Shown: piece by piece, positions 1 through 64,000 of the stretch | Numbering within the stretch: position 1 is the stretch's first letter | How the letters are laid out: each line of letters starts with the position of its first letter | Assembly (NCBI RefSeq): GCF_000372725.1 | Contig: NW_005202427.1 | Span: forward strand, 1,028,459-1,092,458 | Direction: 5' to 3' | Source of the DNA: Emiliania huxleyi CCMP1516 | Taxonomy: Eukaryota | Length of the DNA: 64,000 nt | The notes under the pieces: model-generated | Told to the model about the DNA's origin: nothing | Seen by the model: only the letters and a program-made list of their open reading frames with translations | Databases searched by the model: none | Made by a program: the position numbers and the translations under genes

Positions 1-690
1 CTCTCGAGCGCTGGTTGGGAGACATGAACACCGCATTCTGCTTCTAGACACGAGATATGGGGAGATATGGGGAGATGCAAGAATCCGCATTCTGCTTCTA
101 GGCCCGCGATCCAAAGGTGGAGTACCCAAAGCCGCCCACGAGGAGGTAGAGGGTCATCGCACCTATGGTGAGCTTGGTAGTGTAACAGACAGCGCAGCAG
201 GGAGGAGTAGAGAAGCAGTGGAATCGTACAGCACATTGCTGTGACAGTGAATGGAGTGTCGTATAGCGCACCGCCGAGGGCGTACAGGTAGAGGAGCAGC
301 ATCCGGCCGCGCGTCGGCTGGTACATCTCGTTCCACAGCGTGGGGGTGGAGATCTGGCACGCATACGCCATCGCGAGGGCGGGGAGCGCGTCGAGGACGC
401 CGCTCATGGTCGTGAAGTAGCTTGCCTCGCCCGGGGGGCACGACTGTTCGTTTGCAGACCCGTCGGTGGGGCAGGCGTCGAAGGTGTCGCCGACCTAGAA
501 GCGAGAGATCTCCCCAGATCCCCCCGCCGTCTCTCGGCGGGGCAGGGGGCGAGCGAGTCGCCGACCATGTCCTCGGGCAGCGCGTACAGCACGACGAGGA
601 GCGTGATTGCGATCAGGATGGCGACGGCGATGAGGGAGGTGAGGCGCAGCGCGTCTGGCGTGAGGACAGGCCGTCAGGAGACTCTCCTCC
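1..690 (-). CDS. Amino-acid transporter (Aa_trans/SLC38-AAAP family), partial, multi-exon
   Basis: Minus-strand exons translate to DALRLTSLIAVAILIAITLLVVLY, VLDALPALAMAYACQISTPTLWNEM and MTLYLLVGGFGYSTFGS, which resemble Aa_trans TM segments. The gene runs off the window and its 5' exons are not resolved. Confidence 0.7.
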
Positions 691-705
691 ACACACACGA
701 GGTTC

Positions 706-783
<78 letters not shown>
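689..783. repeat. (CA)n followed by (GA)n microsatellite
   Basis: Directly visible dinucleotide runs. Confidence 0.95.
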
Positions 784-784
<1 letters not shown>

Positions 785-978
785 GAGCGTGAGGAGGCGC
801 TGTTCACAGCAACGCCGAGTTTGCGAGCTTGGCGGGCTGGTGAATTCTTTCCTGTTTTGCATATGCGGCGCCTTGTTTGTGTACCCCACCTTGCCGCTCG
901 GGTTGGTCTTCGTGAAGGCAACCCACCTCTTCGTCGGACAGTGGCTGAGGCGGACGCGCTGGCAGCTCCTCGGCCACC

Positions 979-3900
979 ATGCCGTTGCCCTACCGCAGCG
1001 CCCAGGCCGTCAAGATCCAAGGGGGGACGGTGCCGGTCAAGCCAGATAAGCAGGCTCTGCTGGACGGCGTAAAGGCAGCGTATACGCAGGCCAAGCAGAA
1101 CGCGGATGCCGCCGCGGCGGCGGCCGAGGATGTTGCCAACGCGATGAAGCAGCTGGAGGATGACGAGGAGCTCGCGCTGCTTAGAACCGACAACAAAGCC
1201 GCGATCAAAGCCTTGACGGCCGAGGAAGCAAAGAACGCACTGAACATGCTGCACCCGGACACTCTGGACACCGCGGCGGCGCCGATGGGTAACCTCAAGG
1301 TCATGCCGACCGACATCCTGCCGTTGGCGTTGTGCGACCAGGACTGGGTGGATGAGATGGGGAAGGTAATCATGGCGGACGGCCGGCCGTATCTCACCAC
1401 GTACCAGCACGATCAGCTGGTGTGCACTCGGAGCACCTCGAGTGCGGTCTGCTCCCTCCACCCGCGCCACAGACCGGGCCTGCCGATGTCGAATAGGTGC
1501 CCTTCTGCATGTGGTGGACCATCTCGCGCTTCCCCGAGTTCCAGGGCCAGCTTGCGGCGAGCGAGATGCCGTGGAAGGCCCGTGCCATACGGCCCCCTCA
1601 CACGAGTATGTCGAGGCTTTGGCGAATAACTTGTAGCGGCCATCGCCACACTCCCTAGCTCAACTGGCGACCCGTACGGGTCGCCAGCCGATCGTCATCA
1701 CACCACCACCTTGTGTGGTGTGGAGAAGCTGACGTTGCCTCGCCTTAGGCCGTCCCGGACGACGACGGCCACGTCCTCGGCCGGCCCTTCGCTCCCCAGC
1801 CCATGCTCGCCTCGCCGTTCCAGAACTTCCCCCTCGTGATGCCTTGGATGGGCTGCCGCTGCGCGTGGCCCGTCTCTCAGCTCGGCTACTACTCGATTTG
1901 CTGGGCGCGCGCGGGAGTCTCCACACTACGCTGTGATCTCATACGAGATGTGATCTCATACGAGCCCCAGTCTCGCACCTCCTGTGTGATCTCAACTCAC
2001 TGGTGTGAGCGCCCCCCCCCCCACACACACATCCCGAGTTGAGACGTACCGCACACACCGTGACACCGTGCAGTCTCATACGACTCTCGCAGTCTCATAC
2101 GACTCAAGCCACTCGATCTCAACCCAACCGGTCTCGCCCGGTGACGCTTTCCACGGGGCTACGGGGCTTGTGCGCTTTGAATGCCGTGGGACTCCTTCTA
2201 GACGTGGAGTCGCGAGGGTCGCCCCCCCCAAGGTGTATGTGTGGAGAAGCTCCTTATCTTTCCTTACCTTCACAGGCGTGCGGTCTGAGCAAGTGGGTCG
2301 CGCTGGCGGTCGAGATCATCATCACCTGTATGGAGCTGCTCTACCTCGACACGCTCCTCCTCCTAGAAGCGGAACACGGAGTCTTGTATTCCAACGAGCG
2401 CTCGAGAGGACACGTATCCGGATGCCCCCCGACAGCGCCTCTGGAGAGCCGCGCTCGCTGCGACACCTCATACCTCAAACCGGATGTATTCAGCTGCTCT
2501 CACTGTCTTCGTATCCCTCGTGTTCACACGGTGCTCTGAATACTCTGCACGAGGCCGTCTTCCCGCCCCGAGGTTGGCGTGCGTATCCACCGCGTAGGCT
2601 CCTCATGCAGCGCTTCTACCAGTACGCGCCCAACTCGCGCTCCTGGGACTACATTGCCAAGCAGCGCTCGCCCCTCACCATCCGCGTCACTGAGGCGAGA
2701 GGGGTGGGGGGGCGAGTTCAGGGGGGGGGGGGGGGGGGCACATTGACCTCAGTGGGTCTCTCCTTCCCAGGTGGTGATTGACTTCATCTTCATGCCCCTA
2801 TTCATTGGTGAGCGTCCTCCCTCTGCTCTTGCACTCTGCTTCCGCTGTCTCCGCGTCCCGTGTGCTCTTACTCCAACGTACCCCCGACCCGCCAGGACTT
2901 CTCGCATTCGGTTCCGACTCCAGCAAGAACCTCAACTACTTCGAGACGAAGACGATGTACCGCATCCTGCTGCGCTCTCTATCGACAAAGGAGGCGGGGC
3001 AGACCTTTGCCTACTGCACCCTCGTCACGTGGTCTGTGCTCACCGAAATCGGGTCTGTGATCTTCCCGGTGAGAGTATATAGAGGACGGGCCGTGGGCGG
3101 ATCCGGCCTGGGGACACTCTGGACCCACTCGCCCGGTTGCGCACTGCAGGCGTACATCACCTTTATGGCGCCGGTGATCTTCCACGTCGTCTACTCGGGC
3201 GAGGTGCTCACAGACATGGCCAGCTTCATCCTCCTCTTTAATACGATCTTCGAGTTCGAGCAAAAGGCGTGTACCTCCCCGCTTCTTTGCTTCGCCGCCT
3301 CCCCGCCTTCTCGCCTCCCCGCCTCCCCGCCTCCCCGCCTCCCCGCGCCTCCCCCGCCTCTCCGCTATCCCAGCGGGATCCCGACAAGCGCGCCACGCGT
3401 CCATACTGCACTACGCCCGTCCTACAAGCTACACACACGCACAGACACCCACACCGCTCACCCACGCGCACCGGGCCGTGCACTTTGAATGCCGTGGGGC
3501 TCCTGTCTTGTAGACGTGGAGTCGCGAGGGTTGCCTGGCCCTTGCCCCACCACCTTGTGTGTGGAGAAGTTTACCTGAACTGACCTTAACTCACCTCCCA
3601 CAGGCTCTCTGGCTCGTGCAGTTTGCCGCGTGTCTGACCGAGGAGCAGCGCACCCTCACCACCACGTTCGTGCAAGGGCATCGCGCGAAGGCGGAGATCC
3701 GCGCCGTCAACCAGGCGTACCTCTGGTTCGCCTTTATCGTCATCTTCTCCATCTTCCTCACCTTCAAGAGCTGGTTCTCCATCCTCTGGATCTGGGTCGT
3801 CCCCTTCTCGATGTTCTACTACACGATGGTGACTCCTCTCAGTCTCCCACACCGCTTGAGTAGTAGAAGTAGGCAACCTTAGTTCCTGAGCCTCTCCTAC

Positions 3901-4870
3901 CGCGTCCTCTCCCCGCCGCGCCCTCTCCCCCGACGCATCCCCCCCCCCCCCCCCCCCCCCTCCAAACAGGTGATCCACTCCGTGCCGTACTGCATGAATG
4001 GGTGGACGGCCTGCCCGGGGCACACGATGCCGTGCATGTGCTTGACCTTTGCGCTGACGTCGCTCACCATGTTCAGCCTCTTCATCCTGAAGCACGGATG
4101 CTTCATGTTCCCGTGCCTCTGCAAGGAGGAAGTGCGCGGCTGGCGCCCTGTAGCACTTGCAGCCCTGCCACCCACGCCCCACCTCGGCCCAGCCACCTCG
4201 GGCCATCTCCCACCTCGGGCCACCTCGGGCCACCTCGGGCCACCTCGGGCCACCTCGGGCCACCTCGGGCCACCCACGCCCCACCTCGGCCCCGGCGGGC
4301 GCCTCGCTGAAGCCCTGTCGTGGCGCACACACTCAGCGGTGCCGCCACCTCTTCGCCCCCACCCAGGTCCCCGGCTGGCTCTTCTTCCCCTCCTCCACGG
4401 CGCTCACCTCGCCGCTGCGAGGCATCTTCGAGACGTCTTGAACGAAGATTCAGTTAACTATCAATTGTGACAACGACTACTACGACTAGGTATCTTCGAC
4501 GTCAACCTGTGGTTCTTCGAACGGCCCGTCACGCGGCTGATCGACTGGTTCACCGCAGCCGCGTGGGACGACGACTGCCGGTGGGAGCCGACGGCGAGCA
4601 GCTTCAAGTCGCAGGCCTTCATGTGGCGCGTGTGGCGCGTCACCGGCACGCGCCCCCCCTCGGGCCGGCGTCGGCTCTCTCCGCTCGACGCCGCAACGTC
4701 GCGCGACTGTTGCGACCTTAGGCATCGGCCCCGATGAGTGCCTCAAGCCTACATACGGCGGCTGCAGCGACCCGTGCGCGCGCCACGCCGCCCCGGGCGC
4801 GGGGCGATGCAGCACTGCCAAGCTGACGCCCGCTCGCCTGCGCCGCTCTAGGTGGGAGAGGGACGACACT
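979..4870 (+). CDS. Multi-exon multipass membrane protein of unknown function; linkage of the 979-1420 helical exon is uncertain
   Basis: Hydrophobic exons such as VALAVEIIITCMELLYLD, AYITFMAPVIFHVVYSGE and YLWFAFIVIFSIFLTFKSWFSILWIWVVPFSMFYY are separated by AG-terminated pyrimidine-rich introns. Confidence 0.5.
2168..2275 (+). repeat. Intron-resident dispersed repeat (second copy 3478-3603, partial copy 1703-1730)
   Basis: Shared tttgaatgccgtggg..tagacgtggagtcgcgaggg..gtgtggagaag. The two longer copies each end at an acceptor cacAG. Confidence 0.8.
4180..4291. repeat. 10-bp tandem minisatellite (gccacctcgg) in an intron
   Basis: Directly visible tandem array. Confidence 0.9.
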
Positions 4871-5381
4871 CTGGCTGATGAGGAGGTGAACGGCGGTTCA
4901 CTGGGGACGCTCGGCGGCTTTGACAACCAGCGGCAGGGATGAGGCCCCCGGTCGAGATACGTACGGCTCTATGTACGCGTCTTTTCTTTGTGTAGCATTG
5001 GAAGTAGGATTAGGGCCAGCACCGCAGGGGGGGGATGACCGTTGTATAGTGTGTACCATTTGGGCAAACGGCGCGATACGAAAAGGCAGGGCGAGGCGGA
5101 TGGAGAAAGGAGTACCGAAAAGGCAGTGGAGGAGGGGGGGTGGCGGGTGGAGCTGGAGGGACAGGGGTCAGGGCCGGACGACACGAGGGCGAGATGACGA
5201 GCGCCGAGCGGCCCGCACAGACCGCAAGCAGACAGCGCCTGCTGGTCATTTCGAGGCATTCGCAAAGAACGCTAGCTACATGGGGAAGGATGGATTGACA
5301 ATCATACGAACAAAGAATAGAGGCGACGGCAGGTAGGAGCCGGCAGAGGATGCAGTGACGTGACCCCCTCCCCCCCTTTCT

Positions 5382-5383
<2 letters not shown>

Positions 5384-5420
<37 letters not shown>

Positions 5421-5426
5421 ACACAG

Positions 5427-5490
<64 letters not shown>
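5384..5490. repeat. (CA)n microsatellite
   Basis: Directly visible. Confidence 0.95.
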
Positions 5491-5491
<1 letters not shown>

Positions 5492-6975
5492 GCTCACACC
5501 CACGCGCACTGGCACGACACTCTCTCTCGCAGCACACTGGCACGACAAGGGCGTGGACTGGCGCACACTAGCACACACATCGGCACATAAAACAGAGGTA
5601 GAGGATTCCTTGAAATATGTCCATGTGCTTGACGTCCGCTTGTGAGCTATGCAGAGGAGCAGAGCACGCCGCATGCTCCGCAGCTCATCGTCTTTACTGC
5701 AGCCGGCGCCGTCCTTGTCGTCGCCCCTGCTGCCGGCGGCCTCGCTGCCGCCGCCGATAGCAGCTGGCCGCTGCTACCAGCGTCACCGGCGGCACGTAGC
5801 CGTCGCTCATCTTCCCTTGGCGTGCCGCCGCCGCTTTGCCACCGCCGTCCCGAGCGCGTCGGCTTTTCCCTCCACGTCCGCTCGGCGTCGTCTGCCTTGG
5901 CGGAAGCACCGCCTCCGCCATCAGGGTCGAGAGCGATGGGAGAGAGCCTCCCAGTCCCAAGGGGCAGGCCCGGTAGAGGGGGTGTTGCGCGATTCCAGTC
6001 ACGGTAGAGGGGGCGGCGCGGCGGCGGGGGTGGCGGCCGTTGGCGGGGACGGCGATGAAGGAGGTAGAGGGAGTGAAGGAGGTAGAGGTTGCGCACCGGT
6101 GGAGGGGGCGGTGGCGGCGGGGGACGGGTGTGGCGGCCGTCGCTGCCGCGGATGTGGCGGCGGCGGGGGCGGTGGAAGACGAGGCGGGCGACGCTGATGC
6201 GGGCCCCAACATACAGTGGTGGTACCGAAGCCCGCGAAAGGCACGGCGGCGACGCGGCGTTGCAGCTCTCCCATCTTCCCTTTTAGCTCTTCGATCCGCG
6301 AGATTGCGTAACTCCTCGATCCGTTTGTTGATCCCGCGCCGCAGATTCTGCTCCGACCCTCTCCCGTTGCTCCTCGGTTAGCGTGGCTCCAGGCGGCACC
6401 AATGGCCTCACAATGTGGCAGGTGATGAATACCATGGCGCGCAACAACAAGCGCGCTACTACTCGCCCGAAGAGTTGCGCGAGGAGTATGTGCGAGCTGT
6501 ATTCGAGAGCTGCGACTTTGGCGGCACCGAGGAGGTGACCACGCTGTGTACTACATTGCCAAGGGCATGGTGAAGGGAGGGCGCGCTGCGGATGACTGTT
6601 TCTCGAGTGGGGTGAAGTGGACCGAGTGGAGGCGAGGAGGCGACGGAGTCGACGGCGGCTGGCCAGGTCAGGCAGCGCGCATGTGTTACACCGGGTGTGG
6701 GGACGCATGTGACAACGCTAAACCGCGACAAAGCAAGAACCAACGCACTCTCTCATGACAAGTCATGGGATCCCACGACAGCGGTGGTGTGTGTGTGTGT
6801 GTGTGTGTGTGTGTGGTGTGGGGTGAAGGGGGATGGGGGGGCGTGTACTAGATTTTTGCGGCAGCGTCTCTTCCCCCGCAGACCTTTAATTGTCTGTCGC
6901 CACCCCCAGGGTGCGGTAAATGTTTTTCTTCGCGCGGCGTCTCGTAGTCCCCGGGAAGAACGTCGGATAGAAGCC

Positions 6976-7031
6976 ATGCTCGCCTCCTCGGCGAGGCCCA
7001 ACTTCCTCCTCATCCTAATGGACGATATGGG
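6976..7031 (+). pseudogene. Orphan 5' fragment of a sulfatase paralog (MLASSARPNFLLILMDDMG)
   Basis: Matches the RPNFLLILVDDMG start of the downstream sulfatase, then diverges abruptly. Confidence 0.7.
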
Positions 7032-7735
7032 GACCCGTGTTTACTTTAAGGCCCTTGCCCTGCGAACGCGCACCCCCGGGGCTAGGGCTCTCTAGCCCGT
7101 AACCCGATCCCGATCATCCGGCCCGCTGGGTGCGCTTCTGAGCTCCCCGGCCCTGGATGTGAGGTTGATAACTGCACTCCAAGTGCTCCAAGTGCGCGAT
7201 GGAAACGTAGTGATCCAAACGGCTCGGCCACCGGCGAGCAGAGGCAAGCGCGTCTTGCATGCAGGGGTCGTCGAGGAGCTTGGACATCGGCGGCAGCCCA
7301 AACGCGCCGATCGAACGGAGGACCTTGTCCTCCACAACCCAGCCGCCCTCGGCCATGAGGACGAAGTCAACCTTGTCGTTGTAGGCACGGGACTGGCGCA
7401 CTGTGGCACTAATACAGGTACACCACGGGAGCCGCCTAAGCGACAGAAGAATTCCGTCGCTCGCGCGGGGGGGCGGGGACGGGGCGGGGGGCGGGGGGGG
7501 GGCACGCAGGAGCAGTCAGTCACACACCTACTCCGGCTCCCACCCCTGATCCCACCCCACCGAACAGAAGAAATAATATACGGAGGTCACCCACACCCCG
7601 GGCACGGCCGCACCTCGTGCAGCACTCTGTCCGCACGGAACACCGCCAAGGTGTCCAGCCGCGGGATCACCTCAAAAATGGCGAAGTGTGAACGGCGTTC
7701 CACTTCGGCGACGACGGTCCGCGTGGGAGAGAAGG

Positions 7736-9674
7736 ATGGTCGACTCCTCGACTTCTCGACTCCGACGCCCCAACTTCCTCCTCATTTTAGTCGACGATAT
7801 GGGCGTGGGAGATATTCCGTGCGTGCAGGGAGGCAGTACGCTCGTCTCGTGCGAGGTGCCGTCATGGGGCCATCCCTTTGCGGAGATGCCGGCGCTGTCG
7901 CGGCTGCAACGCGAGGGGACGCGCTTCACACAGGCATACACGCAGGGCCTGACGTGCTCGCCCTCGCGGGCAGCGCTCATGACTGGGCTCTGGCCGGTTC
8001 GCACGACCCTGGGAGATCCGGCGGTGGTGGGCTTGGGGCGCCGTCCAACCGTTGCTGGGTTGCTGCAGCAGGCGGGATACCGGACGGCGAGCTTTGGCAA
8101 GTGGAACATCGGCTCCGACACTGTCAGCCCCATGGGAAAAGATCTGTACCCGCCCGCCGGTACGTACGGCTTCGAGACGATTCAGGGGTCAGGAAAGCCG
8201 CTGCAGCTCCCTTGTGCGTCGCTCCGCAGCAGCAGTGCGTGCCGCCTCGAACCGCGTCGCTGCGCGTGGAACGGGTCGAAGAACAACGCCACGTGCGGCG
8301 ACGCCACCCAGCCTGCGCCGCAGGCTGGAAGAGCTCTTAGCGAGGCGCATCAGACGTGGTGGGGCCGAGACGACGCGTTCTTTACGGCAGCGATCGCGTG
8401 GCTTCACCGCACGGAACGCGTGGCCCCCCGCCGCCCCTTCTATCTACACGTGTGGCCGGTCACGCCACACAGACCGGTCCCGCGGCGGTGGTCGTGGCTG
8501 GCGAAGCGGCTGCTGCCACAGCTCAAGGGCCTCGACGAGACGCGGTTCGGGCAGACGGCCTAGATGCATGAGAAGATGACGCGTACCCCTGCGGCGCTCA
8601 GATGGATCACGAAAAGCCCGAATCCTCATGCACCCTTGTCACACTCTCTATAGGCCGGGGATGCAGGAGAAGATCCGCCGGCACCGCAAGGAGTGCTTCG
8701 GCTGGTCGATGTTGGGGCGGCGCACGGAGCGGGCGAATGGGACGGGCTCCCCTGAGAGACGGCACGGTGCGGGGCAAATTGCGGGGCACGGGCGAGAGCA
8801 CTCCATACCCTGCTCCGCCGCCGTCGAGAAGGGCAAGTCGGAGGGGCTGGTCGAGGAGGGGCTCGCGGCGTACTTGGGCGAGCTCTATGGCATGGACCGA
8901 GGGATGGGCCGGCTCTTCGCCGCGCTCGACGCGCTCAAACGCACCAACGACACAGTCACGCTCTTTACGAGCGATCACGGTCCGGAGAAGAAGCTCGCGG
9001 GGGAGATGGGGTACACGGGCCTCGCGCGGGGCTACAAGACCAGCACACTTGAAGGCGGCATCCGGCTGCCGTATGTGCTGCGCTGGCCGAACGGGGGCGT
9101 ACCACCCGGCCGGGTCGACGGGGCGTCGGTCATCTCCAACGTGGACTGGCTGCCGACCGTGCTGCGCCTCGCAAAGGTTGCGGCGTCGGGGCGCCGCTGG
9201 GGCGGGGACGGAGTGGACGTGCTGCCGCACTGGCTCGGACGCACCGGTGCGCTGCCGCACCGGAAGCCTCTCTTCTGGTCGAGTACGAGTTGGCGAAAGA
9301 TGGTCGTGCGCGTCGGCCCGTGGAAGCTGACCGGCGTCGAGCGGGAGCGGCCGGCGTGCAACAGCAGCGGCATAGCCGGGTTGCCGCTGCGGCTCTTCAC
9401 CGCCGCGGAGCTGAACGAGCTGAAGCTCCTCAATGGCACGAGCTGCACGCGCCTCGGCCTGGCGAGCCTCTACCACATAGACCGCGACCCGGCCGAGGAG
9501 CGCAACCTACTGGAGATGCTTATCGCCCCCCCGCCGGCTGCGGATGCCCGCCTGGCAGAGCATGTGGCGTCGGCCGCGCGCCGCTGCGTGCGGCTGGTCT
9601 CCACAGAGTACCGCCCGCTGCTCAAGCTGGAGGGTGCTTATAGCCCCTTTGGTTCGGTAAAGCGCATGCTATGA
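7736..9674 (+). CDS. Formylglycine-dependent (S1) sulfatase, two exons
   Basis: RPNFLLILVDDMG, CSPSRAALMTG (CxPxR), GYRTASFGKW, FTSDHG, EGGIRLP and LYHIDRDPAE motifs. Intron at about 8550-8653. Confidence 0.92.
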
Positions 9675-9915
9675 GTGTGTGTGTAGTCCGTGCATGTGCA
9701 TCGGGCATGTGCATATGATATGTGGGCTGTGGCACCTACGGCTCCGCTAAGTCTCACGCGAGGGGGTCGGGGGGCCGGTCACGTGCGAGCTCAAACCTCC
9801 ATCCTCCGACCTACCTTGCGACGCGATTTAGCGTCTGGGCCAGCCGAAATTCTTTCCGCCCCGTTGCCGCTGCCGCCGCCGCCTTCGCCTCCGCCTTCGC
9901 CTGGGGCCTGCAACC

Positions 9916-12242
9916 ATGCAAAGGCCGCACTGGCCGCAGCAACAACGCGCTCCGCCATGTGCCAACCACCACGCAATGCACCAGCAGCACCCTCAGTGGC
10001 AGCAGCCGCCGCCGCCGCACGCTCGCGCATACGGCTACAACCAACACGGAGGAGGGTGCCGGGCGATGCCGGGGTATGGGGCGATGCCGCCCAGCTACCA
10101 GCATCCTCCCACGCCGCAGTACCTCGGCTACGGCCAACAGTACGCGGCCGCGCCACACCCGTACGGCCAGAGCCCCGCCGCCGCGCAGCACCATGCGCAG
10201 CATCCGGCCTACGCAGCGCAGCAGTGGAGCGCGTGCTCCGCCGCCGCCGCGGCCGGAGCCGTGGCTATGGCTGCGGCTGTCTCCGGCGCCGGCGCCGGCG
10301 CCGCGTTCGTGCCGCCAGCTGAGATGCAGCCCAAGGAGCAGCGGGCCGCCGCCGAGTTCGATCGGCCAGAGGCGCAGGCGGCAGAGGCGGCGGAGGAGGA
10401 GGCGGCGGAGGAGGCGGCGGAAGAGCAGGAGGCGCCGCGCGAGGAGCTGACCGAGTGGAGCGTGCAGCAGAAGCCGTTCGGGGACGAGGAGCAGGACGAG
10501 GCTGCGGCGGAGGAGGTCACCTCGCGCCGCCCCGCCGACCCGGACGGCACGACTCGCTCGGAGGTTTCTCGGAGCTTTCTCGACGAGCTGCGCGAGCTTC
10601 GCCATGTGAATTAATCAAGTGTTGCTGTATCACTCGGAGGCGCTTCTCGACGAGCTCGAGCGGCTCGGCCTCCTCCGGCCTGGCGAGCTGGTCGACGCGC
10701 TCCTCGAGCGGCTGCCGCGGCTGGTGGGGCGGGGCGGGGGCGGGGGCGGCGCCACGAAGGTGAAGAGCCCGATGAGAAGAACACATCAGCATGCAAGTAC
10801 AGCAGAAGCATGGGTGCTGCGCCCCAGGCGGCGCTCTTCACCTTCGTCACCGGCCTCGGCGCGTGCGGCGATCAGCTCGCCGTACGGTCGGGGGGGGGGA
10901 CGCACGCGCCGCTGCGAGACGACGAGGCCCTCGCCGCCACCCGCTCGCTGCTGCGCTCCGGACGGCCGTCGCTCGTGATCAACGACGCAAAGTTCCTCGA
11001 CTCGCAGTTTGGTGTCGCGGCGCGGAGGCGGCTCGGCTGCGCGGCCGGCGGGCTCTTGCTGGCTCTGGTGGCGGAGGAGGCTTCGGGCGCCGGGGGGGAG
11101 CGAGACAGCGCGCTCCTCCGGCCGCTCGGCGCTCGCACTAGCCCTACAGTGCACGACTCTTTGACGCTCTCTTGACGGTCTCCCCATATCTGACCGTATC
11201 TCACCCCCTCCGGGTGGCTGCATACCACTGTTGTGTCTCGCGTTGCGGGGGGGGGGAGCGGAAGGAGGAAGCTCTTCCCACTCCGCCGTCTCCCGCCGTA
11301 TCCCCCCGGAAGGAGTTGCCCGAGATCAGGCGAGATCAGGCGAGCGGCCCCCCGAGACCTAGGCGTCCTCGAGGTCCTGACCGCGGCCCCGCTGAGCGCC
11401 GCGACGCAGAAGGGCGTGCTCGCCGCCGCCCGCGGCCTGCCCGGCCTCCTCCGGCGCGCGCACGCCTCCTTCAACGCCGCAAAGGAGGCCGCCATCGCAG
11501 CCTCGAAAGACGCCGCTGCCGCCGTCCGCGAGTCTCTCCCGGCGGCGACGGCGTCTCTGGCCACCGCCGCCGCCGCGACGGCGACGCCGGCGCCAGCATC
11601 AGGAAAGGCGGCGGCCGCCGCCGCTGCCGTGGCGGCGTTGAGTGGGCGCGTCGAGGCTGCGGGCCGTTTGGCGTGGCTGGAGCGGCAGTGGGCTGCCGAG
11701 TGGGAGCTGTGGTCGCGCTTGGCCGAGGAGGAGTCGCCGCTGCTCGCGGAGGCGTGGTGGCGGCTGCCGCTGCCTCGTAGGCTGCTGATTGGCAAGGCGG
11801 CCGCACTCCGGCGACGGCACGGGGATGACTGGACCCACCGATTACGAGGGCGCTCCCCCCCCCTCCCCTCCTTCTCAGGCGGCGACGTACCGGCTCGCAC
11901 ACGGGCTGCACTTCGAGGCGAGAGCCCTCCCTCGCTCTAGAGGCGGAGGACACGGCTGCTGAGCCCTCACTCTCTCTCCAGAGGGGAGGACACGACTCTA
12001 GAGGCGGGGGACACGGCTGCTGAAGCGCGGGGAGCGTGACTGCTCTCAGGCGAAGCTGCGGCGGAGGCGCGGCCGGGAGACGGGCTACGCTTTTCTCCGC
12101 GGCGGCGAGGACGCGCAGCTCTACGTCGCCGCGGTCGAGGCGGGAACCCCGCTCGAGGACCCGCCTGTATTTCTTTGTGGCACTCGGGTTTCGTTTCTCA
12201 CAGGCGGGAGTGCCGCTCGAGGAGCTGAGCGCCGCGGGGCGA

Positions 12243-12298
<56 letters not shown>

Positions 12299-12337
12299 AG
12301 GCGGTGGCGGCGGCGGCGGTGGCGGCAATGGCGACAA

Positions 12338-12370
<33 letters not shown>

Positions 12371-13280
12371 TTTTGGTCGCGATCAGGGGCTGCGCGAGGC
12401 GTCCATCGCCGCAAGCTTCAACGAGGCGCTCAAGGACGACGACAGGACGGCCGCGAGCACGGAGGAGGAGCCGCCGCCGCCGAGCAGCGCCGGCGCGCCG
12501 CAGGCGCGCCCACCCGCGCCAGCGGGCGCGGGCGCTGGCACAGCGGACAGCACGAAGTGCAGCATTCTGGCGGACGACGTCCCGCGTGAGGGGTGGACGC
12601 TCGTCGCGGAAGCTGGCCAGCCGTCGTATTACTGGCACGCCGAGTCTGGGCTAACTCGATGGGAGCCGCCCCGCGCCGCGGCGGCGGCACACGCGACGGC
12701 GACAGAGGCGCGAGGTGGCGGCGGCGGCACAGAGGCCGGCGGCAGCACCGACGCGCGCGGCGGGTGGACTCTCGTCGTCGAACTTGGGCAGCACCCGTAC
12801 TACTGGCACGAGGCGAGCGGCGAGGTCCGCTGGGAGAAGCCGGCCACCGCCGCGGCGCCGGCCCCGGCTGATGGTGGCCCCAGGGCCGCTGTCGTGCAGG
12901 GCGGAGGCGCGAGCTTGCCAGACAAGGCGACGCCCCCTCAGCCTTCACAAGAGCCGCTGCCGCCGCCTCAGCAGCTCCTTCCACCGCCACCGCTACGCCC
13001 TCCTCAGCAATTTCTTCCACCACCGCCGCTGCGCCCTCCGCACATGTCGATGCGCCCTTCGCTCTTGCCGCTGCACCCTCCGCAAATGCCGCCGCGCCCT
13101 CCGATGCGACCCATGCCCGGCCCGCCTTTTCGACCAGTCCCCGCCCCGCCCATGCGACCGATGCCCGGTGGCTTGCCCTTGCGCCCGATGCAGTACTTGC
13201 CTCTGCCTCCAGCGCCCAAGCGCCAGCGGCTCCCGCCGCCGCCGCCTCCACCGTTTCGAGCGGGTCCACATCTGCCCTGA
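9916..13280 (+). CDS. Multi-exon low-complexity protein with two WW domains and a Pro-rich C-terminus
   Basis: GWTLVAEAGQPSYYWHAESGLTRWEPP and GWTLVVELGQHPYYWHEASGEVRWEKP, plus a Q/Y/P-rich N-terminus. Joining of the upstream ORFs is inferred. Confidence 0.6.
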
Positions 13281-13444
13281 AAGGCGGCGGGCTGTCGCCC
13301 CGCGCACGGCGGCTCTTTAGACAGCTGACCGGGCCGCCCCGCGTACTGCTGAGCTCTCGCTCTTGATAGCATTGATGAGATTAGACCGCGCGGAGGGCTG
13401 TGGAACGACAAAAAGCAAGCGTTTTTAAAAAAGCAAGCGTGCTT

Positions 13445-14404
13445 TTAGCCCCAACCACTATCTCCACAAACGCCCTCCCTCCCTGGGCGCCGCCACCAGG
13501 ACTTGAGGACCAGCTTCTTGGGGGTCACGTGCAGGCCGTTGTGAAAGACGAGCATTTCGGCTCCGCACCGGCCGAGTGGCTGCAGGTCCTCGGGGAAGCC
13601 GTCGGGCAGCAGCGCCTCGATAAACTCCGTCTCCCCTCCTCGGTTTGTCCACCCCGTCGCATAGCCCGGGCGGTGCGGCCGGCCTCGGTACGGCCAGAGC
13701 GGGCCCGCTCGAGCGTGAATCAGCGCCGCGTCGAACGCGAAACCGCCCATGTCGATGCAAAAGTAACGGCCGCCGAGTTGCAGGGCCGTCCAGCTGCTGC
13801 CGCACCACGACGCTCGCAGCTCATGGAGGCGGCCGTCCAGGTCGTAGATCGGCCCCTCGAGCACCGCCGGATTGATGCGGCCCTCGGAAATCTGCACGGC
13901 GAGGACGCCGACCCGGCCAGCGGAGAGCGAGCGCAGCGCGGGCCATAGCCTCCGGTCGTACTGGTTATCATCGTCCATCTGGTAGACGACCCCGTGCAGC
14001 CGCTTCTCGCGGATCAGCTCGAGAGCGGCGGCGCGCTGCAAGTTGCCTCCCGCCCGCGATGGGCCGACGGCGAGGTGGAAGTAGGCTAGGCCGCTCGAGG
14101 CGAGGACGGCGGAAGCCGCGGCCGATGCGTTTGCCGCGTCCTCCACGACGATCCAGAGGGCCTCCGCCTCCCCGGCGAGGACGGACGCGCATAGAGACAG
14201 CTTGGCGGCCTGCGCCGAGTGCGGGTAGGTAGCAGTCACGACGATGAGCCGCGGCGAGCCGGCGTGCCACCCGCAAGCGGAAGGAGCGGCAAACGGTGGT
14301 GCGCCGCCTCTGCGCCAACGCCGACGCCACTCGCACAGCTTGGGTTTGGATGCGCCGCTGCAGTCGATGCCTTTTTGCGGGCTGCGAGAGGGCTCGGGCG
14401 GCAC
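13445..14404 (-). CDS. Glycosyltransferase family 43 (beta-glucuronyltransferase-like); 5' end unresolved
   Basis: IVVTATY, LWIVVEDA, GVVYQMDDDNQYD (DxD) and CIDMGGFAF motifs. Confidence 0.88.
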   Translation of the reverse strand: MPPEPSRSPQKGIDCSGASKPKLCEWRRRWRRGGAPPFAAPSACGWHAGSPRLIVVTATYPHSAQAAKLSLCASVLAGEAEALWIVVEDAANASAAASAVLASSGLAYFHLAVGPSRAGGNLQRAAALELIREKRLHGVVYQMDDDNQYDRRLWPALRSLSAGRVGVLAVQISEGRINPAVLEGPIYDLDGRLHELRASWCGSSWTALQLGGRYFCIDMGGFAFDAALIHARAGPLWPYRGRPHRPGYATGWTNRGGETEFIEALLPDGFPEDLQPLGRCGAEMLVFHNGLHVTPKKLVLKSWWRRPGREGVCGDSGWG

Positions 14405-15104
14405 GGCCGCCTTCCCGCTGCTGGCGTCGGGCGGCGCGGGTGCAAAGCATGTGCGACCGATTGGCGGTCATGCCAGAAGCTCTGCCAAACACGCCTGCCG
14501 CACCGAGCAGTATTTGATGCATCTACAGCGCGACCGTCGAAGGCGAACGCCGGGGGATCTTCCACTACGTTCTACGTACACATGCCGCCCTGGATGCTCG
14601 CTTCTCAGCCGCTCTGTCCAAGTGCGGTAGAACTCTGAATGGTTCTCATGCTGACAGCGGAGGTGTCGAGGGCAGTCACCCGGAGCAAGCGCAAAGAATA
14701 GATCAAGCCGGCTGCGAAGATGCGGTCGAGCTCTGCCAGGGAATTTAGCGATTGCACCTGCCGTACCACTGGGCTGCTGTATCCTCGGGCATGGCCCACA
14801 TAACACACACCAGCTCTGCCCAGCGTTCGGTTCATGTCGGCGTTCTCTCGCGTAGAATTCCTGATGCAGGATCTGAACTGTATCGTCGTCGTCGTCTCTA
14901 GCCAGTCACTCAAACTCTCAGCGCTGCTCTCAATCCTAGCCCGGTAGAAAAGAAGGTTGGGGGGAAGTTTCTGCGCACTGGACGTATTTTCTTCTCATAA
15001 CAAGGCTGTGAAAACCGAAACTCAAACTTATCAGATCCGCTTCCTTCTTCGGCCGCCTGTTTTGTGGCGCTTCGCGTCCGATAAGACGAGCACGGCGTGC
15101 GCGC

Positions 15105-15785
15105 ATGTCCGCGTTAGCGGGCAGGCAGTCCCTCGGTGCGTCGGACGGGGACAACAAAGATGAAAACAACGAGGAGCTGCTCTATGCGACAACGACTTTG
15201 CCGCGGGAGGGCGACGTGAAGTGGCTGGTCGACCGCGGTGCCACGCAAGAGCGAGCAATTGCCTTACTTAGCCAGCACGGCTCACTCCTTGCTGCAATCC
15301 AAGCCGTGCTGAATGCTACGCCGAACGAAGCTTCGGACGACTTGGCGCTTGCAGCGGCTGTGGCGGGCAGCTTTCCAACCGATATCAGGAGAATGGTAAG
15401 GCAGTTGGGCAGTTCGTTGAAGGGGCAGGCGGAGAAGGCCGCGGTTGGTCTGGCCACGCTCGCGCGCGACAAACCCGGAAGCCGTCGCGCGATTGCGCGA
15501 GCCCTCGATGTGCTCGACCCGTGTCGCTCAAACGGCCTGGTTTTGAAGTTGGCTCCGGAGAATACTCCGGTGAGTCGTAGAAACGTCAAGTCGGCAGAGC
15601 TGGTAGCCGAGCTCCGGGCGCTCCTTCAGAGCCTCAACGAGGTGCCAGCTGCAGAAGACGAGGAGTTGGTCGTCTACTGCGAGGCCTTTTGTGAAGAGAC
15701 GAACGCAGCAAACGGCGACGCTTCGCTTTCCGCGAAGATGAAGGGCCCCGGCCTCCTGCGTAGCTGGACTGGCCTGCTTGGATGA
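15105..15785 (+). CDS. Hypothetical protein with a UBA-like segment and a single ARM-like segment
   Basis: VKWLVDRGATQERAIALLSQHGSLLAAIQAVL (UBA-like) and AEKAAVGLATLARDKPGSRRAIA (ARM-like). Lower GC than neighbours; start uncertain. Confidence 0.4.
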   Translation: MSALAGRQSLGASDGDNKDENNEELLYATTTLPREGDVKWLVDRGATQERAIALLSQHGSLLAAIQAVLNATPNEASDDLALAAAVAGSFPTDIRRMVRQLGSSLKGQAEKAAVGLATLARDKPGSRRAIARALDVLDPCRSNGLVLKLAPENTPVSRRNVKSAELVAELRALLQSLNEVPAAEDEELVVYCEAFCEETNAANGDASLSAKMKGPGLLRSWTGLLG

Positions 15786-16063
15786 GCGCATCGGCTCCTC
15801 GCTCGAGATCTGCATTGACAATGATGGCGGCCACTCTCGATCCATGGATGCGCTGTCCGCAAATATATTAGGGCGGGCGCGTTTGGCTACGTTTTGCGTT
15901 TTGCGAATTGATTGAAACTAGGTTTAACGCTCTTCCGGTATACCGGAAGAGAGCGAACCCGTCCGGCCGCCAGTGGCCTCCACTTCGCCCCCTGGCCGTG
16001 TTCTGAAATGTTTGTCAGCTGATTGTCAGCCGATTGTCAGCCGTTTGTCTGAAAAGCGGCGGT

Positions 16064-19000
16064 CTAGACCGCCGGCAGCGTCACGCCCGCGGCGGCCGCC
16101 GTGCCCACCTCCGCCTCGACCTCCCCGGCGACGGCCCAGAGCGACACGTCCGGCCAGCGCGTCCGCAGTACTGCCAGCACCTTGAGTCGAGGACGCGCGT
16201 TATCAGCCCCGTGTGCAGAGTGGAGGAGTCCGGAGGGGCGGAGGGGCGGCCGGCACCTTCGGGCCCGCCACCCGGTCCACCCGCCGCGCGACCGGCGCGG
16301 GCAAGTCTGCGTATCGCATCCACACCGTCCAGCCGGCCTCCTGCTGCGCCTGCGCGGGGCCGCGTGGAGACCAGCTCAATCGACGGCTCAAGGCCCTGCC
16401 CCTTGGTCCGTGGCCTGTTTGGTGGGAAGGCGAGGGCAGACACCGGGCGGGGAGACCGCTCGTCCGCATCTCTACTGTCTCGCGTCTGCTGCCTATGTGT
16501 GTATCGGATAGTATATCGGAGGGGCGAATCCAACACTTCTAGCGGCCGTAGATGAAGATAGGCTGCTGCACCTGGCCGCAGAACTTGCAAGCGGCGGCGG
16601 CGGGCGCGGGGTTCTCGCCGAAGCACATCGTCTTGAAGCGCGAGTTGTAGCAGCTCGCACAGCGCCACGCCTAGGGAAGTGTCTAGGAAGTGTCTAGGAA
16701 GTGTCTAGGAAGTGTCTAGAGCAGCTCGCACAGCGCCACGCCTCCCCCGCCGCCGGAGGAGTGAGTCGACATCATCCGCCGAGCTACGCCGAGGTTCGAC
16801 GAGACTCGACGAGAAGGTTCGCCGAGTTCGCCGAGATTCGCCGAGATTCGCCCAGCTCCGCCGAGGTCCGCCGAGAGGCTGCACCTCCCCCGCCGCCGGA
16901 GGAGGGCCCTGCGGCAGCAGCGTCGGCGGAGGCGCGTCGGGCGGCCGAGGGGCCGAGGCGACGTCCTCTTCCGCCACCGCCTGGCGGGAGGAGGGGGGCG
17001 GGCTGGGGCGGGGAGGGGGTGGGGGGGGGTGGGTGGTGGGGGTGGTGGGTGGTGGGAGGGGAGCTGCAGCCGGGCGAGGGGCCTCGTCTCCTCTCCCCTC
17101 CCCTCTAGAGCTGCGCGTCTTCTCTTTTGCCCCCCGCCGCAGGAGGAGGACCCGTCGTCGCGGCGGAGAGCAAGAAATGAGCAGACAGGACTGCAGGCGC
17201 GCTCCCGGTACTCATTCTTGGCTCTCATCAGCAGGGAGTACTCATCAGCAGGCAATACTACAGCCATCGCACACCTTCGTCACGAGGGAGAGCTCGTACC
17301 GGTGCTCGCGCCACGCCGCCGGCAGGGAGGCCTTGTCCTCCTTGGCTGCCTGCACCGCCGGGAGGAGTGCGGCGGAGTAGCCTCAGCGCTGCCTCCCTCT
17401 GCCAGCTCGGCCTCCCTCCTCCTCCAAAGCCGCGCGCATCTCGTGCCACATCTCCGCCCGCATCTCCGCCCGCATCTCGGCTCTACCTCGGCCTGCACGA
17501 CCGACTCGACCTCCCCCACACTCAGTCGCCAGTGCGATGGCGTGAGCGACGGAGGCGCCGGGGCGGCGGGAGCGAGTGCATCGCCCACCCCGCGCAGGCG
17601 CAACCACCGCAGCCCGCGCGCCGGCGGCAGCCCGTTCCTAGTGAGCAGGCCACGGCCTGGTCGATCCAATCATCCACAGCAGACCCCGCCGCCCGCGGGC
17701 AGCGCAATGCCAGAGCGCGAGATCGACCGCCCCTTGCGTGACGGGCGGCGGCGGGGCGGCCTGCAGCTCCGCCGTCGCCGCCTCCACCGCCTCCGCCGCG
17801 GCGGAGTTCGCGTCTCCTCCGCTTCCTCCGCCGCGCGCAGACGCGAAGAGCGCCCTGACGCGGGCCTGAGGGGGCGAGCGAGAGGACGGGTACGGCCCCG
17901 CCCCACCGAAGTCTGAGGAGCAACTACGGGTGGTTGAAGACCGGCCGAATGAGCACTGCACCGCTCCACACTGGCGCGAGGGGCGACGCGCGCCTCGAAG
18001 CGCTCTTTGGCCGGCAGCGGGACCCAGGCCACGGTGAAATGGTCCCCGCCGTGCAGCACGTACACGGGCAGCGGAGGAGACTTGAGCGGGTCGGCGAGGG
18101 GGACGCCTGAGGGAATGGAGCAAACAGAGGGCTGGGTGTTGTCACGACGTCACGCACGACTCGAGCGGCTCCGCGAGGGCGGCCGCCCGTCTCGAGCTCG
18201 TCGCGGGAGAGGAGGCCGAAGGGCGAGGGCTCGCGCCATGTCACCTGCCGGGGACATGTGTCAGGGAGGTGTCAGGGGGGTGTCAGGGGGGTGTCAGGGA
18301 CGTGTCAGGGAGGTGTCAGGGAGGTGTCAGGGAGGTGTCAGGGAGGTGTCCAGAGGGCCGGCCGGGCGGGGGCGCCAGTCCCGCGTTGCTTCTTCTCGCG
18401 TGTGGGCGACCGAGTGTGGCTCGCTATGGGGGAGATATGGGGGAGATATGGGGAGATGTGGGCGAACGAGTGTGGCCCTTTGCGCGACCGGCCACGCACC
18501 AAGCCACGCAGCAGCAGGGGGAGAGGATCTGGCACGCAGAGCCGCCGCCGCCCACACCGCTACCCGCATCGCCGCTACGACGTCGCTACGCCGTCGCTAC
18601 GCCGTCGCTATGCCGCCGCTACGCCACCACCGCCACCACCACCACCGCCGCCACCGCGACTGCCACACTGCCACCGCCACTGCTATCGCCACCGCCACCG
18701 CCGCCACCGCCACCGCTACCCGCCGCCACCCGCCGCCACCCGCCGCCACCCGCCTGCCGCGTCTGGGGCGGTGTCACCTTGGCGCCGTCCTGGCCGTAGG
18801 CGCCGACGTTGCCGCGCGCCCGCCCCGCCATGAGGAGAGTCATCAGCTCGGTGCCTGCAGGGGGAGATTCGGGGAGATATGGGGGAGAGTCATCAGCTCG
18901 GTGCCTGCAGGCCGGACATGTCCGAGAAGGCGGGTCCGAGAGACAGGTCCGAGAAGGCTCATGAGGCGCGCGCGCTCCTCCGGTCTCGGCCAGAGGCTCG

Positions 19001-19821
19001 GCTAGGGCCAGTCTCGGCCAGTCTCGGCCAGTCTCGGTCAGGCTCGGCTCGGCTCGGCCAGGCTCGGCTCGTCTCGGCCATCGCCTCGTCTCGGCTATGA
19101 GTGTGCCGCAGAGAGCGTGCGGCCCGGCGATCAGAGGTCCGCTGCCGTTGTCGAGCGCCACATCCGCCCTCACCGCCTCGACGCCTCGCGTCAGCACGCA
19201 CGCGTAGCAGAGCAGCACGACGCCGCCCTTCTGCCGCAGCGCCGGCATCAGGGGCGCGAGATTGGCGGCGACGGAGGCGGCGCCATCCGCCGCGAACGAC
19301 TCTGTCACGATCGGGCCGCCGACGGCGCCTTCCCACCGCGCGAGCACCACCTCCTGCGCGACCGACTCCTTTGCACCCGCGGGCGCGTCGGCGGAGGCGC
19401 AGCGCCAGAGGATGGCTGCGAGGGCGGCGCGGAGGTCTGCCTCCGTCGCCGCCGCCGAAGGAGGAGGGCACCCCTTCTGCGCGAGGAGCTCGGCGTTGAC
19501 CGCCGCGAGGACGCCGCACGGACCGTTCTTGCCCTGCAGCAGGCCGCAACGGCTCTCGGGCGCTGCGGAGAACTCGAAGCCCTGCTCGATCCATGGCGGT
19601 GGCGCCGCCTCGGAGCCGAAGAGCGCGGCGTGCGCCGGAGTGCCGGCGTGCGCGGTGCCGCCGCCGCCGCCGCCGCCGCCAGCAGCGACGGCTGCCGGCT
19701 CGCCTTCGGCCATGCTGAAGAACAACTGCACGGCCATCTCAACGTCACCGCCGGCCATCTCGAGGTAGCTGGCCGCCTGGGCGGGGTCGAGGCCCGTGAT
19801 GGCGGCCACCGAGTCCGCCAT
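16064..19821 (-). CDS. MINDY-3/4 (FAM188/DUF4205)-like deubiquitinase with N-terminal UBA-like domain and C-terminal Cys-rich Zn-finger-like motif, multi-exon
   Basis: AITGLDPAQAASYLEMAGGDVEMAVQLFF (UBA-like), GLLQGKNGPCGVLAAV (catalytic Cys), GTELMTLLMAGRARGNV, VLHGGDHFTV (catalytic His) and WRCASCY..CKFCG. Confidence 0.8.
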
Positions 19822-19828
19822 ACACACC

Positions 19829-19987
19829 CTGCAGTGCGAACCTTTCGCCCGCTCGCGGCGTTGTGTCCCCGGTTTTTCTTTTTTGCTCCTTCGACCTTCC
19901 GGCCTCCGGGCTGGTCTTTTCGGACACGAGTCGTCGGTCCAGTTGTACAACTTATCCAAAACACACCCCCTAGATCTTATTGGTGTC
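19829..19987 (-). promoter_or_regulatory. 159-bp promoter/5'UTR-like segment P, copy 1 (copies 2 and 3 at 23184-23342 and 26239-26397)
   Basis: Three near-identical copies (one substitution seen), each immediately upstream of a minus-strand ATG. Contains CCAAT on the minus strand. Confidence 0.75.
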
Positions 19988-20216
19988 GATGCTCGGTATA
20001 CGGTATGCCGTACACCTTCGACGTACACCTGCTACTTCCAGTATTGATTGTACAAACGACCTCCCGTCGAGAGGTTCCGCACGGTGGTCGGACAGTAGAC
20101 CTTCCGCAACATGCTCGCGCATCCCGGTCGGTGCACCCTAAGCACTCGAAACGTACTGGGACAGAGCTCCTGTCGGGACCCGACCCTGATCCCTGAGCTC
20201 CTAGCGGCGGGCTCGC
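19988..20216. repeat. 229-bp 3' flank of the AP2-SAM unit, duplicated at 23343-23571
   Basis: Apparently identical direct repeat. Confidence 0.9.
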
Positions 20217-22732
20217 TCATGGCGGCGCGAAGCCGAACTTGACAAACCTGCCCGCGTGCCCGGGCTTCATCCCCGTCTCCTTGGCCACGTCCGCCCGCTC
20301 GGCGGCGTCCAGTCCGCGCAAGAACGAGATGTCGTCGTAGCCCTCGGCGTCAAAGGCGGCGGCGTAGGCCTGCAGGTTGATCTGCGCCAGCGCCGCGGCG
20401 ACGGCCGCCATGCCGCCCGTGGGGGGAGGGGGCGTCTCCCTCAGCACGGTGCGCCCGTCCGGCGTGGTCGTGAACAGGCGGCTCGAGAGCGGGGAGGGGC
20501 CGGCAGGGGCGGCAGTGGAGGTGGAGGCGGAGGCAGTGGAGGTGGAGGTGGAGGCGGCGGTGCGGGCGGCGGTGGCGGGCGCGGCCAGTGCGGTGGGTGC
20601 GGTGGGTGCGGTGGCGGTGGTGGCGGCGGAGGAGGAAGAGGAGGAGGCGGCGGCAAGGGTGGAGGAGGAGGCAGCCGAGGGTGCGGCGGCGGCGGCGCGG
20701 CTTGAGCGCCGCTTCGGCAGCGGCGCGTCGGTCGGCTCGAGCGGGCGCTTTGCTGGACGGGGCCTGGCGCCGCTGCCGCCGGCAGCGGAGTCGGCGGTGG
20801 CGGAAGAGGAGGAGCGGTCCGGCGCCTGCCCGACCGCCCGCGCGAACGCCACCGCCGCCTCCACCGCGGTGTCGAAGATGCCGACGTGGACCCTCCTTCC
20901 GCCCACATAGTGCGCTGCCTCGAAGCGGCCTTTGATTTGCTTGACCACCCCCTTGTAGCCGGTGGCGTTGCTGCTGGAGAGGTGCAAGCGCAAGCCCTCC
21001 GCCTCCGTCGCCACAGTCGGAGGAGCCGGAGGCTGGTACTCGCCGACTGCTCGCGCGTACGCCACTGCCGCCTCCACCGCTGTATCGAAGTCGCCTAGTC
21101 TGACCTTCCTTCCGTCCACCCTGTGCCGCGCCTGGAAGCGGCCAGCCTGCGCGGTGCTCTTGGTCACGCCCATGTAGCCGGTGCTGTTGCTGCTGGACAA
21201 ATGCAGACGCAAACCCTCCGCGACCGCCACGCGCGCCTCCGCTGCCGCCGCCGCTCCCTCCTCCAGCAGCGCCGGCTCTTCTGCCCCTGCCGCCGCCACC
21301 GCGCCCGCCTCCTCCTCCACCACCGGCTCGGCAGCGGCTGCGCCTTCTGCCGCCTCGCCCAGCGGTGCTGCCGACGCCTGCCCTGCTGCTGCTGCCACCG
21401 CCGCGCCCGCTTCCGGCGCCTCGCCGACCGCGCGCGCGTACGCCACCGCCGCCTCCACCGCGGTGTCGAAGAGGCCGAGGAAAGCCAGCCCTCCGTCCAC
21501 CCTGTGCTGCGCCTGGAAGCGGCCGGAGTTGTGCCTAGTCAGCCCCTTGTAGCCGGTGGCGTTGCTGCTGGACAAATGCAGCCGCAGCCCCTCTGCCTCC
21601 GTCGCCACTGTCGGAGGAGCCGGAGGCTGGTACTCGCCGACTGCTCGCGCGTACGCCACCGCCGCCTCCACCGCCGTGTCAAAGTGGCCGATGGCGACCT
21701 GCCTGTTGTGCACCCTGTGCCGCGCCTGGTAGCGGCCAGACTGGTTCTTGAACACGTTCTTGTAGCCGGTGACGTTGCTGCTCGAGGGGTGCAGCCTCAG
21801 CCCCTCCGCCTCCTCCACATGCGCCTCCGCTGCCGCCGCATCCGCCGCCGCCGCTCCCTCCTCCAGCATCGCACCGGCGCCATCAGCACAGAGCTCCGCC
21901 TCGTCGTCGCCCTCGCCTCCGCCGCCGCCCGGCTCGACTGATCCGCCTGCCTCCGTCGCGGTGCTGGCCGCTTTCGCGATGAATCTTCCGTTGTCAAAGT
22001 CGTACCGGAGCGGCGCCGTGTACTCGGCCGACAGCAAGGCTGCTCTCCGGCGCGCCATATCCAGCGCAAGGAGGCTAGTGGCGGAGCGCGGCGATCCTGC
22101 CTTGAGCATCGCGAGCAGCGAGCGGCACTTGCGCGCGTCCACATGCACAAACTTGCCCGCGGAGAGCGAGGCGAGGGCGGTGTAGAAGCCGAGCTTGCCG
22201 TGCTTCGCGAGCTCGGAACACACCGGCTGCCCGATACCCCTATACTTGTGCGTGAAGAGCCAGTAGATCTGCGCCGCGTCGGCGACCGTGAGCGTGACCG
22301 GCGGAGCGGCGTACTTTTCCGGGTTGGACATCATGGCGCGGAGGTTCGACACTGCCCGGCTGTCTGGGTCGAGCAGGGGCAGCGCCGCATCATCGGCGCT
22401 GTCGGCGCTGGAGATCCCGCCGCCGACGTCAGCAGGCGCAAGAGCCGACAGCACGTGGGCGGCCGAGCGGCCGGCTGCGGGCGGTGTTGGCGCGCGTGCC
22501 TGAGCCGCCGGGGTTGTCACGAAGGCGGGAGGAGCGGTAATGACGGGCGTAGCAGCCGCCGGCTCCGGCTCGTCGTCGCTATCCAGCTCCATCGGACACG
22601 CTGCGCTGATTCCCGGCAGTGCGGCCTCGCCACCGCCACCGCTGCCGCCGCCACTGCTGCCGCCGCCGCTGCCGTCCCCGCCACCGCCGGCCTCCTCGTC
22701 GCCGCCCTCGCCCTCTCCGCCCTCGCCGCCCG

Positions 22733-22794
<62 letters not shown>

Positions 22795-23180
22795 ACCGCC
22801 TCGGCAGTGGCAGTGCTTGCCACCGCTTGAGTGCCCGCCTCTGCAGCCGCAACGCCGGCGGCGGGCACAGGCGGCCCCTCGCTAGGCGCGGCGTCCGCGA
22901 GCTCTTTGAGGCGGAGCGAGCACTTCTGCTTCTCCTCGTTCCAGACCAGCACCAGGCAGGAGGCCCCCGCCTTCATCTGTGCCTTGACGATGCAGCTCCC
23001 GCAGTCGCACGGCATTTGGAGCCGCAGCGTGTGCGGCTCCGCTTTGGGCTCGAGGGTGAGGCGGAGCTTTCGGAGGTGCGGGGCGGCTGCGCTCTCCCTG
23101 TCAAGCGCGCGGGCGAGCCGCCCGCTCTCCGCGAGGCTCTGCCAGGAGAGCGCCGCCGGCTGCGTCCTATCCGCCATCAT
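20217..23180 (-). CDS. Intronless multi-AP2-domain protein (4 AP2 modules) with C-terminal SAM-like domain
   Basis: Four copies of GYKGV..GRFQA.H....LG.FDTAVEAAVAYARAV. C-terminal LAQINLQAYAAAFDAEGYDDISFLRGL..GMKPGHAGRF is SAM-like. Confidence 0.85.
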
Positions 23181-23571
23181 ATTCTGCAGTGCGAACCTTT
23201 CGCCCGCTCGCGGCGTTGTGTCCCCGGTTTTTCTTTTTTGCTCCTTCGACCTTCCGGCCTCCGGGCCGGTCTTTTCGGACACGAGTCGTCGGTCCAGTTG
23301 TACAACTTATCCAAAACACACCCCCTAGATCTTATTGGTGTCGATGCTCGGTATACGGTATGCCGTACACCTTCGACGTACACCTGCTACTTCCAGTATT
23401 GATTGTACAAACGACCTCCCGTCGAGAGGTTCCGCACGGTGGTCGGACAGTAGACCTTCCGCAACATGCTCGCGCATCCCGGTCGGTGCACCCTAAGCAC
23501 TCGAAACGTACTGGGACAGAGCTCCTGTCGGGACCCGACCCTGATCCCTGAGCTCCTAGCGGCGGGCTCGC

Positions 23572-26235
23572 TCATGGCGGCGCGAAGCCGAACTTGACAA
23601 ACCTGCCCGCGTGCCCGGGCTTCATCCCCGTCTCCTTGGCCACGTCCGCCCGCTCGGCGGCGTCCAGTCCGCGCAAGAACGAGATGTCGTCGTAGCCCTC
23701 GGCGTCAAAGGCGGCGGCGTAGGCCTGCAGGTTGATCTGCGCCAGCGCCGTGGCGACGGCCGCCATGCCGCCCGTGGGGGGAGGGGGCGTCTCCCTCAGC
23801 ACGGTGCGCCCGTCCGGCGTGGTCGTGAACAGGCGGCTCGAGAGCGGGGAGGGGCCGGCAGGGGCGGCGGTGGAGGTGGAGGCGGAGGCGGTGGAGGTGG
23901 AGGTGGAGGCGGCGGCGCGGGCGGCGGTGGCGGGCGCGGCCAGTGCGGTGGGTGCGGTGGGTGCGGTGGCGGTGGTGGCGGCGGAGGAGGAAGAGGAGGA
24001 GGCGGCGGCAAGGGTGGAGGAGGAGGCAGCCGAGGGTGCGGCGGCGGCGGCGCGGCTTGAGCGCCGCTTCGGCAGCGGCGCGTCGGTCGGCTCGAGTGGG
24101 CGCTTTGCTGGGCGGGGCCGGGCGCCGCTGCCACGGCCGGAGGAGGAGGAGAAAGGCAGCGGAGCCGGGCGAGGAAGCGCAGCCTCTGCCTGGCGCTCCG
24201 GCGCCTCGCCGACCGCCCTCGCGTACGCCACTGCCGCCTCCACCGCCGTGTCGAAGGAGCCCAAGTAGACCACCCTCCCGCCCACGCTGTGCCGCGCCTG
24301 GAAGCGGGCGTTGTCTTTGTACACGCCCTTGTAGCCGCTCGGGTTGCTGCTGGAGAGGTGCAAGCGCAAGCCCTCCGCCACCGCCGCCACTGCCGGAGGC
24401 TGGTACTCGCCGACCGCGCGCGCGTACGCCACCGCCGCCTCCACCGCCATGTCAAAGAGGCCGAGCGAGACCTCCCTCCTGCCCACCCGGTGCCTCGCAT
24501 GGAAGCGGCCGGATGGGTGCTTGTGCACGCCCTTGTAGCTGGTCACGTTGCTGCTGGAGAAATGCAGACGCAGCCCCTCCGCCACCTCCGCCACGGGCGC
24601 CGCCGCTGCCGCCGCCGCCGCCGCCGCTCCCTCCTCCAGCGGCGCCGGCTCTTCTGCCGCCGCCGCCGCCGCCGCGCCCGCCTCCTCCTCCACCGGCGGC
24701 TCGAAAGCGGCTGCGCCTTCTGCCGCCTCACCCAGCGGTGCCGCCGACGCCTGCCCTGCTGCTGCTGCCACCGCCGCGCCCGCTTCCGGCGCCTCCCCGA
24801 CCGCCCGCGCGTACGCCACCGCCGCCTCCACCGCGGTGTCAAAGAGGCCGACGTGGACCCTCCTTCCGTCTCTCCCTCGGTGCGATGCCTGGAAGCGGCC
24901 ACCGTGATGCTTAGTCACGCACTTGTAGCCGGTGATGCCGCTCGAGAGGTGCAAGCGCAGCCCCTCCGCCTCTGTCGCCACCACCGGAGGAGGCTGCGCC
25001 GGAGGCTGGTACTCGCCGGCCGCCCGCGCGTACGCCACCGCCGCCTCCACCGCTGTATCGAAGGAGCCGATGGAGACCCTCCTTCCGCCCACACAGTGCT
25101 GCGCGTCGAAGACGTCGCGGCCCTTTCGCGAGTCCTTGTGCACCCCCTTGTAGCCACTGCTGCTGCTGCTAGACAAATGCAGACGCAAGCCCTCCGCCTC
25201 CTCCGCCAGGGGCGCCTCCGCCGCCTCCGCCACGGGCGCCTCAGCTGTCGCCGCACCCGCCGCCGCCGCCGCTCCCTCCTTCAGCGGCGCCGTCTCTTCT
25301 GCTCCTGCCGCCGCCGCCGCCGCGCCCGCCGCCTCCGCCTCCACCGGCTCGGCAGCGGCTGCGCCTTCTGCCGCCTCACCCAGCGGTAGCGGTGCCGCTG
25401 ACGCCTGCCCTGCTGCTGCTGCGACCGCCGAGCCCGCTTCCGGCGCCTCGCCGACCGCGCGCGCGTACGCCACCGCCCCCTCCACCGCGGTGTCGAAGAG
25501 GCCGAAGTATGCTTTCCTTCCGTCCACCCTGTGCCACGCCTCGAAGCGGCCGGAGTTGTGCTTGACCACCCCCTTGTAGCCGGTGGCGTTGCTGCTCGAG
25601 AGGTGCAAGCGCAATCCCTCCGCCTCCGCCGCCACAGTCGGAGGAGCCGGAGGCTGGTACTCGCCGACTGCTCGCGCGTACGCCACCGCCGCCTCCATCG
25701 CCGTGTCGAAGTGGCCGAGCGACACCTCCCTTCCGCCCACCTTGTGCTTCGCCTGGAAGCGGCCAGAGTGGTGCTTGTGCACGCCCTTGTAGCTGGTCAC
25801 GTTGCTGCTGGAGAAATGCAGACGCAGCCCCTCCGCCTCCTCCGCCACGGGTGGCGCCGCTGCCGCCGCCGCCGCTCCCTCCTCCAGCGGCGCCGGCTCT
25901 TCTGCCCCTGCCGCCGCGGGCACAGGCGGCCCCTCGCTAGGCGCGGCGTCCGCGAGCTCTTTGAGGCGGAGCGAGCACTTCTGCTTCTCCTCGTTCCAGA
26001 CCAGCACCAGGCAGGAGGCCCCCGCCTTCATCTGTGCCTTGACGATGCAGCTCCCGCAGTCGCACGGCATTTGGAGCCGCAGCGTGTGCGGCTCCGCTTT
26101 GGGCTCGAGGGTGAGGCGGAGCTTTCGGAGGTGTGGCGCGTCTGCGCTCTCCCTGTCAAGCGCGCGGGCGAGCCGCCCGCTCTCCGCGAGGCTCTGCCAG
26201 GAGAGCGCCGCCGGCTGCGTCCTATCCGCCATCAT
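23572..26235 (-). CDS. Intronless multi-AP2-domain protein (6 AP2 modules) with C-terminal SAM-like domain; tandem paralog
   Basis: Six AP2 modules. About 105 N-terminal and about 170 C-terminal residues are nearly identical to 20217-23180. Confidence 0.85.
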   Translation of the reverse strand: MMADRTQPAALSWQSLAESGRLARALDRESADAPHLRKLRLTLEPKAEPHTLRLQMPCDCGSCIVKAQMKAGASCLVLVWNEEKQKCSLRLKELADAAPSEGPPVPAAAGAEEPAPLEEGAAAAAAAPPVAEEAEGLRLHFSSSNVTSYKGVHKHHSGRFQAKHKVGGREVSLGHFDTAMEAAVAYARAVGEYQPPAPPTVAAEAEGLRLHLSSSNATGYKGVVKHNSGRFEAWHRVDGRKAYFGLFDTAVEGAVAYARAVGEAPEAGSAVAAAAGQASAAPLPLGEAAEGAAAAEPVEAEAAGAAAAAAGAEETAPLKEGAAAAAGAATAEAPVAEAAEAPLAEEAEGLRLHLSSSSSSGYKGVHKDSRKGRDVFDAQHCVGGRRVSIGSFDTAVEAAVAYARAAGEYQPPAQPPPVVATEAEGLRLHLSSGITGYKCVTKHHGGRFQASHRGRDGRRVHVGLFDTAVEAAVAYARAVGEAPEAGAAVAAAAGQASAAPLGEAAEGAAAFEPPVEEEAGAAAAAAAEEPAPLEEGAAAAAAAAAAPVAEVAEGLRLHFSSSNVTSYKGVHKHPSGRFHARHRVGRREVSLGLFDMAVEAAVAYARAVGEYQPPAVAAVAEGLRLHLSSSNPSGYKGVYKDNARFQARHSVGGRVVYLGSFDTAVEAAVAYARAVGEAPERQAEAALPRPAPLPFSSSSGRGSGARPRPAKRPLEPTDAPLPKRRSSRAAAAAPSAASSSTLAAASSSSSSAATTATAPTAPTALAAPATAARAAASTSTSTASASTSTAAPAGPSPLSSRLFTTTPDGRTVLRETPPPPTGGMAAVATALAQINLQAYAAAFDAEGYDDISFLRGLDAAERADVAKETGMKPGHAGRFVKFGFAPP

Positions 26236-26413
26236 ATTCTGCAGTGCGAACCTTTCGCCCGCTCGCGGCGTTGTGTCCCCGGTTTTTCTTTTTTGCTCCT
26301 TCGACCTTCCGGCCTCCGGGCCGGTCTTTTCGGACACGAGTCGTCGGTCCAGTTGTACAACTTATCCAAAACACACCCCCTAGATCTTATTGGTGTCCTA
26401 GGAATATCCGCCA

Positions 26414-27930
26414 TCATATTGCAATATGTAGAGCAGCTAAAAAAGAAAAAAACGACCGGGCAGCAGCTGAACTGTGTGTGAACTCGACTCGAGCACTCTC
26501 CAGCCCCTGCGCCCACACCTCAACCTTCTTGGGCAGCAGCTGGTTCGACTCGTCCTCTCCGTGGCCTAGGCGGCCATATTCGCCCTTGCCCCAGGTAAAG
26601 ACGGCGCCGTCAGCGGTGAGGGCGAGGTTGAGGTCGCCTCCGGCCGACGTAGCGACGACGCGCTGACCAGCAAAGGCCTCGATCTTCTTTGGCTGCCACT
26701 GGGCCGCATAGTCGCCGTGGCCCAACTGGCCGCGCCCTCCAAAGCCCCAGCTCCAGATGGCGCCGTCAGCGGTGAGGGCGAGGCTGTGGTCGCCTCCCGC
26801 CGACGTAGCGACGACGCGCCGGCCAGCAAAGGCCTCGATCTTCTTGGGCTGCCACTGGGCCTGCCCGTCGCCGTGGCCCAAATGCCCGCTCCCTCCAAAG
26901 CCCCAGCTCCAGACGGCGCCGTCGGCGGCGACGGCGAGGCTGTGGCTGTATCCAGCCGACACAGCGACGACGCGCTGACCAGCCAACGCCTCGATCTTCT
27001 TGGGCAGCGGCTGCTTTTGCTGGTCGCCGTGGCCCAACCGGCCAAGGTCTCCGCGGCCCCAGCTCCAGACACTGCCGTCGGCGGAGATGGCCAGACTGTG
27101 GTCCTCTCCAGCCGACACAGCGAGAACGCGCTGGCCAGCCAACGCCTCGAGCTTCTTGGGCAGCAGCTGGTTCTGCCAGGGCAGCAGCAGGTTCTGCCGG
27201 TCGCCGTGGCCCAGCCGGCCTTCGTGACCATAGCCCCAGCTCCAGACGGTGCCATCGGCGGTGAGGGCGAGGTTGTGGTCGCGTCCCGTCGACACGGCGA
27301 CGACGCGCCACCCAGCAAAGGCCTCGATCTTCGTCGGCTGCCACTGCTCCTCCTCGTCGCCGTGGCCCAGCCGGCCTTTAACTCCACGGCCCCAGCTCCA
27401 GACAGCACCGCCGGCAGTGAGAGCGAGGCTGTGCGCGTCTCCAGCCGACACGCTCACAGCGCGCTCTCCCAGCGTCGAGGGAAGGCGGGTCGGCGTATTG
27501 AGCCGCGCCACGCCCTCGCCGTGACCGAGCAGCCCTGGAGAGAACGACGGTGCAGAACCGCACGACGAGAGCCGCCCCTCGCCGTCGACGAAGACGCTGT
27601 GCCGATCGTCTGCCGCCGCCCTTGCCGGCGGGTTGGACTCGCAAAGCAGCGCCGACAAGCACAGCCATCGCACGGCGCAGCTCTCGCCCTCTGGCTGCGC
27701 CGGCAGCTCGTAGCCGCGCTCTTGCGCCCGCAAGCGGATGCCCTCCTTCGCAAGCGAGGCGTGGAAGAGCAGCGAGACGGCCGCGACGCGAGCGATGTCG
27801 ACGGGGTCGCAGCGAGAGACGACGCGCACGAGGAGGTCGGTGGGGAGGTCGAGGAGGCGGGTGGGCGGCGGCGTGTCTGGCGAGGGAGCGGCGGTGGCGG
27901 CGGTGGCGAGGCGGCGCGGCGGGGTGCACG
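26414..27930 (-). CDS. F-box + RCC1-repeat protein (7 blades); native ATG appears lost, possible pseudogene
   Basis: LLDLPTDLLVRVVSRCD F-box motif and seven HSLALTADGAVWSWG..GRLGHGD-type repeats. Confidence 0.8.
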
Positions 27931-27944
27931 AGAAAAAGAAACGC

Positions 27945-28050
27945 CCCGCGCGATGCCGAGGTGGTCGCAGCGAGAGACGACGCGCACGAGGAGCTCCGTG
28001 GGGAGGTCTGAGACATCGTGTCCCATATACTCGTGCAACAACCCGGTCAC
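27945..28050 (-). pseudogene. Duplicated F-box 5' fragment (VSDLPTELLVRVVSRCDHLGIAR)
   Basis: Direct-repeat similarity to 27790-27855, in a different frame. Confidence 0.65.
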
Positions 28051-28363
28051 CTCGGACGGGGCGGACTTCGTTTTTCCCGTGCCCAGTGTTCTGTGTTGAG
28101 AGAGAGATTTTTAGCAATACCAAACAACTCTAACACTCACACGTAAGTTTTGTTCTGTGTTGTGCGAGGGAGTTTAGTTGTAAAATTCTTTTTTGAGCAA
28201 GCCTTCGAGTTAAATGAAACAAACGCAGAATTCTTTTAGCTCACACGACACAATGTGAACTTCAATGTGTTGTAGCTAAAGCTACTCTCTTAAAGGCAGG
28301 TCACAGCCGAACACCCTAAGCGGTCGAGATACAGAGATTGGTCAGAACTTCAGCGCAGAACCG

Positions 28364-30226
28364 TCATGTAGCGTTGCGGCTGCAATCGTGCGCACGGCCC
28401 GCCACGACGCACTCGCTAAACCCCCACAGCGCCGCCCCAAACGCCTCGTCGGTTGCCATTGGGTGGCGCGGCTCCCACGGCGTCGCGACCGGCACGAAAA
28501 GCCGCCCGTTCCCTCCCGGCGAGTCGGCCCGCCCCGCCAGCTCGGGCGCCACCGCCGGGAAGAGGACCGTGAGCGCCGCCTGCTCGGTCGAGTAGGCGAA
28601 GAGCCCGTTCCGCGCCTGCGCTAGCTGCCAGGCGATGCCACCTGTGGCGCGAGGCACTCCCGGGGACGGCTCAGACACTCGACTCAGGCACGCGCCCGCC
28701 GCCTCTTCGAAGTCGCCAGGCCGGCGGGGAGGCTGTCGAGCCGCGGAGCCATCTCTCGGCCATACCTTGGCCATCTCTCGGCCATCTCTCGGCCATCTCT
28801 CGGCCATCTCTCGGGCATCTCTCGGGCATCTCTCGGCCATCTCTCGGGCATCTCTCGGCCATCTCTCGGCCATCTCTCGGCCATCTCTCGGCGGGGAGGC
28901 TGCCGAGCCGCCGCCCAAGCATCGCCTCGAAGTTGCCGCGCCGGAGCATGTCGCTTGCCACGACGCCAGGGTGGACCTACATCTCGGGCGCATCTCGGGT
29001 GCATCTCGGGTACATCTCGCTCGCCGCGACCGCCCCGGGGTGGACCGCAGACGAGAGCAGCGCCCCGCCCTGCCGCCGCGCCAGCTCGGCCGCGAAGGCC
29101 AGGCTCGCGAGCTTGGCCATCCCGTACCTGTGGGGCATGTCAGGGAAGTGTCGTGGACATGTCCAGGACAGGCTCGCGAGCTTGGCCCTCCCCCGCACCG
29201 CGCGTAGCCGCCGAGCCGCGCGTCGTTGATCGACGCGAGGGAAAGCGGCACCTGCGCGACAAAGCCCCGGACGTGTCCCGGACGTGTCGCGTGCACGGGG
29301 GCCGTGGGGCAGGACTGGTCGCTGAACGAGGCGAGGCGTAGCGCACCCCTTCCGGCGGCGCGCCTCGGTGGGCCCCCGAAGTCAGGTGTACCACCCGCCC
29401 GCGGCCTACAGGACGGTTCCAGGAAAGGTCCGAGACGGGTCCTGGAAGAAGGGAGCTGTGCGCCACCCGCGGCCGCCTGACCGCCCGGCCGCCGTCCGCG
29501 TCAGCAGCGGCAGCAGGCGGGTGGTGAGTGCGAAGTGCCCGAGATAGTTCGCCTGTCGGCTGCCGTTGGGGATAGGACTAGGGACAGGCGCGGGTGGTTC
29601 TGCCCGTCTGTTTCGTTCGCCTGGAAGGTGGCCTCGACGCCGTCCTCTGTGAGGCGGAGCGGGAACTGCGCCGCCACGCCCGCGTTGTTGACGAGCAGGT
29701 CTAGCGAGGGAGCTCGAGCCGGCTCGTCCGCCGCGACCCGCCGCTGCAGCTCCGCCTCCAGCGCCGCAGCAAACGCGGCGACGCTCTGCAGGCTCTCGAG
29801 GTCGAGGGCGAGAGGGAGGGTGCTTGCCGGCGCGGAAGCGCGCCGCGCCGCCGCCTCGGCGATGAGGGACTGGGCGCGCTCGCACCGCGATAGGTTGCGG
29901 CACGCGAGCACGACGGTGGCGTTGGCCAGCGCCAGCTGCTTTGCAACCTCCAGCCCGAGGCCAGAGCTCGCGCCGGTGACGACGGCGGTTCTTCCGCTCA
30001 GGTCGGGCATCCGGTCGAGCGAGAAGCCGGCAGGCTGCAGCAGGGTGCCGAGGTTGATGCCGCGAGCTCGGCACCAGAAGAGGTCGCCGCGGTGGCAGAG
30101 CCTCGCCACGCCGAGCGAGGAAGCGAGCACGGCTATTAGAAAGGCGCGCCTCGTGCCGCCCGTTCGTGTCTCGTCTCTAGTGGCCAGATCCGGAGGCGGG
30201 TGGTTGCCCGACAAGATGGAGGACAT
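28364..30226 (-). CDS. Short-chain dehydrogenase/reductase (retinol dehydrogenase/WWOX-like), multi-exon
   Basis: TGASSGLG, LVNNAGV, NYLGHFALT, YGMAK (YxxxK) and VHPGAVA motifs. Confidence 0.88.
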
Positions 30227-30299
30227 GGCTAAGCTTCTGGTTAGTGGGCATGGGTTGCAGCAGGGCACAAAAATAGGGGTATCTAGATAAGAGGGCTCC

Positions 30300-31500
30300 C
30301 GCGGCGATCAACACCGCAACTCCTTTTCTAATACCACACCATTGACACAGCATCGCGCATGGCACCATCACGCCGTGCTCATTTGCGCGGCGATCGACGA
30401 GTTCGGGGTGCAGGTGGTAGAGCGTGCCGTCGTCCGACTCCCAGCAGCTGATGACGCGCGAGATGTCGGTGTCGCGGAATTCGTGCGTACCGTCGCCGTT
30501 GGGACGGTCGTTGCTCGCGCCGTTGGGAAACGCAAGGCGCACCTTTTTGTTTTGAAGACCTCGATACTTAGCGCACTGCTCGGGCGAGAGCTCAAACACG
30601 TGCCGCGTCTCGTCTTCGCCGCCGGCTACGCGCACAGACACAGTACGCGGCAGCGCCGACACGTCAACCCGCGTGTACGTCAGCGACGGGTCCCGCACGC
30701 CGCACGCGGCGCATGCGTGCAGCGGCAGCGCGTGCGCCATGCGCTCGTCGCTCCACTCGCCCAGCAGCCGCCGCTTCGTCTCGTCGGAGACGTGCACGCA
30801 GCGCTGCAGCAGCGCCGCCGTCTCGTCCTCGGGCCGCTCCAGGTCCATGACGACGTTCGTCGAGGCGTGGAAGCGCGTCTCCAGGTCGATGGCCGCCTGC
30901 TCGGCCGCGGCGAGCTTGCCCTGGTCGACGCACATGCCGCACACCGCGTGCGCCGGGCAGCCGCACTGGCCGCGTTGTGGGCGCACGGTCTTGGCGACCG
31001 CCGGCGCTGCGCGCCGGTCGTGCTGCTCACGCTGCCGGCGGCGCTGGTCGCGCGCCTGCCGATCGCGCGTGTTCGCGGCGGCTGCATCTCCTGCTCGTTT
31101 CGCTCGCACCCGAGCGGCTGTCGCCAGGCGCTTCAGGTCGGCGGTGCTGCGCGCGCGGCCGTCGGCCAGGCACAGCCACATGTCCTCCTCCTCGGCAGGC
31201 TCGCACGGCTTGCCGTCGAACTGCGGCTGGCGCCCGCGACGATGCTTCGCCCAGGCCGGGCACGATGGTGCCGCGACGAGCGGCGTCGAGGCGACGGCCA
31301 TCGATGGGTCCAGAAGACTTGGAGACCTTCTCGACCAAAAATCGAGCACAATTGCGTTACATGGGCAGTGCCGGGGTTTCTGCACCGAACGATCTTACTT
31401 TCGGTCTATCGAAAGTGTTGATCTATAAACACAGGTTTCGGACTCCTTGCCGCGTAGGGAGTTGCTTGGTTTACTTAGGTCGGCTAAGTGATCCTATCCT
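30300..31500 (-). mobile_element. Truncated Helitron-like RepHel N-terminal fragment
   Basis: Intronless ORF with CGCPAHAVCGMC, CAACGVRD, LYHLHPELV and LCQWC, resembling the Cys-rich region that precedes DUF6570/Rep in Helitron proteins. It breaks off before any Rep or helicase motif. Confidence 0.5.
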
Positions 31501-31680
31501 GCGGCACCTCGAACACTCACTTGGAACCCTAGCCCGCCACTAACACGGAGAATTCACAGATACTAACCAACGACCCATTTCGTGTACCAACCAGTCGTGT
31601 CGCGTGTGTATCGCCAGCAGAGAGGGGTTCACCATGGCCGCGCATGCTTTGTCGCGTGGCTCGTGGCGCGTGCGCGCTTA

Positions 31681-32237
31681 TCAGAGGTAGATTGTGTCAC
31701 CGTCCGGTCCCCGCGTGGAGGTCGTCGAGTTGACGGAGGCGCCTGCCGTGCGCGGCGACGAGATGGCCGAGGCGACGGCCGAGACCTTGCGCACGCTCAC
31801 CCGGCCTCCGTCGCGGGTCGCGCAGCCCGCGAGGATGATCTTTTTGTACTCCTGCGGCGGAGCGCGGCGGAATGGCAAATCTCACGTGCGAGCCTTGGGC
31901 AGCGGTGGCGGGCGGACACGCACCTCGAATGTGACAACACCATCGTCCGACATGTCCGCCCAGCCGATCATCTCGTCCACACGGTCGTCGATGTCCGCCT
32001 CTATCGTGACCGTCTTGCTCGCGGCGCAGAGGAGCGCCTGCTTCAGCTCCTGCGCATCGAGATGGCCGTTGCCATCTAGGTCGAGCTTTTTGAATGCGTC
32101 TTGGAGTGCCGCGTCGCTGCCGAGGGGCCGCTCAGGAACGAGCGAGTGCCACGCCTGTTTATGGGCGCGCATACAGTTCGTCTCGACATCACAGGCGACG
32201 AGACAGTGAGCGGCACGCCTCGCTGGCGGTCAGCATG
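31681..32237 (-). CDS. Small EF-hand (calmodulin-like) protein with introns
   Basis: AFKKLDLDGNGHLDAQEL and ADMSDDGVVTFE|EYKKII. Confidence 0.8.
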
Positions 32238-32515
32238 TCCTCGATGCGGTTGTGTCCACGGTACGTGCGCATGCCCAGGAGGGGGTACGTGCGCATGTCC
32301 AGGAGGGGGCGGCGCGAGGCCAGCGTCAGAACGAGCGGGCGGCGGAGCACGAGCGGGCGGCGGAGCACGAGCGGGCGGCCGAGCATGAGTCCTGAGTGGA
32401 TTGCTCTTGCACGATGATTGCTTCGTCACGGCCGATTCTCTTTTTCTACTAATCTCTTTCGGAGGAAGAGGCAGTTTCCCCGCTGTGCACCCCGCCTGAT
32501 TTTCTTTTCCTCGCG

Positions 32516-32674
32516 ATGTCCACCCCGCCGCGCCGCCGCTCGCGCCGCATCGCCTCCTCCTCGACCGCCGCTCCATCGCCGGACGCGCCGCCGCCCGTCC
32601 GCCTCCTCGACCTCCCCAGGGAGCTCCTCGAGCGCGTTAGCCATGCCTCTGCAGCAGCCCGCTCTCCTCGCTGA
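32516..32674 (+). pseudogene. Orphan 5' fragment of an F-box gene (MSTPPRRR..RLLDLPRELLERV) abutting the next gene's ATG
   Basis: Nucleotide similarity to the reverse complement of 27825-27940. Confidence 0.7.
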
Positions 32675-35600
32675 GGTGACCCTCTCCTCTCCGGCCTCCG
32701 CACTGCTGCTGCACGGCGACACGGTCGTGATCGGCACCGCGTCTGGCACCGTCTGCACGTTCCGCCTCGCGCCTCGCGCCTCGCGTGGTCCGACGCCGAT
32801 GGAGCTTGCTCTCATGGCGCCAGCCGCGGCGGCTGCCGCCACAGAGGCCGCCAGCACCGCCGCCGCCGCCGCCGCCGCCAGCTCGGACGCGGCGTCCGCT
32901 CTGCCTCCTGCAGACGGCCCGCTCGAATGGCTGGCCGGCCCGACCCTGGTGCTCCGGAGCGGCGTCTCAGTGGACGCGCTCGCGGTGGCGGCGATCCGTG
33001 GGCCCGGCGGCGGCGGCGGCGATCCCGCGAGCGACTGGCTCCTTGTCTCGTGCGGCGGCGAGGTCTCTGCGCACCTGCTGCCTCGGCTTGGTGGCGCCTG
33101 CCGGCTCGTGGCAGCCTGCACGGGCGCGCTCTGCGTGCACGGCGGGCACTCCTCGCCCTCGCCGCCGCCCGCCGCCATCGCTACGGCGCACTATCGGAGG
33201 ATCGAGCTCTGGGGACTGCAGCTCGTGCAGCAGCCGTCCCGCGCCGCCTCCGCCGCCGCCGACTCGCGCCCGCCGCCGCCGGCTTGCGCAGCGACGCGGC
33301 GGGCGAGCCTCCCGGTGCAGGGCCGCGTGGCGGCGGTTCTTTGGAGCGGGGGGCACGTGTGCGCCACGCTGCTCGCCCAGGCCGAGGGAGCGTGCGGCGG
33401 CGGGGGCGAGGCCACTTACGTCGTGCTCGACGCGGCGTCTGCGGCAGAGGTGTGGCGGCTGCAGGCGAGGCTTCCTAGACACTTCCTGGACACTTCCTAG
33501 ACACTTCACGCAGAGGTGTGGCGGCTGCAGGCGAGGCCGCCTCCGCCTCGCTCCGCCCCAGAGGCGGGAGGCAGGCCGTCGCCGGTCGTCCCTCCGCCCG
33601 AGCTCGTCGTCTGGGAGCGGCAGTCTCGCGGCGGCGGCGGCAGCTCGCTCCTCCCGCGAGCCTCGTCGTGGCACCCGCTTGCCCCCTCCGCCTCGTCGCC
33701 GGGCGGAGGGCTCGTGTACGCACGCGGGCCGCAGTTCCACTACTCTCCCCTCGGCTCGCTCACGGCGGCGGCCCCGCCGGCGGGGGCGACGTGGGCGGGC
33801 GGCTGGCGCGTCGACTTTGAGCGCCCCACGTGCGACGACGGCTGGCAGTACGGCAGCGGCTGGCACGGGGCAGCCTCTCCCGACGGCGCCTCCGCCTCAC
33901 TCCGGGCGGGAGGGGGGGGAGCGGGAGGGTGGGTAGCGGCGCCGTCGAGCAGCGCGCGGGCGCGCCGGCGGACGTGGGTGCGCGCGCTGAGGCCGCTCCA
34001 CTCAGCAACCGGCCCGCCGCCGCCGCCCGAGGCGCCTCCGCTGCTGCCTCTGCCGGCGAGGCGCGTCCTGCTCGCCGCAGGGCTCGCTCCCGGCGGCGGC
34101 GCCTCGACGCTGGTGCTCGACCTAGCGCAGCTCAGCCTGGCGCCCCTCCCGTCGTGGGACCAGCGCCGCGACTTGCCTCCGCCACACGCCGTCGCCGCGG
34201 CCCCGCCGCTCGTCTACTCGCTCCATCTCGCTGGAGCCGGTGACGGCGGCGGCAGCGGCGGCGGCGGCGTCGGCGGCGGCGGCGCGTCGCTGCGCGGGTG
34301 GGAGAGCGAGACGGGCGGCCTCAGCGCCGCGACGAGCCTGCCGCCACAGCTCCCCACCGCGGCGGACGCGTGCGGCTCCCCCTCCCGGCTGGCGAGGGCG
34401 CGCAACGGCGGCGCAGCAGGCGAGGGGGGCGGCGGTCGGTCGCTGCTTTGCTGCGCCGGATCTCTGCTCGCCCTCGCCGAGGGGTCTCGCCTGGTGGCGC
34501 TCGCGCCTCCTCACTTGTGCGAGCGCCCGCTCGAGCTGCGCGCCGACAGCTGCCCTTCCCCGGCGGGCGACGCGACGGCGACGGCGCGGCTGCTGCAAGA
34601 GACGCGAGTGGCAGAGGCGGAGATCCGGCGCACGGCTGCTGCGGCCGCCTCCGCCGCTGCGAGCGGGCGAGCGCCGGAGGAGAAGGCGCCTCCGCTGGTC
34701 GACCTGCGCTCGCTCGTCGCCAGCTGGCTCGCGCCGCGGGGAGGCGACGACGGGGACGTGCCGCCGCCGTCGCCGTCCTCGCCGGCCGGCGGCGGGGGGC
34801 GAGGCCAGCCAGGCGCGCACCCGCTCGGCCTCCTCCTCGCCCGCCTCGTCGCTTCGCTGGTGCCTCGGCTCCAGTCCGCGACGGCGAGCTTGGCGGACGG
34901 GCGGGCGGGCGGCGAAGAGGCGGCGGCGGGGGACGCGGCGCGGGAGGCCGTGGCGGCGGAGGCCGTGCGGGAGGTTGGCTCGCTTGCTGGAGCGGACGCG
35001 TTGCTTCCTTGGACCTCTTTCCTGGACCTTTCCTGGAACCTTCCTGTAGGTTGGCTCGCTGCTGGAGCGGATGCGTTGTGAGGTGTGCGGTGCGTTGCCC
35101 GGCCTGTCTGCTGCGGTGCCACTGGGCGAGCTGTGCGAGCGTGTTGACGAGCCCCTTCCTAGACCTTTCCTGGACCCTTCCTGGACCCTTCCTGTAGGCG
35201 AGCTGTGCGAGCTTGTGGACGAGCCCGCCCTGTCGGCCCTCTCGCCCCACCTGCTGCAGCTCTACGCCGCGGTGACGAGGCGACTGCGACACTGCTCCGC
35301 ACGGCCCCTGAACATGTCCGGCCCCTTTGTGTCATGTGTCCGGCGCGCCTCCCGTAGGCCGGACGGGCTGCTCTACACGGCGCAGCTCCGCGCGCTCCGC
35401 CCGCTCCTCCCGCAGCACATGGGCGTGCGGTCCGAACTCGGGCTGTGGCGCGCCCGCCCGCCGAGCCCGCCGCCGGCCGCCGGCGCCGGCGTCGGCGAGG
35501 GGGACGGCGAGGCGCGCCGGCGGTGGGTGGCGGCGTGGCGCATCGGCGCCGCGTGGCGCGCGTGGTCGCTCGGCGCGTCGGGGGCGGGGCCATACGCGGA

Positions 35601-37911
35601 CACGGCCCGCGCGCTCCACCACATCGGCGCGGCGCGCACGCCGGTCGAGAAGGGGCACGCCGCCCTCGCCGCGCTCGAGTGCCTCGCGCGAGAGGCGAGC
35701 GGCCGCATCGAGCACGCGGGCGGCGGCGGCGGCGTCGCGGTGGCGACCGACGACATGCTGCCGCTCTTCGTCTTCGCGCTCGCGCGGGCGCGCGTCCCGC
35801 GGCTTCCGGCGCACGTGCGGCTCATCTGCGACCTCTTCCCGCGCTCGAGGACGCTCGGACCTCTCGGGTATGCCGTCTCAACGCTGCAGGCCGCGCTCGC
35901 GTACCTGCTCGGTACGTCGCTCGGCTCGGAGCGAGAGCGGGCGTTCGAGGAGGCGCGCCGCCCTCCCCCCTCGGGCGAGGCAGAGCTCGTCGACTTGTGC
36001 GACTGCCCGACGGGGTCGTGCCCGGACGGGCTCCGGCGCGACTCGCTCGGCGTCGTCCTGCGCCGCGGCGACCGCATCATCCGAGGCGACCCGAGCGCGC
36101 GACGCGTGCACCACGGCATCTTTGTCGGCGGCGGCGCGGGGGGAGAGGTTGCGCACTACGTCCGGCTCACCGGCCACGGCGCGCAGGCGGACAGCAGTGC
36201 GCAGCGCGCCCGCGGGGGGGGACGGTGGCTGTCCGCCGTCGAGCTGCGTCTCGACTCGCTCGAGGCGTTCTCCAAGCGCCGGCCCGTCTTTGTCTTGCGC
36301 ACGCCGTGCAGGTCGTCCGCCGACGCCGTGCTGGCGCGTGCGCGAGCAAAGCTGGGCGCTCGCGCGTACGACTTTCTGCACCTGCAGTGTGAGGTGTTTG
36401 CGACCTCGTGCCGCGCAGGCCACTCGCCGGCGGCGGCAGCCGCCGAGCGGGTTGCCGCCGTAGCGGCCGCCGCCGCCGTGGCTGCAGCGTCGCCGCCCAC
36501 GGATCTCGCGCGCCACTCGCCCTCGCCCGCGGTGTCGCCTCCTACCTCCTCGTCGCCGCCGCCAGCCCGCTTCGCCTCGCTTGCTGCCGCGCACGTGCAG
36601 GCCGCCGGCGCACTCGCATCTTGTGCCGCTCGGCTCTCGCCGCGGCCTTCGTCCAGCAGATGCGAGGCCGACGAGCTCTCCTCGTTTGCATTGCCACCGT
36701 CGTCGGCCGGCGGCGAGAGGGCTTCGTCGGTCTCCATCTTGATTGGGGGTCGGGCCGAGGGTGTGTCGATCTCTGCGGGCGGGCCACACCGGCAGAGAGA
36801 AGGCGCAGGCTCGAGGCACGGCACGCCAACGCTGGCGGCGGGGCACACGGCAGAGGTGCCCGCCATGGCCGCAGGCTTCCGCAACGCCGGCGACGAGGGT
36901 GGGATCGAGCATTCCGCATTCGGGAACGGGCAGCGTGCGCTTGCGCGGACGCTGCGGCGGCGGGCGGTGCTGTATGCAGATGCGGAGGCCGCCACGTCCA
37001 CCGCGGCCGACTTGCTGGTTTGCTTTCTGCGCGAGGGCGGCTACGCGGCCGACAAGCCGTCTGCTAGCTGCCGCGCTGCGCAGCGAGCCATCGGGGCGGT
37101 GCTGCAGGGCAGCGCTCGTGGGGAGAGCGAGGCCGGCGGTGGCATGGCGCTGCTGGTGCCGCGGAGCGTCCGATTGCAAAAGAAGGCCGCCGACCTGCTG
37201 CAGCTTCTCTTCCTCCTCTTCGACTGGCAGCCGCACGGCGGCGCTAGCGGCGAGGGGGCAGCTCACGGCGCGGAGGGGCCATGTCTGGCCGCAGGCCGGT
37301 CCGAGCTGCTCGGCGAGAGCCACGTCGCGGAGTTTGCGGCGGGCTTGCGCGAGGCGCTGCTGGCTTTTGCGCGGGGGGGGGTCTTCGAAGCACCCCCGCG
37401 AGAGAAGACCCCCTCGGAGAGAGGCGCGGCGGAGGCAGTCGTCGCTCAGACGCCCCCGAGAGCGCCGCCCTCGCCGGCCTCGCCCACACCGGCACCGGCG
37501 CCCGCGTCGCCCGGCCTCGACCGGAGCCCCGCGTCCACCGCCCCTACCTCCGGCGCACCCACGCCCCTCCGTGGCTCCCGCGTTGATGCGGGGCGGCCGC
37601 GGCCATCGGCCACCGGGGTGGGCACAGTCCTCGGCCGAATGCGATTGCTCGTGGCCGCAGCGTCCCAGTACCTCGCGTTTCACCTGCCGCCCAAGGCCCT
37701 TGCGCCTGGCAATGCCGCCGCCGAGTCGGCTCTTCTCGGGTCGAGGCTCGAGGCGGCCCTGTCTGGAGGTCGAGGCGGTGAAGAGGCGGCTGCCGACCTC
37801 GAGGACAGCTTCGAGGCGATGCGAAGGGTGGACGAGTTGGACGTGGACTACCTCCAGGCGGTGTGCCGCGTCGCGCAGGCGTCTGTGCGCAGTAGTGATG
37901 GCGAGTCATAG
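32643..37911 (+). CDS. Large multi-exon protein with DysF-like, VPS9 and LRAT-like (permuted NlpC/P60) domains
   Basis: WRVD..DDGWQYG..RRRTWVR (DysF), ATDDMLPLFVFAL..GPLGYAVSTLQAAL (VPS9) and HHGIFVG..YDFLHLQCEVFA (LRAT). Confidence 0.72.
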
Positions 37912-38088
37912 AGGAAGAGGCGTGTCGGGGGACGCCCCGCGCAGCCAGACCGCACGGCGCGGCACGGACCACGGTCTCGACGATACACGATTTACTTTTT
38001 TCAAGGGAGAGAAAATTGAGTATTATATATACGTGTAACCCTAAGTTTCTCCGAGACCTCGCGAGCGGGTAATATACACGCACGCCTC

Positions 38089-41000
38089 TCAGCTCACCAC
38101 CTCTCCACCTCGTAGCTCGATGGTTAGCGTGGCACTCGCCAGACCAGCGCTCGACGCCGTGAGCGTCAGTTTTCCCGAGCGGGGTGGAGCCGCAGAGGGA
38201 CTCCCAGGTCTAATGATCGCCGTCGCTCGCCCGCGGAACGTCTTGCGGGCCAACTGATGGAAGGACGAGGCATCGGTGGGGTCGCCGCTGCCCACAGCCG
38301 TGATTTCGCCAGCGCCCTCCAGCTTGAAGCGAACGGTGGGCGGGACGCACGCGGCAAGTGAACTCTCGTTTGCGCACGCGACCAGCACGCCATCTGCATC
38401 TACCACCTCAACGGTGACGTAGCTGAGGTCCGCCCGTGACGGCCGGATCGTCGTTCGATCTGCGGCCAAACGCAGCTTTGCCGCTGGTCCGGATGTTTTG
38501 AATGTGCGGGTCGCGATTGCTCGGCCACGCGCGTCGAAGCCGGTCGCCTCGAGCGTGCCTGGCTCGTAGGGGACCCTGACGGTGGCCGTGTACGCGGTCG
38601 CGCGCGAGACGTTGACGCAGCCCTCGCTCACGTTCCGGCCGTTGAGCGCCAGGAGGACGCAAGCGCAGCGCGTCGAGTACAGGTTGACCCGCATGAGCCG
38701 CTTTTGCTCCTCCCAGCTCCAGCTCTGGCGCTCGTCGGGGAAGCCCCACGAAGCGATCACCTCGCCGTCGTCGGCGGGCTTCACGGCCATCTCGAGCGCT
38801 GAGACGTTCCACAGCACACGCCGCAGGTACGCCTACAACGTCGAGGCCGCCTGCAAAACGGGGCGTGATGGGGGGGCATTTGGGGGCGGGCCTATCACGG
38901 ACCTGCGGCTTCTGGCCGCCCACGATGTCGAGGTCGCCGCAAAAGGAGATGTGATAGCTCCACGGAGCCGGGCAGTAGCCGCCGCAGGCGAGGGGGTCGG
39001 GCGGCGAGTGGCCGTTGGCGCCAATCGACGACTCGCCAATGTAGTCGATGGCTGTCCAGATGAAGGTGCCAACGACCCACGGATAGTCTTGCAGCGCGTT
39101 GAAGTTGAGAACGCTTGACTCGGGGAAGGTCTCCGTGGCGGCGATGACGCGCGCCGGGTGCGTCACGTGGTCGCGTGCGAACCCGTGTGGCGAGTAGTTG
39201 TAGCCAGCCACGTCGAGGGGCGCGAGGAAGGCGGCGGTGGCCGCGTCGGTCCCCACGCCTGGGTACGCGCTCGTGATTGCTCTCCGGCTGCCTCCGCCAG
39301 CGTCATCGAGGTGCCGGATGTACTCGGAGAGGGCAGCGGAGAGCGCAGCGCCGCGCGCCACGTGGCGGTTGGGGATCTCGTTGCCGATGCTCCAGAAGAC
39401 GATCGCGGGCGCGTTCCGGTCGCGGAGCACCATAGAGGCGATGTCGCGCTGCCACCAATCCTCAAAGAAGAGGTGGTAGTCGTCGGAATTCTTGCCGGCG
39501 TCCCAGCAGTCGAAGGCCTCCTCCATCAGCAGCACGCCCAAACGATTGCACGCGTCGACAAACGCGCGAGAGACAGGGTTGTGAGACGTCCGGATCGCAT
39601 TGTACCCGTTCGCCTTGAGCAGAGAAGAAGAGTGCTGTAAGGATAGGACACGTGCTAAACCGTTGGAACCGGGCTCGTACATGCGGTCACAATCATCCAT
39701 CTCATTATTGCTGCTAGCACTGGTGTGTCATCATCCGAAGATAATTCTCGCCTTCAGAAGCTCGACCCGCCGCTCCTCGGCGCGGCCGATCGCCTATCAT
39801 CAGCAGGAGGTGTGAAGAGACGCTGTTCACAGTCATCGCTCCTCGGCGCGGCCGTTCGCCTTGCTGCCGAGCGGGCCGTTGTCGTGGTGCACGCAGCCTA
39901 CCACAACCCGCAGAGCTTGACGCGCGGCGGCGGCGGGGGGGACGTTGCGCGCTGCCTCCGGCGCACCGCCGTGCAGCTTGACGGACTGGCCGTTGAGGAC
40001 GAAGCCGGCGCTCGAGTCAAACGAGAAGCTGCGGACGCCGAAGGTGGCGGTCTCCGTGTCCGGGCAGCCGTCTCGCAGGCCGCCGCCGCACGAGAGGGTC
40101 GCGACTGCTCGGTAGAGTGAGGGCTGCCCTGGGCTCCACGTCCTGACGCCGCGCACCTATCTCGGGCAATCTCGCGTGTCCTCGGCTGATCTCCGGCCGA
40201 TCTCGGCTCCACATCTTCTCCTCGCATCGAACGAGAGCAGCACGCTCGCGCTGCCGCCGCCGCCGACCTCAGGCAGCGAAGCAAAGCCCACGCCGAGCGA
40301 CACGCCTCGCTCGTCGAAGAGCTCGACGCGGGCGCCTGCTCCCGCGGCGGTCGTGCCGCGGGCGTTGGCGACGGTGACGTTGATAGCGACTGTCGCGTCG
40401 GCGCGCAGGCCGTCGCTCGCTGTGAGCGCGATGTGCGGCGTGGTGACGTAAACGCCGCCGGGGACCGCGAGGTGCAGCGCCGGGTGGGCCAGGAGGGACA
40501 CGGGACGGAACAGGCCGGCGCCAGCGTACCTATGGCCGCAGTCCGAAGGTGGCGGAGGGAGGGATGGGGAGAGATGGGGAGAGACGGGGTAGATATGGGG
40601 AGATGTACCAGCGGGAGTTGGACCCGCGGCTCTCGGCGCGAATCGCGAGCACGTTCGGCTGCCCCAGCCGCAGCCCGCCGGCAGTGAGATCGACCGCGAA
40701 GCTGGTGTAGCCGTACGGGTGGGTCAGGAGGTGCTCGCCGTTCAGGTACACCGAGCAGTTCATGTAGCACCTGCGGTCGGGTCAGCGGTGTGAGGCCTCG
40801 AGCTACAGGCTCCACTCTGATGCTGAGGCTCCACTCTGATGCCGAGGCTCCAGTCTGATGCTGAGGCTCCAGTGAATGAGGGTAGCCGTATCGCGCTCAC
40901 CCTTCTACGAAGAGCTGCAGCCGCTCGCCCCAGCTCGCGTCTGGTCGGAACGTCTTACGATACCAGCCCACGCCGCCAAGCGTGTAGCCCGTCTGCTTGT

Positions 41001-41806
41001 GGCCGGGCGAGGCGCCCGGGTCGAAGGGGCCGATGCGCCGGTCCGGCTGGGCCCAGTCCACCAGCCCTGCCGGGCCTGAGCCCTCGCTCCAGACCCAGAT
41101 TGCGGCCACGTTGTCGGGGCCGACGTGCAACGCGCTCGCGGGCACCGCGTAGCTGCGGTAGTCGAGGCGTGAGGAGCAGCCGCCCGGCTTGTGCCAGGCG
41201 CCGGTGCTGCCCACCTATCACGGGGGTAGGGGTCAGCCTGTCCATTAAACGAGTTCCACCGCTCCCGCGGTCTCGGGCTCGGTCCTCCCACATTCTCTAA
41301 ATGATGAATCGGCCCCTTGTTTGTTTGCTGCCCACCTTCGCGCCGTTGATGTAGGTGCGGTCGGCGGTCGCGACAGAGCCGAGGGCGAGCCGCAGGGTGC
41401 CCGCTCTCGCCGCCGCAAAGGCGGCGGCAGACACGGTGAAGTTTCGACGATACCAGCCGGACGCGTTGGCTGCCTCGTAGCCGGCGGCCGCACGCCAGTC
41501 GCTTGGGACTTGGATGTCTGTCCAGCCTGCGTCGTCGAAGCCAGGCGCCGCGAACGTGTCGTTGCCCTCGCCGCGGTAGAAGCGCCATATTCCGTGGCGA
41601 ACGGCCAGCACTGGCGTCACATCGTCCTCCTCGCGGCTCGGCAGGTCCTCAATGGCCCAGTCGTGCGGAGCCTCGATGTCACGCCAGTCCGTGTCGTCGG
41701 AGCTGGGTAGCTGGTAGGTGCCATCGCCGCGAAGGAAGCGCCAGCCAGCGTTGAAGTCGACTTCGAGCGCGGCGAAAGAGACGATGTGGAGGGCCAGCAT
41801 ATACAT
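38089..41806 (-). CDS. Glycoside hydrolase family 2 (beta-galactosidase-like), secreted, multi-exon
   Basis: DFNAGWRF, HPYGYTSF, NGYNAIRTSHNP, WSIGNE, TETF, WTAIDYIGES and TFRGRATAII motifs. Confidence 0.92.
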
Positions 41807-41970
41807 TTGTGTTGCCTAGCGCGCAAGCGAGAGATGTGTGCAGTGGCGCGAGTGTGCCGCCATCATTTTCTTTTCAGTCCAACTTCTATTTGAAAACGAA
41901 CCTCCGGGTTTTTCTCGATTTTAATCTCAGCCCGTCTTCACAACGAATTCGCTCTCATCACTCTCGAACC

Positions 41971-42588
41971 ATGATAATGGTGGCATGGCTAGACACTGTG
42001 AAGCCGGGCTTCGGCGATGCCTACGGCTCAGTATTCGCGGAAATGGGCTGCGACGAGAAGAGCGACCTCCAATTCTTCGACGCTGACGCGCTGCGCAAAT
42101 GCAAGGAGATGCTCACCGCCGCTGCAGGTAAGAAGATGTACGTCGACACGCCGAAGATCATGAACGCGATCAAAGCTGTCCTCGAGAAAAAAACGCCCAA
42201 GGCCCCGCCAAAGCCAAAGCCCGCGGCCCAAAAGCGGCCCCGGCCGAACCAGCCTGACGAGACGCCGGTCCGCGGCCGCGGCGGAGGCGGCCGCGGTGTG
42301 GGAAGCAGCTCGAGCGGCCGTGGCCGCGACGCGGGCAGCAGCTCGAGTGGCAGCTGCGGTGGCTCCCCTTGCTTGACCAAAGGGCGCATGACGCGGAACG
42401 GGCAAGAGGGCGTGCGCGAGCAGATCCTGGCCGCCTTCATCGCTGCGCAAGAGGCGAAGAACCTGGACGGCATGGTGCTTGCCAAGGAGAAGCTCAAGCG
42501 GTTCCTCGAGGAGTACTCTAAACACGAACAGGACCAGTTCATGCTCGGTCAGCTCGAGGAGGCCATCCGCGAGCACGAGCAGCAGTGA
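41971..42588 (+). CDS. Hypothetical intronless protein with N-terminal SAM-like region
   Basis: WLDTVKPGFGDAYGSVFAEMGCDEKSDL..KIMNAIK resembles SAM. Clean ORF. Confidence 0.55.
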   Translation: MIMVAWLDTVKPGFGDAYGSVFAEMGCDEKSDLQFFDADALRKCKEMLTAAAGKKMYVDTPKIMNAIKAVLEKKTPKAPPKPKPAAQKRPRPNQPDETPVRGRGGGGRGVGSSSSGRGRDAGSSSSGSCGGSPCLTKGRMTRNGQEGVREQILAAFIAAQEAKNLDGMVLAKEKLKRFLEEYSKHEQDQFMLGQLEEAIREHEQQ

Positions 42589-44604
42589 GAGCGGCTGACT
42601 GTGTGCGGCTCCCCGCCTTCGAGTAAGCCGCACGCCAGCCGCACGCCTCGCCGGCGTCCGAGCCACGCGGACTGGGCGCGGGCGACGGGGCTGCGAGAGA
42701 GGGTGGACGGGGAGGCGACCCACTCGCGAGCTAGGTGGAATTGACCACGGCGTGAAGGGGTTGTCTGTGCGGGACCCGTCGCTCTGTCTTCGTCACTCTT
42801 CTGCTCGCGCGCTCCCCACCTCCAGAGGTTTTGCAAGAGGTTCCACACAAACACACGGCCGACTGCACGCTAAAGGCTACACGCTCGCACACCACTTGCT
42901 GAGTGGCTCTCCCAGGCGCTCAGCCCACGGCGGAGGCACGGCAGGCCCCGGGGTGTCGGCCGTCACTCGCCTATAAGCGCCTAAAGCGGCCGAACCGAAA
43001 CGGTGTAGCGGGTTAAAGGTCCCTGCCAACGTGGCGGCGCGGGTGATATCGTAACACAAGTGACTCCGATGACACTCATCATGCTCCTGCTAGTGTCATC
43101 GCTCGCAGAGCAGCCTCACCACGTCCACTGTCTACCACTGGCCCTGCCCCTGGTCGGCGCAAACTGCCGCTGAGCAGCGCTGGGCGGCTACTCAGCATCA
43201 GCCTCGTCACACGCCTCCGCCAGCGCCGTGAATTCCTTATCCAGTTCTAATACTATTGTATCGCTGCCTTGACCGTGTCCGCACCTGCATGGTCCAGCAA
43301 GTCGCCGTGAAAAAACCAAGCAACAGAATGGAAGCCACGGTCGTCGGGACCTGCCGAGACGAGGTACTCCAAGCACTAGTCGACTTCAACGACAGGGTTC
43401 CTCAGCTTCAACGACAGGGTTCCTCAGCGCCACCGCAGTCATCTGGCTCGGATCGCACAGTAACGCAAGCCGAGCACCTCTTCAATCTCCAACAAGTCTG
43501 CGTCCATGGACCCAGCAACCTTGTCGCTGGCGAGTGGTGGCAGATGACCGACATCCCACAGCACCAGCAGCAAAAGCGGGCGGGCCGACCCCACGGCCAT
43601 CGCCGCCGCCGCCGCCTCTTCCTCTGCCGCCGCCCCCTCCGCCGTCGCCGTCACCTTGGGCTGCATCACCCGCGCCGCGTCGCGCACCGGCTCTCGTGCT
43701 CATTCAACGGCGCCTCAGGTTGCAGGCCGGCGGCACTGGTGTTGTCGTGGTCGGGCTGCCCAACGTCGGCGCGGGAGGGAGGGGGCAACGCCGTTATGAA
43801 GAACGCGAGAGCGAGCGCCGACGGCCCAGATTCTGAGCAGCAGCCCGCCTGGTCATGGGCCACTTGCCTACGTGCGTCCAGCTTCCACTATAGGACGAAC
43901 GCCGAAGTTTGCTCTCCGACGCCGTGCCGAGCGAAACCTTTTCCTTCGAAGCCCGGCGACGTAGCCGGGCGAGCGGAATAGGGCAGCCCTAGAGAGCGCC
44001 TGGAGGCCGTTCAATAGAGCCCGTGTTATAGTCGAGAGTCGATCGCCGGCCGGCGCAGTGCTGCTCTGACCGCTCCGCCGGGCCGCCTCCGGGCCGCAGA
44101 GACGTGCACATAGGCAAGTTGGTCTTTTCACATATGAACTTCAAACTAACATTGGCCAATCTAATCCTACTCATCACAACTCACCAGGAACACCCCCACA
44201 CTATAGGGTCATTGTGTAGCCCTTCTTAGAAGGAAAAGGCTTATTGCAAGGTCCGTATGGCTCACCGGGTAGTCGGCCACACGACACACATCGAGTATTC
44301 TCAGCAGCCAGGTGTCTCACCTCTCTGGCTTGTGTGGATCCTCCTCGGAACTCGGCCGGAGGCCGGACCCGCTCCCGGAGCCGGACGGCGATGTGTAAGA
44401 CGAGATAAGTACAAGCGGGCGAGCTGGTGCGTGGTGGGTGCGGTGCGACTACTTTCTTCACCGTCCGTATCATCGGCTGAGAAATATGTGAAATGCGTAC
44501 TAGCTGCGTTTATTGTGGTTTGTGCGCCCGGTCTCTCGCTGCGCTGTGAGAGCGGTGGAAATATATCCTTGCGTTTGTGTGTGCGCAAGCAGCGAAAACC
44601 GAAA

Positions 44605-46076
44605 TCAATACCCCATCCCCACGTCGACGGGCGTCGCGAGCGGCTCGCCGCGCCCGACGCGCTCGAGGTTGTCCCGCCACACGCGCCAGCCCAGGCGAAA
44701 GTAGTCCGCAGTGTAGTCGGCATTGTGTGCGGTCAGCAGGAGCTTCGAGTCTGGCTGCTCCCAGAGCGGCGAGTCGGCAGGCAGCGGCTCTGTCTCGAAG
44801 ACGTCCAACGCGGCGCCGCCGAGCCGCGGCAGCGCCGCCACCAGCGCGCTCTCGTCGACGGCGATGCCGCGCCCGACCGAGACGAAGGTGGCTCCGCCCT
44901 TCATGGCGTCAAACTCGGCGCTCGACAGGAAGTGGCGCGTCTCCTCGGTCCCGGGCAGGGTGCAGACGACGACGTCGCTCTGTTCGAGCATCGGCCGTGT
45001 GAGGAAAGGGAGGGGAGGCCGTGTCCCGGACGCGTCTCGGAAGTGTTCAGGGAAGCGACCTGCTCGAGCAGCGCCCGCTTGTGCGCGGGGAGGATGGGCC
45101 CCTCATACGGCCCTAACACGAGGTCGGCCAGCCCGGTCTCGTCGGGCTTGCTCGCGTTGCGCCTGTGACCACCGGATCCGAGTCTGCCACCATCGTCCAA
45201 CTTGTGAGCTCCCTTTCGTTGGAGGAGCTCGAGAGCGCAGAGTTTCATCACTCGGCGCATCCTGAACCCGCCCTGGGCTCTGGGCTCGGGCTCGGGTCGG
45301 GGCTGGGTGGTCAGCGGGAGGGTCCAACCCCTTGCGCTCTCTTCACACGGGGGCTCTCACAGCAGACTCTGCGAGATGACGGGGCCGACTACAGTGTACA
45401 GCGGGGAGGAGCGGGTGGGTTGACGAGGCCTCAGGCAGACGACTCGCATCCCAAAGGCCTTGCCGAGCCGGGCGACGTGCTGCGCGATGTCGCCGAACCC
45501 AAGCAGTCCGAGGGTCTGCCCACGGAGCACGGACATCTCGAACTTGTCCCACCTCCGCTCGCGCCGGTTCTGCTGGCACCGAGCCACCTGCTTGTTGAAG
45601 TGCAGCGCCGCCATCAGCGCGTACTCGGCCAGCGAGGACGAGAAGGCGCCGCGCCCGTTGCTCAGCGGGATGCCCGCCGGCAGCAGCACCTCGCGCGCAA
45701 TCGCCGCGATTGGGTCGACTCCCGCGTAGAAGCCGTGACACCAACGCACGGCTGGCGCGTGGCCTTCCACGAGGAGAGCGCGTAGGACTGGCGGCGGCGT
45801 CGGCGGCACCCACAGCAGCGCCTCCGCCCGCCGCAGCTTGTCGCCGTGCGCGAGCAGGCTCTCGAGGTCGTGGCCGATCAGCAGCTCGGCCGCGTCCAGC
45901 GGGGCGTGCGCGAGCGCCGGGTTGTCGGCGGAAGAGAGAACGACGACGCTCGGCGGAGGAGCGCCGCCCGTGCACACGCGACGACGTCTTAGGGCGTGCG
46001 TCTCTCCAGTACGGCTGAGGAACGAGTGCGCTCCAGCAGGACTGAGCAACGACGAGCGTACGCGACACGGCGGCAT
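44605..46076 (-). CDS. D-isomer-specific 2-hydroxyacid dehydrogenase, multi-exon
   Basis: GLLGFGDIA (GxGxxG-like), FVSVGRG, GAALDVFETEPLP and LLTAHNA motifs. Confidence 0.9.
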
Positions 46077-46485
46077 GCTGTGGCGGTGGGGGGCCGGTGC
46101 GGCGGGTGGGGGGGGGCAGGGCTCTCGAGGTCTCGAATGCTCTTCGCCGCGTTGGGTAGCGAGGATTGGAGGGGAGAGAAGATGTTGAAGCCGCCGGCCA
46201 AAGCCCGTGCCCCGTTTGTGCCGCGTCCCGTGCCCCGGAGTTCATTTTAATAAAGCCCGTCCAGGATCCCAGCGCAAGCGCCGCCTCCGGCACGTCGCAC
46301 GTGAGCCTTGGTTGGCGGCCGCCGCTGGCAGGGCCAAGCCGTGCCCAAAAGTCCAGACGCGGCTTCGAGGGGAACGTCCCCCCGCAAGGCGATCACTGGC
46401 CCCCCTGGTCATCATGGTCAATCTTCCAGTTACGATCAGCTGCTCGAAGGCTCTTCCGTAACGCTTTTCCGGCCCGGGAGCAACA

Positions 46486-47634
46486 ATGTTCGGCGGCCCG
46501 GCAAACGGTGGCGCCCAGCCGGCGGGTGGCATGTTCGGAGCTGCCGGTGGCGCCAACGCTGGCGCGCATGGCGCTGCTTCTAACGGCATGTTTGGAGCGG
46601 GCGGTCTTGGTGGTGGAATGTTTGGTGGCGCCACAGGCAGCGCAAACGGCCAAGCGGCTGCCGGAGGCACGGCCCCAAACCCCGGTGGCAACCCCGGAGC
46701 CTCTGCAGGGATGTTCGGGCAAAAGGGAGGCTCGATGTTCGGCGGTGCTCCTGCCGGGGGCGGCATGTTTGGCGGCGGCTTGGCGGGCGGATCGAGCGCA
46801 GCAGGCGGCCCGACGGCACCAGCCTCTGGCGGCGCGCTTGGTGGTGGCGGCATGTTCGGTGGGTTGGCAGGGGCTGGCCTCAAAGGACCGACGGCGGCCG
46901 CAAGCACTCCGCCAGCCAGCGGCTCGCCCGCTGGAGGGATGTTTGGAGGCGCCGGCGCAGCTCCGGCTGGCTCAATGTTTGGCGGTGCCGCTGCTGCCGC
47001 CCCTGCTGGTGGAATGCTTGGCGGTGCCGCCGCTCCGGCTGGCGGGATGTTCGGGGGTGCTGCGCCAGCTGGCGGGATGTTTGGCGGTGCAGCTGGTGGG
47101 ATGTTCGGTAAAGCCGGCGGCGGATCGATGTTCGGAGGTGGAGGTGCTGCCGCCGCCGCCTCCCCGGCCGCTGCAAGCCCTAACGGCGTCTACCGCTACT
47201 GCATCGGCGTGCAGTTCGAGATCACGCCCAACGACCCGAAGCTCAAGAGCCGGCTCGCCAAGCTCGACAAGCTGATTCAGCTGCTGCCTAAGACCTTCGA
47301 AGTCTCCAGCCAAGCCGTGGGGATGACGCACAAGCGTGACGAGCCCGAGGCGGAGAAGGGCAACACCGAGGCCCGGATCATGGCGGCTCTCGAGGGGGCA
47401 AAGAGCGTGTACTCGGAGGAGACGCTGGAGGACGGCGACTTTTACGCTGACCACTACAAGGAACACCTTGAGCACTGCTCCAAGGTTGCTCAGGTTGGCC
47501 ATGCCATTAGCCACGCCGCACCGGAGAAGAAGCCGGGGCAGCAATCTGGCGGCGGCGGCAAGCCAGGGCTGGCTCCGAAAAAGAGCACGGGCCTCGGCCT
47601 CTTCGCCTCGCCGCGGGTCGCTCCAAAGGCTTGA
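46486..47634 (+). CDS. GMFG-repeat (FG-nucleoporin-like) protein with short folded C-terminus
   Basis: About 15 MFG repeats in Gly/Ala spacers, followed by about 130 aa of non-repetitive sequence. Confidence 0.7.
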   Translation: MFGGPANGGAQPAGGMFGAAGGANAGAHGAASNGMFGAGGLGGGMFGGATGSANGQAAAGGTAPNPGGNPGASAGMFGQKGGSMFGGAPAGGGMFGGGLAGGSSAAGGPTAPASGGALGGGGMFGGLAGAGLKGPTAAASTPPASGSPAGGMFGGAGAAPAGSMFGGAAAAAPAGGMLGGAAAPAGGMFGGAAPAGGMFGGAAGGMFGKAGGGSMFGGGGAAAAASPAAASPNGVYRYCIGVQFEITPNDPKLKSRLAKLDKLIQLLPKTFEVSSQAVGMTHKRDEPEAEKGNTEARIMAALEGAKSVYSEETLEDGDFYADHYKEHLEHCSKVAQVGHAISHAAPEKKPGQQSGGGGKPGLAPKKSTGLGLFASPRVAPKA

Positions 47635-48171
47635 GCGGTGATGCCCTGTGGGTGGCCGGTACTCAAGGTCTGAACAGTGGTGTCGGCGGACGATGCGCAC
47701 TCGGAGAATCTGCACATAACTGATCTCTGATGAGTTGCTGATGAGTTCGGCTTCGGGCACACACAAAAATGCAGAGCGTGATGTGATTGAACGTTGTTCA
47801 TTGTGTGTCACTGTCAGGGCGCTCAGGCACAGAGTGTAAGACACCGCGAACACGTAAGTACACTCTCTCTTACACGCTCCACATCCGAGTCGACAACAAA
47901 AACGTCTCTCACCTCTCAGCGGCCGCGAACCCCCCCGCGCCCCGGAGCCTAGCTGGACTGACACGCGACCCAGCCAGGGGTCTCAGGGATCAGGAGACCC
48001 CCTGAGACACCCCCTGGTCCCTGTCCGCACATGAACGGCGCCTCATCGGGACACCCGCATACGCACCATCCCCACAGGCGCTCACAACACACACACAAAA
48101 CGACATGCGCGAGATAGTAGGGGTTAGCTCGAGGGGGCTGTCTAGTGCGTGTGCGGGGGAACTTCAGGAAT

Positions 48172-49867
48172 CTATTCCTCGCTCTCGGAGTCGCGGGCCG
48201 ATTCGACGAGCGACGGGCGAGAGAGCTGGTCCATGCACCACTCCGTTTGCGAGCGGTACACGCTGCCCGACCGAGGGCGCACCGCTGCCGCCGCATCGTC
48301 TTGGTTCCGCATCGCCCCCTCGAGGCGGCTGCGAGCGTTTGGTAGGTTCGACTTCTCCCTCTGGCGGCACAGCGCCGCGAATCTGCCACCTGAGGTCGAA
48401 GCCGCGTCCTCTTCTCCATCCTCCTCCTCCTCGACGAGGGCGCACCGCGAGCGTGAGAGCGCGATGCGCATCGTAGCCGCCTCCTCCCACTCCGACTCGC
48501 TCTGCTTGATCGACGCCCGCCGCGCAAATGAGATGGAGCGCGCGATCGCCTCGTCCATGGCCGCCTGGAGCGAGCCCACGACATGTTAGCACCGGCCCGC
48601 GCGGGGCGAGCGTGTCAGAGCGAGGGTAGGTGCGTGTCAGAGCGAGGGTAGGTGCGCGGCGGCACCTCCTCCTCAGTCGCTTGCTCCACCTGCTCTTGCG
48701 CGGACGAGAGGGACCGGTCGATCGCGTCGTTGATCGCGGTCTCTTGCTCTGACATCTCCATCGCCGTCTCGAGCTCCTCCCGCTCGGCGCCCTGGATAGA
48801 GCAGTGAGGGAGAGGGGGGGTGGGTCGTTCTTTGCACGTCTTCGCGCGTGGCCTCCCCGGGCTGAGTACACGCCTCATCGTAGCACGACGACGCCAGCGC
48901 AACCTCGAGCTCCTGTCGCTCGAGGAAGGTGCGCGCAGCAAAGGCGCGGCGCTGCGCCTGGGCGGAGGGGTGGGCGTTGTCAGGGTGGAGGCGTTGAGCT
49001 GGAGCGCAGTGGTGGACCGGGCAGACGGTGAGTAAGAAACACCTCGGCACGGATCGCGAGGTCCTCTCGTGCCGAGTCGCGCTGCGACGAGTCTTGGAGG
49101 CGAGAGGAGCGGCTTCGTCGCAGGAAAGCGGGCGTCGAGGACAGGCGGCGTAGCGCGCTGCCGGACGAGCTGCGGGACCACGTGCGAGGCGTTGCCGGCT
49201 CGGAGTTTGGGCCCTCAAACGGCTGCTTGACGCGGCGCACGCTCAGCTGCACCGGCCGGGACGAAGCGAGCAGGAGCGCCGACCTCGCGCGCTCGATTGC
49301 GCGGTAGCTGCTCGTGACGATTGCCTGCTCGTCAATCTCAAAGATCACATCGCCTGGCAGGAGCTTTGCCGCCGCCGCCATGCCGCCGTGCGAGACGGCG
49401 GTGACGATGAACGAGTCGTCGCAAGCAGCGACTGCCATGCCGATGCCGTCGCCCTGCACAATCGGCAGGCCACCCGAGGTGAGGAGGACGGTGAAGTGCG
49501 TGCAATAGCACCACTGCCGCCCGTCGGCGACGGTATTGCTGAACGGCTCGACCGGTTGAGCCGGCGGAGGCGTCGCTGCCTCTTCGCCGTCGACGCTGGC
49601 CTGGTATGCAGGTGGCGGTGGCAGCGGCGGCTCGTCAGGCGAAGCTGGCCGCTCCAGAAGGGTGTTCGGGTCGAAAAATGAGCCGGTGGACGTGAGAGAG
49701 GCGTCGGAGATGAAGCGGTCGCGGCTTGAGGCAAACTGGTGCTCGCGGCTTGAGGCAAACTGGTGCTCGCAACTCTCGGAAGGCACCAGTGTGGTGCCCA
49801 TTGATGCTAGACTGACGACGCGTGGCTCTCGGCGGCCATATAGGGTGCGCTGTGCCACGGCCGCCAT
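48172..49867 (-). CDS. PDZ-domain protein with several UIM-like helices, multi-exon
   Basis: GIGMAV..IVTAVSHGGMAAAAKLLPGDVIFEID (PDZ). QELEVALASS, EELETAMEMSEQE and TMRIALSRS are UIM-like. Confidence 0.7.
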
Positions 49868-50032
49868 TGGCGAGCGTCCCGCAAAGCAGGCGGTTGAGGA
49901 GCGACCAGCTTTTTCGGAACTCCCCCGCAGTTTTTTTTGCGCCGTGAACGCCACCAACCTGCAACCTGGCATCGACAGTTGTCTTAAATCTTGTAACGAA
50001 CGAAGCGTTGCGCGACTTGCCGCCTTCGCGCG

Positions 50033-51013
50033 ATGTCCTCCTTTCACCGATCGACGCACGAGGTCGACAGGACGTGGCACTCCAGGACGCTGGGGTACGA
50101 TCGGGGCGGCGTCCTCCTCAGCCACGACGCAAAGCGGCAGGATCCACCCCCGCTCCCGCCTCCGAGCGCAGTCAGCCTCGCATTCACGGGCGAGCCGGCA
50201 CCGCCGGACCCCAAGCTGCTTGGCGGCCACCGAGCGCAGAGCGAGGTTGCGCTTCGGGCGCGCCGACAAGGCAGCGATATGGACCTGGCGATGCACGGTG
50301 TCAGCAGCGCCGCCAGCCAGACGCTGCGGCACCATGCGCAGAGAAGGGGAGCGGAGATGGCCTCCCTCTTGTCTTTCGAGCCGCCCCCGGCGGCGGCGGC
50401 ACTTGACGATCCCTTTGCGCACGTTCGCGTCGGAGGCCGCCGCAAGGCTGCGTCGCAGGGGCGCGTGTCGGACCCACTAGCTCTTGCCGTCGCAGATGTT
50501 GCGGCTGCTAGCGCCGCAGGTGTCGTGAGGAGTGGGATTGGCGGCGGGGAGGGGACGGGCGGCATCGAGGCGGAGGACGTGGCGATGCAAGCGGCGTACA
50601 GCGATCTGATGAGCGCGATTGACGCCGCGGGAGGCGAGTGCTTGGAGCCGGAATACGTGTTCAGATTGCTCGCCATGCATCATCTGAAGCCACACTCGGT
50701 CGAGGGTGCAGCCGAGCTCATCGATGCGATACATGCGCGCGGCTCCAAGCTACCCCCTATCGAATTTGCCCGCTGCATGTACCGGAAGGCCGAGCCGAAA
50801 TCGCAGAACAGACCGCCTCCGGCACTGGCGCCTGCCCCCGCGCCAGCCTGGACCGCATCGGCACCCGCTCCAGCGCCCGCTCCCACACCCGCGGGCCCCA
50901 AGTCCATCGTCGAGCTGCGGAAGGCGGCCGGCGGCCTGACCGTCGCCAACGCTGAGCTCGCTCGCCTGCTGAACCCTGAGCGCGGTGAGACCACTCGGCG
51001 GCGAGCAAGGTAG
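50033..51013 (+). CDS. Hypothetical protein, divergently transcribed from the PDZ gene
   Basis: 326-aa ORF with ATG, plausible composition and a PA-rich linker. Confidence 0.55.
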   Translation: MSSFHRSTHEVDRTWHSRTLGYDRGGVLLSHDAKRQDPPPLPPPSAVSLAFTGEPAPPDPKLLGGHRAQSEVALRARRQGSDMDLAMHGVSSAASQTLRHHAQRRGAEMASLLSFEPPPAAAALDDPFAHVRVGGRRKAASQGRVSDPLALAVADVAAASAAGVVRSGIGGGEGTGGIEAEDVAMQAAYSDLMSAIDAAGGECLEPEYVFRLLAMHHLKPHSVEGAAELIDAIHARGSKLPPIEFARCMYRKAEPKSQNRPPPALAPAPAPAWTASAPAPAPAPTPAGPKSIVELRKAAGGLTVANAELARLLNPERGETTRRRAR

Positions 51014-51972
51014 GAAGGCTCAACGAGGTCGCCCGGAAGCGCGCGCCGCGGCTGCAGAGACGGGAGGCGGCCGGAGGCGGGATAGAGCGCGGGCCGCGCG
51101 AAGCAGGCGGGCCTGGCGATCCTCCGGTGCGCCATGTGTGCACGTGAAGTGTTCGTATTCGTTTCGCTTCTGGTGCGGTGTCACGCGGGCCGGTGAGGGG
51201 TGGGCATGTGCGCACGTATGGTGGCTGGGGACGGCCAGTGAGTAGTGTGACTCGAGTTCACGAGTGTGTGCCTTGAGTCAGAGATAGAGAGTGCGCAACT
51301 CTTGGTGTGTATCTGAATCTGTGAGAGTGTGTGAGTGTGCGTCCGGATGTGTGCAGCGTGCTCTCAAGAGACACTAAGAGACACGGACGAGCGGACGCGC
51401 TTCCGTCCCCCCATAAAGTAGCCCGCCATTGGAGACAGGAGACGCTTCGACGGCCCCGGACGGCACCGCCGCGCGCCGGGCGTCGGGGCGGGCCCCACCG
51501 GCGCGCGCGGGAGCATGGGAATTCATTATACAAATGTTTTGGTGAAAAGGAGAGACGGGCTTCACCGCGACGCCGGAGAGAGAGGCGCGGCAACGCGCAC
51601 ACCGGTCTCCCCCGGCACAAGAGACCACCCCACACACATTGTGTGATGGACATGGAGGGCGAGCGAGGGCGAGAGAGCAACACGCACACATGCGGGAGGC
51701 CAACAAATATCACGACCACATTCTACGAGAGTCATGCGCGACGACATAAGAGAAAGACGCCCCAGCAGCGCCGAGAGTCTACAGATGGCTCCAGCACGCA
51801 GAGGAAGCCGCGAGCGCGAGCGAGGGCGCAGGCACACAAGGCGCAGCCGAGGGCCTCTTCGCGGATACACAGAGGTGGCCTGCGAGCGGGTAGCCGTGAT
51901 ACAGATGGGAAGGCAGATGGAAGGCGGGCTGGGAAGGCAGATGGAGAAGCAAAAGAGGAGGCCCCGGCTAGC

Positions 51973-54367
51973 TCAGCTCCGAGGCGTCGCCGCGTTGCGC
52001 GCGAGTCCGCGAGGTGCCCGCCGCAGGGACCCGGCGAGGTTGGCGAGGGCTCGCTTGACACGGACGCGCTTCGGCAGGGTCGCCTCGACAAGCGCCTCCT
52101 CCGCCGCCTCGGCGCGCAGCACAGCCGCGTCACGCTGCACCTGCTCACAGCGGGAGGTGTGAAGAGGCGCTCTCCACAGGGCGAGGTCGTGGCACGCGCC
52201 GTGCTGCGCCTCGAGCTCGCGCGCTCGCTCCCCGGCGCAGCTCGCCTCGAGGGCGGCGCTCCGCAGCTGCGTCTCCAGCTCGCGCTTTGCGAGCTCCGCT
52301 GCCGACAACTCATCCTTGGACGACGTCCGCGACGCCTCCGCCAGAGCCTCGAGCCGCTCCACCTCGTCTGACTTCTCGCGCAGCGCCCGCTCCATCCGCG
52401 CGAGCTGGTCCTGCTGCGATTCGAGCGCGTCGTCGAGGTCTCCGACCCGCTCCGACCAAAACTCCTTCCCCTCGGACAGCATCGCGGCCGCCCTCGCCTC
52501 CGCCTCCTCCGCTGCCGCGGCCCGCGCCTTGGCCTCCTCGAGCTCGACGTGAACTTTCGCAATCTCCGACTGCGCCGCGTGCATGGACGCCTCCATGGTA
52601 GCGCGGGCCAGCTCGGCCTCTCGCGCCGCGCCCTCGGACTCCGCAGCGCGAGCGACCGCCGCTTCGCGCGCAGCATCGCTCCTCCTCGCCGCAAGCCTCG
52701 CAGCATCGCGCTCGTCCAAAGCTGATGCGATTTGAGAGCGTGCAGCCTCGTCCAGATTTGTGAGCCTGCTCTTGGCCTCGTCAAGCAGGTCTCCGACTGT
52801 CGCGCCACGCTTTGCGCTCTCAAGGACGCGCTCGAGGGTGTCACTCACAGCCTGCCGCTCCGCCGCCGCCGTCCTCGTCTCGTCCGCCGTTCGCATGTGC
52901 GCCGCACGGCCGGGTGCGGCGGGTCGCCCGGCTGCGAGGAGGAGGAGCAGCATGTGTCAGTCACTACTGCTCAAAAGGCAGTAAATCCGATCGATGTGCT
53001 TCTTGCCGACGTGAAAAATAAGAAGCGGCCCCCGCGAGCGTGGAATAGGACCGCCGCAAGCGGCGTGGCGTGGAGCGGTTGAGCATCCCTCCGGGGGCCC
53101 CTCTGCGCCGGGGAGGCGTTGTTGGCGGCTAGGACGCAAGCGTCCGTCGCCGTTTTCAAACTCGGGGCCCACTCCGCTACGCTCCGACCCGAATTTGGAG
53201 GGCCATGAAATTTAAGGTGTTGCTGCGCAAAAGGGGTGGCGCGCGGGCGCGCGCGGCGGCAGGCGTCGAGCGCGGAGCGGCAAACACAATGACGTCGGAA
53301 AGCTCTGCATCAAGTATACAGTAGGCGCCAGGACGCGTGTGAGCACGTCGACGTCGAGCTCGAGCTGCTTGAGGGCGGAGAGATACGCCTGGGAGGGCGG
53401 TGAGGTGGCGGGGCTGGGCTGGGCGCGAGGCGAGAGGAAGGGGGAATGGGGAGGGGGGGAGGGGAGGAGGAGAGGGGAGGGGGAGGGGAGGAGGGGAGGA
53501 GGGAGGGGAGAGGAGAGGCGGGCGGAGTGAGGAGTGAGGGATGGGTCGGGAGGAGTGAGGCAGGGGAGTCGAGGCGGGAGGCGGGAGGGAAGGCGGGCGG
53601 GGAGGCGGGAGGGGAGAGGTTCCGCTCACCAGCCTCTCTGCGAGCACCGCCTGCTCCAATCACCCTCTCGTGCGCGACCGCCGTCTCAAACTTCTCGCGC
53701 GCCTGCGCCTCCAGGAGGGCCGCTGCCTGCTGCAGCTGCGTCGAGTGCTCCGCGCTCAGCTGCTGCAGCTGTGCTGAGTGCGCCTCCGCCGCCGCCGCCT
53801 GCTCCTCGCGGAATCGCTCGACCAGCTGCGCCTCGATCGCAGCCTTGGCCTCCTCGACCGCCGCCGCGCTCGCCGCCTCCTGCCGTCGCATCAGCTCGAC
53901 GAGCTTGGCGGCGTCCGCCTCCTCCTGGCACTGCAGCGCTTGCTGCAGCCGCGACGCCTCCGCGTCCCGCGACTGATGCGCCTTGAGCAGCTCCATCAGG
54001 TGCGTCACCTTTCCCTCCAGCTCGGACGCCGCGGTGGGAGCCGGCGGCGCGCCGTCGCAGCGCGCCGGGGCCGACGGCGAGAGCCTGTGGAGGAGCCGGT
54101 GGAGCAGTCGAGACTGCTGACCGCTCCTCCATGGTCCCCCGCCGGTGGACGCCGAGTGCAGTCATCGGTATGCGGGAGGCGTGCTCAAGGGCTGGCGGGG
54201 CGGACGCGACGACCTGGCGTTGCCGTCGCGGAGGGCTCGGGCTCGAGTGAGCGCCGCCGGCGACGCGTCGTTGCGGCCGTGGCCGCGCGGGCCACCTGCA
54301 TCGACGGGCTGCTTAGGGGGGGGGGGGGGGCGCCAATGTTGAGACGCTCGCCCGTCGGCAAATCCAT
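51973..54367 (-). CDS. Coiled-coil protein, apparently interrupted at about 52900-53330
   Basis: Long E/A/Q-rich heptad ORFs at 51973-52890 and 53630-54008, GTGAGC donor near 53629, and foreign sequence between the halves. Confidence 0.5.
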
Positions 54368-57080
54368 CCGTGTTGGCACCAGCTGAGTGGAAAGGAGGAT
54401 TTCAGGTATAATTCATGTATGGGAGTATGCTAGTACAACACTGCTGAACTGAAATACACACGTATTTCCAGTCCAATCACAAGTACACATACTTTAATAC
54501 TTGATTTTATCTCTTTCAGTGTGTGGGCGAAGTAGCGGAGTAACTGGGAGGCTGCGGCGCAATACGACGCAATATGGCAGTAGGCGCGGCACGCTAGGAC
54601 GTATGCAGGTACGCCGGGCGCCTCCCAGAGTATGGGTACTGGTGTACTGCATCATACTTGGGTATGTCGAGCCTTGGAGTATCGCAGTATCTCGGAAGCA
54701 CCAGTGCAGTATCTGCCAGTATTCTCCAGTATTCTCCAGTATGGCCCAGTACAGCAGTATGAGGGGAGGCATCGGGCCAGACAGTGACACAGCAGGTAGC
54801 GCGCCTCTGGCTCAATTTTGCTCTTCTTGAAACCGGTGATGCTGCGCAGTTTTGCCAGGGCCGCCACTGTCCTCGTGTTTGATCCCGACCGAGTGCGCAA
54901 CGTCGGGAAGCGACACATACGTAATGTGTGCATGTGCATATGCACATCGAGGGGGAGAGGTGAGAAGCTGGCAGTAGCTCCAAAGTCGCAATCGTTGGCG
55001 TTGGAATGGGACGGCTCGAGCAAATGCATCAATCCCGCAGTGCCGAAGGTAGTGGTAACAGGATGTTGTACGGGGGTGCGCACGGCAAGAGTTCTCACGA
55101 ATGCTGGTGCCGGCTGTATTTGGCGCTGCGTGTCAGCACAGGAGTATGTCTGGCCAGGCAAGCTGAATGTGGACATCTCGTCCCCGTTCCTAAATGAATG
55201 AAGAGACCAAACTTTGGAGCCGCTCTTGTCCTGGGCAACGTCCTGTCGCGTTTGCCAGTCTGCGGTCGCGCTATCTGCCAGCCTCGTTCGTTGCACCAAG
55301 ACGGCAGCCGTGCGCACGAGGTATGTGCGTGAGTCGTTTTTGTGTGTGCGGTTCGGGAAACATGCGATTCAATGCGCAGTGGCGCGTCGCCTTTGCTGGA
55401 GAGTCGACGGCGGCCTCTCGAGTGGCAAGTCCTCAACATGAAAAAAACAAAAGAACGACGAAAGCAGAGTCTTCAATACCTAAATTTGGGGGGACGCACG
55501 AATATGAGGTTTGTGCGACACATGCATTCGGTCGGCATGCTCGCCCTCGTGGCGGGCATGCCCCTGACCTACACCGTGCGGGACTGTGGCACCAGGCGCG
55601 GTACACTGTATGACACTGGCTTCCTTCCAAGCACGTTGCAGACGGCTTGGGACAAATACAGCGGCGCGGTCGGCAACGTCCTGCCGCCCACCAGAAGCGA
55701 CCACAAGCGGATTGTGTGGTCATCTGCTTGCGTGTGCGATGTGTTGTGGCGCAGATTGCGCTTGTGCGATGTGTTGTGGCGCAGATTGCGCTTGCGTCCC
55801 AAGCCATTGGCCTGGTGCAGCGCCAGCCCCCCGTTTTCTGATTCGAATATTTCAGTAAGGCAAAGCTTTCTTTTCTTTTTCCAGGCGCGGTCGGGGGCAC
55901 TTGGGGTGCGGCGCGACTTGCACTAGTGCGCCGTTCCGTGGGGCTTGGCGACAGAGCGATCGCCGTGCTGTGGATCATCGGGGCACAAATCCACAAAGGC
56001 CTCTCCTCCCTCCGCGTTGCGACGAGCTCAGCCACAAGTACGACGGTTGCGGACTGCGCATTCTGGGGACGGTGGACACAATCCATTGGTTCATCCCGTC
56101 TGGTGCGTCCCGTCCTAGCACCCCTGCTCGATCGCCGTGTTCCGCCACCACCCACGAGAGTCACATCTCATGAGTCACACCTCGCCACAGTCAAACTCGC
56201 ATCAGTGGGAGTGGGAAGAGGCGGCGTGGTGGCTCTGCGTGTGCGTGGGCGCGCGCGCACCTGCAACCACAACCTGTTTGTGATGCCGCTGCAGGATAGG
56301 CCGGCCTCTTCAGGATGCCTCGTTGCCTCTTTAGGACTGCCCATCGACGAGCGCTGGATCAATCCATTGAGCAAGGACCGCCCAGCAGCAGTTGCAGTAT
56401 GCGGCCGGCATTAAGCTAGCTAGCCCTTGCAAGGCCAGGTGCGCCGCCGAGCGCCGCTGCTAGCAGTTGCAACCTGGGAGTGTGAGTTCTGGCTCCGGGT
56501 GCTCTAGTGAGTCTGGCAGCCGAGTGGTAGATCCCGCCGCAGCACTGCACATGCACCAGTATGGAGCAGTATTCTCCAGTATTCTCCAGTATGCCCCAGT
56601 ACAGCAGTACGGATGGAGCTGTGATGCAGTATCCAAGTATGATTACTTCGCCGTATTGGGATATGGTGTGCATGTGAGGTACAGCAGTAAGGGGAGGTAT
56701 CTCATGCAGTATTGCAGTATGATGAGACTGCATGTCGCGTATCAGGCTGTACCCACGTACCGGTTGCGCTGGCTCGGTGTACGGGAGTGGGGATATCTGA
56801 CCAAACTAGAGGAACGCATCAGGGCAGCTATGGCAATATTGGCGGCTATTCTTGCAATATTGTAGTACGACACAGACGCGGCGAGATAAAAATACCTCAT
56901 ATCTGAGATCCTTCCTTCCACTGAAGGCTTGCACGGCCCACATCGCCGGATTCGTGCACGGTATTCGGATTTTGCTATTTGCTCGTGTGGGGGTATATCG
57001 CAGATTTGTCAATGGTACCGCGTCTGCGACGCGGGCGCCTTGCGGGCAGAGCCCTTAGCCACCCCGTTTTATCTTGCGCG
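53178..57080. mobile_element. Two-ended non-autonomous element X, copy 1
   Basis: Shares a 27-bp left end (tacgctccgacccgaatttggagggcc) and about 170 bp of right end with 63092-63971; the interiors are unrelated. Confidence 0.55.
54387..56921. mobile_element. Non-autonomous TIR DNA transposon with 3-bp TSD (TGA), PIF/Harbinger-like or CACTA-like
   Basis: 23-bp TIRs with 19/23 identity (GTGGAAAGGAGGATTTCAGGTAT), TGA at 54384-54386 and 56922-56924, and an empty site with a single TGA at 63807-63809. Confidence 0.82.
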
Positions 57081-57242
57081 GTCAAAAAGCGCCCGCGCCA
57101 AACACCGCCTCGGCGGAGCCTCCGTCCGAGGGGGAAGGGGAGGCGAGACCGACGTTTTTGCAATTCTTTTTCTGATTCCTCCTTCCCCCCCCCCCCCCAC
57201 AACAGCCGCAACACTCTCACTCTCTCACCGGCGGCAGCCCGC

Positions 57243-58211
57243 TCACCTCCCGTTCGAGCAGACGCACTGCCCCATCAGCGTCGACACGGCCGAGGCGCAC
57301 ACGTCCAGGGTCTCCAAGACCTGCGGGCTCACGCCGAGCCGCGACGCGCGCCGCCTCGCCATCAGCGCCTCGCCGAGAGCGAGCGGCGCCCCCGGCGTCG
57401 AGCACGCGGTGCACGCGGCGCCCGCGGCGGCGGCGGCGTCCGCCGCGGCGGCGGCGGCGTCCGCGGCGGCGCCCGCGGCGCCCACCTCCTCGGCGCGCCG
57501 TGCCCCCGCGTCGGTCGCCTCCGCCCAGGCGGCCGCCGCCGCGGTCGCCTCCTGCAGCACCTCGTGGAGGTCCGCGCACGCCTCGTCGAGCACCGCCGGG
57601 AAGCCCATCAAGTCGCGGGGCCTCTCGGACCAGACGCGCCAGAGATGCACCGCCAGCTCCGTGTGGAGCTCCTGCAGCGGCTGCAGGCCGCCGCGGAGGA
57701 GGAGCTCGTGCAGCGTCCGCTCGGGGCACCGGCGCCGCGCCGACCTCCGCAGCGGCGACGCGACGCGCAGGTTGACCCCAAAGTAGGCTTGCAGCACCGC
57801 CGTGGCGTTGATCGACGCGGCGGCGAGGGGGAAGCCCGCCCGCGCCGCGGCGGCCAGCGGCACGCGGCCCGAGTTGACCACCGCCAGCAGGTGGTGCAGG
57901 CCCATCACGCCCGCGCCGCGAAAGTCCTTGGCCGCCTCCTCGCTCTGAAAGCCGAGGTCCTTCCAGCGCTCCGTCGAGGGCGCAAAGGCGTCCGCGTCCG
58001 CGGCGCCAAAGGCGGCCGTCCACAGCGCGCGCAGTAGGTACTCGTGCGCGGCGGGATGGAAGCTCGTGCACGCCGCTTCGCGCATCCGTGAGAAAGTTGA
58101 CATGAGGTCTTCGAGCTCGCGCTGGTGGCTGCTCAGGCCGTCGGCGTGCGCGCGGGGCGCGGTGTTGGGGTCAAGCGGAGACAGCGGCACGATGGTGGCG
58201 ACACGGGCCAT
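57243..58211 (-). CDS. ELMO/CED-12 domain protein (ELMOD-like), intronless
   Basis: HEYLLRALW, RWKDLGFQ..KDFRGAGVMGL and FPLAAASINAT motifs. Confidence 0.88.
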   Translation of the reverse strand: MARVATIVPLSPLDPNTAPRAHADGLSSHQRELEDLMSTFSRMREAACTSFHPAAHEYLLRALWTAAFGAADADAFAPSTERWKDLGFQSEEAAKDFRGAGVMGLHHLLAVVNSGRVPLAAAARAGFPLAAASINATAVLQAYFGVNLRVASPLRRSARRRCPERTLHELLLRGGLQPLQELHTELAVHLWRVWSERPRDLMGFPAVLDEACADLHEVLQEATAAAAAWAEATDAGARRAEEVGAAGAAADAAAAAADAAAAAGAACTACSTPGAPLALGEALMARRRASRLGVSPQVLETLDVCASAVSTLMGQCVCSNGR

Positions 58212-58329
58212 GGGCGCTTAAACCCAGTATCCCCACAATCCAGCCCCAGAGGGGCGGGTAAGGGCGTAGACCTTAGGGCGGGCACGCCTTCCCACAACGC
58301 GAGCACAACGGCTTGCGTGCGAAAAAGAA

Positions 58330-58716
58330 TTCCCGCGGCGCAAGAATTTTGATTAGACTCGAGGGGCCAGGATACGCCGCGAGGAGGACGGAGTTGCGCC
58401 GAAAGGCGAAAGAAACCGCGAGAACAAGGGACCGGCAGGCGGCGGCGTCACAGGACGAGGCAGAAGAGAACGACGCGACAGAGGAGGAAGCGACAGGAGG
58501 GAGAACGACGAGAGTGGGACGACCGCGAGGTGGCATGAAGGTTGCAGCGAGAAGCGGCGAGAGACTGCGAAGAGAGATAGGAAGAGGCAGACTCCCTAGG
58601 GTGGGCGACGGCTAGCGCACCAACCACACACCTCTCCTTAAAATCCCTGTGTGGTGGCGGCGTGCCGTCCTCCCATCCCTCCCTTGGGTTGTCTGTTTTC
58701 TTTCTTTTCTTTCTTT
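58330..58716 (+). mobile_element. 5'-truncated non-LTR retro-element-like 3' end with (TTTC)n-like tail; second copy at 62932-63091
   Basis: About 160 bp near-identical to 62932-63091. ORF end (GRLPRVGDG*) is followed by a 3'UTR and pyrimidine tail. Confidence 0.6.
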
Positions 58717-58734
58717 GCAGGACACCCGGCACGG

Positions 58735-58912
58735 TGAACCCTGCCCAGCCCCCCTCCGTGTCGCGATGCGCTCCCCACTTTCCCGTTCCCCTGTGTCCCT
58801 GATCCTAGCCCTGATCGTCCTTCCAAAATCCTGCTCGTGCAGGTGGGGTTCGTGGGGACCTTGTCCTCCTCCCATCCCTCGTTTGGTTTTGTCTGTTTTC
58901 TGTCTTTCTTTT
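58735..58912 (+). mobile_element. 178-bp SINE/LINE-like fragment with 11-bp TSD
   Basis: acccggcacgg at 58724-58734 and 58913-58923. Its 3' end (cctcccatccctc..gtctgttttc..tctttt) is related to the adjacent element. Confidence 0.7.
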
Positions 58913-58989
58913 ACCCGGCACGGGACTGGCGTGTGCGAAAAAGACCGGGTGCTGCGGCGACGCACTCCAAGTGCTCCAAGTGCTCCGCT

Positions 58990-59250
58990 GCGTCTCTTGC
59001 AGGACGCCGCTCTACCCGACTACCCCAGGCTGGTGAGTTCGGCGCAGGGGGCCGTCCCACAGCGCCACCTCGACCTCCTGCAGGCACACGACATCGGCAT
59101 CGAGCCTCCCGAGCATGGCGACGATCGCGGCCTCGCGCTTCGGCCAGGCGAGGAGGCGAGCGTGGCGGGCCGCGCCACCCAAGGGTAGCGGCTCAGCGGC
59201 GCAACGGTCGGCGCGAGGATGTTCCACGACACGACGGATAGGCTGTGGGG
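58990..59250 (-). pseudogene. Truncated, frameshifted CCR4/nocturnin-like EEP nuclease fragment
   Basis: VVSWNILAP..YPWV in one frame and LLAWPKR..LDADVVCLQEVE in another; no continuation. Confidence 0.65.
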
Positions 59251-59487
59251 CCGGCGCCGAGAGCGAGTGTCGCGAGCGCTGCGGACTCTCTTCACAGCCT
59301 TATGTTCAGAAGAAAAATACGTACAATGGCGCTGTGCGCCGCTCTGTGAGAGGTTGAGGAGCGAGCCCTGGTTCACAGTAGAGACACAAAGAACCTCGCA
59401 TACGACGACAGTGCAACACTGGGCACGGGACTGGCACCCCCCGCGTGAGCACCACACTCCTCTCCTATAAATCCGTGGTCAGCAGCC

Positions 59488-61244
59488 ATGGTGAGGCTTG
59501 TCGTGCTCGCCGGCGTGGCCGCTGTGCTCCTCCTGCTCGGCAACAACGTCCGCTGGGCGCAGCCGCAGCCGCAGCCGCAGCAGCGGGCCGGCCAGCTTGC
59601 GCCGGCCGCGCTCACCGACGCATGGGTACTCACCACCTTCACCGACGGGAGGGTGCTCGGCGAGGGCATGCACGTGCTTGGCCTAACGCTCGGAGGCGGG
59701 CCGGCCGCCTTTGTGCCGCTCACCGGCGACCCGCTCGTCTTCACGCCCGGCCGGGACGCGCGAGGCGCCGCGTGGGCGGGCGGCGAGCCGACCGTGTTCC
59801 GCGACCCGTCGGTCGCCTTTCACGACGGCTGGTTCCACCTCGTCTTCACGACGGAGCTGTGCGCCGGCCTGCCGACGCTCGCCTTTCATTGCGACCGGCG
59901 CCAGCGGCGCGACGGCCTGCCAGCCCGCTTCGGGTACGCTCGCTCCCGCGACCTGCTCTCGTGGAGCGACTCGAGGCCGGTGACGGTCCCACTCCCGGGG
60001 GCGTGCAACGTGTGGGCGCCGGAGATCTACCTGCTGACGCGCGCGGAGGCGGCCTCGCGCGGCCCTCTCTCCGCCGACGGCCGGCTCGCGGTGGCAATGG
60101 TGGTCGTCTCAATCTCGACGCCGGCCTCGGGGAGCGAGGAGCTGAGCGACTGCCCGTGGGACTTTGGGCCGAGCGCGGGCGCCTCGCGGCACCGCCCGTA
60201 CCAGATGCTCACCTCGGACTTCGAGCGGTGGACGCCTCCCGCGCTGCTGTTCGAGCCTCTCTACGCCGAGTCGGCGATCGACGCGCTGCTGTTCCGAGCG
60301 CCGCACCCGCCCAACAAGTCGGAGGCGCGCGGGGCGCCGCCTCGACCCGACCGACTCTCCGGCGGGCCGGGTGCGGAGCGGACGTACGTCGTCTACAAGA
60401 GCGAGAAGAATGGCGACCCGTCCTCGCCGTGCGAGTGGCGTCGCGGGCAGCGAGGCGCCCCGCTCGGCGCGGCTCGCTGCACGCTCGTCCTGCGGCTGCT
60501 GGTCGGCCCGTCGCCGTTCGGGCCCTTCGCCGCTGCGCCGCTCGACAGGACGCCTGTATGGAGCGACGCAATCTCGCACCAGTGCGCCGAGGGGCCCGCA
60601 CTCTTCATCATGCCAGGCGAGAGGCAGCCGAGAGGCGGCCGAGAGGTAAAACCTCTTCCGCACGCCCTGCCCTCAGCACGGAGCGAGCTGCTGTTCAGAG
60701 AGAGTAGTGTGGCAGTGGGGTCGCAGGATGCCCGGGTCGCCTCGGGGCGGCCCCGCGCGGAGAGGTGGGTGGAGGGAGCCTTCCCTTAGCCCTCTCTGAG
60801 CCTCGAGCCTCCGCTATAGGCTCGGCGGCGTGGGTCGTCCTCTACGACGGCTACCGCACCGACTGCCCGCTCAAGCTCGCCGCACCGCCCGGTCAGCAAG
60901 CCTGCGAGCGGCTCGTCTCGTCCGGCCTCGACGGAGGCCGGCCGGCCGCCGCCTCTGCCTCCGAGCCCGCAGCACAGTGCACCTACCGCGGCCGGCCGGG
61001 GCTGGGCGCGCTGGTGAGCGACGATTTGCGCAGCTGGCGCGACGGCGCGCACGTCGCGAGCACCATCCCGCGCCACCACAAGCACGGCACCGCGCTGCAG
61101 CTCAGCGGCGAGGCGCTCTGCGCCCTCTGCGGCGGGATCGGGGGGGTGGCGCCGCACGCGCGAGAAGCGCGACGGCTCTGGGAGCCGGTCACGGGCATGA
61201 TCGAGCTCTGCGCCCGGACAGCGTGCGGTACAAGTTCAAGTTGA
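59488..61244 (+). CDS. Secreted GH43/GH32-like five-bladed beta-propeller glycoside hydrolase, one intron
   Basis: Signal peptide, plus FRDPSV, SRDLLSWS, VWAPE, AIDA, AEGP, SDDLRSW and KHGT motifs. Confidence 0.75.
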
Positions 61245-61590
61245 GGGCTTACTGCGTTGGGTATGTGGCCTGGAGAGGGAGACGCGACAGCGCCGACACG
61301 CGCGAGCCGGCGCCGAAAAACGAAGCGGTGTGCGTGTGGAGAAATAAAGACATATAACGGGCGCATGCCAGGGCCGCGCCCCGGCGGTCTTGCCGAGCAG
61401 GCTCTCCACAGGGCCCATCACGGCGTATCATATGGTTCATGCGGGCTCAATATGCATCGCCGAGACTGCGCGCGCGAGACAATCCAGTCTCGCACGTCGA
61501 AAGGCGGCCAGCGCCTTTATGGCGCGGGCTCGCCCGACGACTGCTGGCCGGCGGTCGACTGGCTAGCCGACTTGGGGACTTGCTGCCGCG

Positions 61591-62884
61591 TCATCGCACC
61601 CCGAGTGCGGCCTTGACCGCGTCGTAAAGCACCAACTGCAGCGTCACGATCAGCCCCATCTGCACCAGCCGCGCCCTGAAGCCCGCCAGCAGCCCGCGCG
61701 GGCCGAGCCGCTCGGCGAGGCCCGCCAGCCCACCCGGCGGGGGGGCGACGCAGAGGTCGCCGTCCTCGGTGCTGTAGCACGAGACTTGCGAGAGCAGCGC
61801 GTCGCCCGGCTGCGAAGCCAGCGTCGACAGCGCGGCGGCGGCGGCGGCGGCAGCGGCGGTCGACGCCCAGCGAGGCAGCGGTCCGGCGGCGAAGAGCTCC
61901 GACAGGGCGTCGAAGGAGACCTGCTTCGGCCGTGTAGGGCTAGACACTTCCTAGACACGTCCTAGACACGTCCTAGACACGTCCTAGACAAGACCTGCTT
62001 CGCGGCCGTGTAGGGCAGCTGCTTGGCGAGCGTCGCGGGCACGCCGCGGAAGAGCCCTACGGCCCCGGCGCCGACGCGTCACGGACGTGCGCTCGCCTCG
62101 CCGCCCGCGCCAGCCTCCACAAGCGCGCCTCCCGGCCCCTCTTCCCGAAACAGCAGGCCCGCCGCGCCGAGCATGCCCGCGCCAGCATAGTCGGGGTCGG
62201 AGACCTGCCGTATCCGCGTCGCCTCGGCGGGCGCGACGACGAGCGACGCGATCGCGCCCGCCAGCAGCCCGGCCAGTAGCGGGCCGAGCCACAGAGCGGA
62301 GCCGCCCGCGCCGAGCCGGACAAGCAGCGCAGCGAGAGGCGCCTTGACGCGCTCGTACGCGCCAAACTTGAGCGCGCCCTCGATGCCGTACCCGAGCAGC
62401 GTCGGCTTCAGGCCGGTGAGCAGCGCGGACGCTCCCTCCTCCCTCACCACCCGGGCGAGGCCCTCATGCAGCTGGATGCCCGAGTACGACGGCACCTGAG
62501 GGCGGCGAGGCGGCGGCGGTGGCCGTCAGCGGCGGGCCGCAGAGAAGGGAGACGCGCTGCCGTATGCTGGCGGCTGGCGGGAGAAGGCGCCGCGCTCACC
62601 GTCTGCTGGCGCGTCTTGACGACGTCGACCGGGCAGGCGATGCCGTGCGAGACCGCAGCACAGACGCCGCCCGCGAGCGCATACTGCCAACCGCCCGTCA
62701 TCGCCACGCCGCCGCGACTCCGTCTCGCGACAATGCTGCGGCAGGGAGCGGCGGCGTGGCCGGCCGCGCAGTGGGCCAGCGCGCCGAAGCAGCTTGGAGG
62801 CGGGGTGGCCGCCCGCCAGCCACTAGCCGCAGGAAGACGCCAGGCGGTGAGCGCGGCGAGGAGCGCGGCTCTTCGCGGCGACAT
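61591..62884 (-). CDS. Mitochondrial carrier (SLC25, phosphate-carrier-like) with signal/transit-like N-terminus, multi-exon
   Basis: PVDVVKTR, PAEATRIR, PGDALLS, PTLLGYGIEGALKFGAYE and KQLPYTAAK motifs. Confidence 0.88.
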
Positions 62885-62931
62885 TGCAATGAGCGGCGAG
62901 CAAAAAATGAGAAAAAAAAACCGAAGGAGAA

Positions 62932-63091
62932 TCGGCGAGAGACTGCGAAGAGAGATAGGAAGAAGCAGACTCCCTAGGGTGGGCGACGGATAGCGCACCA
63001 CACACCTCTCCTTAAAATCCCTGTGTGGTGGCGGCGTGCCGTCCTCCCATCCCTCCCTTGGGTTGCTGCTTTCTTTCTTTCTTTCTTTCTT
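62932..63091 (+). mobile_element. Retro-element-like 3' end, copy 2
   Basis: Near-identical to 58554-58716; ends in (TTTC)n. Confidence 0.6.
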
Positions 63092-63971
63092 TACGCTCCG
63101 ACCCGAATTTGGAGGGCCTAAAAGTTTAAGTTGTTGCCCTTAAAAAGGGGTCGGACACCGGGCGCAGCTCATGCTAAGAGCTAGAAGAGGAGATAGAGAG
63201 AACAACCACCCTGTCCCGTTATTGCGTACACCAACACCACAAAACGCTCTCTCTCTCCTGTCCTCACTCAGGGGGGTCACAACTACCAAGTCCCTCGACT
63301 AGCTGCCACAGGGCGCAGCTGCCACAGGGCGCAGCTGGAGACGCTCCCCCTCAATCGGCATCCACCCCCACCCGCTCCAGCCCCACTTCTGCTGCCGAGA
63401 GAGCTGAATCGAAGCAAGCGAGCCATTGCATCTTGGCGTGCTCCTGGAGCGCGGCTTTCTAAGGCCACGAGCACGGCGGAGTCGGCGTCGTAGCGCGCAT
63501 CGTTCCCGCTCATCGCCCATTCCTCCCGTGACGTGTGTCGGCCGCGATTCGATGTCGCCACCTTCATCGCCAACGAGGACTCCCTCGACTGCAGGGGGGC
63601 TCCGGCGCGGGGAGGGACTCCGCCTGCTGCGCTGGCCGACTGCGCCCTCCTCCTCCATGGGATCGATCCGATTCCGCAGCGGCGGTGCTGCGCGGGAGGC
63701 GGCCGCGGGCACGCTGGGCTCGATCAGCGGCTTTCCCCTCAGGTAGCGCGAAAGCACGGATTTGGCGGATTCTTGGCTTCAATTTTACGAATGTCTTGGC
63801 ACCAGCTGAAGGCTTGCCCCCGTCCACGGCCCACATCGCCGGATTCGTGCACGGTATTGGATTTTGGCTATTTGCTCGTGTGGGGGTATATCGCAGATTT
63901 GTCAATGGTACCGCGTCTGCGACGCGGGCGCCTTGCGGGCAGAGCCCTTAGCCACCCTTTTATCTTGCGCG
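63092..63971. mobile_element. Two-ended element X, copy 2 (short, different cargo)
   Basis: Same left and right ends as 53178-57080. Confidence 0.6.
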
Positions 63972-64000
63972 ACATTGCAATGAGCGGCGAGCAAAAAATG

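What the first reader, a model, noticed from the sequence alone, without database searches (positions are those of the whole stretch)
20217..26235. Modular AP2-array + SAM proteins with variable DNA-contacting strands: candidate diversifying DNA-recognition system
Seen: two intronless paralogs with near-identical N-termini (including CDCGSC), C-termini and flanks, but different cores (4 vs 6 AP2 modules). Modules come in doublets joined by a conserved GEYQPP..AEGLRLHLSS linker. The helix (FDTAVEAAVAYARAV) is almost invariant, while beta-strand/loop residues differ among modules (FKNQSGRYQAR, TRHNSGRFQAQ, VKQIKGRFEAA, HKDSRKGRDVFDAQ, YKDNARFQAR). Established: AP2 domains read DNA through the three-stranded sheet, and SAM domains oligomerise. 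Inference: a KRAB-ZNF/TALE-like repertoire in which module shuffling and sheet substitutions retarget a constant effector, possibly against transposons or viruses.
Basis: partly seen in the sequence, partly recalled or inferred. Interest (0 to 1): 0.85.

Follow-up and report, generated by a model that had tools for sequence, protein, structure and literature searches.

The report
Shuffled AP2 DNA-reader arrays in coccolithophore
Two side-by-side genes of a bloom-forming marine alga (Emiliania) share almost identical ends but carry different strings of small AP2-type modules whose predicted DNA-touching positions change far faster than the rest, so they are likely part of a large, fast-retuning family of DNA readers, though what they bind is untested.

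Summary
Two intact tandem genes (987 and 887 aa) have flanks about 99% identical but 4 versus 6 AP2-like modules that are only 75-88% identical between the genes. Gene A matches the Emiliania huxleyi model EMIHUDRAFT_199717. The AP2/ERF expansion in this alga is published, but only as a gene count. Added here: (1) the hypervariable positions are those that read DNA in AtERF1; 204 different six-residue codes occur among 222 family modules, against a nearly fixed helix. (2) Codon models give omega 1.3-1.8 at these positions (p<0.05 in 8 of 11 non-independent fits) and 0.03-0.09 in the helix. (3) One related gene occurs in six versions with different arrays behind a near-identical N-terminus. (4) A subfamily shares an undescribed N-terminal domain and a C-terminal SAM-like domain, with variable AP2 and chromatin-reader cassettes between them. 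A constant effector holds only for that subfamily: 130 of 142 relatives show neither end, many being fragments. DNA binding, SAM oligomerisation and transposon or virus targets are untested. It evolves like PRDM9/KRAB-ZNF arrays but is not a member. New variant of a known kind; interest 0.62.

The parts
20217..23180 (-). Gene A, 987 aa: N-terminal domain, low-complexity region, A-specific insert, 4 AP2-like modules, SAM-like domain. Same gene as model EMIHUDRAFT_199717 (P0004)
23572..26235 (-). Gene B, 887 aa: same N-terminal domain, 6 AP2-like modules, same SAM-like domain; no exact record in the protein collection
22899..23147 (-). N-terminal domain of A (aa 12-94): undescribed, predicted small beta-rich domain with a conserved PCxC motif
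25954..26202 (-). N-terminal domain of B (one residue differs from A)
21972..22361 (-). A-specific insert of about 130 aa, no Pfam family; weak likeness to a stretch of family member P0021
21426..21809 (-). A doublet 1 (modules 21639-21809 and 21426-21596)
20832..21221 (-). A doublet 2 (modules 21045-21221 and 20832-21002)
25453..25836 (-). B doublet 1 (modules 25666-25836 and 25453-25623)
24799..25197 (-). B doublet 2 (modules 25018-25197 and 24799-24969)
24211..24582 (-). B doublet 3 (modules 24412-24582 and 24211-24378); modelled as two three-strand-plus-helix AP2 domains
20700..20750 (-). Basic KR..KRR patch after the array (B copy 24055-24105); likely nuclear localisation signal (inference)
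20220..20417 (-). SAM-like domain of A
23575..23772 (-). SAM-like domain of B (one residue differs from A)
19830..19987 (.). Repeat R, copy 1: the DNA just upstream of the MINDY gene
23185..23342 (.). Repeat R, copy 2: upstream of gene A, at the junction of the tandem units
26240..26397 (.). Repeat R, copy 3: upstream of gene B; the three copies differ at 1 of 158 positions
26405..26420 (-). 16-nt remnant of the gene start: either a collapsed third copy or a target-site duplication around R

Best explanation
These two genes are tandem copies from a subfamily of the large Emiliania AP2 family, and they likely encode nuclear DNA readers whose targets are retuned by swapping and mutating AP2 modules inside a constant frame (an undescribed N-terminal domain and a SAM-like C-terminal domain). 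Shown: architecture, AP2 homology and fold, near-identical flanks around divergent cores, hypervariability at positions matching AtERF1's DNA-reading residues, strong purifying selection on the helix, different arrays behind near-identical N-termini, and transcription of gene A. Supported but not proven: positive selection at those positions, and recombination between modules. Inferred: each module or doublet binds a short DNA motif through its sheet; near-identical helix, linker and spacer DNA serves as the recombination anchor; SAM self-association adds avidity as in LEAFY; the output is a chromatin change, since relatives carry CW, Tudor, PHD, PWWP, chromo, SET or MBD-like domains. The pace points to fast-changing targets such as repeats, transposons or viral DNA, but no call tests the target.
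For: AP2: the module profile hits WRI1 (E 5.5e-8), ERF096, AtERF1 and TEM1; the top 9 Foldseek rows for a doublet model are AP2 domains; 10 of 10 modules hit phage HNH families, best phrog_99 at 6.7e-12. Variation: among 230 unique modules, positions matching AtERF1 150/152/160/162/170/172 have 2.9-3.8 bits and helix positions 178-188 have 0-0.54; 204 distinct codes among 222 gap-free modules; 18 of 18 DNA-level modules have distinct codes. Selection: omega at these sites is 1.29-1.79 in all 11 fits, p<0.05 in 8; helix 0.03-0.09. P0016 versus P0168: 4 changes in 128 doublet residues, 3 of them at the 12 contact sites, hypergeometric p 0.002. Exchange: helix-linker block 88-97% and spacer blocks 92-98% identical while most sheet blocks are 61-85%; PHI-like p 0.010 and 0.046; six versions of one related gene. 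Frame: N-terminal domain + AP2 + SAM in P0002, P0009, P0010, P0016, P0078 and L002, and in P0168 by alignment. Expression: run X7 holds pieces with 0-1 differences across 21655-22673 and is spliced at the neighbouring MINDY intron.
Against: No binding data. The canonical plant readers are mostly lost (W172 in 1 of 222 modules, R152 in 19 of 222), so binding may be weak, non-canonical or absent. Omega is not significantly above 1 in 3 of 11 fits (p 0.057, 0.11, 0.13); the fits share data, use my own script without simulation, and recombination can inflate such tests. The six sites were fixed from AtERF1 but after I had seen the entropy table. Exposed sheet faces vary in many domains. 130 of 142 relatives show neither frame domain. 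SAM and AP2 scores are below Pfam cut-offs. The doublet model is low-confidence (pLDDT 55, single sequence). Metagenome versions could be assembly chimeras at the near-identical linkers. Expression of B was not tested.
Confidence: 0.6

Rival explanations
1. Ordinary lineage expansion of AP2/ERF transcription factors. The sheet positions vary because they are exposed and under relaxed constraint, and module number changes by neutral unequal crossing-over in a GC-rich repeat.
For: The expansion is published (PMC4827209: 58 AP2 + 99 ERF, 33% of the transcription factors). Star-tree fits are not significant. Omega of 1.3-1.8 lies close to 1.
Against: Ala/Glu-rich spacers stay 92-98% identical while sheet blocks beside them are mostly 61-85%. 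Changes between close versions fall on the contact sites. Omega is above 1 in all 11 fits, including the 8 modules from outside the window.
Confidence: 0.22
2. The modules bind something other than chromosomal DNA motifs (RNA, proteins, or free viral DNA as a sensor), and the SAM domain signals or polymerises on binding.
For: Plant-type Arg/Trp readers are mostly absent. The SAM's nearest solved relatives are signalling scaffolds such as ANKS1B and Caskin. Toxoplasma mitoribosome chains appear as weak rows after the AP2 rows in the fold search. Some relatives carry ankyrin, SH2, FHA or RING domains.
Against: The Arg at position 156 and the Tyr at 146 and 186 are conserved, as expected for backbone contacts (role recalled). 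The commonest partner domains are chromatin readers and writers. A basic patch follows the array.
Confidence: 0.1
3. A and B are two alleles of one locus joined in tandem by the assembler through repeat R, which lies on both sides of a single copy.
For: R flanks each unit and is 158-173 nt long, the flanks are 99% identical, no laid contig spans the stretch, and B has no protein record.
Against: In DNA run X4, exact A-specific pieces have depth 57-63, like the MINDY contig (56), while a SAM piece has 279 and the B-type variant at 20514 has 201 of 285. So several near-identical ends coexist with a full-depth A (contig depth is a rough guide only). The 16-nt remnant suggests an earlier third copy. 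Even if true, this changes the copy number, not the diversification.
Confidence: 0.15
4. The unit is a mobile element or its cargo, and the AP2 array recognises the element's own ends.
For: The modules score best against phage HNH endonuclease families. Direct repeats flank each unit; there is a 16-nt duplication and a 14-nt palindrome at the upstream edge.
Against: No nuclease, transposase or integrase domain in A, B or the 58 relatives scanned. The 25 longest of 867 inverted repeats are low-complexity and none marks the unit ends. R is host DNA upstream of MINDY. The module pattern scans found 1 distant locus in viral contigs and none in prokaryote genomes.
Confidence: 0.05

Closest known systems
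Emiliania huxleyi AP2/ERF expansion (PMC4827209; UniRef 'AP2/ERF domain-containing protein', EMIHUDRAFT_199717)
   Same: Gene A is one of these records; same species and domain.
   Different: The passages read report counts only: no arrays, doublets, contact-site diversity, shuffling, N-terminal domain or SAM. The gene model removes four in-frame stretches, three boundaries of which RNA contigs cross unspliced.
Plant AP2/ERF domains (AtERF1 1GCC, ERF096 5WX9, WRI1 7WQ5, TEM1 7ET4)
   Same: Three-strand sheet plus helix; best solved matches by sequence and fold; WRI1 also has two domains.
   Different: One or two domains with conserved Arg/Trp readers, against up to 12 modules with hypervariable readers and an extra EGLRLHLSS leader here.
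Apicomplexan ApiAP2 (PMC2965767)
   Same: Protist expansion; tandem double domains with a short conserved linker; different domains bind different motifs.
   Different: 27 proteins with 1-3 domains described as highly conserved; no near-identical scaffold with recent shuffling reported in the passages read.
PRDM9 zinc-finger array (PMC2779102) and KRAB-ZNFs (recalled)
   Same: Concerted evolution of the scaffold, positive selection on DNA-contact residues, changing module number, constant effector ends.
   Different: AP2 rather than C2H2 modules; no KRAB or PR/SET in A or B; modules sit in doublets separated by 60-70-residue spacers; targets unknown.
LEAFY (PMC4844672)
   Same: A SAM domain joined to a DNA-binding domain; there, oligomerisation gives access to low-affinity sites and closed chromatin.
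   Different: LEAFY is a single conserved gene with an N-terminal SAM and an unrelated DNA-binding domain; oligomerisation is untested here.
Phage HNH(-AP2) endonucleases (phrog_99, 953, 4578)
   Same: Best profile matches for single modules, including the N..GYKGV entry; a plausible source of the domain.
   Different: No nuclease domain; the leader and the doublet linker were not found in viral or prokaryote contigs.

Membership tests
AP2/ERF domain superfamily | Sequence homology to AP2 domains | tested here: met
   Profile versus PDB E 5.5e-8 to 1.1e-4 for five AP2 proteins; 4 of 10 modules hit PF00847
AP2/ERF domain superfamily | Pfam PF00847 gathering score (33.3 bits) | tested here: not met
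   Best single module 25.9 bits; no whole-protein hit for A or B. Relatives pass, e.g. P0002 at 87.9
AP2/ERF domain superfamily | Three-stranded sheet packed on one helix | tested here: met
   The model shows EEE-H twice; top 9 Foldseek rows are AP2; low confidence, pLDDT 55
AP2/ERF domain superfamily | Sequence-specific DNA binding | not testable with these tools
   Needs PBM, DAP-seq or EMSA
Plant ERF (GCC-box) subfamily | R150, R152, R170 and W172 readers conserved | tested here: not met
   R150 34, R152 19, R170 32, W172 1 of 222 modules; residues named in PMC3602543
SAM domain | Homology to SAM domains | tested here: met
   SAM_1 E 0.004, below cut-off, 3 of 4 members; profile versus PDB best ANKS1B E 7e-5
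SAM domain | Self-oligomerisation | not tested
   No complex prediction or experiment was run
KRAB-ZNF / PRDM9 | C2H2 zinc-finger array with KRAB or PR/SET | tested here: not met
   No such Pfam hit in A or B
KRAB-ZNF / PRDM9 (works like) | Positive selection on DNA-contact residues | tested here: inconclusive
   Omega 1.29-1.79 in 11 fits, p<0.05 in 8; leans positive
KRAB-ZNF / PRDM9 (works like) | Homogenised scaffold and changing module number | tested here: met
KRAB-ZNF (works like) | Targets are transposons; recruits silencing | not testable with these tools
   No target data; no genome held
TALE | Contiguous repeats with one repeat per base and two variable residues | tested here: not met
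   Modules are AP2 domains with six or more variable sites, in spaced doublets
HNH-AP2 homing endonuclease | HNH nuclease domain | tested here: not met
   No HNH hit in A, B or 58 relatives

The most novel reading that the evidence does not exclude
Emiliania has independently built a KRAB-ZNF-like genome-defence repertoire from a phage-type AP2 domain: hundreds of recombining modules with a readable six-position code steer a SAM-polymerising, chromatin-silencing frame to transposons and giant-virus DNA, and differ between strains.
Probability: 0.3. Interest if true: 0.88.

Novelty: new variant of a known kind. Interest (0 to 1): 0.62.

Why it matters
AP2/ERF genes make up about a third of this alga's transcription factors (PMC4827209), and the passages read give no reason for the expansion. 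If the modules are retunable readers under selection, the expansion is a conflict-driven repertoire in a major bloom species, not a count of ordinary regulators. It would also give a natural library of more than 200 AP2 variants on a fixed scaffold, which makes an AP2 recognition code directly testable, and it adds an undescribed N-terminal domain.

Tried and rejected
No whole genome is held, so there is no genome-wide census, synteny check or target search. Pfam on the whole proteins gave only weak hits to DUF4106, SOG2 and KTSC, rejected. The ESM Atlas gave no usable hit for the N-terminal domain and only scores under 0.9 for the A insert. The N-terminal domain has no Pfam or PDB sequence match; its model (pLDDT 84) has no Foldseek match at E 0.001 or better, and its best VIA Z is 3.3 among Ig/Fn3-like sandwiches, which shows neither a fold nor a new fold. 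A zinc site is not claimed: PC is invariant but the other cysteines lapse in distant members. Module scans found one distant viral locus (L006, not studied) and nothing in prokaryote genomes. Raw RNA run X17 gave 16 partial reads under 95% identity, so no evidence. Gene B and the start of A were not covered by reads. The module tree is mostly star-like with low support and was not used to order events. The inverted-repeat search gave low-complexity pairs. The chromatin-evolution preprint 10.1101/2021.11.30.470311 has no AP2 passage. No complex prediction was run.

Full report
Observation. The window holds two open frames on the minus strand, gene A (20217-23180, 987 aa) and gene B (23572-26235, 887 aa). 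They form tandem units of 3355 and 3055 nt. The first 324 nt differ at 3 positions and the last 913 nt at 6. Between these flanks A has a G/E-rich stretch, an insert of about 130 aa and 4 modules; B has 6 modules. Modules of A versus B are 75-88% identical in DNA. A 158-nt repeat R, the DNA upstream of the neighbouring MINDY-3/4 gene, occurs three times with one variable position. A 16-nt copy of the gene start lies upstream of the third R (3 matches in the window, 0 expected). The simplest history is an array of three units whose first copy was deleted; an insertion of R with a target-site duplication is the alternative (inference).

Identity. Gene A matches the named record EMIHUDRAFT_199717 of Emiliania huxleyi in five blocks that cover all 635 residues of that record; the model removes four in-frame stretches. 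B has no exact record. The whole proteins give no Pfam AP2 or SAM hit. Single modules hit AP2 in 4 of 10 cases, below the cut-off. A profile of the ten modules hits WRI1, ERF096, AtERF1 and TEM1, and all 10 modules hit phage HNH endonuclease families. A single-sequence model of one doublet (pLDDT 55) shows three strands and a helix twice, and its top 9 Foldseek rows are AP2 domains. The C-terminus is SAM-like. The N-terminal domain is found in 23 clusters among 1.84 billion representatives, 17 at E 1e-10 or better; one weak hit (P0075) looks unrelated and one (P0076) was not inspected. Its named members are all from E. huxleyi. It folds confidently (pLDDT 84) into a small beta-rich domain without a clear structural match.

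Family. A module profile finds 724 proteins at E 1e-5 or better among 7983 candidates scored; 120 were listed. Named hits are from E. huxleyi and Chrysochromulina. Of the 142 proteins retrieved by the two module-driven searches, 5 have both the N-terminal domain and SAM, 5 SAM only, 2 the N-terminal domain only and 130 neither; many are fragments, and module number runs from 1 to 12. Partner domains include CW, PWWP, PHD, chromo, SET, RING, GNAT, ankyrin, SH2 and FHA above Pfam cut-offs, and Tudor below. Within the framed subfamily the interior also varies: CW in P0078, Tudor-like in P0016 and L002, MBD-like in L005 (the last two kinds are below cut-off). So the constant part is a frame, and it belongs to a subfamily.

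Where the variation lies. I numbered the modules on AtERF1 from the alignment. R150, R152, R170 and W172 are named as GCC-box binding residues in PMC3602543 (passages); E160 and R162 are recalled. Among 230 unique near-full-length modules scoring 75 bits or more (P0004 left out as the same gene as A), these six positions have 2.9-3.8 bits. Inward positions 146, 149, 157, 159, 174 and 176 have 0.04-0.45 bits, and helix positions 178-188 have 0-0.54. 204 of 222 gap-free codes are distinct, while 142 of 230 helices are identical. Positions 153, 158 and 175 are also highly variable.

Selection. DNA was available for 18 modules (10 from the window, 8 from L002, L003 and L005). Pooled pN is 0.56 at the six sites and 0.04-0.05 in the helix, against an overall pS of 0.29-0.31. 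Partitioned codon models (my own script, F3x4 frequencies, shared synonymous rate) give omega 1.29-1.79 at these sites in 11 fits. p is below 0.05 in 8 fits, including sheet-only, non-window-only and the four literature sites alone; it is 0.057, 0.11 and 0.13 in the others. Helix omega is 0.03-0.09 and sheet core 0.09-0.20. The fits overlap in data, were not checked by simulation, and recombination can bias them. An independent tree-free check: P0016 and P0168 differ at 4 of 128 doublet residues, 3 of them at the 12 contact sites (p 0.002).

Shuffling. Across the five doublets the helix-linker block is 88-97% identical and the spacer blocks of A12, B12 and B34 are 92-98%, while most sheet blocks are 61-85%; nearest partners change along the doublet. 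A PHI-like test gives p 0.010 (10 modules) and 0.046 (18), though clustered conservation can mimic this. A related gene occurs in six versions with near-identical N-termini. P0016 and P0168 have two modules then Tudor-like and SAM; P0169 and P0109 share module 1 but differ in module 2; L002 has another module 1, Tudor-like and three more modules; L003 has yet another module 1. L002 and L003 differ at 5 of 6 contact residues in module 1. These come from metagenome assemblies and some may be chimeric at the linkers.

Expression and assembly. Four of 18 listed runs were laid on 18500-22700. X7 (labelled RNA by guess) and X11 (RNA) both stop at 19103, where a spliced MINDY transcript would stop matching at a GC-AG intron, whereas DNA run X4 reads through. 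X7 has no depth at 19769-20050, where X4 does, and holds pieces with 0-1 differences tiling 21655-22673 that cross three boundaries of the model's introns. Gene A is therefore transcribed, at least partly unspliced; only the best-supported joints were shown, so spliced forms are not excluded. In X4, A-specific pieces have the same depth as MINDY, a SAM piece about five times that, and module bins up to 35,000; contig depth is no copy number, but it fits many related copies.

Mechanism. Most likely each module or doublet reads a short motif through its sheet, conserved helix and linker DNA lets modules recombine, selection favours new contact residues, and the frame turns binding into a chromatin effect, with SAM adding avidity as in LEAFY (PMC4844672, abstract). 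The pattern matches that reported for PRDM9 (PMC2779102, abstract). Tandem AP2 doublets with distinct motifs are known in ApiAP2 (PMC2965767, passages). Binding, oligomerisation and targets are inferred, not shown.

Novelty. The expansion is published (PMC4827209, passages), which cites an earlier report that I did not read. Searches listed no paper whose title or abstract start describes arrays, contact-site diversity or the frame; I opened only PMC4827209, PMC12220804 (one passage) and the chromatin preprint from them. Subscription papers and supplements were not seen. Verdict: a new variant of a known kind, interest 0.62.

Noticed in passing
window 18622-19821 (-): UBA-like + MINDY-3/4 deubiquitinase gene with a GC-AG intron starting at about 19106; the intron end is duplicated, giving two possible acceptors near 18904 and 18855.
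   Followed up: partly
window 26405-26428: The 16-nt gene-start remnant overlaps a perfect 14-nt palindrome (26415-26428), which could be a hairpin-type repair or excision footprint.
   Followed up: partly
window 26570-27460 (-): RCC1-repeat gene directly upstream of gene B.
   Followed up: partly
window 21972-22361 (-): The A-specific insert has diverged copies in runs X4 and X11 and a weak match in family member P0021: possibly a second mobile domain of the family.
   Followed up: partly
window 20051-20332: The 3' end of gene A draws very high summed contig depth in RNA-type run X7 (4752-6234 versus about 53 for MINDY) with small insertions, suggesting that many expressed paralogs share this end.
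   Followed up: no
P0074, P0077: Distant forms of the N-terminal domain are joined to ankyrin-like repeats (and a CCHC knuckle in P0077) without AP2 modules.
   Followed up: partly
L005:96-505: The N-terminal domain is interrupted and partly duplicated across frames, probably by introns; the same protein carries an MBD-like stretch.
   Followed up: no
P0091: A 1980-aa relative with seven precomputed Pfam families, including AP2, CW, Myb, SET and chromo (names of accessions partly recalled).
   Followed up: no
L006:5001-5153: A viral contig with a distant AP2-like match (40% identity).
   Followed up: no
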